This document shows positions 1 through 64,000 of a DNA stretch of 64,000 bases, piece by piece. The stretch comes from Macrostomum hystrix (Eukaryota > Animalia > Platyhelminthes), in NCBI GenBank assembly GCA_950097015.1, contig CATNEN010000003.1, positions 5,952,001 through 6,016,000 on the forward strand, written 5' to 3'. Each line of letters starts with the position of its first letter. The stretch's first letter is position 1. The notes beneath the pieces are model-generated. The model was not told the DNA's origin. It ran no database searches and was given only the letters and a program-made list of their open reading frames with translations. Made by a program: the position numbers and the translations under genes.

Positions 1-243
1 AGACTCGATCCTAATTCAATATTTGATACTGAGCCAATGCTTGAGATGGTATTCACTCCCTCAATAGAGCGGCATTACCTAGGATGTGTACATAGCCTTA
101 GTGATTTGGTGATGAACTAATGGCTAGGTATACTGTCAACCAGAACAAATAGTCAAATTAGTGCTTTTCTCATTAATGTGGGACTCAACACTTTTTGAAC
201 ACACCTTTTTTACATTGATAATCTAATATATTTTTATAAGTAG

Positions 244-894
244 TGTGACGTTGTCACTTGTTGGAAGCGCCCCTATGAATTTAATCTACGCGTTAATTTA
301 TGTAGCTAATTTACATGCGTACTAACTTGGGCCGTTTAACAAATGTCATTTAACTATCACCAACTTCTGCGGTTTCGTATAATTATTTAAAATTGTTAGA
401 GTACTACTGTAAGTAGACGTCAATGTACATCGCGCCACCCTAGCTTATTTTCTACGCGCGTTCAATGTTAACTACCCCGGCAAATGAGCGTGCGAGCTCT
501 TTCTGGCTAGATTTATCGATCGCTCTGTTTATCCTGCGGGCGAGTTTATTTAACTAGGGTTCCTGAGCCCGCTCGCGCCTCACTTCGCTCGCTGACTTCT
601 CTTCTCTTCGCTCTCTCCCTTCTCTTCTCTCGCTCGCTGTCTTCTCTTCTCTCCGTGCCGCCCCTTCTCGTCCCGGCCGCTGTTAATTGCACTGTTATTC
701 GTCATATCAATTTCGTCTTCACTACTAGTTATTGTCACCATTGAGCTCCTACCCCTGACCGAATCATTGCTTGTCGTAAGTCCCAGTGCGAATAAACGAG
801 ATCAATCTAAAGTGCTACCGCTACACCGATTACGAGAATTCTAACTAAAATTGGGATTGAGTTCGACGACTCTGTTGCCAGTTATTTCGTCACA
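244..894 (+). mobile_element. Solo LTR of an LTR retrotransposon (probably Gypsy-type)
   Basis: Begins TGTGACG (244) and ends CGTCACA (894), a 7-bp terminal inverted repeat with TG...CA ends. Flanked by a 4-bp direct repeat GTAG (240-243 and 895-898). Internal AATAAA at about 791 and a CT-rich tract. Confidence 0.8.
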
Positions 895-1623
895 GTAGCT
901 AAAGTAAATGTACTCGTACATTAAATATGTACGAGTATTAAGTGCCTAAAAATAATCTAAGGCACTTAGAAAGTGCTAGTCTAAGGCTCATCAACTCATT
1001 ATGATTGATTTAATACTTAATTTTTGTTTTTGTCACCTTAAAATTGCAACCTGATCGACAGGGCTCTCTCAAGTTAGTGGTCTTAGCTGCATGACAGCCT
1101 CTGACAGTATTTTTCTTCTAGCTCGTATTTTACCTATTTTATACTTCGTGTGTAATGACGGGGCTCGCCCCCACCTATTTCAGAATAGCGCCTGAATCAG
1201 AAATCAGATTCGACTTCGGTTTAACAATCCCTTTTCCTCCTCTCCCTCCTCTCATTTTTAACGACGTGAGTCACACACCGGAAGTTTGGCTTGAAATGTT
1301 TATTGAGAGAAAAATATAATTAGGTAAAAAGTATAAATTAATCATTTCTTTATTAAGCTAAGACAGTCAAATGTAAAGTTACTAATTTTTAGATTTCACT
1401 TTATACACTAGACATGAAAGTCAATCTTGTAGAGCATTTATAAAAATATAAATTAGACGGTAACTACCTAGGACATGCACAAAAAACTGTCGGATTTACG
1501 CTGTTATTAAAAGAATAATTCAAGAAAACAAAATAATTAGCTACATCTTACTTGATCGCAAAACTGAGATAAAACATAAAAACTCTTTCCATAGGAAGCA
1601 ATAAGAGCTCAGGAGTTGAAAAT

Positions 1624-3294
1624 CTATATCGGACTAATGGCTACCATACTATTAACACCCGTGTCATTCTCTTTGTCCTTCAAATCTGGGCCTGGGTAGT
1701 CGTCATTTCCCTCGGTCTTATTGAAGCAAACCAAAATTAGGTCGTGCAGAAACTGAAGCAGCTCGCAGGCTGTGAGAACCGACATGCCCAGGTATATTCC
1801 AAGAATGCCTCCAACGTCGGCTACGAAGCTCTCGAAACTGTAAGCTCTGGTAAAAGTGACGCGATCAGCCATCGACTTCTTCACTGAAATTTCCAGTTGC
1901 AGTAGGTTGGCTCGAAGGTACTCCCTCAGCTCCTGACTGTAGTTTTTGCTTGCCGAAATGCGTTCTAGGTACTTCAGCGCTGTACTTGACCTTTTGGACA
2001 GGCTCTGTGGAAAGATAAGACTGCCTTCAACCTCTTCCATAATGCTCTCAACTGGCCATTCAGTACTGCGAATACTTGAGCTGTAGCTCCGTTCGGAGCA
2101 CAAACGGGACCTTGAGCAGCGCTCCAATGGTTCCTCTAAGCTCAACTCATTTTTATTCTCCAAGTAGTTTCTCATATCCTGTGTGCTACCCCAACTACTG
2201 CTCACGTTGAACAGCTGTCGATCAGCTGGTGGCCACGGCTGCGGCAGGTACCCAAGCGAGATGTTCAACACGCGCTTAAACTGATCTTGCATTGCCCTGT
2301 GATAGCAATGGCCATAATCGTAAGCCACCGAGTATGCTGAATTGTCATACGGATTCACCATTTGTACTCTCGGGTGACTTTCGATACATCGAGTGGAGTC
2401 TTCAGTGTGAACCTGCTCGTTCATCTCAAGCTCAATGTTGTATGAGCGGCCACTCTCGAGAACCAGAATCTCATCAAACTCACTTGGATAGTGTCCTGGC
2501 CTCGTGATATAGACTCTCATATTCGAACTGCGGACCTTCGATGATAAACTAGCTCTGTCCAAAGCCCAGAATGGTGCTGTGACATTCCCGTACATGCTGC
2601 TGATCGCAGGTAAGATAGGGCGACCCATTCTGCTGTCCGGTGCGTCAATCATGGCCCGAACAAAGAAGATATCCTCAGGTCCAGTGAACCGCATGGCCTC
2701 TCTCTGTGTTTCGTTTAGTGAGATATTGAAGCAGCGTAGATGCTTTGGGTGGTAGAACGGCTTCGATTCAATCTCCATGTGAAAATATCCAAGCCCATTG
2801 CTTCTCGCCAGCAGCGAATGTATAATCGACTGTTCGCGGGTGTGTCCCATTTCATCCACGAGACTACGATACGGCAGGGAGTTTAGCCGTAGCTCTGCCT
2901 CGTCCTCCACAATCAACTCGCAGTAGTCGTTGGGCAGCTGATGGCACCATCTTCTTGTTGCTTCGTCCGCCTTTCGAATCGTCTCGTTCACCATCGTCTT
3001 GAACTCTTCGCTCACCTCCAAGTGTCGACTGCCTGACATCGGATTGTCGAAGCAAAAGAACAGATCAGGGTACTCAAACGGAACTGCGTCCGCCCGGAGA
3101 TTGGTAGTCACGTCGTTCGCTTGGAGACGGTTGATGAAGCCGATCAGCTGCCTGATGAACAGGCCGCAGCAGATCAGCCATGCCAGCAGCCACAGCACCC
3201 TCGTGTACACTCGCTTCTCATTGACCAGACGTGCCAGAGCGTGAGCATTGGTTTTTTCAAGGGCCTGCTTGACCAGCTCGCTTTCGCTTTTCAT
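1624..3294 (-). CDS. DEG/ENaC (amiloride-sensitive Na+ channel family) subunit, intronless, 556 aa
   Basis: Pre-TM1 TNAHA, TM1 (VLWLLAWLICCGLFI), post-TM1 FEYPDLFFC, large extracellular loop, and TM2 ESFVADVGGILGIYLGMSVLTACE with a GxS filter. Confidence 0.93.
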   Translation of the reverse strand: MKSESELVKQALEKTNAHALARLVNEKRVYTRVLWLLAWLICCGLFIRQLIGFINRLQANDVTTNLRADAVPFEYPDLFFCFDNPMSGSRHLEVSEEFKTMVNETIRKADEATRRWCHQLPNDYCELIVEDEAELRLNSLPYRSLVDEMGHTREQSIIHSLLARSNGLGYFHMEIESKPFYHPKHLRCFNISLNETQREAMRFTGPEDIFFVRAMIDAPDSRMGRPILPAISSMYGNVTAPFWALDRASLSSKVRSSNMRVYITRPGHYPSEFDEILVLESGRSYNIELEMNEQVHTEDSTRCIESHPRVQMVNPYDNSAYSVAYDYGHCYHRAMQDQFKRVLNISLGYLPQPWPPADRQLFNVSSSWGSTQDMRNYLENKNELSLEEPLERCSRSRLCSERSYSSSIRSTEWPVESIMEEVEGSLIFPQSLSKRSSTALKYLERISASKNYSQELREYLRANLLQLEISVKKSMADRVTFTRAYSFESFVADVGGILGIYLGMSVLTACELLQFLHDLILVCFNKTEGNDDYPGPDLKDKENDTGVNSMVAISPI

Positions 3295-3967
3295 ATTTTG
3301 CAGATTCTTGAACTCGCTGACTTGCTAATTATAAATTAGCATGCCAATGTATGTCAGGATTTTCTTGATTGCTTGATTAAGCGTTTTCCTTCGTTTCTGA
3401 TCTGAATGTTCATTTAGTAGTTAATGTAACTGGTTGATGCTAGCTGGTCCTTATCAGGCTTCTATTGCTATAGGAATGAGATAACGCGAGTTCTCGTCCT
3501 TACATATTCCAGTCCGTACTTTCGGGGAATTGAACAAAGTAGCGATCTTGTGCACAACTGACTTTGACGCTCTGATTGCACCCACCTGTCTGTCAAATAG
3601 TTGGTCGTCATTTGCGATTCTTGGCAAACTTTTCTAGTGCTATCTAATCTTAAAGACATTTTTGTGTTTACCAAGATTGGTATGCTTTTTTCTATAAAGA
3701 GAAATAGATATGACACCTAAGCCAGTTGTGACTGTATTAAGAAATAAGTGGGGGTTTGAGAATAATTATTGAAGAAAAAATAGAAATACTTTGCTTGCAT
3801 TGCTAAAGGCATTATTTTTTCTGAAGAAAACATTCTAGGGTGATAAACATTAGAACATAAAAAATAGTTTTATCTGCACTTTTAGAATAACTAGTACAGT
3901 AACAATGGTCTACTGCCATTATGGGAATAAAAGCCACCAGTTTCATCCTTTTTAATAAGTTTTTTCG

Positions 3968-4325
3968 ATCTCAGTCATCGATACCAATCATCGGTACCAG
4001 TCATCGGTACCAGTCATCGGTACCAGTCATCGGTACCAGTCATCGGTACCAGTCATCGGTACCAGTCATCGGAACCAATCATCGGTACCAGTCATCGGTA
4101 CCAGTCATCGGTACCAGTTATCGATACCAGTCATCGGTACCAGTCATCGGTACCAGTCATCGGTACCAGTCATCGGTACCAGTCATCGGTACCAGTCATC
4201 AGAACCAATCATCGGTACCAGTCATCGGTACCAGTCATCGGTACCAGTCATCGATACCAGTCATCAGTACCAGTCATCGGTACCAGTCATCAGTACCAGT
4301 CATCGGTACCAGTCATCGATACCAC
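3968..4325. repeat. 13-bp minisatellite (CATCGGTACCAGT)n
   Basis: About 27 direct copies; ORF 3921-4328 is its translation. Confidence 0.95.
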
Positions 4326-4826
4326 TAAACTTGCTAAATTTTACCAGCTGTTAATCAGTTTTTCAATACTTAGTTCAACAATAATAAATAGTAAGAAATG
4401 GTTCTATATTGGTAGCTACAATTTTTTTTGTAAAGTTCACAAATTTGCTCGCAACAACGAAAGCACTACTTAACAACACTAATTAATGTTTATTTAAGCA
4501 GTCCTTGCGTTATGGCTGTGTTAGCGTTAAAAACTTATATTAAAAAATCAATGCTCAGACTATGAAATAAGCAAATAGCAAGTCACCCACCAGGTAGGTC
4601 TTGTCTTTTCTCTATACTCGTATACACGCGCGATAGAAACAAAGCATTGTTTAATTGACTTACAGTATGAAATTTCGAGTAAAATCTTGGTTTTGGGTTT
4701 CTGTTTCTTGCAGGTAAAATTTCGTATGGTAGCAGCAAGGTCACTTGTCACACTAATAAAAAATCAAGAGTTTGGAGAATACTTTTTATATTTTATAACA
4801 CCGACAAGAATGAAATATTTTCTTGC

Positions 4827-5535
4827 CTAGCCTGCCTTGCCTAGTCCACTTTCTAAACTATTTCCAATGTTTGTTTCATTACTACCCGACTTTCTATTTA
4901 CCTCAGACCTTGACAAGCACAGCAGAATGAGGTCGTGAAAAAACGGAACCAGTTCACACATTGTGAGAACCGACATGCCCAGGTAGACGCCCAGAATTCC
5001 TCCAACGTCGGCCACGAAGCTCTCGAAGCTGTAGGCTCGCGTGAAGATGATTCTGTCGGGCATTGGCTTCTTCAAAAATATCTCTAGCTCCAGCATGTTT
5101 GCCTGCAGATAGTCCGACTGTTCCTGGCTCAAATTTCCGTTTGCCGGAAAGCCTTGCAGGTATTTCAAGGCTTTCGCTGCTGGGGAAAGATCTGTCAGGG
5201 AAATGAGAGCGCCTTCTAGCTCATCAGCAATGCTTTCTGGTGGCCAAGCTAGCTGTGCTCCAAATTGAGGTTGAGTACATTCGCTCAGTGCAAGTACGCT
5301 TGGTGCTACACTTTGTCCTTGGTTCTTCTATACTCAACTGAGAGCGAATATCAATGTAGTTTGTTATGGCCTGAATGTACAAGACGTCATCATGCCCAGC
5401 GAATCTCACAATGCCATGCCATGCCAGCAGCCACAACACTTTCGTGTACACTCGCTTCTCATTGACCAGACGTGCCAGGGCGTGAGCATTGGTTTTCAGC
5501 AGAGCCTGTGAAACTAACTCGCTCTTTTTGTCCAT
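4827..5535 (-). pseudogene. DEG/ENaC paralogue pseudogene with two large internal deletions and a frameshift
   Basis: The N-terminus MDKKSELVSQALLKTNAHALARL...LLAW joins directly to a mid-loop fragment (GIVRFAGHDDVLYIQAI, matching AMRFTGPEDIFFVRAM), then to a late-loop fragment (EEPRTKCSTKRTCTER). A 4-bp duplication AGCTAGCT at 5247-5254 shifts the frame before WPPES. The TM2 region is intact. Confidence 0.85.
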
Positions 5536-6959
5536 TCAATTTGTTTTCTAATTGTATAATTGAAAAACTGTACCTGCGACTGATCCTATTTGAAAATGAG
5601 TTGGTTCACTATAAAACAGTATATTTTTCACTATATAAGCACGTTTACCCTTGCTTGATTGTGGTTCTTAGCAAATTATGCTTATAGCCCGCTATTAGTG
5701 TTTACAGTACTCCGTGTGTTTGCCTAGCAACTAATTATAAGACTTTTCCCTGAATAGTTTAGAGAAGAGTGCTAGAGTTTACTGAGCTGTGCTTAGAACG
5801 TAATGCCTGTATGACATTTGCTATGCTTGTAGTATTAGCCATCTATTCAATTTTTCGCATTTCACCTGGATTGCTGTCCAGGTGCAGTGATTACTCTCAT
5901 GCCTCTAATGCCTTTTCAGTCAGGAAATAAAGGTATTGTCATAAAACGGTATAAGGTCTCTCAGTCCACAGTTTGAATTCCACTGTGATTATTTGGTACT
6001 TTATTTCCGCGCGAAGTACATTGTAACCAATTCTTGCATGCTGAAGTGAGGTGCTTCATAGTGGCGCTAGTCTCCTCTTCATGCGCTTGTCAAACTTTCA
6101 TTTCCTATTTATATACGAGTACATCCGGTTACACATATGAAGATTAATTGTTGGAATTATTAAGTACTTCAGTACGTGCTGCAGGACAAAATAATTGTGC
6201 ACTTGATAATTTAAACTTGATAATCAACATCGAAGGTTGACCCTAATGGTAAAAATGTTATGAAGGTCGAGCTTTTTTTACATTAAGGCGCGAATTAAAA
6301 GTCTTATCGCAGCAGAAAATACAGATTTAGCAGACGTGGAGCGTTCAGCCCGTTGGTTGGTTGCAAATCAAAACCGATCTGTGGTGTTACGCAACTCAGT
6401 CCGCTTGTCAGCTCGGCTTCCGACCTCTGAGAGGCGAGAGAGAAAGAGAGGGACAGAAATGAATCGATCGATCGAAGCTTTTAGAAGGCCGCTCTCCTAC
6501 TGTGCAACTTCAATCAGGCTTGACTTGGCTCGGCTTGACTGAGGAAGTATCGGGGAAGGGAGAAGGAGAGGCGAGGAGCGACCCTCGACAAGGGGAAGGC
6601 GCGGGATGGGCGTGGGGTCTCGGGAGTGGGTAGAGTTTGGAAGCTCAGGGTCGGGTGCGTCATCTTTCCCCTGGTCTGACCCACCTCCAGCCCAACCTCC
6701 TGGAAGCCCCTATTTTGTTTGGCCAGCTGAGGATGATTCATTCTCTCCCTACAGCAAACTAAACACGAGCGAAAATTAATTTCATAAGTCTATCATCCCA
6801 AAAAAATCTCTTTCGTACAAAAAGCCATTCTTTGCGCGTCTAATTTAGTGTCACACACCAGCATCTGTGCCGGCACGACCCTTTCCTTACCCTGGCTGAT
6901 TCCTTTTAATTGTCAGTTTAGCCAACGTGGATAAATCTGCTTTGACTAACTGATCGGCT

Positions 6960-9900
6960 ATGAGGTAAGTCAGAGCACAGTATTTATTTGTTTTTGTTGA
7001 AACATGTATGCAATCGTGATGCTTAAAATAATTCTAGCTGTAGTGTGATCGACTAGAGCGACTTGAAGGTCGGGAGTTTCGATCCTCGACTCCACTGGAA
7101 CAGTTTGTGTCCATTAGCAAGACAACTCTGCGTTGTTTCAGTTCAATCAGTTGTTTAATGGGTATCAGCATCAACTGGGGTAATTGATGGTCTGTTGCGT
7201 CCCCCCAGTCCATGGACTGAACAGCCATAGTCTTTCGATGCACATCGAATGAGACAGGTGTAATAAAAATATTGTTAATGCTTTTATTTATTAAAAAAAT
7301 ACCAACGAGGGAATTTCCGCATTCTAACAAATCCATGTAAATCAAACGTAGAAACTATTTCGTTTCGTCGTAACCTTACTCTTTCTTTATTATTTATCGA
7401 ACAGTTAATTTTGATTGGGACTTTATCATGTAGACCATTTTTATACTGAATTTAGTAAGGACATGAAAAATACATACTAAAGTTATAACTATACAATATT
7501 TCGTGCAGTCTTCAACGTAACGGCAACGGATTCAATAGCATCGGTTCAGGAAGCGGCGCCTTCTTGGTCAGCAAGGCCTCCACAGGCCTCAGCCAGACGG
7601 TTGGCACTGCAACGTCGCCGCTTTGCGCCGCAGTTCTCACCAACGCCGACGATGCTCGCCTATCGAGTCTACTTTCTGAAGTGGACGAATTCGGAGACAC
7701 GGTGCTGGGCCGAGAGATCGAAGCATGCGAGGAGGGTAACAACTTCTCCGTATCGCTGGGTGTGCTTCGGTGCCTACTGGCTAAACGCTGGTCACTGCGA
7801 CCATATCTGTGGCGCCAGACACTGCTCACGGGTGCCCGCAGTGGTCGAGCCTGTTTGCTGCAGGTGCTACAAGATCAGGATCCCGAAGCGTGGACAGCGG
7901 CGCTACGCTACAACGACGGTGAAGATGGCAAAGCAGAAGCCAACGAGTCTGAGGGTGGGCCTAGTGGCAGCGTGTTGCACTGGGCTGCGGCTGGCGGCCA
8001 TCCCGGTCTGCTGGTGTCGCTGGCGAAAAGTTTGCGAGTCGCTGGCGGCGATGTCTTCAGCGTGGATGAGGAGGGAAATACTTTTGCCGATGTTTTTGCG
8101 GAGAGGTAAAATAGCTTGCTAAATTTTACCTGTATTCGAAAATTTATTTTGCATAATGTGTTTTGATGGCGTAACAATACAACCACCCATCAGACACCGT
8201 CGCCTGCTACCCGACTTATGGACTTTTGAGCCGACGCCAGCCACAGCCGCTGACGATTTTCGCCGTCTACTAGAACTAGTTGACCCACCGATCACCACGA
8301 AGCCAGCTGACAAGAGGATGCACAACGCTGCACTGAAGTCCCTCGCGTCAGCCACCTGGCAGGTAAAGCGACTGGCCAGTCGTAAAGACGGAGAAAGCTC
8401 CCGCGAACGAGCTGAACGAGCTCGCCAAGCGGTCCGACTGTGCGCTCTAGCAGACAATTGTGGCAGCCTGGTGACTGCGCTGGCAATACTCGATAGACTT
8501 CGTCCAGCTGATATTGACGAAGACTTTCTTCGCGAGCTGACACTGGCTGGCTGGTCTGCCGCAGTGCGTCCGCTTCTGCTGTTGGCCCACGCAAGACCAA
8601 TTGAATGCTGCTTAGGCGTTGCCAACGCCTGCTGCGAAGCTCTTCGACGTCTTCATAATGGCGACGTCGGCAGCGGGGTCGGAGGTCGGTTTTCCGTTTT
8701 CGTCAAGCAAATCCGAGCCTGGTGTTTGGCCCGAGCTACATTCAACGTCGAAAATTCCGCTAGCGTTGCGCTTCTTGACCTGAAGCGCTGCGCCGAAAAC
8801 ACTGCCTGTGCCGCGCTTGAGCGAGTCTGGTCAGTTGCGGTCAGAGACGATCGCGATGGTGGCGGAGCGTTCGGCAACGACTGCGATGATTGGCGGGCTC
8901 GAGTGCATCGGCACTTTTTCGAGGGCCGTCAGCCCCGTTTGCGACCCTGGAGGACTGACTTCGATGCTCTCTCTCGAACTGAATGTGTGCGCGCTTACAC
9001 TGAGAGAGTTTGGCAACAGATGACGATGGAGCCCCCAACTTCTTTGAAGCAGCTGCCCCGTCTGCTGCTGCTGACAGGACCGTCACCTAGAATGAAGCTA
9101 ATTGGCCAGTGTGTGTCACTTGCCTTGTTAATATTATTGCTACTAGTACTGGCGATGAAACAGGGAACAGCGGAGCTTTCTAGAACGCTGTACATATTCA
9201 CGTGGCTCTGCTTTCTGTGTCAGACAGGTCAGGAAGCTCAGGAATTTTTCCATTTGCGCTGCCTAGAGTCTCAAGTGCCACAGTTGCATCCAGCCCTCTC
9301 GGTCTGCTGGGCGCTAGCCTCGACTGCAACGGTGCTGGGGCTGACATTGCGGCCACTGGAGCCTCTGGCTTTTTCGGGTCGAGTTCTACTGGCTGTGAGC
9401 GTGCTGCTCTGGCTAGTTGGTCTGCTGAACAGAGTTGCTGCCTGCCAGTTAATTGGCCGCTTGCTGCTTCAAGCTGGATTTGTCATCATTGACGATCTCC
9501 TTCCGATGGTTGTAATTCTACTGCCGCTGATTGCACTGACTACCATTTTGATTGGATCAGATTGGACTGTCGGACAGCCAATTATTACACTGCTTGGCAA
9601 TGAGACAGAAACCATCGAGTACTACTATGCCGGATCGTCAATAAACTGGCAAAAGAATGGTATGGTTTTTATAAAGTTGTAATAACAGTGAATCATGAAG
9701 AAATTTTTATGCAAAAAACATGCTGTCAAAGTTAATTTCATGTCACACCCCAAAACTTCAGGCACTTTTCAGTGCGCCACCCTAATTTGGTTGGTGCTCT
9801 CCATCGTGCTGTTAACTGGAAGAGTCCCAAGCACTCTGAAGCGCCGATCTGATCTGATCAACCGACAGCAGTTGCGTCATCGCCTCGCCACAGCGCTGCG

Positions 9901-10375
9901 CCTTCGGGACGCCTCTCCAGGTCCACTGCCCGTGCCATTGAATCTTGTCTACGCTGTCGTCTTTGTCTGGCGCCAGATTTTCGGTCGCCGAGTAGTTCGC
10001 CTGCGACGCGGCAGGCACCAAGACTGCGGCGTCGATTTGAGCAGAGGTCGCAGCAATGGTGGAGACTCATACACAGGCGGTGGCAATGGAAGTAGCATTA
10101 GTGGCAATGGAATAGTTGGAACTCTGGGAAGGCGTTCCAGACCCTCAGAGTCCGACGCCAGGGCCACTCAGTGCATGTACCAGAGTGGTCACGCGGGCTT
10201 GTCCGCAGCCGAGGCCGAAGATGGCAGTACTAATCCGCTGTTCTCAGCGGCTTCGGCTGCAGCAGCCGCGTCCTGCGCTCACCGGGACCTGCGCCAGTTT
10301 CAGCTGTTCCAGGCCGGCGCTCTCCGTGGATTTCGAGCTCACCTGGCGGAACTCAGCTCAGATGGGGCTAATTAA
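6960..10375 (+). CDS. Divergent ankyrin-containing TRP-like cation channel, about 893 aa, 4 coding exons
   Basis: Exons 6960-6964, 7509-8105, 8194-9659 and 9762-10375, all GT-AG and phase-compatible (2682 nt). Ankyrin motif SVLHWAAAGGH...DVFSVDEEGNT, about 6 hydrophobic segments, and post-S6 LPVPLNLV resembling TRPC TRP-box 2 (LPVPFNLV). Confidence 0.65.
7037..7265 (+). mobile_element. SINE family A (tRNA head + CORE-like domain), in TRP intron 1
   Basis: B-box-like GTTTCGATCC, the GTGTCC..AGCAAGAC core and CCCCAGTCCATGGACTGAACAGCC, shared with about 10 other copies in the window. Confidence 0.8.
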
Positions 10376-11143
10376 AACCATTTCAGTCTATTTTCTTCTG
10401 TGACTCGAATTTGGTAAACAAAGGACACTAAAATTAACGAATTCTGTCAAAATCTTTTATTCACTTGAAGCATGTTTTAATGGTTATAATTTTTGTCTGC
10501 TATTTCTGATATTGTTTTCTCTGACCCCGCTAAATATTATTACTCATGTTTCAAATTGGTTTTTGAGCAATTTTTACCCTCAAGTTTCTAGATCCAAGAT
10601 CGATGGACACTGTGAGAACAATTTTCTTGAACTTTTCTGATTAGAAAAATATTGACAGTTTTCATTGCAGCTATCTCAGGACTGAATGTACCAGAATTTC
10701 GGTTTTAAAATAGTTTTTCTAAGCTTCAATTCAAACATTAATTTTTGCAGCAAAATTAATATTATTGCTCGAATAACAAGGCAAATTTTTTGAGTCTTTA
10801 TTGCATCCCACATATACTTCGTCGATATACGGTTCAGTTAAAAACTAATTGACGTCCTTTCTGAGGTGACGATCTCGATTTTTAATTGAAGCGGCTCGCG
10901 TGCCGAGAGATGACAACCGCTTTCTCAGAAAGTGAATTTGCTAGTCCTTATTTATCTCTTCGCCAATTTCGCCAATCGACCATGATGACAGAAGCATAAA
11001 ATTGGCTGCGTTTTGAGGTGCAAAGGGTCTGTCACAATGTACCATTTGACTTGTCAGTTTTATTTGATTGCAAAGTTGTCACTGTTATTGAAGCGTATTT
11101 TGATCAGAGTAGTAAACAAATTTTGTAAATACAAAATAACAGT

Positions 11144-11208
11144 TGATTACACCTGCCCCCGATTGAACAACTTCGAATTACCTCAATTAACCTATTTAAC
11201 AGCTGGGT
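11144..11208 (-). mobile_element. SINE family A fragment
   Basis: GATTACACCTGCCC...ATTTAACAGCTGGGT matches the family A 3' end and core. Confidence 0.55.
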
Positions 11209-11333
11209 AAAGCTATATGGGTTGCTAAGGGATGCAAATTGTTGAAACGGAATCAAGAATCGAGCGAGCGTATCAGGGTCACATAGCATGGTAGTGTAAG
11301 GCAACAGCTTTTAGCAAGTCAAGTAGTTACGAC

Positions 11334-11643
11334 TAGGGGCGAGTGGCAGAGCAGTTAATGCTTCTGCCTCTCGCACCAATGTCCCTGACCTCGATTCCGT
11401 GGAAAAGGCCACATTAAATTGGGGTCGAACCTCCAAGGCACAGTGAAGTGTACACTGCTTGACGATGAGGAAGTCAGGGCAGATGTACACACCTGCATGA
11501 GCGTATGGCTGCGTATAGTATCTGTATGCGTGTGTGCTCAGGAGTCAGCGGAATGGGCAGAATTGCCTCCTCGCTGGCTGCAGGTCTAGTGGCACCAAAT
11601 GATGTACTATTGCCTGTAGCCCTCCTGCAATTATTCTTGCGAT
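11334..11643 (+). mobile_element. SINE family B, with 10-bp TSD TAGTTACGAC
   Basis: tRNA-like head (GTGGCAGAGCAG, CCTCGATTCC) and a body shared with 53260-53614 and 57366-57495. TSD at 11324-11333 and 11644-11653. Inserted about 15 bp past the DEG/ENaC stop codon. Confidence 0.88.
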
Positions 11644-11668
11644 TAGTTACGACAGTTTCACCTGATCG

Positions 11669-13336
11669 CTACTCGCTCGGAGCAGGAGTCTGTTGCGTTG
11701 CATCGCCACGATTCGCAGCCTGGTTGCTTGACTGATCACTAATTTCCTTGTCTTTCGAGGCAAATAAAAGCGCAAGATCGTGAAGAAATTGCAGCAGCTC
11801 ACAGACAGTCAGCAGGGACATGCCCAGATAGATGCCTAGAATGCCGCCCACGTCTGCGACGAAGCTCTCCAAGCTATATGACCACACGTAGGTGGTGCGA
11901 TCAGCGTTCTGGCTGCGAACCTCCAGCTGCAGCTGTAGAAAGTTTGACCTGACAAAATCTGAGGCCAGCTTACTCGTTGTGCCGAACTCGTTCATGACAC
12001 GCTTTAAGTAGGCCATTGCGGGTAGGCCTGCTAATTCTGTTTCATTCGGAAAGTCCAGATTGTCAAGGAAGCTTCTAAGCGAGTCGGTTGACGGCCAGTT
12101 AACTTCATTCACAGCCGCTAGGTAGCTGCGCTCCGTGCATCTACTAGCCGTTTCGCATTCTTTCAAGGGCTCCTCAAAGTTTAAACTGTTTTGATTATCG
12201 AAAAGCCTGCGAATATCTTCAATGTTTCCCCAGCCGCTGCTCAGATTGTAGATCGATCGATCACTCAGACGCGGCCAAGGCTCCGGTAGGAATGCGCAGG
12301 TGGCATTGAAAGCGCGCAAGAATTGCTTCTGTACAATGGTGTTATGACAGTGCGCGTAAGTGTACGCAAACGTGTAAGGTGATCCATCGAATGGATTAGT
12401 TACTTGGATATCCGGGTGCTTTTCAATGCATTTCGACAAGTCATCTTTGCGTACTTGCTCTGTCATACTTAGCTGCACATTGTAGCCTTTTCCAGCATCC
12501 AGTGTTACAGTGGTGTCAAAAGAGCTAGGCAAATGTCCCGGCTGAGTGACAAACAATGTCAGGGCTGTCCACCTGCCTGGCCACACGAGTGTGTCCCTGT
12601 CCAGGGCCCAGTAGGGAGCTGCTACATTACCGATGGGCGTTGCAAGCTCCGGTAGGTTGGAAGTGCCCATACGAGAATTGGCTGAGTCGATCATCAGCTG
12701 GAGATACAGAGACCTGTTGGGCCCCGTCAACAATTTTCTCTCCGTGCTGTTCAGAGACACAAGAAAGCAGCGAAGATTGCTCGGATGGTAGAACTCAGTG
12801 ACGCGTAAGCCCGAGTAAAGGTGGAACACGCGACTGCTTTGTAAAAGAGAGGCACTGATTACTGTCTGCCTGTAAATATGTCCAAACTTGTTAGCTAAAA
12901 ACGCGTACGGCAAGCTATTTAGCTTCATCAGAGACAACTCATTCTGTCGCAAGGCTGAGCACTCAGTAGCATTCAACTTTGCGCACAAGCTGTTCACAAT
13001 TTCGTCAACTCTGCTGAAGGTTGCATTTAGAAACTCAGCATCGCTACGGTCTAGGACCAGATGCCTACTGCCCGACATTGGACTATCGAAGCAAAAGTAC
13101 AAGTCCGGAAACTCAAACGGCACTGCGTTGGCCAGAAAATGAGTCGTGACCTGGTTGTCGCTGAGCTTGCTGGCGAAGCCGATAAACTGACGCAAAAAGA
13201 GGCAGCAGCAGGCTAGCCAGGCAAGCAGCCAGATGACACGGATGTACAGCTGCTTCTCGTTGACTAGCCGAGCCAGACCGTGCGCATTGGTCCTGGCCAG
13301 TGAAGACTGTACCAGCTGTCTCGCGACTACCTTCAT
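11669..13336 (-). CDS. DEG/ENaC subunit, intronless, 555 aa
   Basis: TNAHG motif, TM1, FEFPDLYFC, and TM2 SFVADVGGILGIYLGMS. Clear paralogue of 1624-3294. Confidence 0.93.
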   Translation of the reverse strand: MKVVARQLVQSSLARTNAHGLARLVNEKQLYIRVIWLLAWLACCCLFLRQFIGFASKLSDNQVTTHFLANAVPFEFPDLYFCFDSPMSGSRHLVLDRSDAEFLNATFSRVDEIVNSLCAKLNATECSALRQNELSLMKLNSLPYAFLANKFGHIYRQTVISASLLQSSRVFHLYSGLRVTEFYHPSNLRCFLVSLNSTERKLLTGPNRSLYLQLMIDSANSRMGTSNLPELATPIGNVAAPYWALDRDTLVWPGRWTALTLFVTQPGHLPSSFDTTVTLDAGKGYNVQLSMTEQVRKDDLSKCIEKHPDIQVTNPFDGSPYTFAYTYAHCHNTIVQKQFLRAFNATCAFLPEPWPRLSDRSIYNLSSGWGNIEDIRRLFDNQNSLNFEEPLKECETASRCTERSYLAAVNEVNWPSTDSLRSFLDNLDFPNETELAGLPAMAYLKRVMNEFGTTSKLASDFVRSNFLQLQLEVRSQNADRTTYVWSYSLESFVADVGGILGIYLGMSLLTVCELLQFLHDLALLFASKDKEISDQSSNQAANRGDATQQTPAPSE

Positions 13337-13789
13337 TTGGATGCTATTTCAGTGGGACGGTAGCAACAGTGTGAGAGTAGATCAACTTCAAGCTGATCGT
13401 TTTGTTCCTTGAGTTCATGGTCGGTCGGTAGGAGGCTTTTTAAGCCAATCGGTGAGACCATTTGTGAGATAGAGGCATTAATAACCAGACTACCCAGGTT
13501 GCTGTGGTCGCTGTAAATATTTGCACAATTTTTCCGGCTTGTCAATTTGCCCGGCTTGTCATGTCGGGACCTACACCCCAGGTTCTTAGGTAAACATAGA
13601 TAATGATCTATTCCCAGGTAGTAGGCCGAAGGAAACAAAGCCAGGTAGACCGGGATTTATGATGTCTGTAAAACAGCGAGTAATTGGAAAGGCGTATATT
13701 TATAATTTGTATGGAAGAGCCTTAATGTATGTAGAAAAAAATCACAGAAGAAAGTTTTGATGAAAGCATGGGAGAGGTTGCGTATATAG

Positions 13790-14045
13790 TGCAGCCGACA
13801 GCTCAGCCGCAGCTATTGCACAGCGCATCGGAAGGCTGCGTACGGCTGTTCAGTCCATGGACTGGGGGCGGACGCCACACCCAACCCTCAACTACCTTAG
13901 CCGATGCTGGTACCCATTTGAACTGTAGCAATGCGGAGTTAAGTGTCTTGCTAAATGACACAAATCGTTCCAGTGAAGATGCGAATCGAACCCCCGACCT
14001 TCCAGTCGTTAGTCCGATGCTCAAACTACTATTCTACAACCCCTT
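13790..14045 (-). mobile_element. SINE family A
   Basis: Near full-length reverse copy (GCAGCCGACAGC...CAGTCCATGGACTGGGGG...GAATCGAACCC). Confidence 0.85.
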
Positions 14046-14449
14046 GCGCATATATACAGGCAGAGGAAGTTCTTGAACTATCCGTAAAAGACAGCCACAG
14101 GAAAAAGTTTCCAGAATGTGAGCACATTATAACAAATAATAGAAATTAGTAATTCCAGAAATATCGTCCCAAAGTATAATTCTTCGTAAATAATTCGTAA
14201 AGTACATGTAGTGAGCATGATTTCCAATCTATCAGTTCTCTGATTTAGCATACGGCAGTCTTAATCTACCGAACGACTAAAATGCTCTTAAATAAACAAT
14301 TAGAGTCGTTCAATTGACATAGAAAGCTAATATATAAATAGCATTATATATTTGTCAAAAGTCCTGACCAAAACCATCGGTGAGGGCAGACTGACAGTGA
14401 TGCTTTATTTTCTTGCAGTATGTTTTTTAGTGTCAGCTGAGTGTACATA

Positions 14450-16396
14450 TCAAGCATTAGCTGCATATACAGCCCTTTGTATCAGCTGGACAGTTGCAGC
14501 CACTGTTTCATCAGACGCGTACGTTGTCTCTCGAGTCAGTTTGCCTACTGGATGAGCCCGAGGTGGACAAGAGCGGGAATAGCTTAGGCGAGACACCCGA
14601 CAAGCTGTACTTGCTAGCGGTAGTGTCAGGCCTAGGTGTGGCTCCAACCACTGCAGCTCATGCGCATCCCTGTCAGTAATGTCGGCCTTTGACGTTGCTG
14701 GAAATTCTTTTGAAGGCCGTGATTTTTGCTGCTGGTGTCTCAGCCGACTTTCAAAAGCGGCGCTGCCGACTCGCTTACCTCGAAACCGCCGCACTTGATT
14801 CGCATCGGTTTCGTCAAGGCGTTGAAACAGTCGACCCTGATAAGAGGGTTCGTAGTGCGGGGCGGTGAGCTGCCCACCGTCTGAATCGACTGATCGGCTA
14901 GAAGCGTCGCAGGCGAGGCCGTGACTAGGCAGCTGTGCCGGCTCCGTGCGGATCGCCAGCTCCTTCAATCGAGCCTGCCGGCGTTGATGACGCTCTAGTC
15001 GAGCTAGTCGAGCTGTGGCAGCTTCAGCGGCTAACATTTTGTCCTGGGCAACGCGGTGCAGCTCCGCCGCAGCCGCTGTAGCCGCCTTCTGACGATCAGC
15101 GTGGCGCTGTTCGAATCCTGGTCGCAGTGTCTCGATGTCTTCGGCAATACGACGAGCGTGTAGTTCCGGCAGAGCCTCTGTTTGAAAAGCCAGAGCATCG
15201 CGTAGCAGTTCCGTCCTAGATAGATCAGACTGGGTCACAATGGTTGGCGTCGAGCGAATTAGAGAGCAGCTCGTTGCAGGACGCCTTCTCGGGCTCATCT
15301 TAGTAGTCACAGATCCTGCCCTTGTCGTTGCTTCATCAGAAAAGTCAGCAAATCTGTTAGATTTTGGGTAGATTAAGGCTCGTGTGTATATTCATCAAAA
15401 ACAATAAAATAGTGATCGTTTTCTTTTAACAAAAGTTATAACTTCAGCTTTGTACCTTGTCCCTCCATCAACTATTCTGTCATCTTCGTCGGTGTCAGTG
15501 TCCATCCAGTTTGCTACGTCACGCCCCTGAATGGCCGATGTCGCTCTAGATGTTGCTCGAGATCTAGAACCGACGCCTGTCGCAGACTCTTTCAGGGCTT
15601 GACGCAATGGCTCAAAGGCGTCACGAATCTCTCGGCTTCGCATCAGCCGATTCTCTCGAAATGTCTGCACCGCACACTGCCGCAGTTGTTTATCTTCTGG
15701 CCTGACTGTCTCGCGAATGTACTGGCGCTCCTCTCTACGATACTCTGCATCTAGGCGGTGCTGAATGCGTTCATCAATCGGCGTTAGCATCTCCTCGAAG
15801 CTGACCATTTCATGCGGTCCCTCGGCCTGTCGCAGAGCGCAACGGGCCTCCTCGCGGTCCAGTGGCCCGGCCCAGAGCGCGAGGTCGATAAACTCGTCCA
15901 GCTGCAGCCTGCCGGGCTCGTGGAAGCGCATGTGTCGAACTCGGTGGGACATCTTGCCCAGAGAGATTGCCCGGCCGCAGGCCTTCAGTGCTCGCATCAC
16001 GGTCCGCGGCTTCGCTTTCAATCCGCGCAAATCCGAGCTCTCGTACAGGCCGTAGGCGATTCTGGTGGTGTACAGTTGTTGAAATGTCATACCTCGACCA
16101 GCTGTGACAGCGAACGCTCGCCGAACAGCCTGCTCGTTCCATTCGCACGAGTGGCTGTTGTAAGTGAAGTCGAAGCCGGACTTAAAGAACTTGCTGCCAA
16201 GAAATGTGTCCAGCTGCGACAACTGGAAGCCGTCCGCTGCGTACTTCACGTCGATGGCCTGCAGGTAGCAGTGCTGCAGAGAGGAGTCTCGATAGCCCAG
16301 GCTTTTAGCCAAACAGGCGCACTCATCCCAGGTGAGTACGGCAGCCTGTCGCGGATAGCTCAGATGAAAGCGAACAGACTGATAGTCGCTCACCAT
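14450..16396 (-). CDS. Uncharacterised protein, about 614 aa, 2 coding exons; possible EF-hand-like segment and coiled coils
   Basis: Exons 16396-15456 and 15353-14450 join in frame through a GT-AG intron. Contains a GRLQLDEFIDL EF-hand-like motif and charged helical stretches. The start codon is uncertain. Confidence 0.65.
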
Positions 16397-16505
16397 TCTT
16401 GGTTGTCTGTTCAAATATTTTCTAGCAAATTCAAATTTTGCTATTCTGTGGTTAAGGCTTGTTTTATTCCATTTTAAAACACAAAAACATTTCAAAGCCC
16501 CGGCA

Positions 16506-16519
16506 GTAACTATGGCTGC
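16506..16519. promoter_or_regulatory. Possible RFX X-box
   Basis: GTAACTATGGCTGC, an imperfect X-box about 110 bp upstream of the ATG at 16396. Confidence 0.3.
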
Positions 16520-17848
16520 GCTCTGATTTCAAACCAAAGGCTAGACTCAAGAGGAGTGTGCGGTTTGTGGGTAGACAGAATAAATGATGAAAGATGAGAA
16601 GTGAGGTGAGCTTCTTCTCTTTTCTTCTCTATTGAACGCGCGCCTGCGAAAACTTCTCTCCTTTCAACATTCCAAACCCTTCCTCTCTCTCCCCCCTACT
16701 CTTTCCATTTAGATTTAGGAGAATATCACTACTATATACTTTTAGAGAAAAAGTTGATGCACTAAATTTTATTTTCTTGCCTCCCTACTGTAAACGGTAT
16801 TTTAGTAGTCCATTTAGAACATTGGCATAAGTTTGATAGCATAACGCAAGTTTTATTGCACAATATTGAGACACGATTTTTGCTAGATTTTCATGTAAGC
16901 ATATAGGTAAGAAGGATATAGAGACTTTTATCCGAATTATTCTCGACTATACGAGCTATGAGTAAGTGTACGGTGCCTTACATTTTTTACATCTATTCTA
17001 GCATTGCCGGCCAGAATAAACTGTCTATATTTAGATTCGTAGATTCGTAGACTTATTTTTTGTTGTCACATGACCACATTACATGTAAGCAGCAACGTGT
17101 TTCTCTATTAGCCACTCTAAGTTGCTAAACTGTGAAATGCAGACGCACTAGAGCCAGCCTTAAAGTAAAAACCCATTGATAAAATGTGTCATTTCCTGAT
17201 TGTCTAAAAATAATCCAGATGGTGACACACAAGAGTGAAGCAGCCAGCACAGCCACCAGTGATGCTAGTGGGTAGGTAAAAGAATTACGCGAGAAGTTGT
17301 AAAAAAATTCTATAAATGTTAGTTAATTTTCTATTTGCACAAAAGCCTTGCACAGGTCGAGAATAGTTTCTTTCTTAATCATATATTTTCAATTATTTAT
17401 TAGAGGAGGTGATAAGCGGATTAAGGAATTTCGTGGAATGATTTGTCACTTCTGATGATCACAGAAAATAATATGAAACACGTACAATACTACCGAACAT
17501 GTGTCCCCAAACAATGCCAATCTGAATACATACGATACAATAAAACGAGACAAAAAATACAATTCTGGTGAAATTTATGTGTACGAGTTTAGGAGCAGCA
17601 ATCAGTCATGCGTTAGTCGATTATAAAAAATAATGTTTATACATGCAAGAGCAGTGTTAAACGTGTCAATTTCACACGTCCAACTTGACAATGTCACATT
17701 ACCGGGAAGCGTGCATAGATATTTATTGATTTGATAGTACCTCTTGCATTCTTGACATCATTGTAACACTAATACAGTATTCCTACTTCTACTCAGCAGA
17801 GATAATGACAATCTTCGAGAAACAATTGTTCATAAGGCGGTCTCATGG

Positions 17849-18877
17849 CTATTGTTCGATGATGCAACCGCAACTGCACGGCTTCAGATCAGCGGTGTGG
17901 CCCTGCGCCCGCTGGTCCTTGGCGTAGGTCTGCAGGATCGACTTCAGCAATGGCGACTTGAGCACTTCTCGGTTGTGCTTCAGGTAGGCCATAAAGCATG
18001 AGAAGGATTGGAATTTGTTTAGCAAAGAGGCGTACTTGAGCTTCTCTTGGTCGAGCTGTCTGTGCATTTCTTGGATTTCTCGCTCGGCCTCGCGTAGTTT
18101 CTGCGGGTAGGATTTTGGAGGACGATGGTAATAAATTAATACTATTCGATATATCGCTACTGCCAGTTTTTTATCGCTCACCTGCTCCTTCTGCTTCTCG
18201 CCAACCTTCTTCTTCTGTCGGCACTTCTTGGCGGCTTCGCGATTTTTCTCGCGTCTAACCCGCTGCAGTTCGAGTGTTTCAGCGCTCACCTGAAGTTGCA
18301 GTTTCATGTCGGGAGCATGTTTTTTGATTACTGATTACTTTGAAAGAAATACTCGTATAATGTCTTTAAGTTTCAAAGTTTTGAAAACGATGCTCACTGG
18401 GTACTCTCTCGGCTTTGAGTCCGCCTCGAGGCCATGGTCCAGTTTGCCCTGCTGCAGCAGCTTCAGTTGAATGCGGCAACTGATTTCCTCCTTGATCAGG
18501 CTGCTCTCCATTCGCTTGTGATCATCTGGCGATCCAGCTGACATAGACGAGTCGTCGTTTGATGGCTGCTGAGATTCTTGAAACCAGGTCTCCAGGAAAC
18601 CCGTTTGCGCTTCCTGCTTGACCACCAACTTCGTGAGATCGTCCACCTGGTACTGGGTGGGATAAGAATGGTTGCTGATAGACGTCATCAGAGCCGAATG
18701 CGTAGTCTGGACGGTGTCAATAGCCGGCTGCTGTGGCGGCTGCTGCACAGACATTGTCGCCACCGGCGCCTGGTCCAGATTGAGGCTATTGAGGAAATTG
18801 TCAAATGTGTCGTCAGTTTCCATGAATCTGGGCGTTGAGATCACCTCAAGTTGTCTTTGGTCGTCTTCGAAAATCAT
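17849..18877 (-). CDS. ATF3/JDP2-like bZIP transcription factor, about 279 aa, 3 exons
   Basis: Exons 18877-18398, 18289-18182 and 18100-17849 (840 nt). Basic region RRE KNREAAKKCRQKKK plus zipper. The KEEISCRIQLK motif resembles ATF3/JDP2 KEELRFAIQ. Confidence 0.8.
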
Positions 18878-18975
18878 ATTCTCTGTAGACTTGTATTTAG
18901 CTTAGGCGAATGCTGCCAACTAAATTGCGATTGTTTTAAACAGGAAAGCTCGCTCAGCGGCTCAAGCTGTTAAGC

Positions 18976-18982
18976 TTTATAA
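18976..18982 (-). promoter_or_regulatory. Putative TATA box of the ATF3-like gene
   Basis: TTATAAA on the minus strand about 100 bp upstream of the ATG, with GC-box-like tracts at 19079-19130. Confidence 0.4.
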
Positions 18983-19427
18983 GGCCGGATAGTGCCTTGT
19001 AAACGGACAGTCCGGGGTATAGACTGGTACTTGCCGAGGACAATTCGTGGGTTTGCCGCGGACCAACCGAAGGTGAAGCGGGGCGGGTGACTTGCGGGGG
19101 TGGCCGACTTGGAACTAAAAGCTGGGGTGGTTGTGGTGATTGTACACGCGATACCCGTACGTATATTCGTTTAATAACGAGCTAGTTCAGGCGGCAGACC
19201 AAGTACATTCGCCCAGAATCAACTTGGAAATTCCATGCAATGATACTCCACGGATCTACCGTGGATTAAACGCGACACCTACAAAAACAGTCGCGTACAG
19301 ATTATAATTTTAATTAAGATAGTTTGCTATTTAGCTCCCGTCTCCGGGTGGCTCAATCATAATCCCCAATAGGGGATAAAAGGCTGGCAAAAAACCTTGG
19401 CAGACGCTAAAAAATGATTTTAATAAT

Positions 19428-19640
19428 TGAATACACCTGCCCTTATTGGGCCACATGTGCAGCTATTGAATCTGATAGCTGCGTATGTCTGCCAGTCCAT
19501 GACTGGGGGGCACACACCCAATTATTACCCCGGCTAGTGCGAATTTAGAAGTCTTGCTTAAGGACAAAATTATATTTGATTTGGAATCAGGAATCGAACC
19601 TTAGACTCGATGCTCGAGCAACTAGTAGGCTACAACCCTT
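19428..19640 (-). mobile_element. SINE family A (degenerate)
   Basis: ACACCTGCCC...CAGTCCATGACTGGGGGG...GGAATCGAACC...GGCTACAACC. Confidence 0.75.
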
Positions 19641-20689
19641 GAACACAAAAAGCTTATAAACAGTACTACAGGATCATGATTAGCTTCTATACGACTACGA
19701 GCCGTACGCCCTACGGGGAGAGTGATACATGGGGTGGGTGACTGATCACGTGACCAATGATAGTTTCGCCCTGGCTGAAATTGCACACCAATCTAGTTAT
19801 AGCTGGCCAGAGACGAACATGGAACTAAAATATTGTTCAAAACATCATAACTCACATTTACCTACTCTTATAAGTAGAAATATGAACATTTTAATGCGAA
19901 ATTTGTACCTTCGGCTCAAAATGCCAACATTTTTATTAGTATTGTACTTCTTCCAGGCAGTGTATATTTGCGCAATTTTGTTGTTGCCTTTTTGCAAGCA
20001 GTAAGCTTTATAAAAATGATTAGTTACATAGCAAATACAAAAGTGGAATCAGCACAACAAAGGTAAATAGCACGGGGTCACTGACTGTACAACTAGATTT
20101 AGCATAAGCAAAATCGACTGTAACTTCAAAAACAAAATTGTAAACCTGTAAATAAATAGATTTTCATAAGAAAAGCCGGGAAATTTGGAGAGACAAAATT
20201 GCATCAATATATCATATACTACTTGCACGTAAGTAGCTATTTAGCAAACAAGGGAATTAAGTCGGTTAGGAGCACCAAGTAGGATTTGAATAAGTTAGTA
20301 AGAAAAGCAACAATAAATATTAAGCTGCGTAAAAAGTTACTACTTATAAAAACATTAGTAGTCAGTAGGCAGCTTTGTTAAACTGTAAATAAATAGTAAA
20401 CTACATTGCGCTAACGAATGCAAGAAAATTAAACTAGCATGCAAGTCCACAAAGCCAAAAGCCGAAATAAAAAAATTGAACAGTGAATAGTAACAAAATA
20501 GTAAAAAAACTGATAAAAATGATTTGAAAAGCTTGTCAATATAATTTAAAATTCGTTACACATTTCAATTACATTGTGAATTGTCATAAACAAACACTCC
20601 TTATAACATAATCAGCAAAAATTTTAAATCGAATTCTTTATTTATTGGGATCCTAATATTTTCAGAATCAGGAAACTTAATCTTAAAGA

Positions 20690-21290
20690 ATGGGGAATTC
20701 CATAAAGAAGAATCAAAGAATCTCAGTCCGGAAGAATGGGGAATCCCAATCTAGAAAAATGGGGAATCCCAATCCTGAAGAATGGGGAATCCCAATCCTG
20801 AAGAATGGGGAATCCCAATCCTGAAGAATGGGGAATCCTAATCCTGAAGAATTGGTAATCCCAATCCTGAAGAATTGGTAATCCCAATCCTGAAGAATGG
20901 GGAGCCTCAATCCTGAAGAATGGGGAATCCCAATCCTGAAGAATGGGGAATCTCAATTCTAAAGAATTGGGAAACCAATCCTGAAGAATGGGGAATCCCA
21001 ATCCTGAAGAATGGGGAGCCTCAATCCTGAAGAATGGGGAATCCTAATCCTGAAGAATGGGGAATCTCAATTCTAAAGAATTGGGAAACCAATCCTGAAG
21101 AATGAGGAATCCCAATCCTGAAGAATGGGGAATCCTAATCCTGAAGAATGGGGAATCCCAATCCTAAAGAATAGGGAATCCAAATCCTGAAGAATGGGAA
21201 ATCCCAATCCTAAAAAATAGGGAATCCCAATCATGTAGAATGGGGAATTCCAATACGGAAGAATCCTGAAGAATTGGGAATCTAAAAGTA
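20690..21290. repeat. 23-bp minisatellite (GAAGAATGGGGAATCCCAATCCT)n
   Basis: Direct tandem copies. Confidence 0.95.
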
Positions 21291-21864
21291 AGAAGTAGAG
21301 AATTAAATTTATGTTCCTACGGAGAAGTTTTCAAATAATTCTGCACTTACAATCAAGTAGGATCTTCTAAAAATTTTCAAAGATAATTTGTTGATAATAA
21401 ATAAAAGTTTTTAAAAGCAAGTTAAATTCGCATGCAGAATTAAGAAAGTTACATAAGACGCAATTGTTAATTAAAATAGAATACAATAAAAACGTTATCA
21501 ATTCTGAACGTGTGGGGACTAGACAGGTGTAAAATTATTCACCAACAACTGGGAAACTCAAACAACGCCATTAAGCACCGACCGTCATGAACGACTACAG
21601 AATGCGTAAAAAATTGTAAAAAACGGCGTAGAAAATTACGAAATCAAGTTAATGCAATGTGTCAGAGTAAGTAGTAGGCGATATATACTACTCAGAGAAG
21701 CACTCGGAACTTACAAACTAAAAAATACTTGTACGCTCGTATGTATACTAGAACACCTTGAAATGCCTGCAGACTAAAAATAGCTGTAAAAACAGCAAAA
21801 GCCAGGATGCTAAAGTTATCTCAAACTTTCAAGCCTGCTGAATTCATGAAGAAACTTACAACCG

Positions 21865-22745
21865 AAATCCTTATTCAGAGAATCTGAATCCTAATCGCGA
21901 TCCTCATAAAGCTAATCCTAATCCCGAGACTCAGAATCCCTGCTACTAAAATCAGAATCCCAGTCCACAGAAGTAGAATCCTAATCAAGAGAATTAGAAT
22001 CCCAATCCTGAGAATCAGAATCCCAATCCTGAGAAGCAGAATCCCAATCCTGAGAATTCTAATCCCAACCTAGAGAAATAGAATCCCAATCCAAAGAAAT
22101 ATAATCCCAATCTTGAGACTTTTAATCCCAATCCAGAGAAATAGAATCCTAATCCTGAGAATTAGAATCCCAATCCTGATAATCAGAATCCCAATCCTGA
22201 GAGTTTAAATCCCAATACTGATAATCAGAATCCCAATCCTGAGAATTTAAATCCCAAAGCTGAGAATTAGAATCCCAATACTGAGAATCAGAATCCCAAT
22301 CCAGAGAAATAAAATCCCAATCTTGAAAATTCTAATCCCAATCCAGAGAAATAGAATCACAATCCTGAGAATTAGAATCCCAATTCTGAGAATTAAAATC
22401 CCAATCCTGAGACTTAGAATCCCAATCATTAGAAGCAGAATCCAAATCCAGAGAAATAAAATCCCAACCCTGAGAATTCTAATCCCAATCCAGAGAAATA
22501 AAATCCTAATCCTGAGAATTACGAGAAGAATCCCTATCCTGGGAATTAGAATCTTAATCCTAATAGTCGGAGTCCTGACAATCTGAATCCCCATTCTGAA
22601 AATCATAATTAGAATTAAAATTATTTAAAGAGAAATCCTAAGAATCATAATCAATCGATGCCGTGAATTAGAATCCCAACGCAGAACTTTAGAATCCCGA
22701 ATCATAACTCTTAGAATTCTAATCATGAGAAGCAGAATGGTATTC
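21865..22745. repeat. 21-bp minisatellite (AGAATCCCAATCCTGAGAATT)n
   Basis: Direct tandem copies. Shares the core AATCCCAATCCTGA with the 23-bp array. Confidence 0.92.
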
Positions 22746-22912
22746 TCGTTAAGCTAATCCTAAATTCGACTATGACAACTCAAATCCTATATATGAAACA
22801 AAATTCCACAACTTAAGAAATACTATTATACTTATATATGCTTTAGTATAACCTGCAGCGGAATATGTAAGTGGAACAAGAAATATAAAATTTTCAAAAA
22901 GCATCAGCCACA

Positions 22913-23145
22913 TCAGAGGCGCAGGAAATTCTCCTGTTTGACAGCAAACAGAGGAGCCAGGTCTGGCGGCAGCACCTGACCTTGCAGTTCAGCGGACTGA
23001 GGCTGCGAATCGTCCAATTCAGCCGCTTGGGCCACATTGATGGCGCCAATGGAGTTCAGATGATTCTGCTGTGCCAGCATTGACGATGCGAAACTTAAAC
23101 TGGGCAGTGAAGAAACTATGGAATGCAACGGCGGTAGGACAGTTG

Positions 23146-23177
<32 letters not shown>

Positions 23178-26087
23178 GAAGAAATAGCCGAAGTTGAAGG
23201 AACACTTATAGCAACCCTGTACGATTGCTGCTCAGCACTGGACAAGTCCGGATCGAAATTTCTGCTAGACATTGGCTGATAGAGCTTGCCAGCGGTTGTC
23301 AACGACGCTTCAACATTCTGTGCGTCATTGTCGTCTTCAAGGTCGTCAGTGTTGTCATTGTCAACGTCGTCTAGATCGCCCGGTGAATGACTGCGAAGCG
23401 ACGGTGGTGTTGGCGTCTGCTGATGCTGCTGCTGCTGCTGCTTTCTGACCAGCTCCATAGAGATTGGTGCCAGCGTAGGAATGGTCAGTGTGACACTGTC
23501 AGGGCACTCAAGCTTGTGCGCCTGCGAATGGTGTTGCGAAACCACGCTATTCTGAATTCTTTCAGCAACTCCTTTATATTCCTCACGTTCTAGTTTCCAC
23601 AGTATTACTCCGTGTCTATTTACTCTACATAAAGTATCTACTCGCTTTTATCCTTCTGTGTCTACCATCTCTACCTGAAGTGTCTACCATCTCTACCTGA
23701 AGTGTCTATCATCTCTACCTAGTAGTATCTACAATCTCTACCTGAAGTGTCTATCATCTCTACCTAGTAGTATCTACAATCTCTACCTGAAGTGTCTATC
23801 ATCTCTACCTAGTAGTATCTACAATCTCTACCTGAAGTGTCTATCATCTCTACCTACAGCATCTACCACCTCTACCTGAAGTGTCTACCACCTCTAACTA
23901 CAGTATCTACCATCTCTACCTACAGTATCTACCATTTCTGCCTACAGTATCTACCATCTCTACCTGAAGTCAGTGAAGTGTCTATTATCTCTACCTACAG
24001 TATCTACCATCTCTGCCTACAGTATCTACCATTTCTGCCTACAGTATCTACCATCTCTACCTGAATTGTCTAACATCTCTAACTACAGTATCTACCATCT
24101 CTTCTTACAGCATCTACCACGTCTACCTGAAGTGTCTACCATCTCTAACTACAGTATCTACCATCTCTGCCTACAGTATCTACCATTTCTGCCTACAGTA
24201 TCTACCATCTCTACCTGAATTGTCTAACATCTCTAACTACAGTATCTACCATCTCTTCTTACAGCATCTACCACGTCTACCTGAAGTGAAGTGTCTACCA
24301 TCTCTAACTACAGTATCTACCAGCCTACACCCACAGTTTTATATATTTACACCTGCTGTTTTACTTTTAAATTATAAGGACAATATTTTGTCCCCAAAGT
24401 TTTCGCGCATATTTAAATTTAGCAGTCAATCCTATGAAGGTCTGCAAACTGACCTGCAGCAGGGACATTAGCTGAGACTTTTTATTCAACAGCTCGGTAA
24501 TTTCGGCCTCCAATTCGCTGTTGTCAGTCTCCAGTCCGTTGGCCTCATCTGTCAGGCATTCAATCTGATCCTGGCGCTTCTTCCGACACTTGGCCGCGGC
24601 CACGCGATTCCGTTCGCGCCTCTTGGCCCGCCTGACCGACTCCTCGTTGTTCACCTGGGGGTCAGGTGTGGGGTAATGACTATAAGGCGTGGGTATTGAC
24701 GATAACGTATGGGGTAATGATTATAATGTGTGGGTAATGACGGTATTAGTGTGTGAAGTAATGACGATAATGTTTTGGCCCGTGGGTTAAGGAAAACAAA
24801 GTGTGGGGTAATGACAATAAGGCGTCGGGCAAATGGCTGGGGAAATGTCGTTAAGGTCTGGGGTAATGAGGGTAATGTGAGGACTGACGGGTAGTGGTGG
24901 TAACATCAACATGTAGGGTAGCAGATAGTGGTAACATGAGGGCTGTGGCAGTTGGGACAGGCCGGATGGAGTTAGTTAGGCCTACCTTTTCAGACTTTAA
25001 GCATCTCCTGCCTGTAGAAATAGTTGGCACCTGTTTCTTCTTTGACTCAGCTTTGGATTGCTTTGAATTGCTGTTAGAAACAGCAGCAGCAGCAGCAGTG
25101 GGAAGAGAGGAAGAGGCAGGGCTAGCAGGCTCTGAAATAACTGGCAGTGGCATTGGCTGCATTGTTGAATTAGCAGTCAAGGATGTGCTCACAGCTGTTG
25201 TGGTTGAGCAGACAGGCCTGACCATAGGGACTGGATCCAGACAACTTTCCATTTTAGTAAGTGGTGGCGGTTGTGGAAGCAGTTGCTGCAGAACTTGCTG
25301 CTGCTGCTGCTGCTGCTGCTGAGGCAGTGGCAGCGGTGACTGAGCAGCCATAATGATGTGGTGAGTGCCCGGGTTCGCTTGCAGCGGAGGCGGCTGTGGC
25401 TGCAGCGGAGGCGGCGGCGGAGTCGGCGCTTGAGCGTCGATGAGCTGAGCCAGCAGCTGCGGCTGCTGGCTGATGAGGTGCAGCTGGTCTCCGCGAATCA
25501 TGTAAGTCTGGCCGTTGCTGCCGGCAATGAGCTGGTAGGGGACGCCACCCAGGTTTCCTAGAAACTCCAGACCAGAGTCATGCTTCGAAACAGCGGATGC
25601 TAGGTGAATCTGGTGGTTTTGTTGCTGCAGTTGCTGCTGCTGCTGAATGATGTGATGCTGCTGCAGTTGATGGTGATGCTGCTGCTGCTGCTGATGCTGG
25701 GCGATGGTTGCCTGAGGCAGGGTGCAGTAAGACACCATTGGTGCGGCTGTAAGTGCAGTTTGAAAACTACCAACAGCTCCGCCAGGCAGCTGGAGTTGCT
25801 GAGTCATGGACTGCTGATGGTGCTGACCGATTCCCGGTGGAGCAGTTAGCTGGATGATGCTGTTACCATTGGCATTGGAGGTGACCACAAAGTTGCCAGG
25901 TACTGTGGTGGCTGCTACACCGGCTGCTGTGGCGGCGCTGCCATTGGCCGAGTAGATAGGCTAGTTGATAGAAAAAAAATACCCTCGAGCATCAGGATCA
26001 CGAAATTAAAAAATAAAAGACATGTTACAGACTTTAGAATTCACAATTGCCCAAGTTACTTACAACATGATGCACCATTGCAGACAT
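22913..26087 (-). CDS. fos: Fos-family bZIP transcription factor with polyQ tracts, about 602 aa, 4 exons
   Basis: Exons 26087-26064, 25960-24986, 24654-24454 and 23521-22913 (1809 nt, all phase 0). GRR..K motif, basic region RRERNRVAAAKCRKKR, 5-heptad zipper and post-zipper AH..EC, as in Fos proteins. Confidence 0.8.
23620..24330. repeat. About 22-bp minisatellite (TCTACCATCTCTACCTACAGTA/GAAGTG)n in Fos intron 3
   Basis: Direct tandem copies. Confidence 0.92.
24665..24900. repeat. Degenerate GTGGGTAATGAC tandem repeat in Fos intron 2
   Basis: Several diverged copies. Confidence 0.6.
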
Positions 26088-27469
26088 GCTTTTTGTTGTT
26101 TTCGACCGATTGCACAGATTAACTCTTATCTAGCTGCCTGGCTTTAATTAATAGTCTTTGTTGGCTAATTTTAACATTAAGATGAAAATGTAATGCTTTG
26201 TTTAATGCAAAAACGGCCGCAAAAATATATCCTGCAAGCAGAGGCACGCTGACAGTAAACTAAATGAACCTCTACAATGAGAGAAAGCCAGATTAAATAC
26301 GACAAGCACGTGAGGGGAGGGTCCTGAATCGGGGTCTCCGCTTTGGGCCAAATATAAAATCTAGAACACCCACCCCATTCCCATTCCCCAGCGAAGTGAA
26401 GGCTTGGTAAGGAATTTGATAAGGCAGGGTAGGGTGGGCTTTAAGTGGTGTCCTCTGGGCTTTTTAGACTATGTACATTAACTCTTTAGAGGGTCTTTCT
26501 AAGTCTAGCCCTGTGTACATTCTTTATGGGTGGGGGTGTGTGCCAATAGGCTTTGGGCAGGCCGTGGCGCGTACAACGGGGGCTCTGCAGAAAACAGGAC
26601 AGACCTATTCCTATAGCTATTGGACTGTCTCGATCGATAATAAAATATTCAACTCCTCTCGTCTTTCTCTCCCTTAGTCCCAGTGGCAGTGGTCCCTGTC
26701 TCCTCTCCTTGTTTCTCCTCCTCATCTTTGTCTTCTTATACTGCTTATAGTGTCCATATATAATAAAATACAGACCAACCTCACTCACTCACTGAACTTT
26801 ATGTTTTGCTGTTTGGCTCCTACTACTTCAGATAGGACGGTGGAAGTCGTGCTAGAGAAGAAAACGTTCTATAACTTCTCATATAGGAAGTCTTTGTCCA
26901 CGTGGGCGTTGATTCATAATAATTTCGAGTTGAGTCATCCCTTTGATTTTTATGAAATATAAGTATCGGACAGTTTATTAGCGTATCACGGTAAAGCAGT
27001 AACTTTCTTTTCAGATGTGGCCATTGCCCATTATATTTAGTTTACTGTAAGACTTAAGATTTCATTACATTCAGTGGGTGCACTTTTAGCTTATGTAAAC
27101 AATGTTTTATATCCACATAAAGGATATCAGAATAACGGATAGGTTGCGGAAATAAGAAAGTGATATTTCGAGTTAAGCTCTAGATTAGATATAAGTATAT
27201 TGATAACAGTTTCGTGTGGTATGTTACGAGTATCAATTTTTTAGCTACAATCTAAAGTATTTCCGTTCTATACAAAATAATACAACACATCTATTAGAAT
27301 TTACTATTGAATTCCTCGTATAGTTTTCTCATTTTTTACTGATCATACTACTCACATCAGTAGACACAATGACATCATATGCTAACACTATAACACTATA
27401 TCATCTCACGATTAACTTTTTGAAATTAAGATAAATGACAGATCGTGAAAGCAGAAGTCTGCATTCTAA

Positions 27470-27672
27470 GATTCCACTGGTTCGATACCCGACTACACAG
27501 GAACAATTTGTGTACTTTAGGAAGACACTTAAATATGCATTGCTTTGGAATTGGGTGTGGTGTCCCCCAGTCCATGGACTGAACAGTCGTACGCAGCCTT
27601 CAGATGCGCCGCGTATTAGCTGCGGCTGTGCTGTCGGCAGCACACGTGCCTAATTGGGGCAGGTGTAATTAA
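27470..27672 (+). mobile_element. SINE family A
   Basis: GGTTCGATACCC B box, CCCCAGTCCATGGACTGAACAG, and the 3' end GGGCAGGTGTAAT. Confidence 0.82.
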
Positions 27673-28177
27673 CTATTCAATTTGATAAATAAAACATAAT
27701 AACATCACAATAAGTTGACGATTTCAGCTTGCTTGCAAATAGACTTTTATCATACAATATAAGTATAAAAGTGTAATCGCGAGGTTCACCAGACAAAATT
27801 ATATTAAAGAAAACACGATTTACACACGTGTACCACGAAGTATATTTTAGTAATTTTAAACTTTGAAGAAAAAAGCACAAAGTAGGTTTCATAGAGGAAT
27901 CATAGCATACTATAAAATAGAGTAGTGTACGATACGACAATTACCTTGCTTGTGACACACATGTTGCTAAAAGTTATAAACAATAAGAGAAGAAAATGGA
28001 AAAAAAATATATTAAAATTGGAAATCAGAATGATAAAATTCCCAGCCAAATTTTCAAAGAAAGCCATAATAAGTGCTACTAATTATTAGTACTTACTCCA
28101 GTAGAAGAAATATCTGTCCTGACCGTTAATTAAACAAACCCGGTAGTTAGTCCTCGCCGGTCGTCCACGCCGGTTCG

Positions 28178-29926
28178 TCATATTTTACGATGCATCCTAA
28201 ACGAAACAACAGCATTCGATTCGAGAAATATTCGAACAATCGACAGTTTCGGAATCGCCATCGAATGACCGCACAGCAAGTTCTGCTGGAGATAAGCAAA
28301 GCTAGGAAATGGTAGCGTAGTACGCGTAGCTAGAACATCGGTAGACACTGACATCAGCCATTCTTTTGCATCGCTGTAAGCGAGAAAAAATCCAAAGCCG
28401 AGACTAACCAGTCGTACTAAGTTTGTCTTCGGCTCTTGACTCGGTTGATCAGGAGACCAGAGCAGATTCAGATTGTTGCAAGTAAGTCCCATCAAATACA
28501 CGGACTCTTTGTTCATCACGACCAGTCGGCGACCGACCACTGCGATGTCGACAACATTTTCTACTGGAAGCTGAGAGCGCTCTTGAACTTCCAGTGTCTC
28601 CGAAGACAGGCACAAAAGTTTTGAGTTGCTACCGAGAACGAATATTTTGCTGGCACAGCCCGTTACTCGCAAAGGGTGCTCAAATTGGAGTAAGCACACA
28701 GTGTGGAGCACTGAGCCAGCCAAATCTGTCACCACTAGGTTTGAATTAACTAACAACAAATAGAACTGCTGTTGTTTGTCGCTACAGTAAGACGACATCA
28801 GGTCAGATAGGTGTGACACTTCCCATTCGGCGATGTGGCGAGGCTCTCCGCTTGTGTAAAAATAAGCCGAACAATGATCTTTGGAACGGTTTTTACCAAA
28901 AACGACTAAAACGGAAGGCAATGTTGCACTTTGTGAGTCGCATATCTTGGAGATTTTACCTTCTCTAATGTAAAATCCTCTGGTATTACTGCATACGAAC
29001 ATCGCATGAGGAACTGGAGTGTAAGAATCATGAAGATGCACTTTTTGGGTAACCAAATTGTTTAGAATCTGACGGGCACAGTCAGAGCTAGTTGAAGCTT
29101 TTGATAGCTCATCCACAGCTGCCTTAATATTACTATAAAAGCGCTCCAACCGTTCGACGGTAGTGTCAGGCGGGCCTGGCCACTGCTCATCAATGTGAAT
29201 TTCACACAGAGCCAACTGCAGCTTTGCGCTCAACTGCGAGAGCAACTTTTTTCTGCCGGATTCTTTTGCATTATTTATTTCCGTTAGCAACGCTTCAATC
29301 GATGCAGATGAGCTAGCATCTTCTTGAAGCTTTCCAATGGCACTGTCCATTTTCTCCAGTGTACTGTCACGGCACTCTTGTAACATATCAATCATATCGC
29401 TGAACAAGTCCGCAGCGTCCGACCTGTCCGAAATCAAATCGTGCAGAGCGGCTTTTTTGCTTTTTATCTGCTCCATTAGAGGTAAAAATCGTTTCTTCAT
29501 CTGGTCCGTAAGAAACTTCATCCTGGTGTCAAAGTATTCCGAATCGCTCTGCAAGTGTCGTTCGCACAGGCGTCCTTCGAATTCGAGTCCACAGCCAGCA
29601 GCAGCTTTGTCACAGCCCGGCACGCTGCAGGTGTCCGCAGGTTCGACTGCATGAGGCTTACCGCCAGTAGCTCGCTGAACAAGCATAGCCATAATCGAGT
29701 CTGGCTTCAATTCGGAACCGTACGCGCAAAATCCTTGATGGCAAAGCGGGCATTCACGAACGGACTTCAGCTGGTCAGTAGCTGGGTGCTTCTTATCTTT
29801 CTGTTTCTGGTTCATAAAGCACTGCCTGCAGAGGATGTCACCACAGGGCAGCTGGCAGGGCTCAGTGAAGATCTGGCGACAATGACCGCAGCGGATCAGA
29901 TCCGAAACATCAACTGCTGTCGCCAT
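28178..29926 (-). CDS. TRIM-like RING / B-box-like / coiled-coil protein with a probable C-terminal beta-propeller, intronless, 582 aa
   Basis: CGHC...PCGDILCRQC...CPLC RING, C..C....C...C..H zinc knuckle, long heptad region, then a beta-rich repeat region. Confidence 0.8.
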   Translation of the reverse strand: MATAVDVSDLIRCGHCRQIFTEPCQLPCGDILCRQCFMNQKQKDKKHPATDQLKSVRECPLCHQGFCAYGSELKPDSIMAMLVQRATGGKPHAVEPADTCSVPGCDKAAAGCGLEFEGRLCERHLQSDSEYFDTRMKFLTDQMKKRFLPLMEQIKSKKAALHDLISDRSDAADLFSDMIDMLQECRDSTLEKMDSAIGKLQEDASSSASIEALLTEINNAKESGRKKLLSQLSAKLQLALCEIHIDEQWPGPPDTTVERLERFYSNIKAAVDELSKASTSSDCARQILNNLVTQKVHLHDSYTPVPHAMFVCSNTRGFYIREGKISKICDSQSATLPSVLVVFGKNRSKDHCSAYFYTSGEPRHIAEWEVSHLSDLMSSYCSDKQQQFYLLLVNSNLVVTDLAGSVLHTVCLLQFEHPLRVTGCASKIFVLGSNSKLLCLSSETLEVQERSQLPVENVVDIAVVGRRLVVMNKESVYLMGLTCNNLNLLWSPDQPSQEPKTNLVRLVSLGFGFFLAYSDAKEWLMSVSTDVLATRTTLPFPSFAYLQQNLLCGHSMAIPKLSIVRIFLESNAVVSFRMHRKI

Positions 29927-30012
29927 TGAGGGGGCCGCTGAAATGCAAACAATGAAACGTACTTCACGATTGATCTGCTAAGTCTACAATTATCAAGGCA
30001 TTGTTCAGTAAG

Positions 30013-30240
30013 GGGGTAGTAGCCTAGTGGTCAGGGCGTCGGACTCATAACTTAAAGTTTGGGGTTCGATTCCCGACTCCACTGGACAATTTGTGTCCTT
30101 TAGTAAGACACTTTACTCTGCATTGCTTGAGTTCACCCAGCTGTTAAATGGGTACCAGCATTAGCTGGGGTAATTGTGGGTGGGTGTGGCGTCCCCCCAG
30201 TCCTTGGACTGAACAGCCGTGCGCAGCCTTCATATGAGCC
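30013..30240 (+). mobile_element. SINE family A, best-preserved tRNA head
   Basis: A box TAGCCTAGTGG, anticodon-like loop CTCATAA, B box GGTTCGATTCC, then CORE-like GTGTCCTTTAGTAAGACACTT...CTGTTAAATGGG. Confidence 0.88.
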
Positions 30241-30595
30241 GAATAGATTTGCACGCAAAATAACACATGTGAATTTCTCGAATGTGTCCGAGTATGATTC
30301 CAAAATGGCGACTCGTGAAAAAATGGACAAAGACCCACAGTTAGACTTTATATTTCTTATTCAATAATAAATACTAATTTGTTACGCGGTTCTAATAAGT
30401 AATTTGAACGCAATTAAAGAGTTCTTTGTTCAATAAACTTAGAAATTAAGCAGAGGACAATAAGAAAAAACATAACCTAAGTTCATTTATTAAGGTTATT
30501 TATATCATATTATTTTATTCCACTAACCCCGAAAAGATCCTATAATATACTTATAATCACTAGTCAAGCAAACAGTTTCATATGTCAAAAGCGAA

Positions 30596-33500
30596 TCACA
30601 AGCCCAAAGGATTTTCTTGAACAACGCCGCCATGGTCGCACACAACTTTGGAAATGTCTTTGGACAGTTCAATGCTGGTCTGTGTCCGGCCCGACTTGAG
30701 CTGGCCAAGGTTGAATAGAATCCAGTCAGCACTCTGAAATCAGCAAAATTTATTTCATGAATATGATAATCACTCTTGTTTCACAACTTTTATCCCTCTT
30801 GTCGAATAACTCCCGCGTCTGATCTTACCGCGTCTCATCTAACCCGTGCCACACCTTTCCCGTGTCTCACTTTCCCGTGTCTCATCTCTCCCGCGTCTCA
30901 TCTCTCCGGTGTCCCATCTCTTTTGCGTCTTATCTCTCCTGCGTTTTATCTCTCGCGGGTCTTATATCTCTCGTGTCTTATCTCTCCCGCGTCTCATCTC
31001 TCCCATGCCACACCTTACCCGTGTCTCATCTCTCCCATTGTCTCAGTTGTCTCATCTTACTGCGTCTCATCTCTCCCGTGCCTCACCTTTCCCGTGTCCC
31101 ATCTCTCCTGTGTCTTATCTCTCCTGTGTCTTATCTCTCCCGCGTCTCATCTCTCCGGTGTCCCATCTCTAGTGCGTCTTATCTCTCTCGTGCCTTATCT
31201 CTCTCGTGTCTTTTCTCTCCCGTGTCTTATCTCTCCCGTGTCTTATCTCTCTCGTGTCTTATCTCTCTCGTGTCTTATCTCTCTCGTGTCTTATCTCTCC
31301 CGCGTCTCATCTCTCCGGTGTCCCATCTCTAGTGCGTCTTATCTCTCTCGTGTCTTATCTCTCTCGTGTCTTATCTCTCCGGTGTCCCATCTATAGTGCG
31401 TCTGATCTTACCGCATCTCATCTCTCCCATGCCACACCTTACCCGTGTCTCATCTCTCCCATTGTCTCAGTTGTCTCATCTTACTGCGTCTTATCTCTCC
31501 CGTGCCTCACCTTTCCCGTGTTTCATCTCTCCTGCGTCTTATCTCCCCCACGTCTCATCTCTCTGGTGTCCCATCTCTAGCGCGTCTGATCTCTCCCGTG
31601 CCTCATCTCTCCGCTGTCTTATCACTATCCCAGTCTTATCTACCCGAATTGAATACACAAGTAGTCAGGAAGCCAAAGCATTAAAAGTGACAAGCCGACC
31701 TCATTGCACAGGTACTGAGCAAGGCGAGCTTCGTATTCAGCCGTGGCAGCCCCGGACCTCAGGCTTTGGTCGGCCCTAGCCAAGGTGGCAGCCATTGCGT
31801 AGGCATGCATCGCACCTTCGGCCAGACGATTCAATTCGTGCTGCTTTCCAATCACAGCCTTCTTTTGCTTCATCACAATGTCCTGCAGAACAGCAGTCGG
31901 GGGGACCACCGAATGGTTATGTGCCAGCGAGGATCAAAATGATGATGATATGAACCTTTACCGTGTTTTTTATCGAACGAGGCACATCCTACAGGGAGAG
32001 GTTTAGACATTCGGACGTCCGAACTACAGGTCGGGAGTTAGAATTTCATCTCTTAATTTCCTAGAAACGTGGGTACTATTAATAATTGAACTAACAAAAT
32101 TGATTACACCTGCCCAAATTGGGCCAGATGTGCAGCCGACAGCACAGCCGCAGCTATTGCGCGGCGCATCTGAAGGCTGCGTACGGCTGTTCAGTCCATG
32201 GACTGGGGAGATGCCACACCAGCCCTCAATTAGAAGCCAAATGACAAGTCATCAAACACACCTGATTGGTATTAGTTGAATAATAAGAAACAAAAGCAAG
32301 AAATCACACCTGAACGGCTTGTCCGAGTTCGCCAGCAGTCTGACCCAACAGTTCTCCTGAGGTCTTCAGATCGGGATGAAGCTTACTAAGCAGGGCTCCG
32401 GTATCTGGCGAGGCGCTAGATCCTAGGCCAATCTTTCTGAATCCCATAGACATTAGAGCCGACGGGTTGCTAAGTGGATTCTTGGAAAGCTCCTGCAGCT
32501 GCTTGCCAGCATATTGTACGCCGAGCAGGGTGAAGAACAGCCGCAGGATGTCGTTGGTGCCTTCGAAGATGCGAAAGATTCGCAGATCGCGCATAACTCG
32601 CTCAAGCCCAGTTTGACGCATGTAGCCCATGCCGCCTGTCACCTGGAGCGATTCAGTGGGTCAGGCTGGGATGTAGATATGGGTCAGGCTGAGATGAAGA
32701 TATGGGTCAGGCTGGGATGAAGATATGGGTCAGGCTGGGATGTAGATATGGGTCAGGCTTGGATGTAGATATGGGTCAGGCTGGGGTGTAGATATTGGTC
32801 AGGCTGGGATGTAGATATTGGTCAGGCTGGGATGTAGATGGGTCAGGCTGGGGTGTAGATATGGGTCAGGCTGGGATGTAGATATGGGTCAGGCTGGGAT
32901 GTAGATATTGGTCAGGCTGGGATGTAGATATGGGTCAGGCTGGGATGTAGATATGGGTCAGGCTGGGGTGTAGATATTGGTCAGGCTGGGATGTAGATAT
33001 GGGTCAGGCTGGGATGTAGATATGGGTCAGGCTGGGATGTAGATATGGGTCAGGCTGGGATGTATGATATGTCTGGCTGGAATGTAGATGAGTCAGGCTG
33101 TGATGAAGATGGGTCAGGCTGGGATGAAGATGGATAAGGCTGTGATGTAGATGTGTCAGTCTTGGATGTAGATGGGTCAGGCTAGGAATTAGGCAGGTCA
33201 GGCCTGGATCAAGCACTGTCATGACAATGTTCATGATTGACACGTTAATCAATAAACCCCCTAACCTGAATGGCTTCATCGGCACAGTACCATGCAGCCT
33301 CAGAGCCGTAGACTTTGCTGATTGCGGCTTCGGCTTGGAATTCAGCCACGCCAGAGTCCATCAGGCCGCTGACCAGATAGGCCATGGACTCGGTGGCATA
33401 GTGCCTTGCAGCCATTCTAGCCAGTTTCTCTTGAATAGCACCGTAGGTGGAGATCTTCGACCCGAACTGAAGGCGACCGGCGGCATGCTCCGAAGCCTTG

Positions 33501-36500
33501 GCGATGCAGGCCCTCATAGTTCCAGATAGGGCAGCGGCCATACCGAATCTGCCATTGTTCAGCACATTCATGGCCACTTTGAATCCGTTGCCAACACCGC
33601 CGAGAACATTTTCAACTGGTATGGGAGTGTCTTCAAAGAAGATTGCCGCCGTGTTGCTGCATTTTATTCCCATCTTCTTCTCCGGTGGGCCGCTGAGTGG
33701 GATTTATTGACGGTCATGGAGTCATACAATTAGGTCATTTGGGTGGTCATAAGAGTAATTCGATGATGAGGGTCATAGAGTCATTTGGTGACGAAGGGTC
33801 ATCCAGTCATTTGGTGACGAAGGGTCATCCAGTCATTTGGTGACGAAGGGTCATTCAGTCATTTGGTGATGAGGGTCATCCAGTCATTTGGTGACGAAGG
33901 GTCATCCAGTCATTTGGTGGTCATCCAGTCATTTGGTGACGAAGGGTCATTCAGTCATTTTGTGACGAAGGGTCATCCAGTCATTTGGTGACGAAGGGTC
34001 ATCCAGTCATTTCGTGACGAAGGCTAATCCAGTCATTTCGTGACGAAGGGTCATTCAGTCATTTGGTGACGAAGGGTCATCCAGTCATTTCGTGACGAAG
34101 GGTCATCCAGTCATTTGGTGACGAAGGGTAATCCAGTCATTTGGTGACGAAGGGTCATCCAGTCATTTTGTGACGAAGGGTCATCCAGTCATCTGGTGAC
34201 GAAGGGTCATTCAGTCATTTGGTGATGAGGGTCATCCAGTCATTTGGTGACGAAGGGTCATCCAGTCATTTGGTGACGAAGGGTCATCCAGTCATTTGGT
34301 GACGAAGGGTCATCCAGTCATTTCGTGACGAAGGGTCATCCAGTCATTTGGTGACGAAGGGTCATCCAGTCATCTGGTGACGAAGGGTCATTCAGTCATT
34401 TGGTGACGAAGGGTCATCCAGTCATTTGGTGACGAAGGGTCATCCAGTCATTTCGTGACGAAGGGTCATCCGGTCATTTGGTGACGAAGGGTCATCCAGT
34501 CATCTGGTGACGAAGGGTCATTCAGTCATTTGGTGATGAGGGTCATCCAGTCATTTGGTGACGAAGGGTCATCCAGTCATTTGGTGACGAAGGGTCATCC
34601 AGTCATTTTGTGACGAAGGGTCATCCAGTTATTTCGTGACGAAGGGTAATCCAGTCATTTGGTGACGAAGGGTCATCCAGTCATTTGGTGACGAAGGGTC
34701 ATCCAGTCATTTCGTGACGAAGGGTCATCCAGTCATTTGGTGACGAAGGGTCATCCAGTCATCTGGTGACGAAGGGTCATTCAGTCATTTGGTGACGAAG
34801 GGTCATCCAGTCATTTGGTGACGAAGGGTCATCCAGTCATTTCGTGACGAAGGGTCATCCGGTCATTTGGTGACGAAGGGTCATCCAGTCATCTGGTGAC
34901 GAAGGGTCATTCAGTCATTTGGTGATGAGGGTCATCCAGTCATTTGGTGACGAAGGGTCATCCAGTCATTTGGTGACGAAGGGTCATCCAGTCATTTTGT
35001 GACGAAGGGTCATCCAGTTATTTCGTGACGAAGGGTAATCCAGTCATTTGGTGACGAAGGGTCATCCAGTCATTTGGTGACGAAGGGTCATCCAGTCATT
35101 TCGTGACGAAGGGTCATCCAGTCATTTGGTGACGAAGGGTCATCCAGTCATCTGGTGACGAAGGGTCATTCAGTCATTTGGTGACGAAGGGTCATCCAGT
35201 CATTTGGTGACGAAGGGTCATCCAGTCATTTCGTGACGAAGGGTCATCCGGTCATTTGGTGACGAAGGGTCATCCAGTCATCTGGTGACGAAGGGTCATT
35301 CAGTCATTTGGTGATGAGGGTCATCCAGTCATTTGGTGACGAAGGGTCATCCAGTCATTTGGTGACGAAGGGTCATCCAGTCATTTTGTGACGAAGGGTC
35401 ATCCAGTTATTTCGTGACGAAGGGTAATCCAGTCATTTGGTGACGAAGGGTCATTCAGTCATTTGGTGACGAAGGGTCATCCAGTCATTTCGTGACGAAG
35501 GGTCATCCAGTCATTTGGTGACGAAAGGTCATCCAGTCATTTGGTGACGAAGGGTCATCCAGTCATCTGGTGACGAAGGGTCATTCAGTCATTTGGTGAT
35601 GAGGGTCATCCAGTGATTTGGTGACGAAGGGTCATCCAGTCATTTGGTGACGAAGGGTCATCCAGTCATTTGGTGACGAAGGGTCATCCAGTCATTTGGT
35701 GACGAAGGGTTTTCCAGTCATTTTGTGACGAAGGGTCATCCAGTCATTTGGTGACGAAGGGTCATCCAGTCATTTCGTGACGAAGGGTAATCCAGTCATT
35801 TGGTGACGAAGGGTCATTCAGTCATTTGGTGACGAAGGGTCATCCAGTCATTTCGTGACGAAGGGTCATCTAGTCATTTGGTGACGAAAGGTCATCCAGT
35901 CATTTGGTGACGAAGGGTCATCCAGTCATCTGGTGACGAAGGGTCATTCAGTCATTTGGTGATGAGGGTCATCCAGTCATTTGGTGACGAAGGGTAATCC
36001 AGTCATTTGGTGACGAAGGGTCATTCAGTCATTTGGTGACGAAGGGTCATTCAGACCCTTAAAATGGGTCTGAAGATTAAGATTTAATCTGGTTAAATTA
36101 GTTTTAACTAACATAATTAATTGAACCATAAGATTTAAAATGGTTAAATTAGTATTCATATACTACTCTAGATTAAGTAGTTTTGCGCAAAATACATGAC
36201 TTATTATTATAAGTATGTGAAAAGCGAATATCTTCACTGACTGCATGTGAATTTTTCGGTAACGAATAGCTAAAGCTTATTTTTCTGAATATTTTAAAGT
36301 TCTTATCACCTATTTGAGTGCACAAAATCTGCGGACTGGCCAACTGAAAACAGACACCTAGGCTAGTAAAATGCGACCTTTTTTTAAACCATGACAAATT
36401 ATTTAGCTAAGCTAAAATAAACCTTTGAACTTTGTAACCATATGTTAGCCTTTGTAACATTAATAGGCTAGAGAATTGAAAAATTGAAATCTGAAAATGA

Positions 36501-39500
36501 TTCAGTAGATTTCATAAAACTCACCTAGATACGCCACCAAAACCGCGTTCAACAATGAAAGCCGTCACTTTGTCCTTAACAGATCCAGTAGCTTCATCTT
36601 TGACTTCAGTTTTAGCAAAGACAGTCATGACTTCAGCGATACCTCCATTGCTAATCCACAATTTGGAGCCGTTCAGCTTATAAAATTTACCGCAAGGTGA
36701 CAGGGCCGCTCTAGTTTGCACTGAGCCGGCATCTGATCCTGAACTTGGCTCTGTCAGACAATAGGCTGCAAACTTCTTACCCGCAGCCAAGTCCGGCAGG
36801 TACTTCAACTTCTGCTCGTGTGTGCCGTACAGTGTGATGCCCTGCGAGAGATTCAAGTGGGTTGCAATCTGACTGAACTGATTAGCAATCTGACTGAACT
36901 GATTTGACAATCTGACTGAACTGATTAGCAATCTGACTGAATTGATTTGACAATATGACTGAACTGATTTGACAATCTGACTGAACTGATTTGACAATCT
37001 GACTGAACTGATTTGACAATCTGACTGAACTGATTTGACAATCTGACTGAACTGATTTGACAATCTGACTGAACTGATTTGACAATCTGACTGAACTGAT
37101 TTGACAATCTGACTGAACTGATTTGACAATCTGACTGAACTGATTTGACAATCTGACTGAACTGATTTGACAATCTAACTGAACTGATTTGACAATCTGA
37201 CTGAACTGATTTGACAATCTGACTGAACTGATTCAGCAATCTGACTGAACTGATTTGACAATCTGACTGAACTGATTTGACAATCTGACTGAACTGATTT
37301 GACAATCTGACTGAACTGATTTGACAATCTGACTGAACTGATTAGCAATCTGACTGAACTGATTTGACAATCTGACTGAACTGATTTGACAATCTGACTG
37401 AACTGATTTGACAATATGACTGAACTGATTTGACAATATGACTGAACTGATTTGACAATCTGACTGAACTGATTTGACAATCTGACTGAACTGATTTGAC
37501 AATCTGACTGAACTGATTAGCAATCTGACTGAACTGATTTGACAATCTGACTGAACTGATTTGACAATCTGACTGAACTGATTTGAAAATCTGACTGAAC
37601 TGATTTGACAATCTGACTGAACTGATTTGACAATCTGACTGAACTGATTTGACAATCTGACTGAACTGATTTGACAATCTGACTGAACTGATTTGACAAT
37701 CTGACTGAACTGATTTGACAATCTGACTGAACTGATTCAGCAATCTGACTGAACTGATTTGACAATCTGACTGAACTGATTTGACAATCTGACTGAACTG
37801 ATTAGCAATCTGACTGAACTGATTTGACAATCTGACTGAACTGATTTGACAATCTGACTGAACTGATTTGACAATATGACTGAACTGATTTGACAATATG
37901 ACTGAACTGATTTGACAATATGACTGAACTGATTTGACAATATGACTGAACTGATTTGACAATCTGACTGAACTGATTTGACAATCTGACTGAACTGATT
38001 TAACAATCTGACTGAACTGATTGCAAAATCAGTTTTAAGCAAGACACTATCTGACTATCTGACACATATTCGAATCCAATTATTCAGTCTAACCTTGAAT
38101 CCAATGCTCTGGTGTGCTCCCAATGCGATTCCAACTCCAAGATCGTAGGCGCCAACAACCTCCACAAGGCGAGCATACTGAGTGTTGCTAAGGCCGAGAC
38201 CGCCGTAGTCTACCGGTACCTGGCGGGTGTCAGTAGCAAAGGTAAGAGTAAGTTTTGGATTGGAGAGTATATTGCGATTAAATTAATCATACTATAATTA
38301 GACAAGTCATGAACTTAAGAACAGACAAAGGTAGGATAAAAGTAAAATTCTAGGCTTTGGATTAGATAAAATAGGTTTCGAGAGGATAGCTAAGGTTTTC
38401 CAGGGTAGATATGATTGATTGAGAGTAGATAAGGGCGACTGGATGTAGATAAGGTAGGCTCTAAGTAGATAAGGTAGCCTGAGGGTAGATAAGGTAGGTT
38501 GGAAGTAGATAATGTAGGCTGGAAGAAGATAAAACAAACAGAATATAATATCACCACTAGGAGAAGATAAGATGAACTGGGAGTAGATAAGGTAGGTTTG
38601 AAGTAGATAAGAAGTAGGTTTGGATTAGATAAGGAAGGCTGGTAGTAGGTTATGAGTAAAAAAGAGCTAGATCAATTCATTGGCAAGTGATAATTAAAAA
38701 TCTGGCCCAGATTAATTAACCTGCAGTCCGAAAGCGCCCATCTCCGCTAGTCCAGCCAACGTCTGCGGCTCGATAGTCTCCAGGGCGTCGTTCTTATCGG
38801 CATTGTTGACCTCCTGAAAGAATTTATTGACCGGCTCAACCATACCAACCAGGGTTGAGCGTTGATCCTCATTGAGAACCGATGGAAATGGCATCACTTG
38901 TTTGGTGTTGACGCGACCAGTAAACGAGTTGAGGACAAATGAATCACTAGCCTGAAAATTATTTAAATAATGAATAAATTATGAATATGAGCCGACAGCA
39001 CAGCCGCAGCTATTGCACGGCGCATCTGAAGGCTGCGTACGGCTGTTCAGTCCATGGACTGGGGGGACGCCACACCCACCTTCAATTATCCCAGATAATG
39101 CTGGTGCCCATTTAACAGCTGGGTGAACTGAAGCAATGCGGAGTTAAGTGTCTTGCTAAGGGACACAAATCGTCCTAGTGGAGTCGGGAATCGAACCCTC
39201 GACCTTCAAGTTATGAGTCCAACTCTCCAACCACAAAGCTACAACATATTCTATGGCTATTAAGCTGAAGTTATATTATATATATAAACTAATTTTAACA
39301 ATAGAGTTCTTATTACCACATCCTTCTTGGGCTCTGTAGAAGATGCTGCAGTGGCAGTTGAAGCATGCTTTGTGGCAGTCAGTCGGAATACACTAAAAAT
39401 AAAAATAACTATTTTATAAAGTTACATACAGTTTTTTACATTATATATTCTATTTTTTATATATTATCATATTATCATATTAATATATTATTATAACAAT

Positions 39501-40615
39501 TTCAATATGCTATACATATTATAATTTCTACATGAAGTAAATAAGCCTCTTATTTATAGTGTTGTAATTAGGCTTGATAAAAATAAATGAAAACCATTAT
39601 TTTATGACTTACAGAGCATTGTAGGCCTAAGCTTAGTTTTATTTGGAAGCGATAGCTACATTTTAGCAATTGCCTGCCTTCCTATTTTAATAGTACTTAA
39701 CCATTTCGGCAACTAAGACAAAAAATAGTTATTTGCTGATTAGGCCTAGCTAATCCAACAATATCTAAATACTTATCTCAAAATAAGTATTTTGAGATTG
39801 CTAAACAGGGAAAGAAACCAAAGAAAAAAATACAATAAAGGCAATTAGTTATGTATGGGTTCCCCGATAAACATTTTTCACCTTATGCAAAAATTAAACC
39901 AAAAACATGAACCCTCAAGCCAGAGTGTATGCCCAACTCTGATGCCAAACTATGCTTTAAAATAATATGTAGGACAAATTGTTTCACCAATGATTTGCTA
40001 CTGAATAAACTTTTAAAGTGTGTTCTGATTCTGATGGTTTTTTGGATGCGTCTTATGATCATATTTATGCCTCACCAAAAGGTATGGGTCAATTATTTCA
40101 CAAGATACTGCTTCAATTGCTTGACACCTGTCCCTGCTACAAAATGACACCTCAGACACACAAATTTGTCAGTACTTTTTTAGATATTCTCATTTAAACT
40201 GGTGACAAGTGGGAAATAAATAGGTGACATTCAAAAGGTCAGAAAATGTCAGATTGTTGTATAAAAACTAAGAATCGGTATGACTAGCTACCAACTCTTA
40301 GCTACTAGGGACTAGCTGGAATCTATCAATTTTGGTATAGCTTAAGTATTAGCTAATTGATATAACAAATTAGCTATATATAGCTTAATTTATCAACTCT
40401 TTAAAAAAGTAATAAAATGGTAATGATCTTGATGCTTCAACAGAAAAGGAATAGTACTTCATTGAAAGTAGTAGATACGATCAAGTTTTTGTGATAAAAT
40501 TAAATATTTAAAGTATTAGTTATTTTATTATTTTACAATTGCTTTGTAATGCAAAAAAATTCACGACTTCAACGTACCTGGAATTAACTCGTGCGAATGT
40601 TTTTAGTGACTGCAT
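30596..40615 (-). CDS. ACADVL: Very-long-chain acyl-CoA dehydrogenase, about 622 aa, 9 exons
   Basis: Exons 40615-40578, 39392-39317, 38951-38721, 38219-38094, 36841-36525, 33692-33266, 32642-32310, 31882-31700 and 30733-30596 (1869 nt). Motifs [22 protein letters not shown] and [13 protein letters not shown], plus the VLCAD-type C-terminus [11 protein letters not shown]. Confidence 0.92.
30810..31625. repeat. 16-bp minisatellite family (TCTCATCTCTCCCGTG)n, in ACADVL intron 8
   Basis: Diverged tandem copies with a larger internal duplication. Confidence 0.92.
32101..32232 (-). mobile_element. SINE family A, 3' part
   Basis: TGATTACACCTGCCC...GCAGCCGACAGCACAGCCGCAGC...CAGTCCATGGACTGGGG. Confidence 0.82.
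32657..33205. repeat. 23-bp minisatellite (GGGTCAGGCTGGGATGTAGATAT)n, in ACADVL intron 6
   Basis: Direct tandem copies filling most of the intron. Confidence 0.95.
33740..36055. repeat. 26-bp minisatellite (GTCATTTGGTGACGAAGGGTCATCCA)n, in ACADVL intron 5
   Basis: About 88 copies with higher-order structure. Confidence 0.97.
36863..38025. repeat. 22-bp minisatellite (CTGACTGAACTGATTTGACAAT)n, in ACADVL intron 4
   Basis: About 52 copies; source of the many SNQFSQIVK ORFs. Confidence 0.97.
38320..38655. repeat. Degenerate GTAGATAAGGTAGG tandem repeat, in ACADVL intron 3
   Basis: Diverged copies. Confidence 0.65.
38990..39245 (-). mobile_element. SINE family A, near full length, in ACADVL intron 2
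   Basis: Reverse complement of the 30013 copy, including the B box and CTCATAA loop. Confidence 0.88.
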
Positions 40616-43600
40616 TTTGCTTACAAATTTAACAGTATACATTTATAATTTTAATATAGGCAATGTTTTGCTTGCTAAACACGATAAATAATGCTTTCAA
40701 TGATGACGCACTAGGTAGTCTTTTCTTGTTCACGAGATTTTTGAACAGGTACCAAGTTTAATATGCTTGTGAATAATCAACTTGAAAACGATTTCGTTGT
40801 TGTTTCTAGTAAATCTAGGAAACTAAAGTGTTTAGCTTTTATTCTTTACACTATCTTTAACTTAATTGTATATTAGTTAAAATGCGCAGTCATGTTTATA
40901 ACTTTATTGGTCTGAAACAATTACTTATAAGTTCTTTTGTTTTTTTTTGTTTCCGGAGTTAACTTTCTATTTCTTCAAATGAACGGAACCACAAGCTTCA
41001 AATATTCAACATGCCGTGCATCAAAGTATAAAATTAAACTTAAGTTAAGCTTAATAAAGTAATGCAAGCATGTATTTTTACTTCAAATTGTGCAAAAATG
41101 CTGTATTTTTATTGCTGCAATTGACATGGGATGACTTTCTAAGTAAAAGCAGGCTAAAGGGTAGATTCAGTAAAAGTATCCGAATGCATCATCACACATT
41201 TATATTCTAGAAAACGAATGTCAGAAAAGTGATTTACTTATTATAAAGAGTCTCTGTACTTTAAACAAGCGACAAATTACATGAACTTTTCAGTACGAAT
41301 TATCCTTATTCTCGGACAATAAGAAGGACAATAAGAGCGGTTGGATCATTTCTTCTTAATTTCTTCATAAAAAAGATATTAGACAACTACTTTGCCATTT
41401 CATGTAATTTTTACTTGAATTTCTGAAAATGCACTTTGACAGAAATAAACTGCGACGAAAAAAGTGTCGGGTTATTTTGGGTGACAAAACACGAAAACAC
41501 AATCAACACGATCGAATACCTATACACACTGTAGTTATTGATCTCACATACATAATATTGGGCTCGTAAAACTACAGTTAGTTTCAGTGTAGTTTTTAAT
41601 TAAAATCTTTGTTTGAATAAAAAATTTTATAAATAAACGTCCTTTTAAAACCATAAACAATCTAGAAAGCATCAGAACCACAATGGGTGCGACCGTAGGC
41701 GTCAACTGCATGTCTAACACGCGGACTACACAAAAAGGCTACACAAAACTAAAAGCATAAGAAATGGCTCATATTTTGAATGAAAAAAATCGCTTGACTT
41801 AATCCGCAGCACTGCAAATCCGTCATCCATCGACGGTCATCGTCGGCGCGGTTGTTTAGGAGGCTTAGGCTGAAAAATGAGCCGCCTCCGCGAGTGGCCA
41901 CACATGCCAGAGTTGGATTTTGAGTCGATCCAAAAACACACCCCCTTGTCCCTCCAACTCAGCAACGTCATCTGCTTTGAGGATTTCTGCAGCACGTCAG
42001 TCTCTCGTGCGGTGACTTTGATGAGACCTGATACAGCCCTCGATCATACTACGATTCGCTTGACACGGAAACACCGGATAGGTTTTCCCAACCATTCGGC
42101 AGTCATACTCACCTGTAGATTAATCCTCTCACTGAAATCAAATAGCTCTTCCAGCGATGAGAGCTAATACCACGCCTCCTAGAAGCTCGATTCGCTCTTC
42201 CCTCTTCCACCAAAGCCTCCAATGGATATGCAATCAGCCTAGTGTGCTCTGTGTAATCTATATGAGAGAGACACTGAAGGAATTGGGAAGACAACTTTTT
42301 ATGGGAAGACAGGTGCGAATGAGCGCGAGTCAGCATGAGTCCAGTCTTTGGTGGTAAGGGGATTGAAAGGGGTGGGGATAAGTTTTGAAGTGTTGAACAA
42401 AATCCCTGATATATTTGCATTCAGCTCCCAATTTTCGTCCCGACTTTGCCAGTGGAACAATTTTTTTCTTGTGTGTAATTTTTTAGAAGAATAAAATTTT
42501 CGTGGCACCCGCACCTGATCTTACGAGAGATAGACGGTAAGAGCTGGATTTGCATCGTTTATTATGAGGCTCATCCTTTCTAGGTGTGTTCTTCGCATTC
42601 ACACATCTGCCCAGAGCTGGCAGCAACTGTTTGGTTGCTTCGAAAATCGTTTCGGCCTGGCAGGTGGGCGCTGAAAAGAATTATAATTAATCATGCGTTT
42701 ATCATTTCCCGACGGCTTTTAGATGAGTCTACAGCCAAGCCTTGCCTTCAAAGCGGCAAACATTGGGCAGGGGAGAAAATGGGCTGGACAATTTTGTTCT
42801 TGAATTTCAAAGGCAGCCTGGATGTGACGGAGCCTCTATAAAGATGCGCCATGCCGAGGTAGAGACTTAAGCAGCTTCCGCATCTGCCTGCATTGAAATC
42901 TAATTTTTTTATCCAAAGCTCTCCATGGCCTACGAGCATTGCACAGATTTGTGCTCAACGGTAATGTATAGAATATTAACAACCTATACCAGCACGGCAA
43001 TTCTTATTCTGGCTGCTTAAACAACCACCGTGAGGTAATGTTGGGTTTCAGTATAGCGCCACAATGCGCCTAAGGTATATACTGGCCCGACATTATCTTA
43101 AAGTGTCGGCCGTATTCGACAGTTTGAGAAAGGGAAGATTTCCCCTGCTTATAAACAGCTGCAAATCGCCTAGACTGTGCAGGGAGTTGCCTGGAAGCAA
43201 AAGATATAGGCATTTTTCGTTTGCAGACTGTCATTTTTATTATAATGACACAGCCTGTGAGGTAATGCCCTGCCTAGTCTAGTTGAACGAGCTGCTTAAT
43301 CAACGAGTATTTTTCCCGACACACTTGGCATGTTGAATGTTTATTGATGCTTGGCTATTTAACGTACTGCGTGTTGAAAATTATACTTCAACCCACTGCA
43401 GCATCAATTAGTCGATCGATGCCAAATATAGGATATTCATTTATTCATACTGCTGTGTTTGATATGAGAATACGCAAAATGCTTTGCGGCAATTCGGACT
43501 TGACATTTTTCGCTCTTCGTAGAAATCAACAAACATCCTCTTGTCTACGAAAAAGCCGATGAAAACATTTCTCCCAGCCGATCTTCGGATGCCGACACAG

Positions 43601-44132
43601 GGTCCTTTTGGGACCAGCTGTTGGGCAGCAGAACTAGGCCCGCTAATTATAGTAGACTGCAGATCAAAGAGCGAATGCGAATTTTTCATGCTTGAAATCG
43701 CTTTCGCGACAATTATCCCCTCGTTTAGCGCGCCAAAATGTTTGTAGACAGAGTGGGAATAGACTCGATGAGATCCCTTTGAATGCTGTTCCCCTGCTCA
43801 CAGATTTCTATAATTTTCATGCAATGATTAGCGGCGCCAGGTGATGAAGCAAAGCAAAGACGGCAATTTTTAATTAAGGACCCGGGATTGAGATAGGGGA
43901 TATTTTGGCATCGTTTAAGACTGCAGCGGTGCTAAATTCGAAAGAGCATTGATAAAGGTAAATAAACTCTTGCCCGTCAACTAGACACGGGCCTGGTAAG
44001 GCTGCTTTTAAACACTTCTCCCCTTTATCAATATCCTAGATTTTTTATCTTGACTGTCTCATCGCTCCCTGTTTTATATCTCCTCTTTTGATTAACTCTC
44101 TCATCTCATCTTCCAGCGTCCTATCTCAACAA

Positions 44133-44358
44133 GGTCTCATCTCTCCCCTGTCTCATCTCTCCCCTGTCTCATCTCTCCCCTGTCTCATCTCTCCCCTGTC
44201 TCATCTCTCCCATGTCTCATCTCTCCCGTGTCTGATCTCTCCAGTGTCTCATCTCTCCCGTGTCTGATCTCTCCCGTGTCTCATCTCTCCCCTGTCTCAT
44301 CTCTCCCGTGTCTCATCTCTCACCTGTCTCATCTCTCCCCTGTCTCATCTCTCCCGTG
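44133..44358. repeat. 16-bp minisatellite family (TCTCATCTCTCCCCTG)n
   Basis: Direct tandem copies. Confidence 0.93.
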
Positions 44359-44651
44359 AGTTTCTCCACTTACGCCGAAACGGCTGCTACAAAGTACTTA
44401 TATGTTAAAATTTAGTTAAAGCCCTGTTGAATCAAGGCTTCTAATAAAGGCCATTCTTGCTTCTGACGAAGCGCAATTTGCCACGATACTCAAATCGTAA
44501 GATCAATTTTGACAATACGCAGATCAAAGTGCGTTTGAAATAAGCAATGGTAAAATAATAGATTGTGTATTTCTATAAAAAAATTCCAAATTTATTTAAA
44601 CAATAATTGTGCAGTGCACAAAATGCAATCATTTTTTATTCAAGAACTCTC

Positions 44652-47600
44652 TCAGACGATTCCACCCGACTGCTCTCCGTCCGTCTGGTTGCAGTCGCCG
44701 TCATGAATGTTTAAACTGACGCCAGCAATGTCCACGTCACACTCGTTCGATGGTACAATCGACCCTGGACTAGTCGCAGGGGTTGGCTCCGGCGTGACCT
44801 GCGGCTTCGGACGTCGATGCTTGATGGCAATCAGTGACACCGTCAGTAGGAGGCCAAGCACGAGGAAACCGCCAACAGCTCCGCCGACAATCACTTCTGT
44901 TAGCGGGAAGCTCGAGTCTTCGTAGATGGTGTATTCTCTGCGGTGTTATGAGTTGTTAAAGCTAACTCAATTTTTATTCGGTACAAATCGGTAGCAATTG
45001 TGAAGTGACCATAATTATAGACTGCAATTTTCGACGATCTAAAGGCAAAGGAACTGAACTGTAGGCCTAAGGTTAGAGTCCGCGACTTGACCCTAAAATA
45101 GTCTAACATCTGCCCTCCCATATATTTTTAGAGGGGTTCCAACACCCAAGTCACATTAGTCGCTGTAGCCTTGTGGTAAGGGCGTCGGACTCACGACTTA
45201 AAGGTCAGGAGTTCGATTCCTGACTCCGCTGGAACAATTCGTGACCTTTAGCTGCTTTGAAAGTAACTCACTCAACAGACGTAGCGAAATGTGAAGCTCC
45301 GTTCAACTTGATGGCGAAGTTGCCAGAAGACACTCGGCTAATAATCTTCTGGGCTTTAGTGTCCGCGTCCACTGCGAAATATGCGATTTAAGACAAAAAT
45401 ATGTGCAGTTCCAGATATTTAAGCCTCCGACACGCTGACCAGATAAGATCTCAGCTCTCCCTTGGTCTCATCCCTCGGGCCATGTCTCACCTCCTATGTT
45501 CGATCTCTCCCGTGTCTGATCTCTCCCGTGTCTGATCTCTCCCGTGTCTGATCTCTCCCGTGTCTGATCTCTCCCGTGTCTCATCTCTCCCGTGTCTGAT
45601 CTCTCCCGTGTCTCATCTCTCCCGTGTCTGATCTCTCCCGTGTCTGATCTCTCCCGTGTCTCATCTCTCCCGTGTCTCATTCATCCCGTGTCTCATTCAT
45701 CCCGTGTCTCATTCATCCCGTGTCTCATTCATCCCGTGTCTCATTCATCCCGTGTCTCATTCATCCCGTGTCTCATTCATCCCGTGTCTCATTCATCCCG
45801 TGTCTCATTCATCCCGTGTCTCATTCATCCCGTGTCTCATTCATCCCGTGTCTCATTCATCCCGTGTCTCATTCATCCCGTGTCTCATTCATCCCGTGTC
45901 TCATTCATCCCGTGTCTCATTCATCCCGTGTCTCATTCATCCCGTGTCTCATTCATCCCGTGTCTCATTCATCCCGTGTCTCATTCATCCCGTGTCTCAT
46001 TCATCCCGTGTCTCATTCATCCCGTGTCTCATTCATCCCGTGTCTCATTCATCCCGTGTCTCATTCATCCCGTGTCTCATTCATCCCGTGTCTCATTCAT
46101 CCCGTGTCTCATTCATCCCGTGTCTCATTCATCCCGTGTCTCATTCATCCCGTGTCTCATTCATCCCGTGTCTCATTCATCCCGTGTCTCATTCATCCCG
46201 TGTCTCATTCATCCCGTGTCTCATTCATCCCGTGTCTCATTCATCCCGTGTCTCATTCATCCCGTGTCTCATTCATCCCGTGTCTCATTCATCCCGTGTC
46301 TCATTCATCCCGTGTATCATTCATCCCGTGTCTCATTCATCCCGTGTCTCATTCATCCTGTGTCTCATTCATCCCGTGTCTCATTCATCCCGTGTCTTAT
46401 CTCCTCTGTCTCAACTCTCCCGTATATTCTCTCTACACCGTCTCATCTCTTCACTATCTCATCTCCCTACTTTCTGATCTCAAATCAGAAAATCGTCTTT
46501 CTCTCTAATATATTTGCTGACCACCTGGCGACTATTGAAGCGAATTTTTTTACCCAATTCAAACAACTCACCATTGGGGTCCCGATTCTGCCAGATGGCA
46601 ATCACGGAGCCCGCTCTAACTTCCAGAATGTGAATGAAATCTACGTCAGTTGAGAGGGCCTCAGCCAGAGCGAACTGTAGGACAATTTTGAACTCGGCAA
46701 TCAGATCTTTGCTAACTAGCTGGTTGTAGTTTAGCGTTGAGAATCGGATTTTGAAATTTTTGGCTGAGCCTAAAAAATTGGAATTTGAGAGTGAGACTAC
46801 TTGCGAGTAGTGCTCTACGGAGTTGTGCCGCCTGTTGCACAGCCGCAGCTATTTCTCAGCGAAAGAAAAGTAGAAAGACCCCAGTAATATTTCAAATGAC
46901 CCACTGCCTTCTTCTCGATAGCTCCCAAACCGAATGATCGATTTTCGTGAAATGGTTACATAATGAAATTTTCTAAAGCCTATGTTTTGGGATTCTGGAA
47001 GTTGTTTCATCGGATAGAGGGGAAATTTTTTGGCTGTGTTCTGGATTTTCATGGCCATTGGTTGATTATGTTTTGAGATACAGAACAAGAAGCCTGGGTA
47101 TTCTTTGAAAGAAAGTGTCATTTGAAAGACCTCTCGTGGACTTCTACTGTGAAATGCTGCGAACAGCTGTTCAGTCCACAAACTGGGGGCCTCCACACCC
47201 ACCAAAATTACCTCACCAGCTGATGCTGCAGGTTTCAAATTTACAATCGGGTCAAGCGAGAAATTTGAGAAATTCAGAATGAGAGAAAAATGACTTACTG
47301 GACGACAATTCCGCTTCAGAATATTCCGCTTTCAAGAGATCTGAAAAAAATAACGAAAAAACACTCATTTTTTGTAATGCTTTTCTAAACAATTTTGGAT
47401 CTGATAAGGTTTGCGTGCGCTAAATACAACATTTATCCCTCTAACCTTCTATGTTGTTGAGTGATTCAGTCGACTCAATCAAAATCTGACGCCACAGACG
47501 ACCTCCGATGAGGAGATCTTGCACTGAAGTGCGACGCGGACAAACTCGGCGCATCGGAGCGCAGACAACGCCTCGACCGTGACAGTCGGGACCTCCCAAG

Positions 47601-50559
47601 GATGGACAATTGGTAGCGACCTCCGTCTTGTTGACCCGGTCTCTCCAACTGGTTTGATAGAAACGCGAGGCCAATGGCCAGGACCTTAACAACAGGGGGG
47701 TATTTCAGATACGATTTTTTCTGTATGTATGTATTTCTGTATATAAATATTCGACCAATGGCCATGAAAACCCAGAAAACTGGTAGATATTTCCCGCTCT
47801 ATCCGATAAAATAACTTCCAGAATCACAAAAACATCGGCATCGAGATCTTCAACGATTCTAGACGGGGTATCTAATGGCAAGAAACTACTAATATAGGCA
47901 TCGGTTTCTGATCAGAAAATGTCATCATCTAAACACGCCAGCGTAATAATACATGTAATAATAATTTTTTTTTATTTATAATATTGTTATTTTTGCTCCT
48001 GCTTCTTCTTCTTCTTGGCGTTTATTCAATCTAGCTTTTTCATTTGGCTGCGAAGGAAAGTACGAGCTAATAAAAGCCAAAAAGGAATACATTTCAAGCA
48101 CTGACCCTCTACGTCGACGTCTGATCATTGTCGAGCAGTCGACTTTGACGCATGCTGGCCGAAGTTCACCAGATCGGCCTTGTCTCAGCACGGAATGCCA
48201 TTCCCCTGAACATTGGCTTCGCCTCCTATGTCGTTGCTGTCCGTCCGTTGGTGCCTTAACCGATGGCGTTGTTGGCAGGACAGCGGCGCATTGGGAACCA
48301 GTCAGTTGCCGGCATGCGCCCACGGTGCGATGAAAATAATCCGGCACTAGAGCTGGCGTAGAAGCGGAGCTACTGGGCGAGCAGAACCCAGTGCTGGATG
48401 TGCTATGGCAGTAGCGGGCAAACTCACAGCCGGCCAGGTGGCCCCAGAGCATCAGATCTGCTTGAGCATAGTTCGGCCGATACCAGCCGGAGTCTTCTAG
48501 CAGAGCCAGGGTGCCGCTGTCAAGCACACTCGCGGCCGGGCTTACCTGTTCAGCCGCCATCACCGATGACAGCATGAAGCCGGCGTCCCATGAAGTCCGC
48601 AGTCGGCGCAATCCTCGCCTGGACTGAAGCGGCAGGCCGCGGCTGCAGTTGAAGTGACTGGTGGCAAAGAGACGGACAGCCGGCGAGACTACAAAGCGTC
48701 CTCCTGAGTCGAGCAGTTCGCCTCTGCTAAGACTCATCCAGGTGTCATTGATGGCGTTGTAACGCTGGTACGTGCTCATAAGACGCCGCGAGAAGCCGAG
48801 CAAGCGTAGAAACTCAGCGAGGAGGCGCTGCAGGAAGCTGCCGCTCAACGATGCGCCTAAACTGACATCGTGAGGTCGCAGTAGTAATCGACCTGCAATC
48901 GGACGATTCACTCCAGGCTGCGAGGCGCAGTGTTGCGAGGCCATGCTGACGATTCCTTCCTCGTCTTCTAAGCCTTCCATTTCGTCTTCGCCAGCTTCGG
49001 ACTCTGGCTCGCCCTCCTCGTCATCGTCTGTCAGTGTTGGCGGCTCAGTCAGCGCACTGACGAACATCAGATAGCTCGCGTTGAGAGCGCCAGTGCCAGA
49101 TGGTATCAGCGTGGTCTTGACAGCATCAGTTGCCATTGCAGTGTCATTTTTTACTTGTATTGAATCGTTTGGCTGACTTAAGTGGTAGACTGCTAGTTCA
49201 GACAGGTACACATCGGGAATCTAAAATGACGATGACAATGAAGCTCCAGTTAACATAGATTCAAGAGGCCAACTTCAAAAGCCTAAAAAACGGTTCACAG
49301 TGACTCACCCGAAATGAATCTCGAAAACGCTTGCCTCCGCACTTCTCTCCGGTGTAGCTTGACATCAACTGACGACACCTCTTCGAATCCAACCATTCAG
49401 CGCAATAGGCTTTTGGTGAGCGACTAATTAGAAGAGGTGTCAGCTCCGGATTACCCATATGATGAGCTGTTACATGTGAAGGTTGTGCGATACTTCAATA
49501 AGTCACTTAATCAGCTAGCTGATTTCTACAGATTTACAGATGACAATGCATTGTCGCGATAGAGACACAACATACTCTTAGAGATGATACACAACAGACT
49601 CTCATAGATGATACACAACAGACTCTCATAGACTATACACAACAGACTCTCATAGATGATACACAACGGACTCTCATAGACGATACACAACGGACTCTCA
49701 TAGACGATACAGAACAGACTCGCATAGACGATACACAACAGACTCTCATAGACGATACACAACAGACTCTCATAGACGATACACAACAGACTCTCATAGA
49801 CGATACAGAACAGACTCGCATAGCCGATACACAACAGACTCTTAATGATGATACACAACGGACTCTCATAGACGATACACAACAGACTCTCATAGACGAT
49901 ACACAACAGACTCTCATAGACTATACACAACAGACTCTCATAGACGATACACAACAGCCTCTCATAGACGATACACAACAGACTCTCATAGACGATACAC
50001 AACAGACTCTCATAGACGATACACAACAGACTCTCATAGATGATACACAACAGACTCTCATAGACTATACACAACAGACTCTCATAGATGATACACAACA
50101 GACTCTCATAGACGATACACAACAGACTCTCATAGACGATACACAACAGACTCTCATAGACTATACACAACAGACTCTCATAGACGATACACAACAGCCT
50201 CTCATAGACGATACACAACAGACTCTCATAGACGATACACAACAGACTCTCTGGTATTATAGAAAACATTAATTTCATAGTAATGATCAAAATAATTGGC
50301 AGGACAAAAGTTAACAAGCCTTCAAAGAACCCTTACCAGTCAACAGCTGTTCTAGTCGCTCAGTCGCTGTATTCAACGCGTCGCTTAGAAGCAGTTTCTG
50401 TGAATCTGTCAGCACCAAATTGAGTTCATCCGTGTACACAACATGAATTCGCAATGAGGACCAAAAGCCATTGCTTTTGTTGACAACCTCTGCCGCAATT
50501 GAAATCCATGTAAATAATAAAGTAAATATAATTATTTTCTGATGAACTCTAGCCGTCAT
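44652..50559 (-). CDS. CIROP/leishmanolysin (peptidase M8)-like type I membrane protein, predicted catalytically inactive, about 786 aa, 8 exons
   Basis: Exons 50559-50337, 49466-49309, 49220-48106, 47684-47446, 47340-47299, 46769-46572, 45371-45272 and 44937-44652 (2361 nt). Signal peptide; M8 motifs RPIAG, LGFS and TLALLEDSGWYRPNY...MLWG; SEA-like VRAGSVI; TM IVGGAVGGFLVLGLLLTVSLIAI. Confidence 0.8.
45160..45250 (+). mobile_element. SINE family A, 5' head only
   Basis: GTAGCCTTGTGGTAAGGGCGTCGGACTC...GTTCGATTCC. Confidence 0.78.
45495..46460. repeat. 16-bp minisatellite family, switching from TCTGATCTCTCCCGTG to homogeneous TCTCATTCATCCCGTG
   Basis: About 55 copies in intron 6 of the M8-like gene. 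Confidence 0.97.
46830..47230 (-). mobile_element. SINE family A copy split by an insertion of about 290 bp
   Basis: GCACAGCCGCAGCTATT at 46837-46853 continues as GCTGCGAACAGCTGTTCAGTCCA...CTGGGGGC from about 47156. Confidence 0.6.
49580..50250. repeat. 24-bp minisatellite (TAGACGATACACAACAGACTCTCA)n
   Basis: Direct tandem copies in intron 1 of the M8-like gene. Confidence 0.96.
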
Positions 50560-51134
50560 TGACGACGGAATATGTAATTCCTTTAAAAAGAAGTTTCAAG
50601 CAATCTGGCAGTTCTCTTAAGGCTCGTATATTTCTCTCCGACTTCGTAGACGGTTTTGTGGCCTATTTTTTTCAACTTAAATGGATTAATGAATGACACT
50701 GCTATATTCTAAGCTTGAGACGAAGAGGAGACGGAGAAAAATATAGAGGGACAACGAATAAGAAAAGAGAGTTATATACTAGCTCGAATAAGCGAGCGCA
50801 GGAACGAACAATGGGCTGGCGAACAATGCTACGCTGGACTGGTTTCGAAGCAGGTTGGAAATGCTGAGTTTAGAAAGTTTCGATTCAAAGCAATGAATGA
50901 CATTCAAATAGGTGTGTTTAGCAAGGTTTATTGAGCTACACTGGCTGCAGAGAAAACTGGTAATGTGGACTAGTGCACCTGAAGCCAATTCTTGGCATAA
51001 ACTAGTAGCATAATTTTATTTCAACTCTGTCCTTCCTGTGTTCATGAGTTTCAATTCAGTATAACGGCAGACAGACTTGCAAAATATATTTGAGAGCTTA
51101 CGACAAAGTTAGATAGGTAGCTAGATAGATAAAG

Positions 51135-52130
51135 CTAGATAGACAGTGAGAATTCTAGCGAGAGACTGGGTGAGATACACAGTGAGAATTCTAGCGAGAG
51201 ACTGGGTGAGATAGACGGTGAGAATTCTGGAGAGAGACTGGGTGAGATAGACAGTGAGAATTCTGGAGAGAGACTGGGTGAGATAGACAGTGAGAATTCT
51301 GGAGAGAGACTGGGTGAGATAGACAGTGAGAATTCTAGCGAGAGACTGGGTGAGATAGACAGTGAGAATTCTAGCGAGAGACTGGGTGAGATAGACAGTG
51401 AGAATTCTGGAGAGAGACTGGGTGAGATAGACAGTGAGAATTCTGGAGAGAGACTGGGTGAGATAGACAGTGAGAATTCTGGAGAGAGACTGGGTGAGAT
51501 AGACAGTGAGAATTCTAGCGAGAGACTGGGTGAGATAGACAGTGAGAATTCTAGCGAGAGACTGGGTGAGATAGACAGTGAGAATTCTGGAGAGAGACTG
51601 GGTGAGATAGACAGTGAGAATTCTAGCAAGAGACTGGGTGAGATAGACAGTGAGATTTCTTGCGAGAGACTGTGTGAGATAGACAGTGAGAATTCTGGAG
51701 AGAGACTGGGTGAGATACACAGTGAGAATTCTAGCGAGAGACTGGGTGAGATAGACAGTGAGAATTCTAGCGAGAGACTGGGTGAGATAAACAGTGAGAA
51801 CTCTTGCGAGAGACTGGGTTAGATAGACAGTGAGAATTCTGGCGAGAGACTGGGTGAGATTGACAGTGAGAATTCTGGCGAGAGACTGGGTGAGATAGAC
51901 AGTGAGAATTCTAGCAAGAGACTGGGTGAGATAGACAGTGAGATTTCTTGCGAGAGACTGGGTGAGATAGACAGTGAGAATTCTAGCAAGAGACTGGGTG
52001 AGATAGACAGTGAGATTTCTTGCGAGAGACTGGGTGAGATAGACAGTGAGAATTCTAGCGAGAGACTGGATAGACAGTGAGATTTCTTGCGAGAGACTGG
52101 GTGAGATAGACAGTGAGAATTCTGGAGATA
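51135..52130. repeat. 36-bp minisatellite (GAGAGACTGGGTGAGATAGACAGTGAGAATTCTAGC)n
   Basis: About 27 direct copies. Confidence 0.96.
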
Positions 52131-52753
52131 GATATAGCAAGTAAAACACATCAAAATTATTGGCAGACAAAATACTGAGATGTGTTACAGATAAATAGAT
52201 GGTTTTTAGCTTGTATCTAGATATAAAGTTTTTGCTCTTAATTGTAAGCTCTTATTCATTGTAATGTTTTCGACCTCTAGTTGCTCATTGTATTTTTACA
52301 TTTGAAGGGCCGAGCAAGTCGCTCTTTTATTTTCAGTGTTTTCTTGACTTGCTAATTTGAAAAAAGAGTTCAAGTTTTGCTTTGTGTTTCGATGCTTTTT
52401 GTTTGCTACAAATAAGAGACTCAAACTCAAAGACAGGTATAATAATTTTTAATCTTCTTTAATTTGCAACAAAAACTCGTTATTTTTCAGTCGGAACATA
52501 TCCGATGCGCAACTACAAGGAGGAAATTTTTTGAGTGTGAGCTTGATTAGTATTTTTTTTCCATTTTACCAATGCAGGTAATTGCATTAACAAACCTCAA
52601 TGATACTTAACGAGCTATACAATCTACTGGCTAATACATTGCTCTGTGTGGTAGTCATTGACAACGATGACAACAAATAGACCGATAGAGACTGTATATC
52701 GCAGTAGGATTTTACACGTGTAGCTGCCATTTTGAGACTAATATTAAATAGTC

Positions 52754-53874
52754 ATGAATGTGCTTCTACTGCTAGTCGCAGGCATGTTTGTCACTGCCTT
52801 TGCAGTGTTCAATCAGGACTTTCTGAGCTTCGAGAATGCCTTACTGTGCATGCGCAGTCAGTTCACAGAGACCCACCCGGACATTAGCTCGGAGAGGCAT
52901 TGCGCGATGCTGTGCAGAAACGAGACCCGCTGTCAGGCCTTCAGCCTGATCGACGGACCCTGTCAGTTGTTCGTGTTCGACAAGTGCAGCAAGAGAGTGC
53001 GCCATTGTCAAAACTGCACCCGCAGGGGTCAGGTGTTTATGAAAAAGAAGCCAAACGGTTTGTTGCCTCGGACCAGCCTGTGCCCCAACGGATTCGACAC
53101 CGACTTTTGCGGCACCAAATACGGCATCTACCGGCGCGTTACCAGCTGGGACCAGGCCAAGAGTATCATAGAAACTAAGCCAGGCCTAGTCATCATGGCC
53201 GATGTTGAGGACGCTGCGGAGCTGAACCACATTTACGCCATAATTGTAAGGTACGGTTGAGTGGCAGAGCGGTTAACGCGTTTGCCTCTCGCACCAAGGT
53301 CCCTAAGTTCGATTCCACGGCGAGGCCACATTTATTTGGGGCGCAGCCGCGGAGAGAAGGCTTTGGGGCTTGTCGTGCAATTGACGCCCTTGAGGGCCAA
53401 CCTCCAAGACACAGTGAAGTGTACACTGCCTGACGATGAGAAAGTCAGGGCAGATGTACACACCTGTGTGAGCGAATGCCTGCGTACAGTATTTGTGTGC
53501 GTGTGTGCTCAGGAGTCAGCGAAATGGGCAGAATTGCCTCCTCGCTGGCTGCGGGTCTAGTGTCACCAAATGATGTGCCATTGCCCGCAGCCCACCTGCA
53601 ATTATTATTATTATTAAGGTACGGTTGGGATCTTGTCCTGCTTGGTGGCATTCAACCGTCTGGCAGTCAGGAGCCAGCAGGCGGCTGGCGCTGGAGTAGC
53701 TGCGACACCGCCATCGAAATGAACAGCGGCCTGTGGAGAATAAATGAGCCCAACAATTTCGGATCAGGTGAAAATTTGGTGGCGATTCATCACGAGACTC
53801 CGGCGCTTAACGATGACTCGTTTTCGAGTACCTACACTGGCGTCTTGGCGGAGTGTGTGTCGCCGTTCGACTAG
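52754..53874 (+). CDS. Secreted PAN/apple + C-type lectin protein, about 250 aa, interrupted by a SINE B insertion
   Basis: Signal peptide, PAN motif CAMLCRNETRCQAF...C, and CTLD (CPNGF, SWDQAK, GGWRW, W..NEPNN, ND, C). Removing 53251-53618 gives a 753-nt intact ORF. Confidence 0.8.
53260..53614 (+). mobile_element. SINE family B, with 13-bp TSD TAAGGTACGGTTG and (ATT)n tail
   Basis: TSD at 53247-53259 and 53615-53627. A box GTGGCAGAGCGG and B box GTTCGATTCC. Confidence 0.92.
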
Positions 53875-54099
53875 ATGACAAGGTGAATCGCGCAGCGAGC
53901 GCAACGAGCGTAACTGAAATACTCAAGAACTGATTCTATTGTTTTGCTTTTGAAAGATTTTCAACGAGCTGTACCCAAGGACTACTGGAAATAGAAGTAA
54001 CTAACACTAACAGAAGATCTGTCACTGATCTATAACGGCTTTCTAAGAAGCGTTTTCTGATAAATCTCAAAAAAAATAAAAAACTGATTTCGAAAAATA

Positions 54100-54780
54100 A
54101 ATCTGGAAGTTATTTCTAAGAAATCTCTGACCGAATCGATAATTTGTTTCTAAGCAGTGTCTGACAGAATCAAAAAGTGATTTTTAAGAAATCTCTGACC
54201 GAATCATAAGTGGTTTCTAGGCAATGTCAGACCGATTCAATATGTAGTTTCTAAGAAATCTATGACCCAATCATTAAGTGGTTTCGAAGAAATCTCTTAC
54301 CGAATCAATAAGTAGTTTGTAGGAAATCTCTGACCGAATCGACGAGTGATTTCTAAGAAATCTCTGACCGAATCAATAATTGGTTTCTAAGAAATCTCTG
54401 ACCGAATCAATAATCGGTTTCTAAGAAATCTCTGACCGAATCAATAATCGGTTTCTAAGAAATCTCTGACCGAATCAATAATTGGTTTCTAAGAAATCTC
54501 TGACCGAATCAATAATCGGTTTCTAAGAAATCTCTGACCGAATCAATAATCGGTTTCTAAGAAATCTCTGACCGAATCAATAATTGGTTTCTAAGAAATC
54601 TCTGACCGAATCAATAATTGGTTTCTAAGAAATCTCTGACCGAATCAATAACTGGTTTCTAAGAAATCTCTGACAGTATAGATGAGTGATTTCTAAGTAG
54701 TCTCTAAGAGAATAGATTTTTTGTTTTCTAACAAATCTTTGAACTGATTTTTAAGGAAATCTCTGACCGAATCCATAAAA
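54100..54780. repeat. 34-bp minisatellite (TTTCTAAGAAATCTCTGACCGAATCAATAATTGG)n
   Basis: Direct copies with a homogeneous core and diverged edges. Confidence 0.93.
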
Positions 54781-55073
54781 ACGCTTAATAAAGTCACCAT
54801 ACTCAAGTACTATGGTGCAAATGTCTTGCTTTGCTAAAATTGGACGAATTCAATAAAGGAAACTGGTGTTTATATTATATTTAGGCAAACCTAGCGATTG
54901 AAATGACATTCAAACTTCGAGCCATGTCATTCAAGGTTGTCTCGCTGAAACTCTCAGTTTCTCTCTCAATTTGTAGATGAACGCGCAATCTATGCTACTG
55001 AAAGTAGGCTTGAGATTTACTTTAGCGATAAATTACGATTGATTTAAATTGGGTACAAATGAAGCGTCCTTAA

Positions 55074-55262
55074 TTGATTACAACTGTCCAGATGTGGCCT
55101 ATTGGGCCAGATGTGCAGCCGACAGCGCAGTCGCACCATTTAACAGCTGGGTGAAGCATTGCAAATTACTCGTATATTGCTAAAGGACACAATTTGTTCC
55201 GGGAATCGAACTCCCTACCTTCAAGTCGTGAGTATGAGGCCCTAACAACTAGGCTACAACCG
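55074..55262 (-). mobile_element. SINE family A (internally deleted)
   Basis: TTGGGCCAGATGTGCAGCCGACAGC...CATTTAACAGCTGGGTG...GGGAATCGAAC...GGCTACAAC. Confidence 0.8.
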
Positions 55263-55862
55263 CTTTAGATATATTTTTAGTAAATTAGATTATCCCTGTG
55301 CTAGCAATTTTGCAGTATATTTTTTATCCAAAAAATTGGCTTTGAAAACCCACTTATGTACTATTATTAAATGTCAGTTTTTCTATACAAACCTTTAGAA
55401 GATCAACTGAGTTGTTTAATTTTCTTGCTCGGAAGTAAGTTAGTTAAACTGCAATCTGGCTTGAGTTCTATTGGCTGTGTGAGTTTTTTGCTCAACCATT
55501 GGTCGATGACGGACAAGTGGGTAAGCTATTTTTAGAAACGTGGCAAGACTATGAATATATAGTGTCTATGCTGTGCTCACCGCTTGCAAGCTTTAACTAA
55601 GGACATCATCTCAGCCATTTTGTTAATTTTGTTTCCATGTGGCTATCAAGCTGCCCAACCCAGTCTAACTCAAGCATCAACTCATTCAGCAACTTGTCTA
55701 TTTTCAACAAGCAGACGAAACAACAAAAACAACAACAGCAGCAGCAGCAGCAGCAACAGGATGTTCAAGAGCGATGGAAGCACAGGTAAGGAAGTGTGAG
55801 AAAGTTGAGTATGAGTTGTGTAGCAATGAGCATTGAAAAAATAAATCCGACTGTTTTTCTCC

Positions 55863-55876
55863 GTCGTCATAGCAAC
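55863..55876. promoter_or_regulatory. RFX X-box
   Basis: GTCGTCATAGCAAC. Confidence 0.55.
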
Positions 55877-57074
55877 AAAATTGCCTAACTAAATATTGGA
55901 GAAAGAAAAACACAGTTACCTATGGGTATAGTGTGAGAATTTTGGGAGGGAAAATATGGAATTTAATTAAAAATATCAAACATTTTCCTGTCCAAATTCT
56001 TCCAAACTGGTTAGTTATTATTCGATACGTGTTCAATAAAACACGATTTGCGCAATTCGGAAACTTTATTTAATCCTTGTTTGCACATAATTTCCTTCTC
56101 TGGTAAAGAAACAGTTAATTAAAAAAGAGTGATTTTAAAACATTTTCTTGTAAATCAAGCAAAAGGTTGCCACCGTTGTTACTATACGAGGAGCCGACAT
56201 CGCTAGCTGTCGCCGAATTGAGTAGCAAACTCACCACTCGTCTGCACCCCAGTTACCAAAGGTAAAAGCAAATAGGAAGGTACAAGAGAAGAAAAGAAGC
56301 GAAATTATTGGGAAAAGGGGATAAAATAGGGCAAAAGAGGACCAAGAGGTACTCAGGTAAGGATCAGCTCAAGATGCGAACTAAAATTTAGATTGAGTTT
56401 CAACACCAGCCGCGTATCCTAACACACGAAGCGAATTGTGCACAACGCAGCACGCGCTGATACAAAACTAAATCACCCGGCAGTCTTCAGTATGGATGTT
56501 GTCTATCGCGAAATTTAATTTGGCGCCAATTTTTGTTATTCTAAATTTGCAACAAAAAAATTTTTTTGAAAAGCAGAGAAAATGTTGATTGCTTATACAT
56601 ACGAGATAAAAAACATACGTAGATAAAAAGTTACCTGTTAGATATCGACCTACATGTTAGATATCGTGTTACCTGTTAGATATCGAGAAACCTGTTAGAC
56701 ATCGAGAAACCTGTTGGATATCGAGTTACCAGATAGATATTGCGCCGATCGCATTTCAATTTATAAGCTTTCTAGACTGGGTTTTTTAATGCGCTTTTCG
56801 TTATGAAAAAGTATTTTGGAAGCACTATATATGTTCGTTAACCTAATCAACAAACTAATACCACGTATAAAATTAATCGCAAAATGGAGATAAGGACAAT
56901 TATCAAATGCTCTTTAAAGGTCAAAAGTGCACGCATGCCCCTTCTGTTTCAAATTTCAGGCAGTTTTAGCAAATCAAGCTACTCAAGCTTGAGAGCTATC
57001 AGAAGGTAAAACTTAAAGATTTGATTAGCTTTAAAACTAATTTGATTTCTGTTTTACTGCTTCGCTTTGGAGCT

Positions 57075-57258
57075 GGTTGTTTTTTTGCTTTGTTTGTTTG
57101 TTTGTTTTTGTTTGTGTGTTTGTTTGTTTGTTTGTTTAGTTGTTTGTTTGTTTGCCTGTTTTCCTGTTTGTTTGTTTGTTTGGCTGTTAGTTAGTTTGTT
57201 TGTTTGGTTCGTTGCTTGTTTGTTTGGTTGTTTGTTTGGTTGTTTGTTTGTTTGTTTA
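57075..57258. repeat. (TTTG)n microsatellite
   Basis: Direct observation. Confidence 0.9.
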
Positions 57259-57365
57259 ATTGTGGATGAGGGGCTGTGCGGTCTGATGCATTTTGGCACT
57301 TACACCACGGTCCTTAAGCTCCACTTTGCTGCAAGTACAGTGAGAGTGTTTACTACCTGAAAATA

Positions 57366-57495
57366 AGAAAGTCAGGGCAGATGTACACGCCTGTGTGTGA
57401 GTGTGTGCTGAGGAGTCAACGGAATGGGCAGAATTGCCTCCTCGCTGGCTGCGGGGTCAAGTGTCACCAAATGATGCGTCATTGCCCGCAGCCTG
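57366..57495 (+). mobile_element. SINE family B, 5'-truncated and internally deleted
   Basis: AGTCAGGGCAGATGTACAC...GGCAGAATTGCCTCCTCGCTGGCTGCGGG...CCCGCAGCC. Confidence 0.85.
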
Positions 57496-57771
57496 TAAAA
57501 AAATATTTATTAAAATGTTCGTTTGATTGCTGGTCTAGTTGCTTATATGGTATTCAGATATTTTATCAAAAAGCAGGCTTTTTAATTTTTATTGCTGCTA
57601 AAAAATTGCTGCTATTTCTGATCTTTCTATTTCAATGCTTTTTTTCTTATGATCGGCCTTATTTGCAATGTCTTATCTGATCTTTTGTGACAGCTTTTAA
57701 AGGCAGGACTGATAAAAAACCGCTGTTCAAAGAAGGCCGACAGCAATAGCTTCTCGTAGCTTGCGTTCTTA

Positions 57772-57785
57772 GTATCCATAGCAAC
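57772..57785. promoter_or_regulatory. RFX X-box
   Basis: GTATCCATAGCAAC. Confidence 0.6.
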
Positions 57786-58029
57786 AGTTCCAAACACAAT
57801 AATTCTCTGTTTTACAACTTATTCGGCAGCAATCCCAACCGCTTTTTTGTAAGACAGGTCAATCTACGGGTTCCAGCTTTTGTATAAAATGTTTAAATTT
57901 TTACTCCCATGAGTATCGGTAAAGTGTTGGCTACCGCAATCTGACGCTGCTCAAGCTATGAGTTGTGTCTAGTTGACTCGATTTGAGATGCTCGACCATC
58001 TTAAACACGGAAGATATTAGACACATTAG

Positions 58030-58848
58030 AGATGAGACAGTGAACAGATGAGACACGGGAGAGATAAAACACGGGAGAGACTAAACACAGGGGAGATGAG
58101 ACACGGGAGAGACTAAACACAGGGGAGATGAGACACAGGAGAGATTTAACACAGGGGAGATAAGACACGGGAGAGATTAAACACAGGGGAGATAAGACAC
58201 GGGAGAGATTAAACCCAGGAGAGATGAGACACGGGAGAGATTAAACACATGGGAGATGAGACACGAGAGAGACTAAACACAGGGGAGATAAGACACGGGA
58301 GAGATTAAACACAGGGGAGATGAGACACGGGAGAGATTTAACACAGGGGAGATAAGACACGGGAGAGACTAAACACAGGGGAGATAAGACACGGGAGAGA
58401 TTAAACCCAGGAGAGATGAGACACGGGAGAGATTAAACACATGGGAGATGAGACACGGGAGAGACTAAACACAGGGGAGATAAGACACGGGAGAGATTAA
58501 ACACAGGGGAGATGAGACACGGGAGAGATTTAACACAGGGGAGATAAGACACGGGAGAGACTAAACACAGGGGAGATGAGACACGTGAGAGATTTAACAC
58601 AGGGGAGATAAGACACGGGCGAGATTAAACACAGGGGAGATAAGACACGGAGAGATTTAACACAGGGGAGATGAGACACGTGAGAGATTTAACACAGGGG
58701 AGATGAGACACGTGAAAGGTTTAGCACAGGGAGATGAGACACGAGCGAGATTAAACACAGGAGAGATGAGACACGGGCGAGATTAAACACAGGGGAGATG
58801 AGACACGTGAAAGATAATACACGGGAGAGATGAGACAGGGGAGAGATG
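58030..58848. repeat. 16-bp family in reverse orientation, as a 32-bp dimer (GAGATTAAACACAGGG-GAGATAAGACACGGGA)n
   Basis: Reverse complement of the TCTCATCTCTCCCGTG unit, alternating two variants. Confidence 0.93.
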
Positions 58849-58910
58849 AAGCTTTTGCAATGAGCAGTAACTTGTCAGAGTCAGTTTATGAAGTTACATT
58901 TTCAAACTAA

Positions 58911-62683
<3,773 letters not shown>

Positions 62684-63124
62684 TAGGCAATAATTATCTA
62701 TAATTCTATAATTATCTGTTTGATTAAATATGTGCAATACAGGTAGTGACCATTGAAACAGGGAAGCATTTAGAAATAACAGTGGGACCTAATAGCTGCA
62801 GTCAGCCATTCTGTCGCCAAAAACAGAGAAAGCAAAGTTTGTTTTTTCTGCAGGAAAGTAGTTGCTTAGCCATTTGTACTGCTACAGATGATTGACAACT
62901 CTCATTGTGGGGGAGGGGAGGGGTTAGACACAAAGTCTACCCTCGGCAGTTTTTGTATCGCTAACTTTAGTCTTCAGTTTATGATTCGCGCTTTAAGGAT
63001 TTTTTTCATTGTTGTACTTCTCACTAATGAGGTATTGAGAATTCCTCGCTAATATTGTAGGGGACACAGAAGTTCAGAGTGGGAATTTGTTGAGAATTTG
63101 TACTGTACGATTACTCAGATTAGC

Positions 63125-63880
63125 ATAGGAAGAGGAGGGAGGAAGGGGAGAGAGGAAGGGAGAGAGGAAGAAGAGGGAGGAAGGGGAGATAGGAAGAGGA
63201 GGGAGGAAGAGGAGAGAAGAAAGGGAGAGAGGAAGGGGAGAGAGGAAGGGGAGAGAGGAAAGGGAGAGAGGAAAGGGAGAGAGGAAGGAGAGAGGAAGGA
63301 GAGAGGAAAGGGAGAGAGGAAAGTGAGAGAAGAAAGGGGAGAGGAAATTGAGAAAGGATTGAGAGAAAAAGGGAGAGAGGAAAGGGAGAGAGGAAAGGGA
63401 GAGAGGAAGGAGAGAGGAAGGAGAGAGGAAAGGGAGAGAGGAAAGGGAGAGAGGAAGGAGAGAGGATTGAGAGAGGAAAGGGAGAGAGGAAGGAGAGAGG
63501 ATTGAGAGAGGAAAGGGAGAGAGGAAGAAGAGAGGATTGAGAGAGGAAAGGGAGAGAGGAAGGAGAGAGGATTGAGAGAGGAAAGGGAGAGAGGAAGGAG
63601 AGAGGAAGGAGAGAGGAAAGGGAGAGAGGAAAGGGAGAGAGGAAAGGGAGAGAGGAAGGAGAGAGGAAGGAGAGAGGAAAGGGAGAGAGGAAAGGGAGAG
63701 AGGAAGGAGAGAGGATTGAGAGAGGAAAGGGAGAGAGGAAGGAGAGAGGAAGGAGAGAGGAAAGGGAGAGAGGAAAGGGAGAGAGGAAAGGGAGAGAGGA
63801 AGGAGAGAGGAAGGAGAGAGGAACGGGAGAGAGGAAGGAGAGAGGATGGGGAGGGAGGAAGGGGAGAGAGGAAAGCGGAA
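63125..63880. repeat. Polypurine tandem repeat (GGAGAGAGGAAAG)n in a CDKL intron
   Basis: Direct observation. Confidence 0.93.
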
Positions 63881-64000
63881 AGCAATTGGGACGACACTGA
63901 AGAGCATATAATATATTAGAGTTGGTGAGGAAGCGAGAAGGAAATGTGGAAGACAGTTTGAAAACTAATTTATCGATCGGAAGGAAAGGTAGGCTGCCAA

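Follow-up and report, generated by a model that had tools for sequence, protein, structure and literature searches.

A SINE between two copies of its target site in a lectin-like gene

The locus is a protein-coding gene on the forward strand of the window - by which we mean the whole stretch of 64,000 nt analysed here - and its coding sequence is split in two by a SINE. Coding part 1 (52754-53250, 497 nt, ending in AAG) is predicted to specify a signal peptide, a PAN/apple-like module and the first half of a C-type-lectin-like domain, while coding part 2 (53619-53874, 256 nt including the stop TAG at 53872-53874) would supply the second half of that domain with an EPN and an LNDD motif. Between them lies an insert of 355 nt (53260-53614), a tRNA-like SINE in sense orientation with a box A-like TGGCAGAGCGG and a box B-like GTTCGATTCC readable in its head and with an (ATT)5 tail at 53600-53614, so placed that it falls in the middle of the lectin-like domain and upstream of EPN. 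The insert is flanked by two perfect copies of a 13-nt target-site duplication, TAAGGTACGGTTG, at 53247-53259 and 53615-53627, and the bases next to these copies are unlike (G/T on the 5' side, A/G on the 3' side). Transcript-like contigs from three samples (X2, X4 and X5, see below) place on 52733-54100 of the same strand.

Left unspliced, a message from this gene would be read from ATG 52754 to a TGA at 53258-53260, an ORF of 168 codons that ends at 53260 as the original prediction had called it. Its further claim of a SINE held between two duplication copies is borne out as well, with TAAGGTACGGTTG on both sides of an insert that proves to be a high-copy repeat, and so is its choice of splice sites at 53251 and 53618: the duplication permits 14 equivalent cuts, yet just one of them, 53251-53618, removes a segment that starts with GT (53251-52) and ends with AG (53617-18), as U2-type GT-AG introns do. 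This candidate newborn intron measures 368 nt. Its donor (AAG/GTACGG, the slash marking the cut between 53250 and 53251) lies in the left duplication copy, and its acceptor (ATTATTAAG/G, cut between 53618 and 53619) is made by the (ATT)n tail together with the right copy. The intron would be of phase 2 and split an AGG codon, in which the frames of the two coding parts join; their lengths (497 + 256 nt) add up to the 753-nt ORF that the prediction had expected to be restored, with the frame from 53619 ending at TAG 53872-53874 and with the EPN motif, as foreseen, found in the downstream piece. An additional argument, that the flanking exons are free of decay, carries no weight: the insertion (see below) is too young for decay under either reading of the locus, and the intact exons are therefore not evidence of selection.

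With either coding piece as query, about 150 matches appear elsewhere in the genome, almost every one in a single open frame of ~240-330 codons, which makes the family both large and intronless. The best paralogue match to the coding pieces is 56-57% identical, and the closest paralogue (L015:1243-1980, 246 aa) is colinear across the insertion point with no gap; a close paralogue or a second copy of the gene with an empty site was not found in the assembly. Most members lie in tandem clusters (for example C7:2.50-2.55 Mb, C7:2.71-2.72 Mb, C7:2.90-2.91 Mb and C3:8.1-8.8 Mb), and a few of the lectin-like paralogues carry internal stops. Protein comparisons were made coding piece by coding piece and on intact paralogues. 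Pfam returned weak PAN matches only and no Lectin_C match for either coding piece or for the intact paralogue L015:1243-1980, and a homologous-protein search with the 168-aa upstream ORF found no relative at E up to 1e-10; nor was an annotated product of full length traced. A profile built from 11 paralogues matches, among PDB entries and over profile positions 105-243, codakine (E 6.6e-4), L-selectin and other selectins, mosquito C-type lectins and langerin; a PAN domain (MIC5, E 1.2e-3) is matched by the N-terminal part of the profile. At the sugar-binding triplet, different paralogues have EPN, QPD, QPS, EPS or QPT, and LND follows. Judged by such similarities, weak as they are, the gene is a divergent member of the secreted PAN plus C-type-lectin-like proteins.

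Long minisatellite arrays with units of 36 nt and 34 nt bracket the gene (window 51000-52190 and 54138-54780), and further tandem arrays are present at 49445-50416, 57909-58700, 60811-61400, 61730-62550 and 63128-63750. Altogether the window is unusually rich in tandem arrays, whose units range from 8 to 36 nt.

The SINE family and the age of the window copy

A genome search with the SINE gave 3497 first-look candidates, and all of the 40 copies that were scored (40/40) turned out to be 96-100% identical along their whole length. When 32 copies, the one in the window among them, were extracted with their flanks and aligned, the family consensus came to 362 nt. The tails are (ATT)n of variable length, and the target-site duplications differ at each locus, most being 10-15 nt long (8-20 as the script called them). 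Being short, free of ORFs and high in copy number, with variable duplications and a simple-repeat 3' tail, the element has the hallmarks of a LINE-mobilised SINE. In its head, ARAGORN called no tRNA and Rfam gave no match at E up to 1; nor did the SINE match anything in a phage collection.

The consensus starts with GGGGGTG followed by AGTGGCAGAGCGG and is frequently preceded by extra G residues. The window copy is without these first 7 nt, GGGGGTG, and is either 5'-truncated by 7 nt or joined to its target via microhomology (GGTTG vs GGGTG). What this costs the element is of some consequence below: the full-length head, GGGGGTGAGTGGC (consensus positions 1-13), carries a consensus-like 5' splice site, GG/GTGAGT, and this head donor is destroyed in the window copy by the 5' truncation.

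Six differences set the window copy apart from the 32-copy consensus. Five of them are common to 6-14 other copies and hence mark a SINE subfamily. The sixth is private, an A at 53594 where 31/31 other copies have T. One private substitution in 355 nt is all that has accumulated, which argues that the insertion is very young; the same substitution makes it unlikely that the insertion was born in the laboratory within a few hundred generations.

Older relatives of the element occur elsewhere in the window, namely a copy or fragment at 11342-11638 (two parts, of 90% and 82% identity) and another at 57337-57493 (77% identical). Two arrangements on contig 14 may be recorded here. At G000:C14:899835-900043 (L003), four identical 38-nt matches with a spacing of 57 nt, each made of AAGGTCCCTGAGC and GGGGGGTG followed by the SINE head, form a short tandem array of SINE 5' ends that adjoins a full copy, which is itself inserted in another SINE. 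Further along, four copies (G000:C14:1374847, 1481871, 1581982 and 1664186) stand 82-107 kb apart and share identical short tails and right flanks, which suggests a four-fold segmental repeat on this contig.

SINE-containing DNA and SINE-less RNA-like contigs

Machtx_v2, the M. hystrix assembly of Wiberg et al. 2023 (PMC10468722), has 220453370 bases in 42 contigs and was built from ~700 pooled worms of the inbred line SR1, for which the predicted F is ~0.998. SR1 also gave the RNA-seq of Brand et al. 2020, which used pools of 60 adults, hatchlings and regenerants (PMC7336406). The M. hystrix transcriptome of Brand et al. 2022 is listed as SR1 too, and in the accessible portion of the data table of that paper we saw no other M. 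hystrix RNA set from before 2023. The 2023 project also includes RNA of wild-caught single worms, e.g. from Finland. We compared positions 52250-54100 of the window with assembled Logan contigs (k=31) of the samples X1, X2, X4 and X5; such contigs drop rare variants, so that a minor empty allele in a DNA pool or an RNA retaining the intron could go unseen. Two of the samples, X1 and X2, belong to one study (P1; X1 dates from 2023), and the other two, X4 and X5, to another of 2020 (P2).

X1 amounts to 197 Mb of contigs and behaves as genomic DNA. Its contigs span 52250-53284 and 53582-54100 with zero differences from the window; they cross 53259/53260 on one side and 53614/53615 on the other and end only inside the repeat, with no branching at the points where an allele without the SINE would split the k=31 graph. 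Their depths, 72.5 and 84.3, fall in the single-copy range, whose ceiling we calculated as ~93 at most (computed from the reported 132x of 101-nt reads and an assumed k of 31). Since contigs run unbranched through both junctions, the insertion looks fixed or nearly fixed in the X1 DNA pool, within the limits that contig data set.

X2, X4 and X5 present another picture. Their contig totals are 33-44 Mb, and they have zero cover over 52250-52683, X2 alone beginning before 52746, while most of the gene is covered (X4 52753-54013, X5 52862-53920, X2 52733-53246 plus 53615-54100). Cover of nearly the whole gene with none further upstream, together with totals of this size, makes all three RNA-seq-like; the sample kinds on record are '?' for X4 and X5 and 'DNA?' for X2. 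What these samples have in common, X5 probably included, is a gene devoid of the SINE. In X2 this is explicit: record 9, a contig of 1022 nt, matches 54100-53615 with its positions 12-497 and 53246-52733 with its positions 498-1011, thus joining the flanks at adjacent positions (497/498) with a single copy of the duplication and no SINE. For X4 it follows from depth arithmetic. Record 22, a 216-nt contig, places 166 nt on 53615-53780 and has 50 further letters, and the depth of 4.56 in the bin 53180-53241 equals 3.8x33/62 + 3.5x45/62, so that the 50 letters sit at 53197-53246, i.e. in the joined form. X5 record 24 terminates at 53246 with 36 further letters and is probably the same joined form. 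At k=31 a 13-nt repeat cannot bring about a spurious join, and the SINE-less junction must therefore be covered by real reads. The junction contig of X4, moreover, has a depth of 3.5 next to 3.8 and 4.2 for the exon contigs, and from this near-equality we take the joined form to be the main one. The junction at 53250/53619 that the original prediction had named for an RNA check is hence recovered as a direct join of 53246 and 53615, seen outright in X2, worked out from depths in X4 and probable in X5, and the joined contigs hold the in-frame product, not that of a frameshifting donor whose sole use the prediction had counted against an intron.

SINE sequence as such is abundant in these three samples, with a summed contig depth in the thousands vs 3-10 for the host gene, which indicates that many SINE copies are transcribed or embedded in transcripts.

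The frameshifting donor just mentioned, GTAAGG upstream of the in-frame one, had been thought the stronger of the two. Counted against the general consensus MAG/GTRAGT, the upstream ATT/GTAAGG matches at 6/9 and the duplication donor AAG/GTACGG at 7/9, so the in-frame donor is not the weaker. Use of the upstream site would take out five more bases, a form absent from the joined contigs. The acceptor side is less convincing. AAG is an uncommon acceptor, and a competing CAG lies 28 nt upstream at 53588-53590; the (ATT)5 tail is two-thirds T and offers no clear pyrimidine tract ahead of the acceptor, and a yUnAy branch-point match is absent from the last 40 nt before it. Between the competing CAG and the acceptor, 24 nt short of the latter, sits the private A of 53594. 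Our own survey of splice sites, from myosin and chaperonin exons, yielded about three clean introns only, all of them in myosin: inferred in the genome, these measure 76-881 nt, have CAG or TAG acceptors and are likewise without marked pyrimidine tracts, the sample being too small to say more. Relative to that range, 368 nt is an ordinary intron size.

How the SINE-less contigs are to be read depends on whose RNA they represent, since a spliced mRNA and an empty-site allele would be identical in sequence; RNA data alone cannot separate the two, and RNA and DNA of the same genotype are needed. Here the samples differ in what they can tell. X2 record 9 departs from the window at ~6 positions in ~1000 nt (including 52770, 52783, 53893 and 54069), and X2 is therefore another haplotype, probably from a wild worm, that may simply lack the insertion. 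It is thus uninformative on splicing. Two of its other features may be noted in passing. The T>C at 52770 replaces Leu (CTG) by Pro (CCG) at codon 6, within the signal peptide, and the difference at 52783 is synonymous; and record 9 ceases to match the genome at 52733, 21 nt upstream of the ATG, and goes on for 11 further letters that might belong to a trans-spliced leader or to an exon further upstream. X4 and X5, on the other hand, are identical to the assembly at every covered base, X4 including 52770, 52783 and 53893 and X5 including 53893. From this match of haplotypes and from the publication record we infer that P2, with X4 and X5, in all likelihood represents the 2020 RNA-seq of SR1. 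If so, either the SINE is spliced, or the worms that gave the RNA lacked an insertion present in every one of the worms later used for DNA.

We consider the first of these probable, i.e. that the SINE is spliced out as a newborn intron, 53251-53618; its removal at the RNA level hinges on X4 and X5 being, as inferred, RNA of worms that carry the insertion. The second amounts to a polymorphic null allele, in which this lectin copy is cut short at 168 aa by the SINE, contigs without the SINE go back to the ancestral empty site and no splicing takes place. There is something to be said for it. Besides the sequence identity of empty site and spliced product and the weak AAG acceptor, the copy is very young, and young insertions are commonly polymorphic; with more than 150 paralogues the loss of one would be cheap; the ~6 differences of X2 make it quite possible that some haplotypes of the species are free of the SINE; and the sample kinds of X2, X4 and X5 are guessed rather than firmly recorded. 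Yet the X1 DNA contigs pass unbroken and with no alternative letters through both points at which the graph ought to branch, and X4 and X5 agree with the SR1 haplotype wherever they cover it. In addition, the M. hystrix RNA-seq from before 2023 is, according to the papers, from SR1, where an F of ~0.998 leaves negligible residual heterozygosity. A null allele would thus require an insertion born in the laboratory to have swept the culture in a few years, and against this speaks the private substitution. So to our minds the null allele is an unlikely account of the locus.

Perfect direct repeats that flank a structured element are a classic setting for template-switching artefacts of reverse transcriptase, and the 13-nt repeats around the structured, tRNA-like SINE RNA could in principle have produced an apparent deletion in the library; but such artefacts are minor species, whereas the X4 junction is about as deep as the exons (on which ground we reject this explanation), a single X2 contig spans the whole gene, the same junction recurs in three samples of two studies and no exon-to-SINE contig is among the pieces listed for the RNA-like runs, all of which renders it highly improbable.

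Relation to known intron-making elements

If the SINE is spliced as a newborn intron, the course of events may be pictured as follows. The gene, coding for a PAN plus C-type-lectin-like protein in one exon, would have received a young tRNA-like SINE by retroposition in the sense direction, and a 13-nt duplication beginning with TAAGGT would have arisen on integration. Of its two copies, the left one would then read AAG/GTACGG, a good U1-type donor, and the right one, directly behind the (ATT)n tail, would read ATTATTAAG/G, an acceptor. By taking out 53251-53618, the spliceosome would remove the element together with one duplication copy, so that the mRNA recovers exactly the reading frame from before the insertion. 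The insertion would have been an intron from birth, in an otherwise intronless gene family, and the 5' truncation would have removed the competing family head donor GG/GTGAGT. This loss of GTGAGT may have been of help, and the private A may have contributed a branch point 24 nt ahead of the acceptor.

The duplication of an AGGT proto-splice site is a known route to new introns, covered by proto-splice-site and tandem-duplication models. Recent intron gains in Daphnia are said to show short direct repeats. As in the AGGT model, a duplicated AG/GT stands here on either side of the candidate intron, whose excision would give back the original frame exactly. In that model, however, the duplication is a tandem genomic one or arises from double-strand-break repair, whereas here its source would be a SINE inserting by target-primed reverse transcription, and a mobile element fills the space between the repeats. 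For the proto-splice-site idea, Dibb and Newman are cited in PMC3488318.

Introners, i.e. transposable elements that create spliceosomal introns as they insert, were first described in Micromonas and Aureococcus and are now reported from 201 species (PMC12130899, PMC11282704). Non-LTR retrotransposons make up ~5% of the classified introner families (PMC12130899), and single introns derived from retroposons are on record (PMC11282704). We found no report of SINE-derived introns in Macrostomum in the literature. Our candidate resembles introners in being a copy of a high-copy, non-autonomous element that sits in coding sequence and would be removed as an intron, and in that its target-site duplication supplies splice-site sequence with no need for later mutation. 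The Micromonas model places one splice site in the element and one in the duplication (PMC11282704), while both lie in the duplication and its junction with the tail here. Other differences are that the host is a flatworm and that the M. hystrix element is an ordinary tRNA-like SINE which is not gene-specialised, the sampled copies being mostly non-genic.

Could the SINE family as a whole be a retroposon introner in an animal? It is, like introner families, made of many near-identical copies. Its duplications frequently start with TA, and a (T)AAGG start is seen in 4/28 readable young copies, much more often than a fixed tetramer would turn up by chance. Such an integration preference, combined with the (ATT)n tail, would make a predictable share of sense insertions instantly spliceable, with the window copy as a member of zero age. 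A test for enrichment of AGGT-duplication SINEs in coding sequence had also been proposed at the outset. Copies whose duplication starts with AAGGT were collected through 35 matches to a head pattern and 19 to a tail pattern, and in the approximately 45 copies inspected we saw no sign of such an enrichment: a long ORF was present at one locus only (L060), where the SINE lies 32 codons from the ORF end, near the C-terminus, and is uninformative. A 78%-identical SINE with a 16-nt duplication at C3:15.38 Mb, considered as a guide to AAG acceptors, adds nothing, its AG/GT being on the opposite strand. We therefore put the introner nature of the family forward as a tentative proposal that we ourselves think rather doubtful.

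Introns made by transposons are already established, and the SINE copy in the window, read as a spliced one, is an unusually young further case. Where the origin of animal introns is mostly inferred from old events, the element, a perfect duplication, intronless paralogues and SINE-less RNA can here be read together, and in a flatworm that is inbred and cultured in the laboratory. If our reading is true, an ordinary exonic SINE insertion need not be a null mutation, a target duplication with AG/GT would make an intron without further mutation, and a retroposon route in a bilaterian would join a picture that is dominated by the DNA-transposon introners of protists and fungi.
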